A stretch of 64,000 nucleotides of DNA, taken from positions 248,001 to 312,000 of the forward strand of contig JAPDFW010000088.1 in the NCBI GenBank assembly GCA_028826165.1, given 5' to 3'. Both the position numbers and the translations under genes were made by a program. Shown piece by piece: positions 1-64,000 of this stretch. Under the pieces are notes generated by a model. It was not told the origin of the DNA, searched no databases, and was given only the letters and a program-made list of their open reading frames with translations. This DNA is from Anaeramoeba ignava BMAN. Its lineage: Eukaryota > Protista > Anaeramoebae. Position 1 is the stretch's first letter. Each line of letters starts with the position of its first letter.

Positions 1-444
1 ATTTAATTTATATTTAATTTATATATAATTTATATTTAATTTATAATTTTATATTTATTTATATTTAATTTATATTTAATTTATATTTAATTTGATTTTT
101 AATTTGATTTTTATATTTAATTTATATTTAATTTATATTTAATTCATAAATATTTAATTTATATTTAATTCATAAATATTTAATTTATATTTAATTTATA
201 TTTAATTTTATTTATTTAAATATTTAATTTATATTTAATTTATAAATATTTAATTTTATTTTAATTTATATTTAATTTATATTTAATTTATATTTAATTT
301 ATATTTAATTTATATTTAATTTATATTTTATTTTATATTTAATTTATATTTAATTTATATTTATATTTAATTTATATTTAATTTATATTTATATTTGTAT
401 TTAATTTATATTTAATTTATATTTAATATTCAACTTGCACTAAC

Positions 445-1583
445 CATATCTTGAAGTGTATCTGGAAAATTAATAACACTTTGTCCCATTACTTTCTCGA
501 AAACTTCCAATGGTTGTTGATTTGATTCAATAATTTCTTTAGGAGCTAAATTTATGACATTTTATTAGATAAACATTTTTAATGGAAAAAAATCAAAAAA
601 TAACAAACTCATTTTTGTTTTCAAATAATTAATTATATCAATTGAACCAATTCCTACATATCTAATTGCATCAATAATTTTATCATAATCATATCCTAAT
701 GTCATTACTTTTTGTATTTCTTTTTGTGCATAACCACTAGCTATATCAACATCTGTAAAAAGAGGTTTTTCTTCTTTATTTGGTTTATCTTTTATAATGT
801 GAGTTTTTGAATCATTTTTATTTTGTCCTGAATCTTTATTTGTTTGAGGTAAATCTGGTTCTTCTTTATTTACATCCATTGTATTTTCTTTTTTAATTTC
901 AAATATAATTATAATAATTTTATTTTTAATTTTAATTTTAATTTTAATTTTAATTATTTTAATTTTAATTATAATTTTAATTATAATTTTAATTTTAATT
1001 TTAATTTTAATTTTATTTTTATAAATGAATTTTAATTTTAATTTTAATTTTTGATTTTAATTTTAATTTTAATTTTATTTTTATAAATGAATTTTAATTT
1101 TAATTTTGATTTTAATTTTAATTTTGATTTTGATTTTAATTTTAATTTTAATTTTAATTTTAATTTTGATTTTAATTTTAATTATAATTTTAATTATAAT
1201 TTTAATTTTAATTTTAATTTTAATTTTGATTTTAATTTTAATTTTAATTTTAATTTTAATTTTAATTTTAATTTTAATTTTAATTTAATTTTAATATTAA
1301 TTTTAATTTTAATTTTAATTTTAATTTTAAATTTGATTTTGATTTTGATTTGAATTTTAATATTAATTTTAATTTTAATTTTATTTTTAATTTGTAAATT
1401 GTAAATGAATTTAAACAAACCTCCAAATAAAAAATGAATTACTGCTTCTGGAAAATTTCCAACTTTTCTTATTCCAAATTTTATTTTATCTTCTAAAAAT
1501 CCCATTTCTTTTAATTGTGAAATAGTTTTTTGACATTCTTCACTTTCTAAATTTAAATGACTAAAAGGAAACTCTCCACTCAT
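445..1583 (-). CDS. Tandem UBA-domain protein, 3' part outside window (exons 1583-1421, 887-609, 545-445)
   Basis: Two UBA-like motifs (ISQLKEMGFLEDKIKFGIRKVG...AVIHFL; IQKVMTLGYDYDKIIDAIRYVG...IINYL). GT/AG junctions keep the frame. The donor at 444 opens an AT-satellite intron that runs off the window. Confidence 0.7.
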
Positions 1584-1713
1584 TTAAAAATACTTTTGTT
1601 TTTATAATTAAAGAAAAAGATAAAAAAAAAGGGAAAAATGAAAAATGAAAAATGAAAAAAACGGAAAAAATTTTAAATATTTTTTTTTCATTTTTTTTTC
1701 ATTTTTTTTTAAT

Positions 1714-4700
1714 ATGGAAAAAAAACAAGAAATAAGAAAAAAACAATTTAAACAAAAAATTAATTTTCAAAATCAACAAGAAAAAAGAACAAATTCACTT
1801 GAATCACTTCGTAAAGCAAAAAGAGATTTAATAATTTCAAAAAGAAGAAAAGTTTCAGAAATTAAAAATGGTATTCAATCTAAATTAAAATTAAAATTAC
1901 AATTAAAAATTACAAAATTAAAAATTAAATATAAAATTTAACGAAAAAATAAAATTTAAAGAAAATTTTAATTGGAAAAATGCTCAAATTTCAAAAGAAT
2001 TTTCAAAAATTGAGGTAAGGATTGATTTAAAAAGAATTAATTTAAAAAGAATTTAAAAAGAATTTATAAAGAATTTATAAAGAAATAAATTTAAAAAGAA
2101 TTAATTTATAAAGAATTAATTTAAAAAGAATTTATTTATAAAGAATTTAAAAAGAATTTATTTATAAAGAATTTATAAAGAATTTAAAAAGAATTTAAAA
2201 AGAATTTAAAAAGAATTTATAAAGAATTTAAAAGGAATTTATTTATAAAGAATTTAAAAAGAATTTAAAAAGAATCTAAAAAGAATCTAAAAAGAATTAA
2301 TTTAAAAAGAATTTATAAAGAATTAATTTATAAAAGAATTTATAAAGAATTTATTTAAAAAGAATTTATTTATAAAGAATTTAAAAGAATTAATTTATAA
2401 AAGAATTAATTTATAAAGAATTTAAAAGAAATAAATTTATAAAGAATTTATAAAGAATTTAAAAAGAATTAATTTATAAAGAATTTAAAAAGAAATAAAT
2501 TTATAAAGAATTTATAAAGAATTTAAAAAGAATTAATTTATAAAGAATTTATAAAGAATTTATAAAGAATTTATTTATAAAGAATTTATAAAGAATTTAT
2601 AAAGAATTTATTTATAAAGAATTTATAAAGAATTTATAAAGAATTTATTTATAAAGAATTTATTTATAAAGAATTTATTTATAAGGAATTTATAAAGAAT
2701 CTAAAAGAATTTAAAAAGAATTAATTTAAAAAAGAATTTATAAAGAATTTATAAAGAATTTAAAAAGAATTTAAAAGAATTTATAAAGAATTTATAAAGA
2801 ATTTAAAAAGAATTTATAAAGAATTTATAAAGAATTTAAAAATTTATAAATTTTAAAAGAATTTATTTATAAAGAATTTAAAAGAATTTAAAAAAATTAA
2901 TTTATAAAGAATTTATAAAGAATTAGTTTAAAAAAATTTATTTATAAAAATTTAAAAAGAATTTAAAAAAATTAATTTATAAAGAATTTATAAAGAATTA
3001 GTTTAAAAGAATTTATTTATAAAAATTTAAAAAGAATTTAAAAAGAATTTAAAAAGAATCTAAAAGGAATTTATAAAGAATTTATAAAGAATTTAAAAAG
3101 AATCTAAAAAGAATTTATAAAGAATTAATTTAAAAAGAATTTAAAAAGAATTTATTTAAAAAGAATTTAAAAAGAATTTAAAAGAATTAATTTAAAAGAA
3201 TTTAAAAAGAATTAATTTAAAAAGAATTTATTTAAAAAGAATTTATAAAGAATTAATTTTAAAGAATTTAAAAAGAATTAATTTATAAAGAATTTAAAAA
3301 GAATTTATAAAGGAATTATAAAGGAATTATAAAGAATTTATAAAGAATTTATAAAGAATCTAAAAAGAATTAATTTAAAAAGAATTTATAAGGAATTTAT
3401 AAAGAATTTAAAAAGAATTTATTTAAAAAGAATTTAAAAAGAATTTAAAAAGAATTTAAAAAGAATTTAAAAAGAATTTATAAAGAATTTATAAAGAATT
3501 TAAAAAGAATTTATTTATAAAGAATTTATAAAGAATTTATAAAGAATTTATAAAGAATTTATAAAGAATTTAAAAAGAATTTAAAAGAATTAAATTTAAA
3601 AAAATTGTTTTAAATTGTTTTAAATTGTTTTAAAGAAAGGAAATATAAATACACAAAGAAGATCATTAAGAAAAATGAGGAAAATGCTTTCAACTTCAAC
3701 TCCAAAAACAATTCAAATTTTCCTTTCATTTGGAATAATTGAAATTTTACAAGTATATTTTATTTTATTTATAAAAAGAATTTTTTTAATTTAATTTTTA
3801 TTTAAAAAAAAAATTCAAAATTGAAAAGAAATATATTAATTCAGCAGATTTTGATATTTTACTGGATGTTTTATGGTGTATTACAAGTAAAAAAAAATAT
3901 TCAATTTATTTATAAGATTTATTTCAAAATTTATTTATAAGATTTATTTAAAAATTTATAAAGATATCGCTTCAGGAAATACAGAACAAACTAAAGCAAC
4001 ATTATGTTTTGTTCCTAATTTAATTCTATATTTAGAATCTATGAATTATGTAGAAAATCAAAATCAAAATCAAAATCAAAATCAAAATCAAAATCAAAAT
4101 CAAAATCAAAATCAAAATCAAAATCAAAAAAATTAATATTTATATTTTAAATATTTATTTATAAAAAGAAAATTCAAGAACAATCTTGTTGGGCTCTTAG
4201 TAATATTGCAGCTGAAGAAAGTTTACGCTCAAATCTCATTTCAAATGGAATTCTTCCATCAATAATTCAAATATTACAAAATAATGTAAAAAAATTAAAA
4301 TGAAAAAAAAAAATTTTGTTTTGGAAAATTGATTTTGATCGAAAAAAAAAACCCAAAAATCAACAAATTCAGCAAAATAATTCACTTGCATTTAATGCGG
4401 CATTCACGCTTTCAAATATAAATAGAGGAGATAATCCTCCTGTTGATTTACTATTCAAATATAATATTTCACAAGTTGCAAAAATTCATTTAAATTCAAC
4501 TTCTTCTGGAATTATTACAGAAATATTATGGATGCTAAGTTACCTCACAACAAAGCAGCTTTATTTCCAGCAATTATTTGAATATGAAATTTCTGAGGAT
4601 TTAGTATAAAATTACATTTCAAAAAAAAGAAAAAATTTGATTACAAAAAAAAATAACAAACGCAAAAATTTGGAAATGTTTTTTTTCAAGGTGAAAATAT

Positions 4701-5389
4701 TTGGGATGGGAAAAAGAGAATATGTAATCCCATCTTTGCGTTCGCTCTCAAATATTTGTTGCAGTAATAATACCAGGCATTTGTCATTGTTATTGGGGTA
4801 TAATTCGGATAATCAGATGTCATTACTTGATTCATGTCTGAAATATTTGACTTCAGAAAATTTGGTTGTGAAAAAGGAAACAACATGGCTTGTTTCTAAT
4901 ATTTTATCAGGAACAGACGAGCAAATCCAAAGTGTGATTAGTTTTCAGAATGCTTTTGGAGAAACCATACTTTCAAGTGTTGTGAATAATTTTTTGAATG
5001 ATGGATCAATTGAAATCAAAAGAGAATCTGCTTATGTTTTGATGAATGTTTGGAGTGTTCCAGGTTTTTTTCAGCAGCATTTCAATTCGTTGGAAGAAAT
5101 AGACGCGACTTTTGTGATTCAATCTTTTCTTGGACTTCTTGTTTTGGAAGATGCAAAAATTCATCAATTGGTTCTTTATTTTCTTCAAAATTTAATTGAA
5201 AATTTTCCACAAAGTGTGAATATATTAGCAAGTTTTGAAATATTCAATAATATTCAAAGATATTTGGATGAAAATGATGAAACTGTTTGTTTTCTTGCAA
5301 ATCAGTTATTTAATGAAGATAAATTGAATGAGAATGAAAGAATGAAAGAAATTGATATTGAAATTGATTTAAATTTAAATTTAAATTAA
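1714..5389 (+). CDS. KPNA: Importin subunit alpha (exons 1714-1870, 1962-2014, 3636-3752, 3829-3886, 3964-4049, 4169-4285, 4373-4603, 4691-5389)
   Basis: IBB domain (LRKAKRDLIISKRR) followed by ARM signatures WCITNIASGNTEQT, EQSCWALSNIA, KKETTWLVSNILSGTDEQIQ. All junctions are GT-AG and in frame. Confidence 0.9.
2015..3635 (+). repeat. Intronic minisatellite (AAAGAATTT(A/T)-like units) filling importin-alpha intron 2
   Basis: About 1.6 kb of degenerate aaagaattta(t/a) units between the GTAAGG donor and the TAAAG acceptor. Confidence 0.9.
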
Positions 5390-5496
5390 AAAATAAAAAT
5401 TTTAAATAAATAAAATAAAGGAATATTTTTTGATTTTATAAATATTTTTTAATTTTAAATTTTTAATTTAAATTTTTAAATTTAATTTAATATTTT

Positions 5497-8400
5497 TTAA
5501 TCTTTTTTGCTCATTAATCTTTCAAATTGAACATAAGCTTGATATAAAGAAGGAATAATTTCATCAACAGCTCGAGAGAAAAGATGAGGATTTGGATGGT
5601 ATTGTTTGTTTGGATGGAAATCAAGACAAATTTCATGACGAGTTAAATCACTAATTCGGATAGAATTTTCAGATTCTAATTGAATAAATTTTTTGAGAAT
5701 TCTGTCTGCAGCTTGGGCTGATATCTCTGAGCCTTTTTGCATTGAGAGATAGGAATCAACACTCTCGAAAAATGCGAAAGCGTTTGTCTCATTCTCTGGG
5801 AAATTATCATTTAAAAATTCCTCGAAAATGCCTCTTGACCATTGATCGTGAATAACTTTGTTCAATTTTTCTGGCTTCTTATTTGCTTCAATATTTGTGT
5901 TGCTGTTAATCTGGTTCATCATGATGTTAATGTTTGGGAATGAGTCTTGATGGGTCAGTTCTGAGTTGTCTAAGTCATCAAACGGCTGAGGAGAATGAGT
6001 GAAATCAAAGTCGTCGAAATGTGGAACGGATTTTTCGTCGCTTTCGTCGAATGAGGAGAGGTTTTCTGAGGATATTTCCAGAGAGGAGTCTTCTTGGTCT
6101 GTTGAGATGGGGGATTTTGGTGGGGTAGTTTGTTCCTGAAGAGGGTTTTTAGAAGATATTTTAAAGTTGCGGAAATCTGGAGAAAGATTTTCAATCTCGG
6201 GAATATTTTCATCATTTAAAGAAAGATTATTTTGTTTTAAAGGATCGTTTTCAAGTTTTAATAAATCATTCTCGAATTTCAATAGATCTTTTTCCGATTT
6301 TGATAGATCTTTTTCTAACTTCGTTGAATCCGGTTTCGGTTTTAGAGGGTCTTTTCGTAATTGCATTTTAGGTGATTTTTTGTTGATAACAGAAGGATTC
6401 AAAGAATCTTGATCAAATTCAAGTTCATAACGTTCAAGAGTAGATAAAGGAACAATTTTTTGGAGTCTTGGTTGATTTGGCTGGTTTTGAGTGGATAAAC
6501 GGAATTGATTTAAGGCTTGCTTTTCAATTCTAAGAGAAGGAAGGGATCCAACACGAGGGATTGAGAAGTCAGTTGAATCGAGACTTTTTTGTCTCACGCG
6601 AGTTTTTTCTTTAAGATTTTGAGAAGGAGACACTGGTTTGTAATATTCCGGCGATGAGATAATAGATCCGGAACGAACCAATCGCGATGTGGGGTTCTGG
6701 CCGCGTTGATCCGAGGTGTTTGGATGTATCTCCTGGTGGTGCTGAAAGGCATGCGATGTGGTGCGTGCCGTGTGAGGGGAGTAAAGTATGGGAGAGAATT
6801 CATCGCCTTCTGAAAGTGTCGATGAATCTTGCGAATATACAACAGGAAGAACAGAGTCCAACAACGAGTTGCCCTGGCGGATCAAATCGTGGGAAGTAGG
6901 CTGCAGAGCGAACCAGTAGTTCATTGTGTTTACAACCTGTCCGAAAGACTGAGTAATCTGTTGAACAGTGAAATGCGGAATCGCGGGCGTGTATATCGCG
7001 CTCAACACACTCGGCTCCACATGGGTTGAGTGAGGCGATGTGGGCATAATTCCGAAACCAGGTGTTGATTGTGAGGAAAGGTTGATGTAAAGCTGTAATA
7101 GAGAGAGGGCTTGGGTTTTGAGATCTGATGAAACGTATTGAATTGCAATTTTTGCCACTTCTGAAAAATGATGAAAAATTTGTGTTGCGTTTTTGCTTTC
7201 CAAAAAGCATCTGGTAATAGTAAACACTGGACCAAGAAAGGAAGCGCAATGAGTCTCGGCAATGAGCTGCAGAACATTTGCGGCCTGCTTTGCGTTTTGT
7301 GGGAAAAAAAGCGAGGAAAGTTCGGAACAAATTTGAGAATAGAAAATATCAAGTTGATCCAAAGTGTGATTTTTTTGGTCGAAAAAATCGAGAAGAAGCT
7401 GATTGAGAGACTGAGAGTGCTTGAGATTCTTTGCGAGATCTTTTGCAAAGAGACGGTACGAAGCGTCGATTTGGGGGAGGGTTATTTGTGGGGAGGAGTA
7501 GAATTGAAGCCAAGGAAGAAGAACAAGGATCTGGATCAAGTATCTTGCATCTGAATGGTCAGAAAGGAAGGGGGAACCGAGAGCATCTATGGAGGTGATG
7601 ATTGTGAGGAAGTATTTGCGGGTGCGATTGAACGTGAGTGCTGGGAGAAGAAGAGGGTGCAAACCGGAGAACGGGCTGTCCCAGTTGTAGCAGAACTGAC
7701 GAAATTGCTCGGGATGGAAACAGGATTGTATTGTGTCAGGAGGGTTGCGATGCGAATCTAGACAGCTAAAGATCTCTGGATGAGAAACGAACACGGAGAG
7801 AATCTTTGTGGATTTTTCATAGACCTTCTCAAAGTTGCTAAATTGAAGGAGCGCAACTGCGGTCCAGAAGACATGCGGATATCGAGATAGACACAAGGGG
7901 TTGCTCTGCTCGAGCAGACGAAGAAGACGCAGGAGAGTCTTCAGCAAGGATGTCAAATGCAGAACAAGCTTGGTGTTTGCTGATATTGTTTCTTGCACGT
8001 TCTGTTTGTTTTGTGTTTGACTTGGCTTTTCTCCAAGATCCTCCATTTTGCCTGATACTAAAAAGTTCACAAAATCCATGCTTGACCCTCGAACTCCTGT
8101 TCTTAATTTGCGAGGCCTGAATTGCGACCTCATCCCTTTTCTAGACGAATATCGATTTGCATATTGATCAAAAAGCATCACGTTGCAATATATATTTTGG
8201 ACTAATTTTTGAACTACATATTCGTTAACTGGTTCCTTCACGCTGTTGTATATCTCTAAACTGCACATTGCATATATCGGGTCAATGCAGAAAATCCCCC
8301 ATTTTAGTGCTTCTTTTCCTAGATTTTCTTTTAAATTCGGAAGCGCTTGTTCAAACGCTTCAAGAATTAACCCCACAAGCTCGCTGATTTTCATGTTGTT

Positions 8401-11400
8401 TTGATTCGCTCCTTGTTCTTTTGTTTCACTTGTTTTCGGCTTCTCATCTTTTCTGATCCCAATCTGTGCAAGGCTCGAATCCATTGTGCTATTCACTCCA
8501 TATTTTTCCTTTTTTTCTTTTCTGTTTTCGTTTTTTTCTTGTTTTTGCCACAAGATTTTTCCCGAGAATTGAACAATGTTTTTCAACTTGTCGACTATTT
8601 TCTGCGTCAACTTGAATTTATCTTTTTCGTTTGTTTCTTGGTTTATCTTAAATTCGCTATTTTGGTTTTGTTTTTGTTGGAAATAGTTTGACAGGGAAGT
8701 GATTAAATCAATAAGAAACTTTATAATTTGAACATTTTCTATTTTGTCTTGTGTGATTTCGGAATATCCGAGTTTGATCAAATAGTAGTGGAGCATCAAG
8801 TGGATGTGTGGGAGAAGAGGAGAGATGTTTTCAAGAACAAAGTCGTTGAGGAATAGTAATGAGTAGTTTCTTAGTTCTGATTGTTTTTCTGATGTGTATA
8901 AATCTCTAACTCTGAGATATTGATTTGAAAATTGTTGGAATTGGTCTTTTATATCTTGGAATTGGGGGTTTGATTCCTGGTTTATTTGCATATTTTTTTG
9001 ATTTTTGATATTTTCATCATTTTTTTGATTTTTGATATTTTTTTCATTTTCTTGATTTTTTTCATTTTCTTCATTTTTTTGATTTTTGATATTTTCTTGA
9101 TTTTCTTCATTTTTGATATTTTCTTCATTTTTTTGATTTTTTTCATTTTCTTCATTTTTCATATTTTCATCAGTAAATATCTCATTCTTTAACTTAGACT
9201 CCTTTTCATTTTCTTGTTGATCAAATATCTTGATCCCATTCACTCGATTCCAAAACTCCAATGAAAGTTTATACAACAAAGGAACAGCAACTTCATCAGG
9301 ATTCACAAGATAAAGAGAAACAATAATTTTGCGAATCAAAACAGAAGCCTTTCCTCTTTTACGATATTTCAACACAAAATGAAGTATTCTGTTAAAATTG
9401 TTCTTTTTGGAATCAATTTCTTGATTTTGATTATTCTTGCAAAATTTTGGATCCGATTTGGATCGTGATTCAGGATTAAACGGGGAAATTGAGGCCAAAT
9501 TCAACCAGAGATTGGAAAGATACTCTGGGAAATACTTCTGTTCTTCCATTTCAAAAAGCGTGATTTCAAGGAGAAGACTGAGAAATTTTTTTGAATACAA
9601 TCTCGAATTTTTGGAAGAAGAAATCGAGAAAATTTTGGAATGATCCTCAATGCAAATCTCAGCACTTGTGAGTGTGATGTTGCGTATCCAATCAATAAGA
9701 AGACGATAAAGCCACTTCCTTCTTCTTGGCTCCAAAAACAAAATGGCAGCTCTTTTCTGTTCCAAAATTCTGCTGAAAACCTCATAGAAAATATAGCCTG
9801 TCAACGGCGAACAAAAATTGGCAAATAAACAGTTGATTTGGTTCGCGTTTTTCTTGAGAATAGTGATGTTGTTTGTGTCGATCGATGTCTGGAAACTCGA
9901 CACTTTTCGCTGGAAATCTAAAACAGTTGGTAATTTTAAATCAATCATGGAAATTTTCTTTTCCTGAAGCTTCTTGTTCTTGGATTGCAACTTCTGGATC
10001 TCAAACTTGATCTGGGCAACAAAGACAGGGATCATCCTGACAAGTGAAAGAAGCGCTTTTTGGCGTATTTTTGGGTTCAGATGGTAAAGATTGACAAGCA
10101 AAATAACAAGCAACGAATTGGAGTATCTTCTTGCAATCGGAAATAGATCTGTGATAAAGTGCTGGACACCTCCTTGGGGATAGCTGTTGGGTGCGTCGAT
10201 ATTGTATTCTGAAATATTATTATTATTATTGTTATTATTATTGTTATTGTTATTATTTGTATTTGTGTTTGTATTTGGGATTGAATCAATAAGATCCAAA
10301 TTTCCAAATTGATTCATATTTTTTCCCATCCCAAAACTTGTGCTTGTGGTTGTCATTGAGTCAGTGAATTCTGCGTTAATTGAGTGCGAAATCTCGCTTT
10401 CGTCAGGAGAGGAATCCGAAGACATGAACTCAAACTCGGACAATGTCTGAAGAGTGGATTTATTTGATTTGAATTTTGCTCTTGATTTTGTTTTTGTCAA
10501 AAGTTGTCTTATGGGTTGCTTTTGATTGACAACTTTGGGCTCTTCGTTTGGGTTCTGGACATGGAAATGGGAAAACAAAAGATTGAACAGCTCAAGATTC
10601 TGTGAGAAAGTGGATGTATCTGGGAAAAATTCAATGATAAAATCACAAAGCGGAACAAAAAAATTATTTGATTCCTCTTTTTTGCCCTTATAAGAATACA
10701 GAATATAAAGTCTCAGAAGCTCGCCAAAGTGGAATGCCAGAAGCGTCTTGAGCATTGAGTGACCTTTCCGCTCAGAAACCATGAACCACTCTTTGGTTTC
10801 CTTGTCAATATCGCCTGTAAAAAGCTTTCCTATTTTGAGCATCTTCTCAACTGCAGAATGCGCACTTGTTTGGATTGCAACAATTATTGCGCGTAATTTG
10901 TCTTCTGTTTTTTTTGCTAGTTCAAGTTCTTTGATTTTGCCGGAAATTCGGATTGTTTCTTGATCGAGTATTTGAAAAAGCAGAACGGGCTCATTGCCGC
11001 TGTGTCCCGAGCATGTCTTGAGAAAACGGAAGGTTTGAAGTCGAGATTCCTGGATCCAATACTGATGGATCTCCTGGACAGAGCGGGATTTTTGTGCTGT
11101 TTGGGATTGTATTTTAAGAAGAAGGTTTCCGAAGTTGTTGGCAATTACACAGTAGTTAAGTAAGTGTGATAAAAAGCTTCCCAGATCGTTCTCGTCGTTG
11201 AAGAGAGGCAAAGGTGCAGAGGGTTGTTTTTTCTGAACAGTCGTGTTCTTTGTGATCACTATATTGATCCACTCGCGCAAAAAGCGTTCTTCATCAGAGA
11301 TAAAATTGGTCAAAGTGGAGCACACTTTCTTTTCTTCTAAAACGGCCATATATAAATTTGGGTTTTGTGAGAGCACAACGACAATCGAGGAAATCTGGGC

Positions 11401-14400
11401 ATAAACTTGCATAAGCTCACTTTGTTTATTCTTGTTTGTCAAATTGGGGATTGTTTTGATCCACGCCTTGAGCCGTTTTATCACAGATCGCGCGTTCGAG
11501 ATGTGTGTGCATCCAGTAACAAGCACAACAAACCGTCTTTTGCGCACATCGGAGTCGAGCATGTGCTTCCATAGATCGGGGAGTATTTTCCTTATTTGGT
11601 CTCGCGACTCAACAACCTTTCCCAAATGGACAATTTCCTTGTTTGTGTTTCCTTCGGAAAGAAGCGAAAGCATGTCAACTTTTTCGCGGAAAAATCGAGT
11701 TGAAAATGGCAGGTTTTCCCCGTCAAAAGCTTCGTCTTTCATCTCGTATTGTGGCAATACGGAATTTTCTTGATCGACCCCAATTTTTTCGAAATTTTGT
11801 GACAGTTTTTTTTCGTTAGCTGTCAAATCTGACAACTCTTCTTTTTTCTCTTCGTTTGTTTCATCTTCCTTTTCCTTGATGGAAACCTCCTCACTTTCCT
11901 GGAGGGAGATTGTGTCTGGATTCTTTGTGAGCTTGAACCCTACAAGAGATAGCAGCAGGGCGAACAGAAAGCACAAATGAACGAAAATTGTATCCGGAAT
12001 TTGGGAGACGGAAACAGAGAGGATCGCGCGAATACGGCGATAGATCATAGGTTTGACGAGGGTGATCACAGCAATCCTTTCGTTCTCGATACAGAGCTTC
12101 CCGATCTCCGAGAGCGCGACTGTCCATAGTAAATGGAAAGAGCTATACGCGAGGTTTTTGAGTGTTATACTCGGCAGTATCCCCGCACCGTATTGCTCTG
12201 TGTCTGGCATGAACCCGCAGTTCAGGTAAAGTAGATATGCGCTGCGCACTCTGTCCTCGATATATGTCTGATTGCGGTCGATAAGATCCCAGACAGAAAT
12301 GCAAGTGAGAGGGGAAAATATTTTTTGGATCGCGTGAGATTTTTTGAGAATTGATAAAGAAATCCCTCTTATAATTGCAATAGGATGACACAAGTTGACA
12401 AAAGCGACAGCGTCTGCGTTCTTGAAGATTTCTTCCTGTAAATGCTCGCCATCGGATACTTTCTCTGTGTTTTGTTCTGCTATCAAAAGATTTTCGAAAA
12501 TTCCCAAAAAATTTTCAATATGCATTAAAACTGTCATCAAGGAATGATCGTTTTGGAAATGTGGGTTCACACTGAGCAGCAGAAGATTCTCAAGCACCAG
12601 CAGCCGCACTTGCGGTTTCTCTGCGAATATCCACTGCAAAAAATGCGAGCACAGAGTGGCAAGTTCCTCGTCCGGATGGCACAAATTCTTGAGCAAATTA
12701 CGGACAATTTGCAACTCCTGGTAGCTCTCCTCCAGAACACTCATAACATACGGTAATATCATCACAAGCTCTTTATAAAGATCTCCCCAGAGATGCTGGT
12801 TCTTTTGGTCGTGGAGATTCTTCAGAAAACACTTGCCGTTGTTGCGGAAAATCGACGTAAAATCTCCATTCACAAGCGTTTTCACTGCGAAATTGTCCTT
12901 GCTAATATCCTCTCCAAGAACATCTTTCTTCACAGTCTCCCGCCATTTCTGCACCGTTTCAAAAACTTCTTTCTGGTACATGACATGTCTTTGTTTTTTG
13001 TGCTTGATTTCTTGATAAACATCGTGCCATCTCTGCCAAAGCTCTCTTGTCTTGTTTGCGACAATAAATCGATCTGGATTTGGCGAAGTGAACCACAGAA
13101 TCATCTTGTTCCTCCCGAGCACAGAAACTCCTACGCGCGAGTCGCATTGGATCATGAGCGTTTGGACGATATTTCCAATGTTCTGTTTTAGACCCTCGTA
13201 ATCATTCTCTTCAAATCCCTTTTCTTTATTGAATTGATGCAACTTCGGTGTGCTTAAGATCCGAAAAGAACGGATTGCGCAGAGGTATTGTCCAACTGAA
13301 TTGCTTCTCTTCAGCAAATTTGGGATTGCTTGTTTCCAATAAAGATTAAGAAAACGACTTCCAATTAACCCAAGAAGAATCGACAATTTAACTGGAAAGG
13401 AGTTGAAATCAATTGGTGATTTTTCATTAAAAAGAACGCTCATTATTTTTTTAATTTGCTTCTCTGAATCATCTCCGGCTATTCTTGCTTTACTCAAGCA
13501 TTTTACTTTGTTTTCAGAAAAAATTTTTCAAATGTTTTTTGTTTTCAATTAATTATTTTAATTTTTTACATGAAATGTTTTTTCTAATTTCAAATTTCAT
13601 GTAGAAAAATTTACTTTCTTGTTCAAAAACTTTTTTTTCCAATTTTTGAAGATAAATATTTGGTTTTTTTGCTTTTAGTTTTGCGATCCATGTAAATTTT
13701 TTTTGGAAACAACCACGAAGAAAAATAATAAAAGAGGAAAGGCAATAATCTCTTTTTCTTTCAATTTTTGTTCTTGAAAGAATTTTGGAGTCAAAAAAAG
13801 AAGGAAAGGTATCAGTATAAAAGATTTCAGATGAACGAATAAGAATAGAAGTCATGAGTTTATAGCAAATGGGTTTTAATTGTGCATGTTTCGATGATTT
13901 TGCTATTAATTGATATAAATATTCGACAACTGAAAATAAATGTTGATGTGATCCCGATGAAAAGTCTAATTGTGATATGATGTTGTATAATGCTTTGAGT
14001 TGAACTAATCGATACTGAACTTTTTTGTAACTTTTCATCATTTTGATATGCATTGTTAATGCTTTTGAAATTGTTTCATCATTTACATTCTTAATTTTCA
14101 TTTTAATTTTCATTTTAATTTTCATTTTAATTTTTATTTTCATTTTAATTTTTAAATTCAAATTTATTTACAGTAAATCGAATTTTTTTTATTGATTGAT
14201 AATAAGGAATAATTTGTTCCATTTTAATTTTCTTTTTTGGATCAATTGCACTAAAAAATCTTTTTAAAACTGAATCTAAATGATTAACTGATAATTGGCC
14301 GAGAACATAACTCCAATTTTGACGAATTTTATTTTGGAAGTAATTCCATAAATTTTGGCAAATTTTTCTAATATAAATTTAAATTTATTTTAAATTTTAT

Positions 14401-15136
14401 AAATTTATTTTAATTTTAATTTTAATTTTAATTTTAATTTTAATTTTAATTTTAATTTTAAATTTAATTTAAATTTTAATTTAAATTTTATAAATGAATT
14501 TTAATTAAATTTTATAAATTAATTTTAATTTAAATTTTAATTTATCAACCTAGGAGAAACTGGCTTGAAAAAACCAAAAGCAAATTCCCTAATAAGAGTA
14601 ATTGTTCCTGCATCAAGACAATCAGGATCACTTTTACAAGAAGCCAAAAGAAATAAAACAGTTTCAGAAACAAAAATATTAGCAATAGATTCAATAATAT
14701 CCCAATCTCTAGAATCCTTATTAAAATTTGGCATATAACCAAGAAAAACATCAAAACTAACTGGAGATTGTTGATTAAATTCAGAAGATTCATTTTTTTG
14801 TTCTTTGCTAAACGAAAGATAAGTTTGTGACAATTGGGGAAGAAATTTCAAAACAAGTTGAATTGCTGACGTTAAATGTGACTTTCCAATAACACAATAA
14901 GTTTCAATAAAATCTGTATAAAATTGACAGCTATGTGGAAATCTTCTCCAATGACAGGCAATAACTTCATCAGTTTTTTCGCTTTTGTTTTTGAATTGCA
15001 TTGTTCGGATTTTATTGTTTGTTTTCTCAAAATTTAAACTGCATTCTTGTGCTAATGTTTTTTGAAAATTTGTTAATAAAGGCGTTAATGTTTCAACTGG
15101 CAAAATTACTTGAAAAGTTTCTAAATGTGTATTCAT
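5497..15136 (-). CDS. FRY: Furry/Tao3/Mor2 cell-morphogenesis scaffold (~3,100 aa) with C-terminal RGS domain (exons 15136-14550, 14367-14172, 14089-13615, ~13505-5497)
   Basis: Furry-like motifs: WSYVLGQLS..SVLKRF, LGKEALKWG...YAMCSLEIYNSVKEPV, FWTAVALLQ..FEKVYEKSTKIL, WDSPFSGLHPLLL. The C-terminus FEEFL..NAFAFFESVDSY..ADRILKKFIQ..SIRIS...LFSRAVDEI is RGS-like. In-frame GT-AG joins link the 199-, 202- and 2666-aa ORFs. Confidence 0.8.
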
Positions 15137-15382
15137 GCCAATTTAAAAAAGTTTGAGAAAAAGAAAAAATGAAAAATTTTAATAATAATTTTCAATAAAA
15201 AAAAAATATAAAAAGATAAAAAATGAAAAATAAAAAATTAAAAAAAAATAAAAATTTTTTTTTTCTTTTTTTTTTTATTTAAAAAAATTGGGAAAATTAA
15301 TTAGATTTCTTTCATTTGAATCCAAAAAAAAAAGCAAAAAAAAAATCGTTATTAATCTCTTTTTTTTTTTTTGTTATTAAAT

Positions 15383-18300
15383 TTAATTCTTTTCAACCAA
15401 TTTTAAAATTGTATCTAATTCAAGGAATTTATCTGAAATTAAATCCAAAATTTGATTATAAGATTCTAAAGATTTATCTAATTCAAGATCTAAATTATTT
15501 GATTGTTGAAATTGAGAAAGGAATTTAGAATCTAATTTTTGAAGTTCTGAAACATTTTGAGTTGTATCTAAATATACAATTTTATAATTAATTTTATAAA
15601 TAATTTTATAATTAATTTTATATTTAATTTAATAATTAATTTTATAATTTAATTTTATATTTAATTTTATAATTTAATTTTATATTTAATTTTATATTTA
15701 ATTTTATATTTAATTTTATAAATAATTTTATAAATAATTTTATATTTAATTTTATAAATAATTTTATAAATAATTTTATAAATAATTTTATAATTAATTT
15801 TATAAATAATTTTATATAATTTTTATATTTAATTTTATATTTAATTTTATATTTAATTTTTTATATTTTATATTTTATAAATAATTTTATAAATAATTTT
15901 ATAAAATAATTTTATATTTAATTTTATAAATAATTTTTATAAATAATTTTATAAATAATTTTTTATAAATAATTTTATATATAATTTTATAAATAATTTT
16001 TATAAAATAATTTTATATTTAATTTTATTATATTTTTTTATATTTTATTTAATTTTATATTTAATTTTATAAATAATTTTATAAATAATTTAATTTTATA
16101 AATAATTTTATAAATAATTTTTTATAATTTAATTTTATATTTAATTTTATAAATAATAATTTTATAAATAATTTTATATTTAATTTTATAAAATAATTTT
16201 ATAAATAATTTATAATTTTTATAATAATTTTTATAATTTTATTTTTTTTTAAATAATTTTATATAAATAATTTTATAAATAATTTTATATTTAAATTTTT
16301 TATATTTAATTTTTTATATTTAATTTTTATATAAATTTTATATTTAATTTTATAAAAATAAAATAAATAATTTTATAAATAATTTTATAAATAATTATAA
16401 ATAATTTTTATAATTTTTTATAAATTTTATATTTAATTTTATAAATATTTTTAATAATTTTATAAATAATTTTATAAATAATTTTTATAAATTTTAATTT
16501 TATATTTAATTTTATAAATAATTTTATATTTAATTTTATATTTAAATTTTTATAATAATTTTATAAAATAATTTTATAAATAATTTTTATAAAATAATTT
16601 TATTTTATAAATAATTTTTTTATAAATAAATTTTATAAATAATTTTATAAATAATTTTATAAAAATTTTATAAATAATTTTTATATTTAATTTTTATAAA
16701 ATAATTTTTTATATATTTTAATTTTATAAATAATTTTATAAATAATTTTATATAAATAAATAATTTTATAAATAATTTTATATTTAATTTTATATTTAAT
16801 TTTATATTTAAATTTTATAATTTTTATAATTTTATAATTTAATTTTATAATTAATTTTATATTTAATTTTTATAAATAATTTTATATTTAATTTTATAAT
16901 TATAATTTTTATATTTATAATTTTATTTTAATTAATTTTATATTTAATTTTATAATTTAATAAATTATATAATTAATAAATTTTATAAATTTTATAAATA
17001 ATTTTATAATTAATTTTATAAAATAATTTTATAAATAATTTTTATATTAAATAATTTTATAAATAATTTTATATTTAATTTTAATTTAATTTTATAAAAA
17101 TATTTTATAAATAATTTTTTAAATTTTATAAATAAAATAATTTTATAAATAATTTTATAAATAATTTTTTATAAATAATTTTTTATAAATAATTTTATAA
17201 ATAATTTTATAAATAATTTTATAAATAATTTTATAAAATAATTTTATAAATATTTTTATAAATAATTTTATAAATAATTTTATAAATAATTTTATAAATA
17301 ATAATTTTATAAATAATTTTTATAAATAATTTTATATATTAATTTTATATATAATTTTATAAATAATTTTATATATAGTTTTATAAATAATTTTATAAAA
17401 TAATTTTATAAATAATTTTTATAAATAATTTTATAAATAATTTTTAAATAAAATAATTTTATAAATAATTTTAATAAATAATTTTATATATTAATTTTAT
17501 AATTAATTTTATATAATTTTAATTTTATAAATAATTTTATAAATAATTTTATAAATAATTTTATAAATAATTTTTTATAATTTTATAAATAATTTTATAT
17601 TTAATTTTATATTTAATTTTATAAAAATTTTATATTTAATTTTTTTATATATAATTTTATAAATAATTTTATAAATAATTTTATAAATATTTAATTTTAT
17701 AAATAATTTTTATAAATAATTTTATAAATAATTTTATAAATAATTTTATAAATAATTTTTATAAATAATTTTTATATTTAATTTTTTATAAATAATTTTA
17801 TATTTAATTTTATAAATAATTTTAATAAATAATTTTATAAATAATTTTATAAATAAATTTTATAATTTTTATAAATAATTTTATATATAATTTTATTAAT
17901 AATTTATATATAAATATTTTATTTTATAAAATAATTTTTATAAATAAATTTTATAAATAATTTTTTATAAATAATTTTATATTTAATTTTATATTTTTAA
18001 TTTTATTTTATAAATAATTTTATAAATAAATTTTATAAATAATTTTATAAATAATTTTATAAATAATTTTATAAATAATTTTATAAATAATTTTATAAAT
18101 AAATAATTTTATAAATAATTTTATAAATAATTTTATAAATAATTTTATAAATAATTTTATAAATAATTTTATTAATTTTATATTTAATTTTATATTTAAT
18201 TTTATAAATAATTTTATAATTAATTTTTAATAAATAATAAATTTATAAATAATAAATAATTTTATAAATAATTTTAAATAAATAAATAATTTTATAATTA

Positions 18301-19255
18301 ATTTTTTATATAATTTTATAAATAATTTTATATTTAATTTTTATAAATAATTTTTATATTTAATTTTATATTTAATTTTATAAATAAATAATTTAATAAT
18401 TAATTTTATAATTAATTTTATATTTAATTTTATAAATAATTTTATAAATAATTTTATAAATAATTTTATAATTAATTTTATAAATAATTTTATAAATAAT
18501 TTTATAAATAAATTTTTTATATATAATTTTATTTTATAAATAATTTTATATTTAATTTTATAAATAATTTTATAAATAATTTTTATAAAATAATTTTTTA
18601 TATTTTTAATTTTATATTTAATTTTTATATTTAATTTTATATTTAATTTTATAAATAATTTTATAAATAATTTTATAAATAATTTTATAAATAATTTTAT
18701 AAATAATTTTATATTTAATTTTATATTTAATTTTATAATTAATTTTATAATTAATTTTATAAATAATTTTATAAATAATTTTATAAATAATTTTATAAAT
18801 AATTTTTGAAATAATTTTATAAATAATTTTATAATTAATTTTATAATTAATTTTATATTTAATTTTATAAATAATTTTATAAATAATTATTGAAATGGAT
18901 TCATTTCAAAATTACCTTCTTTAGCTGAAACATCAATAATATTTTCTAAATCATTTATTTGCTTTAATCCATTAATTGTTTCATTTATCATTTCTTCATA
19001 AGATTGAAGAAGTTGTAATCTTGTTTGTAAATTTAAATCAGATTTTGAAGTTTTTTCTTTTTTCAATAAATCTTTATATTGATTAAGTTTAAGAGCAAAT
19101 TCTGAAATAATTGGAAAATGTTCTTCTAATTCTTGTAATTCTTGAAGAAGAACTGCTAACCAATTAACAAGATTTTCATTTGAATCCATTTCTTTGGGAA
19201 TTACCCCAATAAATTCTTTTAAAGCATTTAATCTTTCTTGTAAATTATTTGACAT
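15383..19255 (-). CDS. DCTN3: Dynactin subunit 3 (p22/p24); exons 19255-18916 and 15567-15383
   Basis: The spliced protein (~174 aa) starts LQERLNAL and ends LDKSLESYNQILDLISDKFLELDTILKLVEKN*, matching the DCTN3 C-terminal LxxYNxxxxLLSxxFxxWD pattern. GAAG|GT...TTTAG|AT join is in frame. Confidence 0.8.
15568..18915 (-). repeat. 3.3-kb almost pure A/T intronic satellite (TTTTATAAATAA-type) in the DCTN3 intron
   Basis: Degenerate attttataaata units. I saw only about two non-A/T bases between ~15580 and ~18890. Confidence 0.9.
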
Positions 19256-19437
19256 AAAAATAATAAAAAGAAAAAAAATGAAAAAAATAAAAATGAAAAA
19301 ATAATTAATAATTTTGATGAAGAAAAAAATAATTTTTAGTAATTTTAATTTTTTTTTTAATTTTTTTAATTTTTTTAATTTTCATTTTTTTCATTTTTTT
19401 CATTTTTTTGTTATTTAGAAAATAAATAAAAAATTAA

Positions 19438-20730
19438 ATGTCAGGAAGAACAGTTCATGTTTCAAATGTTCCTTCACAATTTGATGAAAGGAGTATTGGA
19501 AATTATTTTGAAAATTATTGTGGACCAATTTCTCAAATTAGAATCGCAGGAAATCCAACCCTTCCTTATCGTTTTTGTTTTATTGAGTTTAGAGATCATT
19601 CTTCTATTCCTCGTGCTCTTCAACTTTCTGGTTCAATTCTTGGTGACCGTTCAATTAAAGTTAGTGAATCTACTTCAGAAATTAAAGGTCCTCCTCCAGA
19701 TCCTACAAAAGTAATTTCAAATTTATTATTTAAAATTAAAATCAAAATTAAAATCAAAATTAAAATTCATTTATAAAATTAAAATTAAAATTAAAATTAA
19801 AATTCATTTATAAAATTAAAATTAAAATTAAAATTAAAATTAAAATTAAAATTTAAATCAAAATTAAAATTAAAATTAAAATTAAAATTAAAATTAAAAT
19901 TAAAATTAAAATTAAAATTAAAAATAATATTAAAATTAAAATTAAAATTCAAATTAAAATTAAAATTAAAATTAAAATAAAAATTAAAATCAAAATTAAA
20001 ATTCATTTATAAAATTAAAATTAAAATAAAAATTAAAATCAAAATTAAAATTCATTTATAAAATTAAAATTAAAATAAAAATTAAAATCAAAATTAAAAT
20101 TCATTTATAAAATTAAAATTAAAATTCATTTATAAAATTAAAATTAAAATTAAAATTAAAATCAAAATTAAAATTAAAATTAAAATTAAAATTAAAATTA
20201 AAATTAAAAATTAAAATCAAAATTCATTTATAAAATTAAAATTAAAATTAAAATTAAAATTCATTTATTAAATCAAAATTAAAATTAAAAATTAGCAACG
20301 AAGAATTGCAGTTAGATCTCAAGAGAAAATTCATAAAACTATTTTCGTTTCAGGTGTTGACATTTCTGTAAATAAATAATTTTTTTTTTCATTTTAAAAA
20401 ATTAAAAAATTAAAAATTAAAAATTAAAAATTTAAAAAGATCACAGAAGAGCAATTAGCTCAATTCTTTTCATCCTGTGGAACAGTTAGTGCTGCAAAAC
20501 TTTGTGGAGATGTTCAACATTCAAAAAGATTTGGATTTGTTGAATTTACAAATCCAAATTCAGTTCAAAAATCATTATTATTAACAGGAATGTATCTTGG
20601 TTATCATAAAATAAAGTAAACAATGTTTTGGAGATCAAACTCTCCAATAAAATGAAAACAAAAACACAAAGCAAAAGCAATCTGAAAATAAATGGAGAAT
20701 TCTCTTTTTAATAATAATAATAATAATATT

Positions 20731-20763
<33 letters not shown>

Positions 20764-22076
20764 TTTTAATAATAATAATAATAATAAAAAATAATTTAAT
20801 AAAATAATAATAATTTCCAAAAAAAATTTAAACAATTTCCAAAATCAATTCAAAATCAATTTCAAAAATCAATTCAAAAATCAATTCAAAAATCAATTCA
20901 AAAATCAATTCAAAAATATATTCCCAAAAAATATAACAAAAAAATACAATACAACAAAAAAATACAAAAAATACAAAAAATACAAAAAATACAAAAATAC
21001 AATTACAATACAATTACAATACAAAATAAATCTCAACAAAATAAAGAGTTTATCCATCAAAATCCACAATTCAGAAAGCAAATTATGTTTCAAAATTTAT
21101 TAACGAAAGTCTTTTCCGAACAATTTATATTGGAGGGGTTGATGTTTCAGTAACAGAACAAAAACTAAAGGACTTTCTTACAGAAAATGAAGTTCGAGTC
21201 AAAAAAATTGTTCTTGCAGGAGATAGCACTCATCCAACAAGATTTGCTTTTGTTGAACTCGAAGATCAACAAGATGCGAATAGAGCACTAAGTTTATCTG
21301 GTACAAATCTTGCAGGAAAAGTTTTAAGGATTAATCACAGCAAAAATCCTATTCATTATGCTCCTGTTGTTACAAATCCTAGAAATAATTCTTCTAATCC
21401 TTATCAAAACCAAGATCCAAATTTCAATCAAGATCAAAATCAAAATCAAAATTTTAATCAAAATCAAAACCAATTTTATTCAGAGCATCATATGCAACAT
21501 CCACAACATCATTCGCAACAAATTTATAGATATCCAAATCAAAACCAAAACCAAAATCAAAACCAAAACCAAAACCAAAATTTAAATCAAAATCAAAATC
21601 AAAACCAAAATTTAAATCAAAATCAAAATCAAAATCAAAATCAAAATCAAAATCAAAATCAAAATCAAAATCAAAATCAAAATCAAAATCAAAATCAAAA
21701 TCAAAATCAAAATCAAAATCAAAATCAAAATCAAAATCAAAATCAAAATCAAAACCAAAATTTAAATCAAAATCAAAATTTAAATCAAAATCAAAATTTA
21801 AATCAAAACCAAAATCAAAATCAAAACCAAAATCAAAATCAAAATCTTAATGATGATGATCTTCAAACAGAAAGAAAACGTAAATGGCAACTTAATGATA
21901 CAAATCAAAATATAGATAAACAAGAAGAAAGTGAAAATGATTCTGAAAATGATGTCGAAGAAACTCAAAATTATTTCCATGATACAAAATACAATGAGAA
22001 TTATTCTTCCATTTCAAATCAAGATTCAAATCAAGATTCAAATATTAAACAACCAAGAACTCAATCAAAGAATTGA
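19438..22076 (+). CDS. Triple-RRM RNA-binding protein (plant CID8-13 / SRSF11-like RRMs) with poly-NQ tail; exons 19438-19710, 20296-20367, 20440-20615, 21047-22076
   Basis: Three RRMs: RTVHVSNV...RFCFIEF; [25 protein letters not shown]...RFGFVEF; [17 protein letters not shown]...RFAFVEL. Junctions are in frame. Confidence 0.8.
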
Positions 22077-22212
22077 ATTTTTTTGATTCTTTCTTTTCCT
22101 TTTTTTCCTTTTCAATTCAAAATCCTCTTTTTTTTTTTAATAATAAAAGAATTTAAAAAGAATTTAATTTTGTTTTTAATTTTGAATAAAGAAAGAAATT
22201 GAAAATTAAAAA

Positions 22213-23482
22213 TTAAAAGTTAAAAAAATTTGATTTTTTTTCAAATCTTTCTAAAATTAATTTTCCATTTTCTTGAATATATTGATTATTTGGGAAATTA
22301 TTCATTGCTTTTGGATAAGTTCAATTCCTTTTAAATTTCTAATTTCAATTTGATTTTCTATTTATTTATTTTTTGAAGAAATAAATTGAAATTGGAATTA
22401 ATTTTTTTGGATTTTTGATTTGGAAATAAATTGATTAAATATTTTTGATTAATAATTAATAATAAATAATTGATTAAATTAATTTTATTCATTTTATATT
22501 TTATATTTACCATTATTATTATAAGCAATATTCCATAAAGCCCAACACCCATATTCTTGAATATTTTGATTATTTGGGAAATTATTCATTGATTTAATAA
22601 TAAGTTCAATTCCTTTTAAATTTCTAATTTCAATTTGATTTTCTATTTTGATATTTTTGAAGAAATAAATTTGGAATTGAAATTAATTTTTTGGATTTTT
22701 TGGAAATAAATTGATTAAATATTTTTGATTAATAATTAATAATTAATAATTAATAATTAATAATAAATAATTAATTAAATTAATTTTATTTAATATTTTA
22801 TATTTTATATTTACCATCATTAATAGCAATATTCAATAAAGCTCTACATCCTTCTTCTTGAATATCTTGATTATTTGGGAAATTATTCATTGCTTTAATA
22901 ATATATTCAATTCCTTTTAAATTTCTAATTTCAATTTGATTTTCTATTTTGTTATTTTTGATATTTTTGAAGAAATAAATTGATTAAATATTTTTAATTA
23001 ATTAATGATTGATAATAAATAATTGATTGAATTAAATTGAATTAAATTAATTTTATTTATTTGATTTTATATTTTATATTTTTATTTACCATTATTATTA
23101 ACAGCAATATTCAATAAAGCTCCACATCCATTTCTTTGAATATTTTGATTATTTGGGAAATTATTCATTGATTTAATAATAGATTCAATTCTTTTTAAAT
23201 TTCTAATTTCAATTTGGTTTTCTATTTTATTATTTTTGATTTTTTGGAAATAAATTGATTAAATATTTTTAATTAATTAATGATTGATAATAAATAAATA
23301 AATAAATAAATGATTAAATTAATTTTATTTAATTAATTTTATATTTTATATTTACCTTCATTAACAGAAATATTAGTTAAAGCTCTACATCCATTAAATT
23401 GAATAACTTGATTATTTGGAAATTCTTTCATAGTTCTTATTGTTTCTTCAACAGATTCTTTTTGATTTTGATTTGAATTCAT
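22213..23482 (-). CDS. Small armadillo-repeat protein, one repeat per exon (exons 23482-23356, 23221-23090, 22943-22815, 22642-22511, 22357-22213)
   Basis: Each phase-1 exon encodes ENQIEIRNLKGIExIIK(S/A)MNNFPNNQxIQxxGCxALxNIA (ARM, aardvark/LRRK2-type). As written, the last exon lacks one A in a homopolymer and stops at 22302; with that A restored it ends at 22213. The ORF track misses this gene. Confidence 0.8.
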
Positions 23483-23959
23483 TAACTTGTCTTTTTTTTC
23501 TTAATTTTTAAAAAAGGAAAAAATAATTAATTTATAATTAATTCGATTATTTAAATGTTTTTAATAAATAATTTATGTTTAATTTAATATTTTTATATTT
23601 AATTTTTTTTAAAAAATATTTACTTAATTAAAATTGTTTTTTATTTTTATTTTTTATTAAATAAATTTAATTTTAATTATTAATTTATAATTAATTTGAT
23701 TACTGAAATGTTTTTAATAAATAATTTATGCTTAATTTAATATTTTTATATTTAATTTTTTTTAAAAAATATTTACTTAATTAAAATTGTTTTTATTTTT
23801 ATTTTGAAAAAAATGAAAAAATGTAAATAATTAAAAAGGAAATTAAATTTAATTTTTTGAATTTTTAAAATTATTTAAATTAAAAACAAATTTCCAAATT
23901 AATATTAATTCAATTTAATTCAAAAAGATAAAATTTTAATTTCAAAAATCAATTTTCAA

Positions 23960-24845
23960 AATATTTAAATAATAAAATATTTAAATCTAAAACAATAAAT
24001 TATTATTTTTAATAATAAAATTAAATATTAAATTATATTTTTAAATTAATTTATAAATTAAATATTAAATTATATTTTTAAATTAATTTATAAATTAAAT
24101 ATTAAATTAAATCTATTCTCATTTTCTATATTTATATGTTAAATATTTAAATAATAAAATATTTAAATCTAAAAACAATAAATTATTATTTTAAACATAA
24201 AATTAAATATTAATTTATATTTTTAAATTAATTTATAAATTAAATATTAAATTAAATCTATTCTCATTTTTATATTTATATGTTAAATATTTAAATAATA
24301 GAATATTTAAATCTAAAACAATAAATTATTATTTTAATAATAGAATTAAATATTAAATTATATTTTTAAATTAATTTATAAATTAAATATTAAATTAAAT
24401 CTACTCTTATTTTTTATATTTATATGTTAAATATTTAAATAATAAAATATTTAAATCTAAAACAATAAATTATTATTTTTAAACATAAAATTAAATATTA
24501 AATTATATTTTTAAATTAATTTATAAATTAAATATTAAATTAAATCTATTTTTATTTTTATATTTTTATGTTAAATATTTAAATAATAAAATATTTAAAT
24601 CTAAAACATTAAATTATTATTTTAAACATAAAATTAAATATTAAATTATATTTTTAAATTAATTTATAAATTAAATATTAAATTAAATCTATTCTTTTTT
24701 TTTATATTTATATGTTAAATATTTAAATAATAAAATATTTAAATCTAAAACAATAAATTATTATTTTAAACATAAAATTAAATATTAAATTATATTTTTA
24801 AATTAATTTATAAATTAAATATTAAATTAAATCTATTCTCATTTT
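23960..24845. repeat. Intergenic tandem repeat, ~144-bp unit x ~6
   Basis: The marker ttaaatctaaaac recurs at ~23981, 24162, 24307, 24451, 24595 and 24739. Confidence 0.85.
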
Positions 24846-25160
24846 TTAAAAAATTTTTTTGGATAATTTTGTTTTATTGATTTTTTGTTTTCAAAAAAGA
24901 AAAAAGAAAAGAAAAAGATTGAATTTAAAATTGAATTTAAAATTTGATTTAAGATTGAATTTAAAATTGAATTTAAAATTTGAATTTAAAATTTGATTTA
25001 AAAATTTGGATTTAAAATTGAATTTAAAAATTGAATTTAAAATTGAATTTAAAATTTGATTTAAAATTGAATTTAAAATTGAATTTAAAATTTGATTTAA
25101 AATTTGATTTAAAAATTGAATTTAAAAATTGAATTTAAAAATTGGATTTAAAAATTGAAT

Positions 25161-25730
25161 TTAATTAAAAAATCCCAATTTTTTTTCCATTGTTTGATGT
25201 AAATCTAAAGATTCTTCTGGTGATTCAAATCCAGCTATTTTTATTTATAATTAAAAATTTAAAAATTAAAAATTAAAATTGTTTTTGGTTCTCAATTTAA
25301 AAATTTAAAAATTAAAAATTAAAAAAATAGAAATAAAATACAATTCAAATAATCATTAAGAGAAATAGAATCATCTTTTCCAAGTATTGTTTCTAATCCA
25401 ATAAATGAAGAAGAAAGACCTGGAAGTCTCATTGGTTCTGAAAAAAATTGTTCTTCAATCATAAATCTCATTATCATATGTTCTCCAAATGTATTTTTAG
25501 CAATTTGATAATTAGCTCTTTTTTCAAAAATTTCATTCTTTTTTATTATTAAAATTTAAATAAAATTAAAATTAAAATTAAAATTAAAAAATAAAATTAA
25601 AAAATACATTTTTTTCAATAATTTGAACTGGATGAACAATTATATTATTTTTTGGTTTATTTTGTATTGAATTTTCTTTAAAATATCTTTCTCCATTATT
25701 TAATGGTAAATTTTCTTGTTTTATTTCCAT
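25161..25730 (-). CDS. POMP: Proteasome maturation factor UMP1/POMP (exons 25730-25608, 25537-25342, 25234-25161)
   Basis: HPVQ...TFGEHMIMRFMIEEQFFSEPMRLPGLSSSFIGLETILGKDDSISLNDYLN...DLHQTMEKKLGF matches the UMP1 family pattern. Confidence 0.85.
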
Positions 25731-25828
25731 TATTATAAATTTTTGTCTTTTAAATAAAAATGAAAAAAAAAAATGAAAAAAATTTTTTATCATTTTTTTA
25801 TTTTTTTTTTTTAATAATTTAATAAGAA

Positions 25829-28067
25829 ATGATAAATAAAAAAATACTTATTTCAGGAGATATTAATGGAGAATTTGAAAAATTTAATAAATTAATTAAT
25901 AATTTAAATAAAAATAAAGGTCAATTTGATTTACTTTTAATTGTTGGAAATTTATTTAATAATAATAAATCAAAAAATAATTATCAATCTCAATTCCAAT
26001 CTTTTATTTCTTTTCAAAATGAATTATCAATTAAAACTTATTCAATTATTTCAAATGAATATGATTTAAAAGCAATAAATGATTATCAAAATCAAAATCA
26101 AAATCAAAATCAAAATCAAAATCAAAATCAAAATCAAAATCAAAATCAAAATCAAAATCAAAATCAAAATCAAAATCAAAATCAAAATCAAAATCAAAAT
26201 CAAAATCAAAATCAAAATCAAAATCAAAATCAAAATCAAAATCAAAATCAAAATCAAAATGAAAATCAAAATGAAAAAATAATACATTTTTTGAAAGAAA
26301 CAGGAATAATTATTGATAAAGATATTTCAATCGGATTCATTTCATTTTCAAATTATTTTGATGAAGAAAAAATCAAAAAGAAATTTGAAACATTTATTAA
26401 ATCATGGGGAATGATAGATATTCTTTTAAGTTATAAATGGCCAATGAATATTATTGAATTTGATGATGAAAATCCAATGATAACAACAAAAGTTCATGAA
26501 TTTAGTGAAAATGGATCTTTATTAATTCAAAATATTTCAATTAAATCAAAACCAAGATATCATTTTACTTCATCAAAAGATTTCTATTTTGAAAGGTTTT
26601 TTTAATTTTTTATTTTTAATTTTTTTAATTTTTAAATTTTAAGTTTTTAATTTTTTTATAAAAAAAAATATAAATAGAAATCCATATTTTTATTCAAGCA
26701 AATCACATATTTCAAGATTCATTTCATTAGCTGAATTTCAAAATACAAAAAAACAAAAATATTTATATGCTCTTAATTTATTACCATTAAATCAAATTGA
26801 AAAAGAAAAACTTTATCAACATCCTCAAAATTCAACAATTTCTCCTTTTAAAAAAATTGAAAATGAAATGAATCAAAATCAAAATCAAAATCAAAATCAA
26901 AACCAAAATCAAAATCAAAATCAAGATCAAAATCAAAATCAAAATCAAAATAAAAATCAAAATCAAAATCAAAATCAAAATAAAAATCAAAATCAAAATC
27001 AAAATCAAAATCAAAATCAAAATCAAAATCAAAATCAAAATCAAAATCAAAATCAAAATCAAAATCAAAATCAAAATCAAAATCAAAATCAAAATCAAAA
27101 TCAAAATAAAAATCAAAATCAAAATCAAGAAAAAATTGGAATTGAAGAACAAATTTATCGAGAAAATTTTCCATTTCTTTTTAATAATTCAAATAATCCA
27201 AATTGGAAATTTCAACAAACAAATTCAATTTCCAAATTAAAAAAAGGAAATCAAAATTCAAATCAATTAAGAAATCCAAATCAATTAAGAAATCCAAATC
27301 AATTAAGAAATCAAAGAAATGAAAATAAAAAAAGAAACAAATATCCAAAACAAACAAATGAAAACAAAAAAACAAAAGAAGATACAAATCAAGAATGTTG
27401 GTTTTGTTTATCATCATCTTCTTGTGAAACACATTTAATTGTAAATATTGGAGAAGATATTTATCTTGCATTACCAAAAGGAGGAATTATCAAAGAAGAT
27501 TGTTTAATTCTTCCAATTAATCATATTCCAAATTTTGTTTCATTCAATGAAAAAGCACAAAAAGAAACATTAAAATTAATTGAATCACTTCGTTCTTTTT
27601 TTCAAAATCAAAATCAAAACCAAAATATTTTAATTTTCGAAAGATCAATTCAATTTAAAACCAAAAAATTTCAACATGGATTAATTCAAATATTTCCAAT
27701 TCCAAAAAATAAAGAAACAGAAACAAATATTATTGAAACTAAAATTCAAGAATTCATAAACAGAAAAAAATATCCAATTCAATTTGAAGAAATAAAAATG
27801 AAAGATTTTTTAATAAAATTTAAAAGTGAAGATGAATATTTGTGGATTCAATTACCAAATCAAAAGAATTTAATTACAAAAATTCAAAATCAAGAACAAA
27901 AAAAAATTATTATGAATTTTTCAAGAGAATTTGTTTGCGATTTAATTAATAAACCAGAAAGATTAAATTGGAAAGAATGTGAAGAATCAAAAAAAGAACA
28001 AGAAGATAATACAAATCAATTTAGAGAAAAATTTCAAAAATTTATTCAAAAACAAAAACAAAATTAA
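25829..28067 (+). CDS. CWF19L1: CWF19-like protein 1 (Drn1; metallophosphoesterase-like plus CwfJ domains); exons 25829-26595, 26678-28067
   Basis: [10 protein letters not shown]...[26 protein letters not shown]...FERNPY, CWFCLSS...[17 protein letters not shown]. Confidence 0.9.
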
Positions 28068-28509
28068 AATTAAAATTAAAATTAAAATTAAAATTAAAAT
28101 CAAAATTAAAATTTAAAATTTAAAATTAAAATTAAAATTAAAATTAAAATTAAAATTAAAATTAAAATTAAAATCAAAATTAAAATTAAAAACAAAATTA
28201 TAAATTTAAATTAAAATTAAAATTAAAATTAAAATTAAAATTAAAATTAAAAACAAAATTATAAATTTAAATTAAAATTAAAATTAAAATTAAAATTAAA
28301 ATTAAAATTAAAATCTAAATTAAAATTAAAATTAAAATTAAAATTAAAATTAAAATTAAAATTAAAATTAAAATTAAAATCAAAATTAAAATTAAAATTT
28401 AAAATTAAAATCAAAATCGGATAATTTTTTAAATTAAAAAATATTTATTTTCATTTTTTTATTTTCATTTTTTTTTTCTTTTCAAAAATTTTAAAATTTA
28501 AAATAAAAA

Positions 28510-30936
28510 ATGAATGAAAAAAAAATAATAAAAAATAAAAAAGAATGGATAAAACAATTTCAAAAAGGAATTGAAGAAATTGAAATTAATTCACTTAAAT
28601 TTACAGAAATGTTAAAACAAATGAATGAAAATACAACAGGAATGATTAATTATTTTACAGAACTTGAAAGAATTAAAAATCAATTTTCAAAACTTAAATT
28701 TACATTTTTAGAACTTGCAACAAAAAAAGAATTTTTTGAAAAACTTATTTCTTTTAAAAATATTTCAGAAATTGAAAAAGAAATTGAAAAACAAAATTTA
28801 AAAGAAAATTTACAAGAAAATGAAGATTTAAAAGAAAAAAAAGAAAAATCAAAACAGAAAAAAGAAATAAATAAAAAGAATTTAGAAGAATTAATGGATA
28901 AATTTGCTTCAAGTATTTCCAAATTAAATTTATTAATAATATTATTTAAAATATAAATATAAATATAAATATTAATATAAATATAAATATAAATATAAAT
29001 ATAAATATAAATATAAATATAAATATAAATATAAATATAAATATAAATATAAAATAAATAAATATAAATATAAATATAAATATAAATATAAATATAAATA
29101 TAAATATAAATATAAATATAAATATAAATATAAATATAAATATAAATATAAATATAAATATAAATATAAATATAAATATAAATATAAATATAAATATAAA
29201 TATAAATATAAATATAAATATAAATATAAAATATAAATATAAATATAAATATAAATATAAATATAAATATAAAAATATAAATATAAAATAAACATAAATA
29301 TAAATATAAATATAAATATAAATATAAATATAAATATAAATATAAATATAAATATAAATATAAATATAAATATAAATATAATATAAATATAAATATAAAT
29401 TATAAATATAAAATAAATAAACAAATATAAATATAAATATAAATATAAATATAAATATAAATATAAAATATAAAATAAATATAAATATAAATATAAATAT
29501 ACATAAATATAAATATAAATATAAATATAAATAAATATAAATATAAATATAAATATAAATATAAATATAATTATAAATATAAATATATAATTATAAATAT
29601 AAATATAATTATAAATATAAATATAAATATAAATATAAATATAAATATAAATATAAATATAAATATAAATATAAATATAAATATAAATATAAATATAAAT
29701 ATAAATATAAATATAAATATAAATATAAATATAAATATAAATATAAATATAAATATAAATATAAATATAAATATAAATATAAATATAAATATAAATATAA
29801 ATATAAATATAAATATAATTATAAATATAAATATAAATCTAAATAAATATAAATATAAATATAAATATAAATCTAAATATAAATATAAATATAAATATTT
29901 GAAATATTTTAAATAGGTTATGAAAGAGTAAATCAAATTAGAGAAGAAAGTATGGAAAAAATAAAAGAAATCAAACAAATATTTGAAAATCAAAAAGAAA
30001 TTAATAAAATGAAAGAAATAATTGAAAAGAAAAATGAAGAAATTACAAAACAAAAACAAGAAATTGAAAGAATTCAAGAAGAAATTGAATTAATTCAAAA
30101 TGATTTAATTGATTTACAAAGAAAATTTGCACCAAATCAAAAAACACTTGATAATATTTCAGAAAAAGTTAAACAAATAAAATATATTAATGAATGGTAT
30201 AAACAAATGAATCAAACATTTTCAAATATTTCTGGTATTTATATTTTAGAAACTATTATTGATCAAAATCAAAATCAAAATCAAAATCAAATTCTGAAAT
30301 TGAAAATTAAAGTTTATAATGAAAAAAATGAATGTAAAATTTAAATTGAAAAAATTTATTTATTTCTTTTCTTTGAATTAAAATAATTTTATTTTGGTTT
30401 TTTTCTTATATATATATATATAAAATAGATATTGATTATTTAATAGATTTAGAATTTATTAAAGATAAAATTATAAGAATTGAAATTGAACCAAATAATT
30501 TTCCAAATCAAGATATTATTGAATATTCTAAAGAAAAAAATGATTTAAATTTTTTAATTCGAGAAATTAGAAATAGAATTATAAATTATCAAAAAACAAA
30601 ACAAGAAATTGAAGAATTAAATCAAAAATATGATATTCAATTAATTCAAAATGAAAATCAAGATCAACAACAAATTTTACAAGTTAAAATTGGAGAAATG
30701 ATTTTAAAATTAATTATTGAACAAGATTATCCAAATGAATATTCATCAATTCATTTAAAAGAAACGAATTTTGAATTATCTCCTTTTTTAAAAGTAATTT
30801 TTTATTTTTAATTTTAATTTAAATTTAATTTTTAAATTTTAAATTTTAATTTTAAATTTTTAATTAGGAATCATTATTTGATAAACCAGGTATTAAATTA
30901 AGTGAAATTCTTGATAAAATTAATTTTAAAAAATAA
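28510..30936 (+). CDS. Zwint-1/Sos7/Kre28-like kinetochore protein (coiled coil plus RWD-like C-terminus); exons 28510-28912, 29917-30333, 30429-30793, 30868-30936
   Basis: [20 protein letters not shown] resembles the Sos7/Kre28 FSKLxFxYxExxTKxxF motif. Then a long coiled coil, WYKQM..FSNISGI, and [23 protein letters not shown]...EQDYPN. Confidence 0.6.
28913..29916 (+). repeat. (AAATAT)n microsatellite intron
   Basis: About 1 kb of hexamer repeat between a GT donor and a TAG acceptor. Confidence 0.9.
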
Positions 30937-31570
30937 TTTTTTCTTTTTTCCTTTTTTTTTTTTTTTTTAAAATTTTTTTTTTCCGATTTTTAATTTTAAT
31001 TTTTAATAATAATAAAAAAAAAAATTTAATCAAAAAATTTAAAATTAAATTTAAATCAAAGAATTAAAATTAAAAATTAAAAATTAATTCCTTTTCATTT
31101 TTTATTTTTTAATTTTTATTTTTTTTAAATTAAAAAAATAAAATTGAAAAAATAAAAAATGTGAACTTTTTAAATAAAAAATAAAATTAATAAAATTAAT
31201 AAAATTTATAAATAAAGAGACATTAAAATAATCTAATTTTAATTTTTTAAAATCAATTTCAATTTAAATTAAAATTAAAAAATTAAATTTCAAAATTAAA
31301 AAATTAAAAAAAATTTTTTCATTTTTTTTTTTTCATTTTTTTTTTCATTCATTTTTTTTCTTTATTATTAATAATAATTTAATTTAATTAATAATAAAAA
31401 AAGAATCACAAAACATTAAAAAAATTAAATTAAATTAAATTAAATTCATTTTATTTAAATTTTTTTGATTAAAATTTTTATAAAACAAAAAATCAATCAA
31501 ATTTTATCAATTTAATTTAATCTTCATTTTAAAAAACAAAATAACAATAAATAACAATTAAAAATTAATA

Positions 31571-33907
31571 ATGGAAGCACAAAAGCAAAGGAATTATTAT
31601 GTTTTTGAAATTAAAAAAGTAAAATTTATTATTAAATTTATTATAAATTAAATTATTAAATTAAAATTTATTATTTTTATTTTAGTCAAATCAAAATATA
31701 ATTGAAATACTTAAAAAATTTGGAGAAATTGAAAAATATGGAATTCTTAGTTATGATAAAAGTCCAAAAATTTGGGGATGGGTTAAATTTTCTAAAATTA
31801 AAAAATCATTTGAAAGTGATGATTCTATTAATGTAAAAATTTAAAATCAAAATTAAAATCAAAATTAAAATTAAAATCAAATTTAAAATCAAAAATTAAA
31901 ATCAAATTCAAATTTAAAATCAAAAATTAAAATCAAAATTAAAATTAAAATTAAAATTAAAATTAAAATTAAAATCAAAATCAAAATTAAAATTAAAATT
32001 ATAATTAAAATTAAAATCAAAATCAAAATTAAAAATTAAAATTAAAAATCAAAATCAAAATCAAAATTAAAATCAAAATCAAAATCAAAATCAAAATTAA
32101 AATTAAAATTAAAATCAAAATCAAAATCAAAATTAAAATTAAAATCAAAAAATCAAAATCAAATTTTAAAAATCAAAATCAAAATCAAAAACCAAAATCA
32201 AAATCAAAATTAAAATTTAAAATCGAAAATGAAAAATAAAAATCAAAATCAAAATCAAAATCAAAATCAAAAATCAAAATCGAAATTAAAATTTAAAATC
32301 AAAATTAAAATCAAAATCAAAATTAAAATCAAAATCAAAATTAAAATCAAATTTAAAATTAAAATCAAAATCAAAATCAAAATCAAAATTAAAATCAAAA
32401 TTAAATTCAAAATTAAAATCAAAATTAAAATCAAAATTAAAATCAAAATTAAAATCAAAATCAAAATTAAAATCAAAATCAAAATCAAAATCAAAATCAA
32501 AATTAAAATCAAAATTTAAAATCAAAATCCAAAAATAGCTTTTTGTTAGAAGAAATCCATTTTATGAATGCAAATATTGTCATAAAAGACTAGAACCACA
32601 ATATTTAATAATTTGTGATAATTGTGGAAAATTTTATTGTTTTAATTGTGTTATTGATTTATTAAAAAAATATGGAACTGAATATAAATGCCAATGTGAT
32701 CAAAAATTAATTAATATTGAATCAATAGTTGGAAAAGAAAATATTCCAAAATTGATAGAAGAATCAAAAAAATTAACAGAAAAAGAATATGAAGATATTT
32801 TAAAGAAAACAAAAGAATCAGAAGAAGAACATCAAAATCAAAATCAAAATCAAAATCAAAATCGAAATCGAAATCGAAATCGAAATCAAAATCAAAATCA
32901 AAATCAAAATGAAAATCAAAATCAAAATTATAATCAAAATCAAAATTATAATCAAAATCGAAATCAATATCAAAATAGAAATCAAAATCGAAATCATAAT
33001 AAAAATTATAATCAAAATCAATATCAAAAGCAAGATAAAAATCAAAATCAAAATCCAAATGGATGCAAATTTTTTTATAATTCAAAAATAAATTGGTGTT
33101 ATAATTATGAACATTGGAAAAATAAAGCACAAAATCCAAATCTTCATCCAGTTAATGAATGTATTTGCTTCAATTTATCTAATTGTAAGAATGATAATTG
33201 TCCATTTTGTCATCCAAATCCAATTAGAAAAGATATTGAAAAAGCACAACAAAATTTTCATTCATATTCAGATAATTTAACATTAGATAAAGTTAAATTT
33301 AGATCATTTTATCGAGATACTCGAACAAAAAAGATTTTTAATCGTAAAATATTTATAAATTCCAAAATATAAATTAATTCCAAAATATTTATAATTTCAA
33401 AATATAATTTAATTACAAAATACAATTTAATTACAAAATATAATTTAATTACAAAATATAATTTAATTTAATTTAATTTCAATATTTTAATTAGAATGTC
33501 GTGAATTTATAAAAACAGGAACTTGTTCAAATTATAATTGTCCTTACGAACATAAATATTACAAAATACTCCCATTTAAAAAAAATTATCCAATACAAAG
33601 AGAAAGAAAAAAAAAGTTTAAAAGATCAACTGAAAATCAAATTCAATTTCGAAATCAAAATCAAAATCAAAATCAAATTCAAATTCAATTTCAAAATCAA
33701 AATCAAAATCAAATTCAAATTCAAAACCCTATTCTCACATCATCTCAAGAATTATCAAAAGAAATAGAAAAATATTCCAAACAAATAGGTTTTAATCAAA
33801 GTAATGAAAATGATGAAAGTAATGAAAATGATGAAAGTAATGAAATTGATCCAAGTGAATCAAATGAATCAAATGAATGGCATTCAGATTCTTCTCAATC
33901 AGATTAA
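31571..33907 (+). CDS. RRM-like + RING-like + CCCH zinc-finger protein; exons 31571-31618, 31686-31832, 32539-33343, 33495-33907
   Basis: LKKFGEI...WGWVKF (RRM-like); CKYC-x11-CDNC-x4-CFNC-x13-CQC; CFNLSNCKNDNCPFCHP; CREFIKTGTCSNYNCPYEH. Junctions are in frame. Confidence 0.65.
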
Positions 33908-34020
33908 AAAAAAAAATAAAAAATTAAATTTTAAAAAAATAAAAAATTTGAACTGGCAAAAATTATTATTTTGTTTTGTAAAAAAAAAAAGCAAAAAATT
34001 ATTCTTATTTTTTTTTGTTT

Positions 34021-35659
34021 TTAAATTTTAACTGTTTCAATTAATTCTTTCCAAGATTTTTCTAATTCAGCTTTTGCTCCAGATCTTGGTTTTTCTGTTA
34101 TTCTAAATTCAAAAGGTCCATTTTTAAAAAGTTCTTGATCTTTTGCCCAATTAAATAAACAAGTATCAGAAAAATGGAATGCATTTAATTCAATAACAAA
34201 AGGTTGATTTTTTGGTTCTTTTGCAATACAAAAATCAATAACATAATTGGTAAATTTTGTTGATAAACAAGGTTTGACTTCATTTTCGAAAAAATTTAAA
34301 ATAATTTTTTGGATTTCTTCTTTTTGTTCAACAAGTCTTGGAGAAGAGAAGTATTGAAAATATTGAGAAAGAGCATTAAGATTATTATTAAAAACATAAC
34401 CTCTAAACTATTTTTAAATAATATTAAAATAATAAAATAAATATTATTGAAATAAATATTATTGAAATAAATATTATTGAAATAAATATTATTGAAATAA
34501 ATATTGAAATAAATATTATTGAAATAATAAAATAAATATTAAAATAAATATTAAAATAAATATTATTAAAATATTATTAAAATAAATAATAATGAAATAA
34601 ATATTATTAAAATAAATATTATTGAAATAAATATTATTGAAATATTTTTGAAATATTATTGAAATATTATTGAAATATTATTGAAATAAATATTGAAATA
34701 AATATTATTAAAATATTATTGAAATATTTTTGAAATATTTTTGAAATATTTTTGAAATATTATTGAAATATTTTTGAAATATTATTGAAATATTATTAAA
34801 ATATTATTGAAATATTTTTGAAATATTATTGAAATATTATTAAAATATTGAAATAAATATTATTGAAATATTATTGAAATATTATTAAAATATTATTGAA
34901 ATATTATTGAAATATTATTGAAATATTATTGAAATATTTTTGAAATATTATTGAAATATTTTTGAAATATTATTGAAATAAATCAACCTCAAGATCAGCA
35001 TCAATATCAAACCAAGTTCTCAAAACAAAACTTTCGTTAAAAATATCAATATTTTCTAATGCAATACTCATATCCATCCAAATTCTATCGCTATGAGTAA
35101 CTAAGAAAATAATATCATCAGCATTTTTAACTTTCAAACAATTTTTACTAGCTTCAATTAAAGCAAATAGCTTTTCATTTTCTGAAATATCTTTAAAAGG
35201 TTTTTTCAAATCAAGAAGTTGATTTTTGTAAAATATTGGAAAATTAGGATGAAATTCAATAGCATCTTTAGCACTTCTTGAAGACATTTTCATAAAAATA
35301 CCATCTTGATTAAATTTGGAATTCGAAAGCAAATCTTTGATTTCTTGATTAAGTTTTTTTTTCAAATCATTCAATTCACTTAATTTATTTTCTTCAATTT
35401 TTCCATATTTTTTTTGTTGTTCACAACATTCTTTTAATGATTTTGCTTCTTGAATTGAAATGGAAACAAATTTAGTTGGAAAAGTTAAATTTTTGCTTTC
35501 TAATAATTCAATCCAATTTTCAATATTAACTTCTAAAACTTGTTTTTGTCCATCTCTTAATTCTTGTTCTGTAAAAAATCCATTTAAATTATTTTCTGTT
35601 GAATTTTGTTGAGTTTGTTTTTTGAGTTGAACTGATTTTAAAGCATTTTGCAATGACAT
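34021..35659 (-). CDS. Cdc123/D123-like (R2K clade) ATP-grasp protein; exons 35659-34988, 34407-34021
   Basis: FMKMSSRSAKDA, VTHSDRI, VLRTW...E|FRGYVFNNNLNALSQY, YVIDF, VIELNAF...DTCLFNW are Cdc123-family motifs. Confidence 0.8.
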
Positions 35660-35770
35660 TTTAAAATGAAAAAATGAAAAAATGAAAAAATGAAAAAATA
35701 TTTTTTTATTAAATTTTGAATTGAATTTTGATTTAAAATTTTGATTTAAAATTTTGATTTAAAATTTTGA

Positions 35771-38442
35771 TTAAATATTTTCAGAAATTTTCATCATGCT
35801 ATTTGTTGTTAATAAAACTTCAGGAATTAAATCATAAACAGCTCGATAATGTATTAAAGAAAGTGATAATTTTGCTGAATTAATTAAATCTTGAGAACGA
35901 CTAAAACAAAGCATAATTCCTGATAACATTTCTTGAAACAATTCATTTGAAAGATAGAATTTAATTTCATTTTCAATTTTAATCTTTTTTTCTTTTTCAT
36001 GATATTCTGGATAATAAAGCATATATTCAACCCATTTTTCTTGTGAAATTTGATGGATTTGCTTTGTGACAGTTTCTTGATCAATATCAAATGCTTTTTC
36101 CGAACCAATTGTTGCAATTCTTGCACAAATTGCGCAATAATTTTGGAGAGAATTAATTGGCATTTCGGAATGATATTGATTAAATTTTGAAAGTAAAACT
36201 TTTGCAAAAAGTGCAGAATTCAAAGTGGAAAAACTTTTTATCATTGGAATATTTTCAATATAAACTAATTTTCTTTGTTGCTCTTGGAAATCATGCTTTT
36301 GCAAACTTGATTCAGTTAATTTTTGTACTTTTTGAGCAAAAGGCTTATGGAAAACAGAAGGAATTTCAAGAGAAACTGGATGAAAAACTCTTTTTTCCTT
36401 TGATTCAATTTCGGAATAAAAAACTGACAAAAGAAACGCTTGTATTGATGCTAATTTCTGAAGATCTCCTTCAGTAATTTGTTGTTTTTGCTTTGCTTGT
36501 GGGATTGATGAATGCGTATAAAAATATAAGAATTTCCACACTAAAATCGGGAAGTATTTAATTGTAAATATTTGTAATTTTGATGTTCCACTTTGATACC
36601 AATCATAAAACCAATGACAAATTGCTTGGCAATCCTCATATGATTTCCTTAACAGTGAATGATGAACCAAATTATTTGTAAATCCTTCATTTTCAACAAG
36701 AGAATCCACAATTTGCTCTTTGAAATTCTTGATTTTTTAAATTGTTTTTTTTTTCAAAATTCAAAATTGAAAATTTTTCAAAATGTCTATAAATTGTTTC
36801 AAATATTCTAATTTTTTTTTGGAATATCAATCAATACATTAATTGTATCAATATAAGTTACTAATAATTGTTTCTTTTTCATTGCTTGCGTAATTTCATT
36901 AAATAAACTTTGGAAATCGGAATTTGCTACATTCTAAAAATTTAAATTTAAATTTAAACTTAAAAATAAAAATAAAAATAAAAATATTCATTTTACTTTT
37001 GTTTTTGCTCCAGCCAATTTTAGCATTTCTATTACTTCTTTTTGCGCTATTTTTTTAATTGCACAATCTAAAGGAGTATAATTCTATTATATTTATCAAA
37101 AAAAAAATATTTTTTTTTGTTTCCAAAATGAATATATGATGAAAATGATTGATTTTTAAAAATTAAATTTATATTTTACTTTCTATTTCATTACCAGTAA
37201 ATTATTTTTAACATCTGTTTTACAAATTGAATTTATTTTTTAATTTTACTTTCTTTGAATTTTTTTTTGTTAATTTTTAAATTTTATTAAAATTTCAAAT
37301 TTTTCTTTTTTTTTTTTTAAAATGTTTCTACATTTGTAATATTAAGAGAAGGTTTGCAACTCAATAAAGCCTTCATACTTTCTTCATTTAATTTATTAAA
37401 ACAAGCAAAATGAAGAGGAGTATCATCCTAATAAAAAAAATTATTTGATATTTTTTTTTGGATTAAATATCAAATAATTTCCAAATCAAGAAAAAATTGT
37501 TTTACTTTCTAAATATTTGGATTGAAATTATCATTTTGAATTTAATTTCTATCTTTTAAAAATGAAAGATTAAAGTTTACATTCTAAAAAAAAATATTTT
37601 TCTTTCTTTTCAATATTTTTAATTGCCAAATTTTTTTTATATTTGAATATTAACATCTCGGGAATTAATATCAGCTCCTGAATCAAGTAATAATTGAATA
37701 AGTGATGCAACAGCATTTGCTTGACAAGCATAATGTAATGGTGTTCTATTCTGTAAGTTATTATTTATTAATATTTACAGTTGAAAAAATTTTATTTGGA
37801 AAAATGATTAAAAAATTTTATTTGGAAAAATGATTAAAAAATTTACATGCTTTTTGAATTGAATTAAATTGAATTAAATTAAATAAAAATCAAATAAAAT
37901 CAAATTAAATTTTATTATTTTTTTACTTTCTAAAATGGAAAATAATTTAAAAAGAAATTTTTGTTTTAAATGATTTTGATTCATTTTGATTTTTTACATT
38001 TTTTGAATTAACTTCAGCTCCATGTTCAATTAATAATTTTGCCATTTTAGTATTTCCTAATGAACAGGCAAGATGTAAAGGTGTAAGTTGCTTTATAAAA
38101 TAAAATAGAAACATCAAATTATTTTGAAATGAATTTTTTTTTTAAATAAAATTTATTAATGAAAATAAAATTTTATTTAAAAATTACTCGCTTTTTGAAG
38201 TAAAATTTTATTTAGAATTTTTAATGAAATTTTTTTTTGGGAATTTTATTTAAATTTTTTATTTTACATTCTAAATAAATTTATTTTTTAAAAAATTTAA
38301 TTTAAGAAAACAAAATTTTGATAAAAATAAGTTTTTTTTTTTTTTTTACTTCAGTTTTTTTATTAATATCTTCTCCTTTATCAAGTAATTGAAGAACTAA
38401 TTTAGAATCAGAATTTTGGACAGCTTCGTGAATATTTGTCAT
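35771..38442 (-). CDS. Ankyrin-repeat (5x) - hyccin/FAM126 fusion; main exons 38442-38350, 38090-37998, 37750-37655, 37427-37332, 37083-36997, 36933-36838, 36727-35771, plus eight putative 3-nt microexons
   Basis: Ankyrin TPLH motifs (QLTPLHLAC, NRTPLHYAC, DDTPLHFAC, NYTPLDCA). Hyccin motifs CHWFYDWYQSG..LQIFTIKYFPILVWKFL, PSVFHKP, YRAVYDLIPEVLLTTNSM. All junctions are phase 0. Confidence 0.8.
37180..38270 (-). other. Eight putative 3-nt microexons: 38270-38268 AAT, 38190-38188 CGA, 37929-37927 AAA, 37849-37847 CAT, 37583-37581 AAT, 37508-37506 AAA, 37252-37250 AAA, 37182-37180 AAA
   Basis: Each is AG|NNN|GTAA on the sense strand, with exactly two per inter-repeat gap. They split each gap into three 67-97 nt introns and restore the ankyrin hairpin length. 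Confidence 0.8.
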
Positions 38443-38456
38443 TAAAAAATTTAAAT

Positions 38457-38503
38457 AAAATGAAAAATGAAAAATGAAAAATGAAAAATGAAAAATGAAA
38501 AAA
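38457..38503 (-). promoter_or_regulatory. Tandem TTTTTCA initiator-like motif upstream of the ankyrin-hyccin ATG (representative example)
   Basis: The same strand-specific T-run/TCA motif lies just 5' of most genes in the window. Confidence 0.5.
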
Positions 38504-38508
38504 TGTTT

Positions 38509-39112
38509 TTATTGTTTTCTAAATTGAAATTGAATTTGTTTTCTAAATTGATTTTGAATTTGTTTTCTAAATTGAATTTGTTTTCTAAATTGAAATTGAA
38601 TTTGATTTTGAAATTGAAATTGAAATTGTTTTCTAAATTGTTTTCTAAATTGAATTCGTTTTCTAAATTGAAATTGAAATTGTTTTCTAAATTGAAATTG
38701 AATTTGTTTTCTAAATTGATTTAGAATTTGTTTCCTAAATTGATTTTGAATTTGTTTTCTAAATTGATTTTGAAATTGTTTTCTAAATTGATTTTGAAAT
38801 TGTTTTCTAAATTGATTTTGAAATTGTTTTCTAAATTGATTTTGAAATTGTTTTCTAAATTGATTTTGAATTTGAAATTGATTTTGAATTTGTTTTCTAA
38901 ATTGAAATTGAAATTGTTTTCTAAATTGATTGTGAAATTGTTTTCTAAATTGATTTTGAATTTGTTTTCTAAATTGATTTTGAATTTGTTTTCTAAATTG
39001 ATTTTGAATTTGTTTTCTAAATTGAAATTGAATTTGTTTTCTAAATTGATTTTGAATTTGTTTTCTAAATTGATTTTGAATTTGTTTTCTAAATTGATTT
39101 TGAATTTGTTTT
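38509..39112. repeat. ~24-bp minisatellite (TTGTTTTCTAAATTGATTTTGAA(A/T)) between the RPC2 3' end and the ankyrin gene
   Basis: Direct tandem units. It is the source of the spurious RKQIQNQF and LFSKLILN ORFs. Confidence 0.9.
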
Positions 39113-42100
39113 CTATTTAACTTCATTTGGTTGATTTAAATCAAATACGTCATTTAAATCAGTTAATTTTAATTTTGGAGCAATATTCATTGATTGAAGT
39201 TCTTGAAATAATAATTTGCAAGCATAAGGCATTTCAAGTTTGGTACAATTTTCATAAGATTTACAATATGGACACCAACCATCATAACCCAAAGATCCAC
39301 ATTTCTTAAATTAAAATTAAAATTAAAATTAAAATTAAAATTAAAATTAAAATTAAAATTAAAATTAAAATTAAAATTAAAATTAAAATTAAAATTAAAA
39401 TTAAAATTAAAATTAAAATTAAAATTAAAATTAAAATTAAAATTAAAATTAAAATTAAAATTAAAATTAAAATTAAAATTAAAATTAAAATTAAAATCAA
39501 AATTAAAATTAATATTAAAATTAAAATTAATATTAATATTAAAAATAAAAATTATTGATTCAAAAATCGGATAAAAATTTATTACTTACTCCACAAACAG
39601 TAACAATAAATAAATCAGAAGAATACATTAATCGTTCTTGCAAAAGTAAACTTGATCCATATCCAACTAAACAATCTCTCTCCATCTCACCTAATCGCAA
39701 ACCACCACCTCTTGCTCTCCCCTCTGTTGGTTGTCTAGTTAAGGCTGTTCGAGGTCCCATACTAAAATCAAGAAAGAAAAATAACAAAAATAAATATTTC
39801 AAAAATCAAAACCAATAAATAATCCACATCAAAAAATGAAGAGGATTTTCTTGAGGATTTTTCCAATTGAAAAAAAGGGTTCTTAAAAAATACTTTGAAC
39901 GTGCAAATATCTTATCCATAACCATATGCTTTAATTTTTGATAATAAACAGGACCAAAGAAAATATAAGCAGAAAGAGGCAATCCATTAACGCCTGAATA
40001 AAGAACATCCTTCCCAGAAAACGAGTATCCATATTCAATGAGTACGTTCATTAAATCAAGACTTCTATTTCCTGAAAAAACTGTTCCATCTCTCAAATTG
40101 CCATCACAAAGTGCACATTTTGAGCCCAACAATTCTATCATTTTCCCAACTGTCATTCGACTAGGAAAACCATGGGGATTCATGATCATATCCGGAACTA
40201 CTCCGGTTTCTGAGAAAGGTAGATCTTCCTTCTCAACAATCAAGCCGCAAACTCCCTTCTGTCCATGTCGACTTGAGTTGCCTCCCCAGAAAGATTTTCC
40301 TTTTCTTCTCACATAAATAACCCCGCTTGTTGTTTCGCATGAATAAACTTTCCCTGAATACTCAATTAATCCCTCTTCTCTTTCTTTTTGATTCTCCGTT
40401 TTTTCAAGTGATTTCAATCCAATGCTTGATCCAATGAAAATTTTGATATTGTAAATTTTTTCCTTTTTTTCCTTCCTTTTTTCAATATCTGCTGATAATT
40501 CTGAATGCAGAGATAATTGCTGAAGAAAATTTAGAAACATTTTGTTCTGTGTTTTGAAGCTCCAATGCTCTTTGCTTTTTCTAAATTTGTTAGTATAATT
40601 ATCATCAATTTTATGTTCTTCAAGTTTAAGTATTGTTTTTAAAAGAAGTTGAGAATATTCAGTGTTTAGTTTCCAAATCCAATTTGGGATTTTTGGGAAT
40701 TGTTCCCATTTTTCATTTCTTAATGATTTAAAATATTTGAATAACTTTCCATTTTCAATAATAATTTCCTTTTTTCCAAATTCGTTGTTGATTTTCAAAT
40801 CAAGTTTTTGGCAAGTTGACAAAAATAATTTGCGGATTGATTCCGAATAATTTAAATTAATTATCAATTTTTTCATCCTTTTGTTTTGAGAAGAAACAAA
40901 AGATTGAATCCAAAAAGCAAAGAAAATGATCCAACTTTTGAAATTTTGTGATTGAATGATTCCGTCTAATTTAAAGTTAATTTGAGATGAGTTTAAATTT
41001 TGAGCTGTTTTTTTAAACTCTACATTTTCCAATCCGAAAACATCTTCAATATTTTCCAAATCAAAATGTGTTTTTGTTGGGATTTTGGCGAATATTTTAT
41101 GATTCAAAGTGACCAATTGATCGACAGCATTATTTCGAAGAAAATACATTAATCCGAAATGATTATATTTGAAAATGCGAATAGGATGTTGATAAAAAAG
41201 ATGTTTTCCGTCAACCAAAGTAGCGACTTTATGGGAATAATTTAATTTTTTGAAGGGAATCCAACCATTATTTTCTGTGAGAATTTGAGTTTTTGGATCG
41301 TAACAGAATTTATCTCCCAATTCAGGTCTTCTTGTGCTTCTAATTACAGATTTAACTAATAATTGTGTTGATTTATTGTTTGTCAAGATGACTCTATCAA
41401 TAACTCCTTCGGTTGATTTGTAAATAACTGGAGATGATTTGTGTTCAATTTTTTGAACATTTACAATAGTGTCTGTTGTACTTTTTGGAACTTGTTTGTT
41501 GAACATTACTTGTCCATTTGATATTTTCAATCCTGGTTGACAAATTCCATCTTCATCAAGTAATTTAAATTTGATTCCTCTTTGTAGCTCTAGTTCTGAT
41601 GGTGAAACCAATTTATCGAATGATTGATTTGGATATTGTGATATTTGTGCACTATATCTTCTATAAATCATACAACGACCGTAACCGAGATCCAAAGAAG
41701 ATTTATTTAAAATGACTGCATCTTCGATATCATAACCTTAATTTTTGATTTTAAATTTTTGATTTTAAATTAATTTTTGATTTTAAATTAAATTTTTGAT
41801 TTTAAATTAATTTTTAATTTTAAATTAATTTTGATTTTAAATTAAATTTTTGATTTAAATTTTTGATTAAGATTCTAAATTAAATTTTTGATTTTCTACC
41901 AGAATAACTCATAACAGCAATCATCGCATTCTGACCAGCAGGTAAACGATCAAATCTAAATAAATCGGAAGCCTTAGTTCTTACTAAAGGCTTTTGAGGA
42001 TAACACAAATAATAAAGAGCGGAATCAACACGAGTCAATTCATTTTCCGCCAAAATACTCATAGCTTGCTTGCCCATAGCGCATTGATAAGTGTTTCTAG

Positions 42101-45100
42101 GAGATTGATTATGATGAGGAAAAGGGATGATTCCTGCACAAATCCCAAGAATAGTCAATGGTTCAATTTCAAGATGAGTTGTTACACCAGGAATTATTAA
42201 GTTTTCATAAAGAGCAATATTGCAATTACTTTCTTCATTCACATCCAAATATTCAAGTATCCCATTCGAAAGAAAATATTTGAATATTGATTTCGAATAT
42301 TTCACTTTGCCAAAAAAGTTCTGGCGATCTTCAATATTTTCAAGTGGTTGTGACAACTGTTGAATATGCTCCTTTGTGATTCTTGGCTTTCCGTTTTTAT
42401 CAACTATGATAAGAGGACGGCATAATCTTCCTCCATCACATGAGATCTCGATAAAGTTCTTCTTCTCGTTGAAGAAAATTGAAACAAATTCGGCAATTTG
42501 AGCCCATCTTCTCAAAATGCGAAATTGCGATATAAAAATAAGCGGTTTTCGATGGATCCCAATTATACGCCCATTAAGAAAGATTACAGTTGCTTCTCCT
42601 GATGATAATTCTTCTCCCGAAAGAAAATCAACTTCTTCAATGCCTAGCATAAGGGCTGCTCTAAACACAGGCTCTTCTTCAGAGTCTGTTGTGATGTGAG
42701 AAAGAAGCGCAAGATTTTTCACAAGTCCACAACTCTCGCCCTCAGGAGTGTCAGAAGGGCAATTATGCGTCACAAACCCATTTGCAACAAATGTGTGATT
42801 GATGCTTTGTGTTGTTAGATCATAAACCTCCTTCACCTTTGTTTCAGGAGATATGCTGTCAACGGGGACAAAAATCATCCCGTTTTCAAATTTAAAATTT
42901 AAACGGAATTTTTCAATTGCTTTTTCTTCTGTGACTTCACTCTTGCTTTTTAAATGTCTATAATAAAGCAAAAACTCTCCCGTTATTCTCGCATTCTGTT
43001 CTGCAAAGAAGCAATAACGGAAACCAATTTTTTTCCAGTAATTTAAGAAAGAATCTTTTGGAAGAAATAATAAATTTGATGAATACATTTCTTCTGTTGT
43101 TTCAATCCCAAATTCTCTGAAAAGAAGTATTTGTTGTAAGATGAAATTTTTCGCAAAACTTTTGCTTGCACAATTTCTTTTGAATATCCCATTTTGAACC
43201 AGATCACTTTCCACAAAATAGCCATGAACGCTCGAAAGCCATTCTCTTTTAATTAACTTGTTTGATTCTAAAATCCATTTCGGTATTTGTGCAAATTGCG
43301 AATTTTGCTGCTGAATATTTATAATATCCAATGGATGTAAAAGAGATAATAAAAGATAAATCAAGGCGTTATTTTTGCAAATGATGTTGGAACTTCGTTG
43401 AAAATTTTTCGATTTTTCCTTTTCTTCGATCCAAATTGAATCTGAAAATCCAATTGATTTGCAATCGGATATTAATTGAGAGGCATCTTGACTTGAATCC
43501 ATGCAAAAAATGAAATGGATATCATTTTGATCGACTTGTTGGTTTATTTTTAGGTTAAATTGTTTCGATATGATATTTCCGCGGGAGATTAAAGTTCCCA
43601 ATAATCTTGTTAAAATGGATAATTTTTCATTTTGACTATCCAAAGGAAGCAATTTAATTTGATCAAGTTTTTGGATTATCGAATTCAAGTTAATATTTGG
43701 AAATTGGATTTGCATTTGTTTTTCAGAAGTGATAGCGAAATGTGTTTTGTTTTGAGTTTTCGAAGGATTTTCCAAAGTGTGTCTAATACAAACACAATCA
43801 TTGCGAGTTAAATGCTGGGCTTGGACAAATCCTCTTTTTGTGAGAAATGGATGATCTTCTGTCACACAAATTTCTCTATCAGTAACCGTTTTAACTGTGA
43901 ATAGTTTTTGTTTTAACGAATGGATATAAAAATGCTGCTTTTCCGTGATTTTGGATGTTTTTTCTTCAAGGGATTTTGGGTTTACTGTGATTATTGAAAT
44001 GTCTTTTTTTTGATTGTAATAAAGATCATCTATAAAGCATGTGTTTATTTTATCATCCATTAAAATTGATGTATCTTTGGAGCAACACAAAATCCCGAAC
44101 TGACTTGTTTGTAGAGATCTTGGACCACTTATTTTTCTTGTTTTTTCAAATTGTGAAGAGATTCTAGTTACCATTCCTTTTTTTTTTTTTTAATTTAAAT
44201 TTGAATTTAATTTGAAATGATTTGAAATTTTTTTTTTGGAATTTTTACCTAAACAAGAAATGTAAGATAAACGAGATAAAACTTGAGTAATCCCAGCTCT
44301 TGCCATTTTAAATCTTTTCAGAGTCCAATTACCGGTTGCAATAGCTCTAACCAAACCATTAGTAATTGTATCAATACGAATAGACTTAACAATATCAAAC
44401 TGAGCAGCCAAGTTTCTTTTGGATAAAGAAGCATCAGCAATACGAGACAACTCAGTATTAAATTTCTTGAACAAATCATCAAACAGAATGGCAAGTAAAG
44501 GACCAGTAAGTTCCAACCGTTTATTTCCATAATAGTCTCTATCATCAAGAAAATTGATGTCTTTATTTGCCTTTAAAACACGACGAACCATTAATGCTAA
44601 AGTGATGCTTTTCATGCGCAAATCTCCGTTTTCAGCCTTTATATGTGATAGAATAACTCCTGTTACTACATCAAGTGCATATGATATTGGAACTTGTTTT
44701 CTTCCAGGTTTTTGAACCTTTTGTTCGTTTGTAAATGTACATTAAACTCTGTTTTTGTGTGAATATTTGAAGTTTCATTGATTCTTGAAATGATGCACTT
44801 AATGAGGTTAAAATAAAACTATCTGTTCCAATTAATTGAATGATTTGTTGATCGCTTTGTATTCCTAATGCTTTAAATGCTATTACAATTGGTATTGCTT
44901 CTGAAAATGTATTATGTTTGAGATATAACTTAGATTTTTTGAGGATTACACTTGTTCTACTGATTCTTTCGTGTGTTGTACTATTAAATAAATTTTAATA
45001 ATATTTTAATAAATATTTTAATATTATTTTAATATTATTTTAATATTTTAATATTATTTTAATATTATTTTAATATTATTTTAATATTATTTTAATATTA

Positions 45101-46746
45101 TTTTAATATTATTTTAATAAATATTTTAATAAATATTTTAATAAATATTTTAATAAATATTTTAATAAATATTTTAATAAATATTTTAATAAATATTTTA
45201 ATATTATTTTAATAAATATTTTAATAAATATTTTAATAAATATTTTAATAAATATTTTAATAAATATTTTAATAAATATTTTTAATAAATATTTTAATAT
45301 TATTTTAATATTATTTTAATATTATTTTAATATTATTTTAATAAATATTTTAATATTATTTTAATAAATATTTTAATATTATTTTAATAAATATTTTAAT
45401 ATTATTTTAATAAATATTTTAATATTATTTTAATATTATTTTAATATTATTTTAATATTTTAATATTATTTTAATAAATATAACCCAACCTAATAACATT
45501 TGCACTAATAATTCCTTTTCCATCTTGATCAACAATAATTCTATTTCTTGATAATTGTTCTTGAATTAAACAAATTTTTTCTACTCCATTAATAATAAAA
45601 TAACCACCAGGATCAAGTGTACATTCTCCAAGATTTGATATTTCAGTATCACTTTTTCCATAAAGAATACATTTTTCACTTCGAAGCATAATTGGTAATC
45701 TTCCAATTATCACATTTTTTTTAATATATGCTTTTTTATCTCTGATAAATTCAACATTAACTAATATAGGTGCACTATAAGTAATATCTCTTAATCTGCA
45801 TTGCTAAATTTTAATTTTAATTTTAATTTTAATTTTAATTTTAATTATAATTATAATTTTAATTTTAATTTTAATTTTAATTTTGAATTTTATTTTTAAT
45901 TTTAATTTTAATTTTAATTTTAATTTTAATTTTAATTTTAATTTTAATTTTAATTTTAATTTTAATTTTAATTTTAATTTTAATTTTAATTTTAATTTTA
46001 ATTTTAATTTTAATTTTAATTTTATAAATGAATTTTAATTTTAATTTTAATTTTAATTTTAATTTTAATTTTAATTTTGATTTTGATTTTGATTTTGAAT
46101 TTGAATTTGATTTTGAATTTGAATTTGAATTTTAATTTTAATTTTAATTTTAATTTGAATTTTAATTTTAATTTTAATTTTAATTTTAATTTTAATTTTA
46201 ATTTTAATTTTAATTTTAATTTTAATTTTAATTTTAATTTTAATTTTAATTTTAATTTTAATTTTAATTTTTAATTTTAATTTTAATTTTAATTTTAATT
46301 TTAATTTTAATTTTAATTTTAATTTTAATTTTAATTTTAATTTTATTTTTAATTTTAATTTTAATTTTAATTTTAATTTTGATTTTAATTTTAATTTTAA
46401 TTTTGATTTGAATTTTAATTTTAATTTTAATTTTAAGATTGGTTACTTGAGGTGTTATTTCTCTAGTTATTACTTCATCTTGAATTTCGGGTTTTCCAAC
46501 AAAAATATCCAAGTATTTCATATAAAATGTTGGATCAGATTTACAAGTAATTTTTTGATTTGCTTGAAGAATTTTTTTTAAATCGATATTAACTAAATGA
46601 TTAAAAGAATCGATATGTTGTTTTAATAATCCTCTTGTTCTAAAAAAAAGAGGTAATAATTTCCATTTTTCTTCAACTGTTTGAATTGGTTGACTTAATT
46701 CATTAAGAATATTATGTGTGTTTTTCAATTTAACTTCTTGATCCAT
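39113..46746 (-). CDS. RPC2: RNA polymerase III second-largest subunit with two inteins; exons 46746-46447, 45803-45490, 44980-44249, 44176-41900, 41736-39894, 39761-39590, 39304-39113
   Basis: [60 protein letters not shown] (Pol III-specific), [46 protein letters not shown]. One apparent 1-nt frameshift near 44720. Confidence 0.95.
40277..41305 (-). mobile_element. Intein 2 in RPC2 (343 aa), inserted at GDKF|SSRHGQKG
   Basis: Starts [15 protein letters not shown], has block B VTLNHKIF, ends [24 protein letters not shown] with +1 Ser. Removing it restores [12 protein letters not shown]. Confidence 0.95.
42762..44087 (-). mobile_element. Intein 1 in RPC2 (442 aa), inserted at QFGIL|CPSDTPEG, with a degenerate LAGLIDADG-type endonuclease region
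   Basis: Starts [10 protein letters not shown], has block [10 protein letters not shown], ends [22 protein letters not shown] with +1 Cys. Removing it restores conserved [16 protein letters not shown]. Confidence 0.95.
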
Positions 46747-46829
46747 TTATGAGAAAAAAAATGAAAAAATGAAAAATGAAAAAATGAAAAATGAAAAAAT
46801 GAAAAAATGAAAAAAAATTTATTTCTTTT

Positions 46830-48180
46830 ATTTGATTTTGAATTTTGATTTTGATTTTGAATTTGAATTTGAATTTGATTTTGAATTTGAATTTGATTTT
46901 GATTTTAATTTTGATTTTAATTTTGATTTTGATTTTGATTTTGATTTTGATTTTGATTTTGATTTTGATTTTGAATTTGATTTTGAATTTTGATTTTGAT
47001 TTTGAATTTGATTTTGATTTTGATTTTGATTTTGATTTTGATTTTGATTTAGAATTTGATTTTGATTTTGATTTTGATTTTTGGATTTGATTTTTGAATT
47101 TGATTTTGATTTTGATTTTGATTTTTGATTTTTGATTTTGATTTAGAATTTGATTTTTGATTTTTGATTTTGATTTTGATTTTTGAATTTGATTTTGGAA
47201 TTTTGATTTTGAATTTGATTTTTGATTTTGATTTTGATTTTGATTTTTGAATTTGATTTTGAATTTTGATTTTGATTTTTGATTTTGATTTTGATTTTTG
47301 AATTTGATTTTTGATTTTGATTTTGATTTTGATTTTGATTTTTGATTTTGAATTTGGTTTTGATTTTGATTTTAAATTTGATTTTTGAATTTGATTTTTG
47401 AATTTGATTTTGATTTTTGATTTTGAATTTGATTTTGATTTTTGATTTTGATTTTGATTTTTGATTTTGAATTTTGATTTTAAATTTAATTGAAATTTAA
47501 TTTTGAATTTTGAATTTGGATTTGAAATTTTGATTTTGAATTTGATTTTGATTTTTGATTTTGATTTTGATTTTTGAATTTTGAATTTGATTTTGAATTT
47601 TTGAATTTGATTTTGATTTTGATTTTGATTTTGATTTTTGATTAATTTGATTTTGATTTTGATTTTGATTTTGATTTTGATTTTGATTTTGAATTTGATT
47701 TTTGATTTTGATTTTGAAATTTTAATTTTGATTTTTTTGATTTTTGATTTTAATTTTAAATTTGATTTTGATTTTGATTTTGAATTTGAATTTTAATTTT
47801 GATTTTGATTTTGATTTTGATTTTAATTTTAATTTTGAATTTGATTTTGATTTTGATTTTGATTTTGATTTTAAATTTGATTTTGATTTTGATTTTGAAT
47901 TTGATTTTGAATTTGAATTTGATTTTGATTTTGAATTTAATTTTGATTTTGATTTTGAATTTGATTTTGATTTTGATTTTGATTTTGATTTTGAATTTGA
48001 TTAATTTGAATTTGGTTTTGATTTTAATTTTAAATTTGATTTTGAATTTGATTTTGAATTTGATTTTAATTTTGAATTTGATTTTGATTTTGATTTTGAA
48101 TTTAATTTTGATTTTGATTTTGAATTTGATTTTGATTTTGATTTTGATTTTGATTTTGATTTTGATTTTGAATTTGAATT
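46830..48180. repeat. (GATTTT/GAATTT)n microsatellite tract
   Basis: Continuous degenerate hexamer repeat. Confidence 0.9.
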
Positions 48181-50416
48181 TGTATCTTCAAAAAGAAAAT
48201 CATATTGAGATTTAAAGCATTCAAAGAAAGTATTTTCAAAATCTCCAAAATATTTCAAAATTTCATTTTTTGGATAAGAAATAAAATAATTTTTGAAATC
48301 TTCAAGTTTCACACCTTCTTCTTGTTCTTTTTTAGTTATTGGTAATTCTTGAAATATTTCATTAACTTTAGATATTATATTTTGTTCATAAATTAATTCT
48401 TTGATTTGAAATTCAATGCTATTCATTTCATGTTTAGATAAATTGTTTATATCTTTTTCTTGTTTTTTGTAAGAAAGCCAAAATTGTAAAAAAAATGTAA
48501 CATTTAAAATTTGTTCGAAAGCTTCATATAATTCATTTCGATCAAGAAATTCATTATCATCTCTTTTAAATTTGTATTTTTAAAATTTTTGGATTTTAAT
48601 TTAATTTTATTTTTTTAATTTTTTTTTGGATTTTTGAAATAATAAATTACGTATCATAAATCTCAAAAAATTTTACTGCTTTTTCTCTAATTGATGTTTT
48701 TTTAAAATTATTCAAAGCTTCAATTAAAGTTATTGATTTATTTTCATATTGTTTATCATTTCTAATTTTTAATTTGAAAATATAAATATAAATATTTGAA
48801 ATATAAATATAAATATAAATATAAATATAAATATAAATATAAATATAAATATAAATATAATTATAAATATAAATATAAATATAAATATAAATATAAATAT
48901 AAATATAAATATAAATATAAATATAAATATTTGAAATATAATTATAAATATAAATATAAATATAAATATAAATATAAATATAAGTATAAATATAATTATA
49001 AATATTTGAAATATAAATATCAATATAAATATAAATCAAAATATAAATATAAATATAAATATAAATATAAATATAAATATAAATATAAATATAAATAAAA
49101 AACAACCCAAATATATCTGAAACTGTTGTGAATCTTTTGTCATTCAAACAAAACATTTTTTGGATAGTATTAATAATTGATGATTGATATTTTGGTTTCT
49201 AATTTAAGAAATATTTTCATTTTTTAAAAAATGAAATAAATTTAGATAAATAAATAAATAGATGAATTTTAAATTGATATTTCTAATTTTACTTCATTAT
49301 CTTTTGAATTTTTATCTTTTGGAATAATATTTTGTGAAATTGGTTGAATAATTTGATTTGGAGATTGAGTAGAGCTGATTGTTTTTTTGAATTCTTGTAA
49401 TTCTGCCCTGTGTTTAATAGTAACTTCTAAATTAAGATCTTGTTCTAATTGATCTAATAAGTTGTTTTGTTCTTCAATATCATCAAGAAACTCAGAAGAA
49501 AGTGTTAATCTTGCAAATACTCCTTTTTTAGCATATTTACTTACAGTTAAAAATAATTCTTTCAATATTTCCAAAAAATTTTTTAAATTAATAAATTTTT
49601 TGCTTTGATTTTGATTTTGATTTTGATTTTGATTTTGATTTTGATTTTGATTTTGATTTTGATTTTGAATTTGAATTTGATTTTGATTTTGATTTTGATT
49701 TTGATTTTGATTTTGATTTTGATTTTGATTTTGATTTTGATTTTGATTTTGATTTTGATTTTCATTTTGATTTTGATTTTGAATTTGAATTTGATTTTGA
49801 TTTTGATTTTGATTTTGATTTTGATTTTGATTTTGAATTTGATCTTCAATTAAAAATTGATAAAAAACACTTATAATAATTTGATAGTAATTTTTTTGTT
49901 TTTCTTTTTGTTTTTCTTGTTTTTTTGATAAGTTTTGATTTAAATTTATTTGTTGTTCCTGCTTTTGTTTTTGAATTAATATATCAAGATAAGCTTTTTT
50001 AAAACTTATTTGGAAAAATTTGAATTTTGTTTGAACTAATTCTCTTTTTTTATTATTTAAACTTTCTTTATTCATTTCTTCTTGTAAGTTATCGCAACTT
50101 ATTTTAAAACGATCTTTTTGGATTTCACTTAATTCTGCTTGTGGAATTATTTGCATTTGAGGAAATACTATTGTTTTTTTTTTAATAAACAAAATTAATT
50201 AAAATAAAAACAAAAAAATTAAATTAAAAAATTTTTTTTCCTTTTTTTTCCTTTTTTTTTTGCTTTTTTTTTTTTACAGAATTGTATTGCTTTTGTTAAT
50301 CTATCTATTCTTCCAAGAACTTGAATAACTATTTTTCCTGCTTTTGCTTTATTATCGAATTGTTCTTTAAACCATTTTATTGCATCAATAATAAGTCCAA
50401 TTAAATCTGTTTCCAT
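48001..50416 (-). CDS. Paralog A: MLKL-4HB-like + NCS-type EF-hand protein (short form ending in a microsatellite-derived poly-KS tail)
   Basis: Exons nearly identical to paralogs B and C. The spliced EF-hand reads [22 protein letters not shown]. Similarity stops after FLFEDT, where the microsatellite begins. Confidence 0.6.
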
Positions 50417-50484
50417 TTTTATTTTTGTAAATAAAAAAATGAAAAAAAAAATGTGGATTTGTTTTGCTTTTTTTCTATTTAGGA

Positions 50485-50930
50485 AAAATTAAATTAAAAC
50501 AAATAAAATAATTAAATAGAATATTTATAAAATAATAAATATAAATTAAAATCAATATAAATTAAAATAAATATAAATTAATTTTTAAGTTAAAATTTTA
50601 ATTAAAAAAAGTGGAATAAAATATAAATTAATATAAAATTTAATCAAAAAATTAAATTAAAACAAATAGGATAATTAAATAGAATATTTATAAAATAATA
50701 AATATAAATTAAAATCAATATAAATTAAAATAAATATAAATTAATTTTTAAGTTAAAATTTTAATTAAAAAAAGTGGAATAAAATGTAAATTAATATAAA
50801 ATTTAATCAAAAAATTAAATTAAAACAAATAAAATAATTAAATAGAATATTTATAAAATAATAAATATAAATTAAAATAAATATAAATTAAAATAAATAT
50901 AAATTAATTATTAAGTTAAAATTTTAATTA
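50485..50930. repeat. ~162-bp tandem repeat, ~2.7 copies
   Basis: aaattaaaacaaata...aaaaaagtggaataaaat recurs at ~50490, 50652 and 50815. Confidence 0.75.
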
Positions 50931-51032
50931 AAAAAAAAAGAAAAAAAAAATTTATTTTAAATAATAAATATAAAAGATATAAATTTTAAAAAAAAAAAAT
51001 AAGAAGAAAAAAAAAAATAATTAAATATATAA

Positions 51033-51107
51033 GGGGGTGTGGCGCAGTCTTGGGAGCGCATTACACTGAAGATGTAAGGGTCGTGTGTTCAATCCACACC
51101 ACTCCCA
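51033..51107 (+). tRNA. tRNA-Phe (GAA)
   Basis: Acceptor stem GGGGGTG/CACTCCC, anticodon arm TTACA-CTGAAGA-TGTAA, T-arm GTGTG-TTCAATC-CACAC, followed by a T run. Confidence 0.95.
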
Positions 51108-51478
51108 TTTATTTTTTTTTTATTCTTTTTTTCTTTTTTTAATTTATTTTTTTCTTTTTGATTTAAATTGGAATAAAATTAATAAATATAAAATAAATAA
51201 TAAAAAAGTGGAATAAAATTAATAAATATTTTTTAAATAAAATAAATATGAAATTAAATAAAATTAATAAATATAAAATTAATAAATATTTTTTAAAAAA
51301 ATTAATAAAAATAAATTAATAAAAAAATTTGTTTTGTTTTTTTTTTTGAATTATTGAAAAGAATTGAAAAAAAAGAATTGAATTGAAAAAAAAAGAATTG
51401 AATTGAAAAGAATTGAAAAGAAAAGAAAGAAAAGAAAAGAAAAGAATTGAAAAAAAAGAAAGAAAGAATTGAAAAAAA

Positions 51479-54400
51479 TTATCTGATGTTATGTAATCGA
51501 TATTTAATTTCATATTCTGGATAATATGAAAATTGTTCAAAAACGAAATATTGTGTGTATCTTGATTTCATTTCTTTGTTAGAAACTTCAATAATAATTG
51601 AATTATAGTTTTTCATTTTTTCATAATCAAATTTTTCATTTTGATTCATTCGATAAAATCTTCCTAAACAAACTCGATAAATATAAATAGTATGAAGTCC
51701 ACTTTCAATATCAACTGTTGAATATTCATGAGCAATAGGGAAATTTTCAAAAAAATGTTTAGAATTGGGAATGTTGAAATTTTTAAATTCTGGTAATTGT
51801 TCATTTAAAATTCCTTCAATTACTGAACATGAATCAAATCTTTTTCCTGAAAATAAGTAACATTCATTAATACTGTTTAAATCTAATTTATCTGTTGTTT
51901 TTAATTGAATAATTTCATCTTTTTGTATTATATCTCTTGTTGAAAATACTTGTTTTTTATATCTTGAATAAAGTGAATAAAGTGTAATATCTTTGTTTTG
52001 TTTAACTTCAATAATATCAATATTTGGTGTAATAAATGTTTCTGTTGAACAATATGATAAATCTATTAATTTGCTGATTTTATCATAAGTATCATCATAA
52101 ATGTAAACATTTTGTCCATAACAAATTCGTTTAAAACGTGGAAGTATGGATTCAATTCTTAATTCGAAACTTTTTGGGATTGGAGAATATTCATGAAAAA
52201 ATGAAAATTCTAATAATCTTAAAGGTGTTAAAGAATATTCTTTTTTTTGTTTTTTAAGTTTGTTATATTCTTCTTCAGGAAATAATATTTCTCTTAATTC
52301 ATTTAATTTTGTATCTTGGAAAATTTTGAGAAATTTGTTCATATCTTGATTAACTAATCCTTGGGTTTCTTTAATAGCATCACCAATATAAACAAAATTT
52401 TCTTCTTTGAAAAAAAGTTGTGTGAAAATTGCATTATTTCTTTTTGTTGAAATGAGAATTGAAGAAAGTGATATTGTTTGTAAATTATCTGAGAAAAATA
52501 AATTTTTGGAATGAAGATAATGAATTCCAAGAAGTAATTGTTTAATAAATTCAATAAATTGTAAATATGAAAAATTTGGTGATGAAATGTAATCTTTGAG
52601 TGTTCCTTCATATTTATTTTTGAATCGAATGATATAACTTTTATGTTGTTTATCTTCTTCTACTTCATAATAACATTTCAATTTTCCGATTGAGGATTGA
52701 TTTAATTCAATATAAGGTAACATTTTGTTTTTGTTAATTTTCATATAAAAATATTTTTCAATTTTATTATAATAAGGAATTGGTGAATATGCTTTATCTT
52801 CTTTTAATATTTTAGTATTAATTATTTCTTTGATTGATTCATTCATTTTAAATTTCTTCATTATATTTTGTATATTTGATTTTTAATTTCTTTTTGATTT
52901 GTTTCATAAAAAGTTGATAATTTCATTTCCTAATTTTTGATTCTGGTTGATAATTTGGTTTCTTGATTTTTTTCATTTTCGGTTAATTCTTTTTATATTT
53001 ATAGAATAAACTAAATAGAATAAAATCTTCCCAATCTGAATATTTATTGATTTGATTCATTTCAGAAATATGATCTCGAATAATTTTATGAAATTTTTAT
53101 TTGAAAGAAATTTCTTAAGTTGATCTGGATCTTCGGAATTTAATTTTTCGAGTTTTTAAGTAAATTAATTGAATTGATAAATCTTCGAATTATTTGAATT
53201 TGTATGAATTGTCTTTTGAATTTGTTTGTTCGTTATATTCTATTAAATTAGTTGGTTTTGAAATTTGATGAAATTGTTTGAATTTAATTGAAATTTCTCC
53301 AATTTCTTGATAAATAAAATTAACTAATTCTCTTATTTGTTCTATTTTAAGATTTTTTTTTGGATCTTTTAAATATAAATATAATTTTTCTAATTTATTT
53401 AATTTTGTGTGAATTTCTTCAAGATTTGTAGCATATCTAAGTGTTGTGAAATTTTTATGAAGTTCGTCATATTGAGCTGTATCTTCCATTTTTTTCCAAA
53501 ATTTTTGTATTTCTTTTTTGAATATTTTGGTTTCTTTTTCTCTTTTGGATAATAATGATTTTGGTAATGATGATTTTGATAATGATGATTTTGGTTTTTC
53601 AAATTGAATAATTTCATCAAAATGAATTTGAGAACTATTATATAAATTTTCAAGATTATTTTTGGGTGATAAAATTTGTGGAATTTTATCAAAAAATTCA
53701 ATAAGTTTTAGTTGAGATGAATTTACTGAGTTTGAATATATTTTGGGTGTAATTTCAATTTTTTGAATTTTAGTTTCTAAAAATCTTAAATTTTTGGATA
53801 TTTTGATTTTTTGTTGTGATGGTTTTGGTTTTGGGTTTAAATCTTGATATTTAGCTGGATAATTAATACGACACCATTCATTAAGTTTGATAAATGATTC
53901 TTTTGAGGTTTTTTCATCTTCATAACTTTTATTATAATTACGTAATAAAATAAGATATTGATATCTTAAATCTTTTTTAATATTTTCATCTTCTTCAAAT
54001 TTAGGATTGTTTTCATCTCCTTTAAATATTGGATGTTGTAATAATTCTTTGGATTTTTGAGGTTGAGTATCAAAATAAAGATGAATTAATGATAAAAGAT
54101 ATGTGGCTTTTTGTTCTTTATCATTGGTTATTTCAATCATATTTTCCAATGCTTCAATTTTTTCATTTAAAGATTCAACATTTTCAAAAGCATATTTGAA
54201 TAAATTAAATACTTTAAAAGATTTTTTTTCATCTTTATCAATTTTTTTTTCATCTTTATATAATTTTGCAAGTAATAATTTATGTCTAGATTCTTCGATT
54301 TTATCATTTTGTGATTTGAAATTTTCACAAAGTTGTTTTAAAATTTGTTTACGTTTTAAAATAAGTTGAGAATCATTAGATTTGTCTTCTGGTTTTGGAT

Positions 54401-57400
54401 CATAAAGATCAGTAGTTAATCCAAGTGCAAATTTGAGAATTTCAATTTTTTTTAATGAAGGAATCTTTTCTTCTTTTTCTTTTAAAAATTCAAAACATTT
54501 TTCAATTCGTTTTAATGCCCATTTTAATGTTTTATTATAGAAATCTGTATCTATTTTAGTATCTATTTTAGTATCTGAAGTGTTTTCTATTTCAGATTTT
54601 TCATAGAATTGACCATCAATTTTTATAGGTTGTTTAATTAAATGAGTTATATTTGTAGTATTTTGGTATTTGCGCTTTATAAAAGTGAGTTTTTGAACCA
54701 CTTCTTCAGTTTCATCTTTCTTTGTGAGATCCATACTAATTGATAAAAGGTTTAAATTTTTACGTTGATAAGGTTTTCTTGGTTCTTTTTTTCCATCAGA
54801 AAACCTTGGAATATTTGAATTTTGTTGTTTTGGTTTCGAGGATTTTGGTAATTTTGTGAGATCCATACTAATTGAAAAAGGGTTGAAATTTTTACGTTTG
54901 TGATATTTTGTCGGTTCTTTTTTTACATCAAAAAACCTTGGAATAGTTGGATTGTTTGATTTTATTTCTGATTCTTTTTTTTTTGATTTTGATTCTTTTG
55001 ATATTTTTGATTCTATATCCGAGTCTGATTCTGTTGTTATTGTTAATTCTTCTTTTGATTCTTCTTTTGATTCTTCTTTTGATTCTTCTTGTGTATCTTC
55101 AAAAAGAAAACTATATTGAAATTTAAAGCATTCAAAGAAAGTATTTTCAAAATCTCCAAAATATTTCAAAATTTCATTTTTTGGATAAAAGATAAAATGA
55201 TTTTTGAAATCTTCAAGTTTCACACCTTCTTGTTCTTTTTTAGGTATTGGTAATCCTTGAAATATTTCATGAACTTTAGATATTATATTTTGTTCATTAA
55301 TTAATTCTTTGATTTGAAATTCAATGTTATTTATTTCATTTGAAGATAAATTGCTTATATCTTTTTCTTGTTTTTTGTAAGAAAGCCAAAATTGTAAAAA
55401 AAATGCAACATTTAAAATTTGTTCGAAAGCTTCATATAATTCATTTTCTTCAAGAAGTTCATTATGATTACTTTTTTTATTTTAAATTTTTAATTATTAA
55501 TTAATTTTATTTTAATTTTTTTTGGATTTCTGAAATAATAATTTACGTATCAAAAATCTCAAAAAATTTTACTGCTTTTTCTCTAATTGATGTTTTTTTA
55601 AAGTTATTCAAAGCTTCAATTAAAGTTATTGATTTATTTTCATATTGTTTATCATTTCTAATTTTTAATTTGAAAAATATAAAAATAAATATAAATATAA
55701 ATATAAATATAAATATAAATATAAATATAAATATAAATATAAATATAAATATAAATATAAATATAAATATAAATATTTAAATAAAAATATAAATATAAAT
55801 ATAAATATAAATATAAATATAAATATAAATATAAATATTTAAATAAAAATATAAATATAAATATAAATATAAATATAAATATAAATATAAATATAAATAT
55901 AAATATAAATATAAATATAAATATAAATATAAATATTTAAATAAAAATATAAATATAAATATAAATATAAATATAAATATAAATATAAATATAAATATAA
56001 TTATTTGAAATATAAATAACAAACAATCCAAATATATCTGAAACTGTTGTGAGTCTTTTATCATTCAAACAAAACATTTTTTGGATAGTATTAATAATTG
56101 ATGATTGATATTTTGGTTTCTAATTTAAGAAATATTTTCATTTTTTAAAAAATATAAAAAATAAAAGAAATAAATTTAGATAAATAAATGAATGAATGAA
56201 TTTTAAATTGATAATTCTAATTTTACTGAATATGTTTTTTCGGAATCTAGGATATTAGGTTGATTATTCTTTTGATCTTCATTTTCATTTTGATTCTCAT
56301 TTTCATTTTCATTTTTATTTTCATTTTCATTTTGATTTTGATTTTGATTTTGATTTTCATTTTTATTTTCATTTTGATTTTTATTTTGATTTTTATTTTG
56401 ATTTTTATTTTGATTTTGCATTAAATTTTGATTTTGATTTTGATTTTGATTTTGAATTTGATTTTGAATTTGATTTTGATTTTGATTTTGTATATTTATT
56501 ATAATATTTGATGAAATTGGTTGAATAATTTGATTTGGAGATTGAGTAGATTCGAGTATTTTTTTGAATTCTTGTAATTCTGCCCTGTGTTTAATAGTAA
56601 ATTCTAAACTAAGATCTTGTTCTGATTGATCTAATAAGTTGTTTTGTTCTTCAATATCTTCAAGAAACCCAGAAGAAGATGTTAATCTTGCAAATACTCC
56701 TTTTTTAGCATATTTACTTACAGTTAAAAATAATCCTTTCAATATTTCCAAGAAAGTTGTTAAATTAATAAATTTTTTGCTTTGATTTTCATTATTTTCA
56801 AGTTTTTCATTTTCATTTTCAAGTTTTTTAATTTGATCTTCAATTAAAAATTCATAAAAAACACTTATAATAATTTGATAGTAATTTTTTTGTTTTTCTT
56901 TTTTTTTTTCTTGTTCTTTTTCTTGTTTTTTTTTTTGTTTTTTTGATAAGTTTTGATTTAAATTCATTTCTTGTTCTTGCTTTTGTTTTTGAATTAATAT
57001 ATCAAGATAAGCTTTTTTAAAACTTATTTGGAAAAATTTGAATTTTTCTTGAACTAATTCTCTTTTTTTATTATTTAAACTGGTTTTATTCATTTCTTCT
57101 TGTAAGTTATTGCAACTTATTTTAAAACGATCTTTTTGGATTTCACTTAATTCTGCTTGTGGAATTATTTGCATTTGAGGAAATACTATTATTTTTTTTT
57201 TAATAAACAAAATTAATTAAAATAAAAACAAAAAAAAAATTAAATAAAAAAATTTTTTTTCCTTTTTTTTCCTTTTTTTTTTGCTTTTTTTTTTTACAGA
57301 ATTGTATTGTTTTTGTTAATCTATCTATTCTTCCAAGAACTTGAATAACTATTTTTCCTGCTTTTGCTTTATTATCAAATTGTTCTTTAAACCATTTTAT

Positions 57401-57436
57401 TCCATCGACAACAAATCCAATTAAATCTGTTGCCAT
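51479..57436 (-). CDS. Paralog B: MLKL-4HB-like + EF-hand + helical region + pseudokinase + PARP-like domain (several homopolymer frameshifts at ~52870-53230)
   Basis: Same 5-exon N-terminal structure as A and C. The C-terminal ORF has kinase-like FIKQLLLGIHYLHSKN (no HRD or DFG) and PARP-like NECYLFSG...IYRVCLG...YNSI...QYFVFEQFSYYPEYEIKY. Linking the 677-aa and 460-aa ORFs is inferred from coding-like sequence across single-base slips. Confidence 0.6.
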
Positions 57437-57631
57437 TTTTAAATTTAAAAAAAGAAAAAAAATGAAAAAAAAAATTGAAAAAGAAATAAAAAAGAATTAA
57501 AAAAGAAAAGTGGATTTTTAAATAAATTTATTTTTCCTCTTTTTTATTTAAATTTTTATTTTTATTTTTCCTCTTTTTTATTTAAAATTTATTTTTCATT
57601 TTTTTTTTTTCATTTTTTTTTTTTAATTTGA

Positions 57632-58666
57632 ATGGGAGCAAATCAATCATCATTATTTTCTTATGAAAATATTCAAGAAAACCCTTTTCAAATTTCTGTA
57701 TTTTAATTTTCTATTTTAAATCTATCTAATTTTTATCTAATTATTCGTTTATTTACCATTTATTTTTAAATTTAAGATGACAAAAGAATTTGTTGAAATG
57801 ATTACAAATAATTTTAATAACATACAAGAAGTTGATTATAACAAAATTCCAAAAATATCCATTGAAAAAATTTTTCGGTAAAAAACAATTATTTAATTTA
57901 AAATTAATTCAAAATTATTTAAATCAAAACTATTTAATTCAAAATTATTTAATTTAAAATTATTTAATTTAAAATTATTTAATTTAAAATTATTTAATTC
58001 AAAACTATTTAATTCAAAATTATTTAATTTAAAATTAATTTAATTCACAATTATTTAATTTAAAATTAATTCAAAATTATTTAATTTAAAATTATTTAAT
58101 TTAAAATTATTTAATTCACAATTATTTAATTTCAAAATTATTTAATTTAAAATTATTTAATTTAAAATTATTTAATTTAAAATTATTTAATTTAAAATTT
58201 ATTTAATTTAAAATTATTTAATTTAAAATTATTTAATTTAAAATTATTTAATTCAAAATTATTTAATTTAAAATTATTTAATTCAAAATTATTTAATTTC
58301 AAAATTATTTAATTTAAAATTTATTTAATTTAAAATTTATTTAAAATTATTTAATTTAAAATTTATTTAATTTAAAATTTATTTAAAATTATTTAATTTA
58401 AAGAGAAAAATTTCCTCAAAAATATTCTGAACTGCAACAAAATATGTTTGATTGTTTTATTCAAAAAGAAAAACCTGAAATGTGTATGAAAGAAATTGAA
58501 GATTTTTTCGAATTTATATTTAATTCTGATAAAGTAAGTTTCAATATTTTTTTTTCATTTCAAAAAAACAAATTCTTTAATATTTTATTAATTTAATTTT
58601 GTTATTTTGATTTTATTTTTAATTTTTAATCAATAGTCTTGTTTTCAATCAAGAAGAAATGTTTAA
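57632..58666 (+). CDS. Small N-myristoylated Cx9C protein, Mic19/CHCHD3-like (108 aa); exons 57632-57697, 57777-57877, 58404-58533, 58637-58666
   Basis: In-frame GT-AG model: MGANQSSLFSYENIQENPFQISMTKEFVEMI...YSELQQNMFDCFIQKEKPEMCMKEIEDFFEF. Not in the ORF track. Confidence 0.5.
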
Positions 58667-58849
58667 GAAAAACAAACAAACAAACAAACAAAACCCTTTT
58701 CTTATTTTCTTTCTTTTTTTTAATTGATTGTTTTATGAAAATTTAAGTTTTATTTCATTAAAAACAAATACAGAAACAACCTATTATTTCTTTTATTTCC
58801 TTTAAACAATCCTTTTACATACCAAATTGGAAAAACAACTTAATATTTA

Positions 58850-59820
58850 TTTCAATATTTAATTCAATATTTGATTTAATATTTATTTTAATATTTATTT
58901 TAATATTTATTTTAATATTTATTTTAATATTTATTTAAATATTTATTTAAATATTTATTTTTAATATTTATTTTTAATATTTATTTTAATATTTATTTTT
59001 AATATTTATTTTTAATATTTATTTTAATATTTTTATTTTTAATATTTATTTTATTATTTATTTTAATATTTAATTTAATATTTAATTTAATATTTAATTT
59101 AATATTTATTTTAATATTTATTTTTAATATTTATTATAATATTTATTTTAATATTTATTTTAATATTTATTTTTAATATTTGATTTTAAAATTTATTTTT
59201 AATATTTATTTTTAATATTTATTTTTAATATTTATTTTTAATATTTGATTTAATATTTAATTTATATTTTATTTTTTAATATTTATTTTTGATATTTAAT
59301 TTTAATATTTGTTTTTAATATTTATTTTAATATTTATTTAAATATTTATTTAAATATTTATTTTTAATATTTATTTTAATATTTATTTTAATATTTATTT
59401 TAATATTTTATTTTAATATTTATTTTTAATATTTAATTTAATATTTATTTTAATATTTATTTTTAATATTTATTTTTAATGTTTTATTTTAATATTTATT
59501 TTTAATATTTATTTTTAAATTTATTTTAATATTTATTTTAATGTTTATTTTAATATTTATTTTAATATTTATTTTAATATTTAATTTTAATATTTAATTT
59601 TAATATTTATTTTAATATTTATTTTAATTTAATATTTAATTTAATATTTATTTTAATATTTAATTTAATATTTAATTTAATATTTATTTTAATATTTAAT
59701 TTAATATTTAATTTAATATTTAATTTAATATTTATTTTAATATTTATTTTAATATTTATTTTAATATTTATTTTAATATTTATTTTTAATATTTATTTAA
59801 TATTTATTTTAATTTTTTTA
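58850..59820. repeat. Intergenic AT satellite (TTTAATATTTA-type)
   Basis: About 1 kb of degenerate 11-12-mer repeat. Confidence 0.85.
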
Positions 59821-60044
59821 TTTTTAAGTGAAATTAAAATTGGAATTGAGGTTTTATCCCTTTTATTGAAAGAGGAAAAAAAGGAAAAAAAGAGGAAAAA
59901 TAAAATAAAATTTATTTTAAAGATCCACTTTTCTTTTTCATTTTCTTTTTATTTTATTTTTGTTGTTTATTTTGTTTTTATTGGTTAATTTGAAGAAAAA
60001 CACACAAAAAAAAAACAAAATAAAAATAAAAAAGTTGAATAAAA

Positions 60045-63000
60045 ATGGCAACAGATTTAATTGGATTTGTTATCGATGGAATAAAATGGTTTAAAGAACA
60101 ATTTGATAACAAAGCAAAAGCAGGAAAAATAGTTATTCAAGTTCTTGGAAGAATAGATAGATTAACAAAAACAATACAATTCTGTAAAAAAAAAAAGCAA
60201 AAAAAAAAAGGAAAAAGGAAAAATTTTTATTTAATTTTTGTTTTTATTTTAATTAATTTTGTTTATTAAAAAAAAAATAATAGTATTTCCTCAAATGCAA
60301 ATAATTCCACAAGCAGAATTAAGTGAAATCCAAAAAGATCGTTTTAAAACAAATTGCGATTGGTTAAAAAAAGAAATGAATAAAAAAAGTTTAAATAATA
60401 AAAAAAGAGAATTAGTTCAAGAAAAATTCAAATTTTTCCAAATAAGTTTTAAAAAAGCTTATCTTGATATATTAATTCAAAATCAAAAGCAAGAACAACA
60501 AATAAATTTAAATCAAAACTTATCAAAAAATCAAAAAAAAAAAAAAGAAAAGCAAAAAAATTACTATCAAATTATTATAAGTGTTTTTTATGAATTTTTA
60601 ATTGGAGATCAAATTACAAAACTTGAAAATGAAAATGAAAAACTTGAAAATAATCAAAATCAAAATCAAATTCAAAACCAAAACCAAAATCAAAATCAAA
60701 ATCAAAATCAAAATCAAAATCAAAATCAAAATCAAAATCAAAATCAAAATCAAAATCAAAATCAAAATCAAATTCAAAATCAAAATCAAAATCAAAATCA
60801 AAAATTTATTAATTTAAAAAATTTTTTGGAAATATTGAAAGGATTATTTTTAACTGTAAGTAAATATGCTAAAAAAGGAGTATTTGCAAGATTAAAATCT
60901 TCTTCTGAATTTCTTGATGATATTGAAGAACAAAACAACTTATTAGATCAATCAGAACAAGATCTTAGTTTAGAATTTACTATTAAACACAGGGTAGAAT
61001 TTCAAGAATTCAAAAAAACAATCAGCTCTACTCAATCTCCAAACCAAATTATTCAACCAATTTCACAAAATATTATAATAAATATACAAACTCAAAATCA
61101 AAATCAAATTCAAAATTTAATGCAAAATCAAAATTTAATACAAACTCAAAATCAAAATGAAAATCAAATTGAAAATCAAATCCAAAATTTAATGCAAAAT
61201 CAAAACCAAAATCAAAATCAAAATCAAAATCAAAATCAAAATGAAAATGAAAATGAAAATCAAAATCAAAATGAAAATGAAAATGAAAATGAAAATGAAA
61301 ATGAAAATGAAAATGAAAATGAAAATGAAAATGAAAATCAAAATCAAAATCAAAATGAAAATGAAAATGAAAATGAAAATCAAAATCAAAATCAAAATCA
61401 AAATCAAAATCAAAATCAAAATCAAAATGAAAATGAAAATGAAAATCAAAATCAAAATCAAAATCAAAATCAAAATGAAAATGAAAATGAAAATGAAAAT
61501 AAAAATGAAAATGAAAATGAAAATGAAAATAAAATTGAAAATCAAATTAAAAATGAAAATAAAAATGAAAATAAAAATGAAAATAAAATTAAAAATGAAA
61601 ATCAAAATGAAAATCAAAATAAAAATGAAAATGAAAATAAAAATGAAAATAAAAATGAAAATGAAAATGAGAATCAAAATGAAAATGAAGATCAAAAGAA
61701 TAATCAACCTAATATCCTAGATTCCGAAAATATAATATATTCAGTAAAATTAGAATTATCAATTTAAAATTCATTCATTCATTTATTTATCTAAATTTAT
61801 TTCTTTTATTTTATTTTTTATATTTTTTAAAAAATGAAAATATTTCTTAAATTAGAAACCAAAATATCAATCATCAATTATTAATAATATCCAAAAAATG
61901 TTTTGTTTGAATGATAAAAGACTCACAACAGTTTCAGATATATTTGGATTGTTTGTTATTTATATTTCAAATATTTATATTTATATTTATATTTATATTT
62001 CAAATAATTATATTTATATTTATATTTATAATTATATTTATACTTATATTTATATTTATATTTATATTTAGATTTATATTTATATTTTGATTTATATTTA
62101 TATTTATATTTATATTTATATTTATATTTATATTTATATTTATATTTATATTTATATTTATATTTATATTTATATTTATATTTATATTTTTCAAATTAAA
62201 AATTAGAAATGATAAACAATATGAAAATAAATCAATAACTTTAATTGAAGCTTTGAATAACTTTAAAAAAACATCAATTAGAGAAAAAGCAGTAAAATTT
62301 TTTGAGATTTATGATACGTAAATTATTATTTCAGAAATCAAAAAAAAAATAAAATAAAATTAATTAATAATTAAAAATTTAAAATAAAAAAAGTAATCAT
62401 AATGAACTTCTTGAAGAAAATGAATTATATGAAGCTTTCGAACAAATTTTAAATGTTACATTTTTTTTACAATTTTGGCTTTCTTACAAAAAACAAGAAA
62501 AAGATATAAGCAATTTATCTTCAAATGAAATAAATAAAATTGAATTTCAAATCAAAGAATTAATTAATGAAAAAAATATAATATCTAAAGTTCATGAAAT
62601 ATTTCAAGAATTACCAATAACTAAAAAAGAACAAGAAGAAGGTGTGAAACTTGAAGATTTCAAAAATCATTTTGTCTTTTATCCAAAAAATGAAATTTTG
62701 AAATGCTTTGGAGATTTTGAAAATACTTTCTTTGGATGCTTTAAATTTCAATATAGTTTTCTTTTTGAAGATACACAAGAAGAATCAAAAGAAGAATCAA
62801 AAGAAGAATTAACAATAACAACAGAATCAGACTCGGATATAGAATCAAAAATATCAAAAGAACCAAAATCAGCACAACCAAAAACAACAAATCAAAAAAT
62901 ATTAGGATCAAAAGAACCAGAAATAAAACCAAAATCAAAATCAAAAGAACCAGAAATAAAATCAAACAATCCAACTATTCCAAGGTTTTTTGATGTAAAA

Positions 63001-64000
63001 AAAGAACCGACAAAATATCACAAACGTAAAAATTTCAACCCTTTTTCAATTAGTATGGATCTCACAAAATTACAAAAATCCTCGAAACCAAAACAACAAA
63101 ATTCAAATATTCGAAGATTTTTGGCTGGAAAAAAAGAATCAGAAAAAAAATCAAACTCAAAATCAAAAGAACCAGAAAAAAAACCAAAATCAAAAAAAAA
63201 AGAATCAGAAAAAAAATCAAACAATCCAACTATTCCAAGGTTTTCTGATGGAAAAAAAGAACCGAGAAAATCTCATCAACGTAAAAATTTAAACCTTTTA
63301 TCAATTAGTATGGATCTCACAAAGAAAGATGAAACTGAAGAAGTGGCTCAAAAACTCACTTTTATAAAGCGCGAATACCAAAATACTAAAAATATAACTC
63401 ATTTAATTAAACAACCTATAAAAATTGATGGTCAATTCTATGAAAAATCTGAAATAGAAAACACTTCAGATACTAAAATAGATACAGATTTCTATAATAA
63501 AACATTAAAATGGGCATTAAAACGAATTGAAGAATGTTTTGAATTTTTAAAAGAAAAAGAAGAAAAGATTCCTTCATTAAAAAAAATTGAAATTCTCAAA
63601 TTTGCACTTGGATTAACTACTGATCTTTATGATCCAAAACCAGAAGACAAATCTAATGATTCTCAACTTATTTTTAAAACGTAAACAAATTTTAAAACAA
63701 CTTTGTGAAAATTTCAAATCACAAAAATGATAAAATCGAAGAATCTAGACATAAATTATTACTTGCAAAATTATATAAAGATGAAAAACTGATAAAGATG
63801 AAAAACTGATAAAGATGAAAAACTGATAAAGATGAAAAACTGATAAAGATGAAAAACTGATAAAGATGAAAAATTGATAAAGATGAAAAATCTTTTAAAG
63901 TATTTAATTTATTCAAATATGCTTTTGAAAATGTTGAATCTTTAAATGAAAAATTGAAGCATTGGAAAATATGATTGAAATAACCAATGATAAAGAACAA
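60045..64000 (+). CDS. Paralog C (inverted duplicate of B), runs off the window; exons 60045-60183, 60284-61743, 61856-61950, 62207-62317, 62394->64000
   Basis: Exons and introns nearly identical to B in the opposite orientation, with an expanded poly-NQ/NE tract. Homopolymer slips appear after 63670. Confidence 0.65.

Follow-up and report, generated by a model that had tools for sequence, protein, structure and literature searches.

Paired One-Codon Exons Probably Supply the Hairpin-Tip Residues of an Ankyrin Gene in Anaeramoeba ignava

On the minus strand of the window (the whole stretch of DNA analysed, 64,000 nucleotides of one contig), Anaeramoeba ignava BMAN carries an ankyrin gene of five large exons that runs from 38442 to 36988, and each of the four gaps between these exons holds two triplets flanked by splice-site motifs. 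Going by the sequence, the eight triplets are probably one-codon exons in phase 0, normally all included, which give each ankyrin repeat two residues at the tip of its hairpin. The gene structure is real and unusual; the triplets are very probably coding, and their inclusion in this gene is probably constitutive. Codon-sized exons themselves are already known, and what is notable is the regularity of the arrangement and its genome-wide scale in a protist.

Layout of the Ankyrin Gene

All exons of the gene lie on the minus strand. Exon 1 (38350..38442) starts with ATG and consists of 31 codons that encode a degenerate N-terminal repeat; its match to the Pfam ankyrin profile (PF00023) is weak, and the public gene models agree on its borders. 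Exons 2 (37998..38090, 31 codons), 3 (37655..37750, 32 codons) and 4 (37332..37427, 32 codons) all pass the Pfam cut-off, with E-values of 1.4e-10, 1.6e-8 and 2.6e-4, respectively. Exon 5 (36988..37083) encodes the capping repeat, in which the TPL motif is present and no Pfam ankyrin match is found.

The end of exon 5 may take either of two forms. Termination at a TGA would give a protein of 165 residues, eight of them from microexons, while splicing between a donor at 36996 and an acceptor at 36934 would give an ankyrin-hyccin fusion of about 513 residues. The hyccin-domain coding region lies downstream (35771..36933, minus strand; PF09790, E 1.5e-35), and both public models of the gene join it to the ankyrin exons through this donor and a normal-looking intron of 63 nt. 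The fusion (35771-36996, minus strand) is perhaps real, its short introns being plausible. At the acceptor 36934, a triplet followed directly by GT could be a ninth cassette, yet it opens a coding-like frame.

Two neighbouring features were also recorded. The minus strand at 39806-44621 of the window encodes the second-largest subunit of RNA polymerase, which carries an intein (PF14890, within the frame 41880-44174) and so agrees with what is known of the intein load in Anaeramoeba (PMC10710043). Outside the window, about 57 kb away and on the opposite strand, C89:228520-228609 (plus strand) gives an ankyrin match whose score equals that of exon 2, and a single scaffold of 321,359 bases has two public proteins that are nearly identical; the region is probably an inverted duplicate of the ankyrin locus.

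Cassettes and Introns in the Gaps

The first-pass annotation had described two AG-NNN-GTAA cassettes in each gap, encoding N+R, K+H, N+K and K+K, and all eight are present on the minus strand. The first gap contains one-codon exons for Asn (38268..38270) and Arg (38188..38190), the second for Lys (37927..37929) and His (37847..37849), the third for Asn (37581..37583) and Lys (37506..37508), and the fourth for two Lys (37250..37252 and 37180..37182). All eight are in phase 0, meaning that the reading frame is kept when any of them is skipped. They divide the gaps (227-259 nt) into twelve introns of 79, 77 and 97 nt, 68, 77 and 96 nt, 71, 72 and 78 nt, and 79, 67 and 96 nt, every one of which runs from GT to AG with a GC content of 8-17%. 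The cassettes are thus flanked by canonical AG and GT, and introns of 67-97 nt are, as had been proposed, of the usual size: the accessible text of the genome report gives 32,108 introns, with 76 nt as the modal length and a GC content of 8% (PMC11550330). Not every large exon has GTAA as its donor: GTTA and GTAG each occur once.

The eight AG-NNN-GT motifs in the four gaps compare with a mean of 0.47 after base shuffling (maximum 5 in 20,000 shuffles) and of 0.28 after dinucleotide shuffling (maximum 3 in 2,000). An equal abundance on the other strand had been named in advance as counter-evidence, and the antisense strand of the four gaps holds no such motif. Among all other spacings of AG-N(n)-GT, with n from 1 to 12 and 3 left out, the gaps contain one motif in total.

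Coding Character of the Triplets

The genomic case for a coding role of the triplets is strong, and they very probably have one. Counted from the Asn/Asp anchor to the T of TPLH, the hairpin loops at the four junctions comprise 8, 7, 7 and 7 residues with the cassettes and 6, 5, 5 and 5 without them, so the earlier count of seven residues at three junctions and eight at the first was correct. Intronless ankyrin repeats of the same genome provide the reference: of 110 such loops, 101 have seven residues and two have six, in a count that broke ties towards seven and left loops shorter than five unscored. A repeat period of 33-34 residues together with a seven-residue hairpin linker is obtained only when the cassettes are included. 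The expectation of canonical 33-residue repeats held for exon 2 (31 codons plus two) and not for exons 3 and 4, which reach 34 residues with both cassettes (32 codons plus two).

The length of the large exons and the number of cassettes complement each other elsewhere in the genome. Six further genes, spread over five contigs, have the cassette layout. In four other ankyrin genes, exons of 32 codons are followed by one cassette, giving a period of 33 at 13 of the 16 junctions scored (a partial count) and of 34 at the remaining three, and one further ankyrin gene combines a 31-codon exon with cassette pairs. The 62 cassettes parsed include no stop codon, and the commonest residues that they encode are K (14), N (12), D (8) and Y (7). 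This composition resembles that of intronless repeats at positions -4 and -3 (relative to the T of TPLH), where K and N are the commonest residues. Loop length and composition therefore both support the claim that the cassettes provide the two variable residues of the hairpin, at these same positions.

Conservation between paralogues points in the same direction. In L001 and L030, located on contigs C1 and C90, all seven triplets are identical, while the large exons share 59% amino-acid identity and 61 of 160 codons, and 10 of 11 introns align no better than shuffled sequences. Among these triplets is a K+N pair that is also kept in a third paralogue, and at this conserved junction both cassettes together produce an eight-residue loop in all three. 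The first junction of the present gene gives a loop of the same length, and at such sites one cassette may be optional. The triplets thus keep the frame, avoid stops and are conserved, the signature expected of coding microexons, and the genomic tests strongly support the proposed splicing of one-codon exons in succession.

Public gene models join the large exons directly. KAJ5071482.1, which represents this locus (505 residues), and KAJ5071463.1, apparently a near-identical copy on the same scaffold, place the borders of the large exons identically and pass over the cassettes. The same omission is seen in several further ankyrin models from A. ignava, whose loops are abnormally short. Gene predictors had been expected to miss these exons, and they do. 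We take the skipping for an annotation gap like that known for plant microexons (PMC8831610), although it speaks slightly against inclusion. The protein searches turned up no copy derived from a transcript; one of them covered 85-271 residues, a range below the fusion of about 513. A sequencing run available as contigs (X1, kind unknown) contained 0.22 of the words, as compared with an exon-only share of 0.21-0.29; this was given no weight, since a DNA run lacking the AT-rich introns would look alike.

Genome-Wide Occurrence

Cassette layout is probably a genome-wide habit of gene structure in A. ignava. A scan of 42,843,398 bases on 147 contigs for adjacent AG-N(n)-GT cassettes spaced 55-85 nt apart found 1,042 pairs for 3 nt, compared with 115, 88 and 86 for 2, 4 and 6 nt, many of these latter pairs arising in simple repeats. 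A control with the reversed pattern was high at all sizes (705 for the 3-nt pattern) and uninformative, so the genome-wide case is carried by the comparison of lengths and by the avoidance of stops. Neither TAA nor TGA occurs in either slot of any adjacent 3-nt pair in the genome, ATA and TTA are found 10 times in one slot of these pairs, and stop triplets represent 8.5% of intron triplets. A comparison of ankyrin with other genes had been suggested; the layout is not specific to ankyrin genes, as non-ankyrin genes share it.

Ankyrin repeats are numerous in this genome (7,824 candidates at first look), and long intronless arrays coexist with cassette genes that have one repeat per exon. An ankyrin-BTB gene on contig C1 (697130-701907, minus strand) mixes paired 3-nt cassettes with 6-nt cassettes and short exons. 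In A. flamelloides, the single ankyrin-BTB gene inspected has repeats with neither introns nor cassettes, too small a sample for dating the layout.

Alternative Splicing and Other Explanations

The triplets could be real exons that are skipped alternatively at substantial rates, creating a combinatorial repertoire of ankyrin loops as in the NACHT-ankyrin genes of truffles. We assign this a low but appreciable probability. The frame survives every skip, the cassettes lie at a surface hairpin, and codon-sized exons are alternatively spliced in other ankyrin-containing genes, according to the accessible text of PMC4986451 and PMC13449251. At the first junction, moreover, there is one residue too many, and Asn or Arg alone would restore the canonical seven, making this the one site where a choice is plausible. 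The other three junctions have no spare cassette, meaning that skipping would delete a residue and not exchange it, and in the K+K pair either skip yields the same product. The triplets also encode consensus residues that are kept between paralogues, and short loops are nearly absent among intronless repeats. The suggestion that skipping remodels the binding loop combinatorially consequently fits this gene poorly, because two cassettes fill two slots and their loss can only shorten the loop.

A broader version would have one-codon exons throughout the genome form a regulated splicing code that varies the binding loops of the expanded ankyrin repertoire. Such a code would be independent of that of truffles and possibly serve the recognition of symbionts or prey, with the Asn/Arg pair of the present gene as a switchable element; we consider it unlikely.

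It is quite improbable that the cassettes are absent from the mRNA, each gap of 227-259 nt being removed whole and the motifs being splice sites that have decayed or act as decoys, or intermediate stops in stepwise splicing. KAJ5071482.1, KAJ5071463.1 and the several other models that skip the cassettes agree with this, and the genome does contain longer introns. Removal of whole gaps would, however, leave loops of five residues in many proteins, and it does not account for the strict size of 3 nt, the avoidance of stops, the codon-like composition, the complementarity between 31+2 and 32+1 arrangements or the conservation of the triplets. By established splicing chemistry, the use of both the AG and the GT around a triplet necessarily retains that triplet. 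Finally, motifs that arose in AT-rich DNA by chance or through an artefact of assembly are scarcely credible: the enrichment of AGNNNGTAA over the whole window is moderate (19 vs. 10.4), but the eight cassettes all stand in register on one strand within 1.1 kb, above the shuffle maxima of 5 and 3, and both the recurrence of the layout on five contigs, in six further genes, and the conservation between paralogues contradict this reading.

Possible Mechanism and Origin

If the one-codon exons are normally all included, as we favor, their splicing would not require the recognition of an exon of 3 nt. The introns are short and very AT-rich, so that each could be defined across its own length (intron definition, with the genome mode at 76 nt) and removed in turn. 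The triplet would be joined to one neighbor first and, after this step, would be part of a larger exon. The layout may have arisen at the repeat boundary by intron gain or by tandem duplication of a unit composed of an intron and a codon, and may then have spread through the duplication of repeats and genes.

Arrays of cloned intron-plus-codon units elsewhere in the genome suggest tandem duplication as one source, in which case the present gene would be an old and diverged example. Within the ankyrin gene, recent tandem duplication is not evident, as 5 of 66 intron pairs align marginally above shuffles.

One such array belongs to a BTB/coiled-coil gene (C1:409316-413127, minus strand), where about 32 one-codon cassettes alternate with near-identical introns of 70-80 nt and spell a coherent low-complexity peptide rich in R, N, Y, Q, D and P; a few units have no GT, through decay or assembly error. 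Beside the array lies a kinase-like gene (C1:407830-408410, minus strand) whose reading frame seems to shift near 408190, perhaps through an error of assembly. A second family of cloned introns carries one-codon cassettes for residues that are mainly hydrophobic (I, M, L, F and G) and is found at C1:942331-942792, C1:1058078-1073173, C139:5536 and C143:8631.

Should RNA confirm the structure, a free-living metamonad would be splicing roughly a thousand one-codon exons or more, frequently in direct succession, and would offer a tractable natural system for studying how the spliceosome handles exons of 3 nt without exon definition. Many public A. ignava proteins would then have incorrect ankyrin binding loops, and the count of 32,108 introns would be too low.

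Comparison With Known Systems

No report of microexons in Anaeramoeba was found in the literature text that was searched. Single microexons of 3 nt are known in animals, including the diglycine/triglycine switch of cytohesin-1 (PMC6314551) and RPS24 (PMC12207440), and plants have microexons of 1-15 nt that are often missed by annotation, with an adjacent pair of 5 and 12 nt on record (PMC8831610). These resemble the A. ignava exons in being very small, internal and commonly unannotated. By contrast, they are isolated within their genes, whereas those of A. ignava are systematic, paired and linked to repeats, with about 1,000 adjacent pairs.

The micro-exon genes (MEGs) of Schistosoma also contain runs of short exons, mostly in multiples of three, but these exons are mostly about 15 nt long, the introns between them measure 0.1-5 kb, and the products are secreted and alternatively spliced (PMC10526429). 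The exons of A. ignava have 3 nt and lie within the ankyrin fold; with 8 of 165 residues from microexons and introns of 67-97 nt, the gene does not belong to this class. Brown algal ROCO genes share the arrangement of one repeat, here an LRR, per large exon. They differ in that they diversify through whole repeats that are shuffled or skipped, and the accessible text of PMC11378527 and PMC3341825 mentions no one-codon exons.

The closest parallel is the NACHT-ankyrin family of Tuber melanosporum, which reportedly diversifies through the alternative splicing of codon-sized exons (Iotti 2012, PMID 22289772, cited via the accessible text of PMC4986451 and PMC13449251). Both systems combine multiple codon-sized exons with ankyrin-containing genes and an expanded family. 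That of truffles, as described there, concerns one NLR family with tens of mini-exons and extensive alternative splicing, while A. ignava has a fixed number of one or two cassettes per repeat that matches the loop length, conserved triplets, and the same layout in non-ankyrin genes. The scanned frames and the public models contain no NACHT domain, the neighbors being hyccin and RNA polymerase subunit 2, and membership of the Tuber-type family is accordingly rejected. Surplus codon-sized exons, which splicing of the Tuber type would call for, are lacking at three of the four junctions, and the triplets are conserved in paralogues. The first-pass annotation had spoken of an unusual system of splicing and diversification; the unusual structure is real, while diversification finds no support in this gene and codon-sized exons have, on the portions of the truffle literature cited, a precedent. 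If RNA bears the structure out, the overlap with that precedent would suggest that one-codon-exon architecture has a recurrent hotspot in the ankyrin hairpin.
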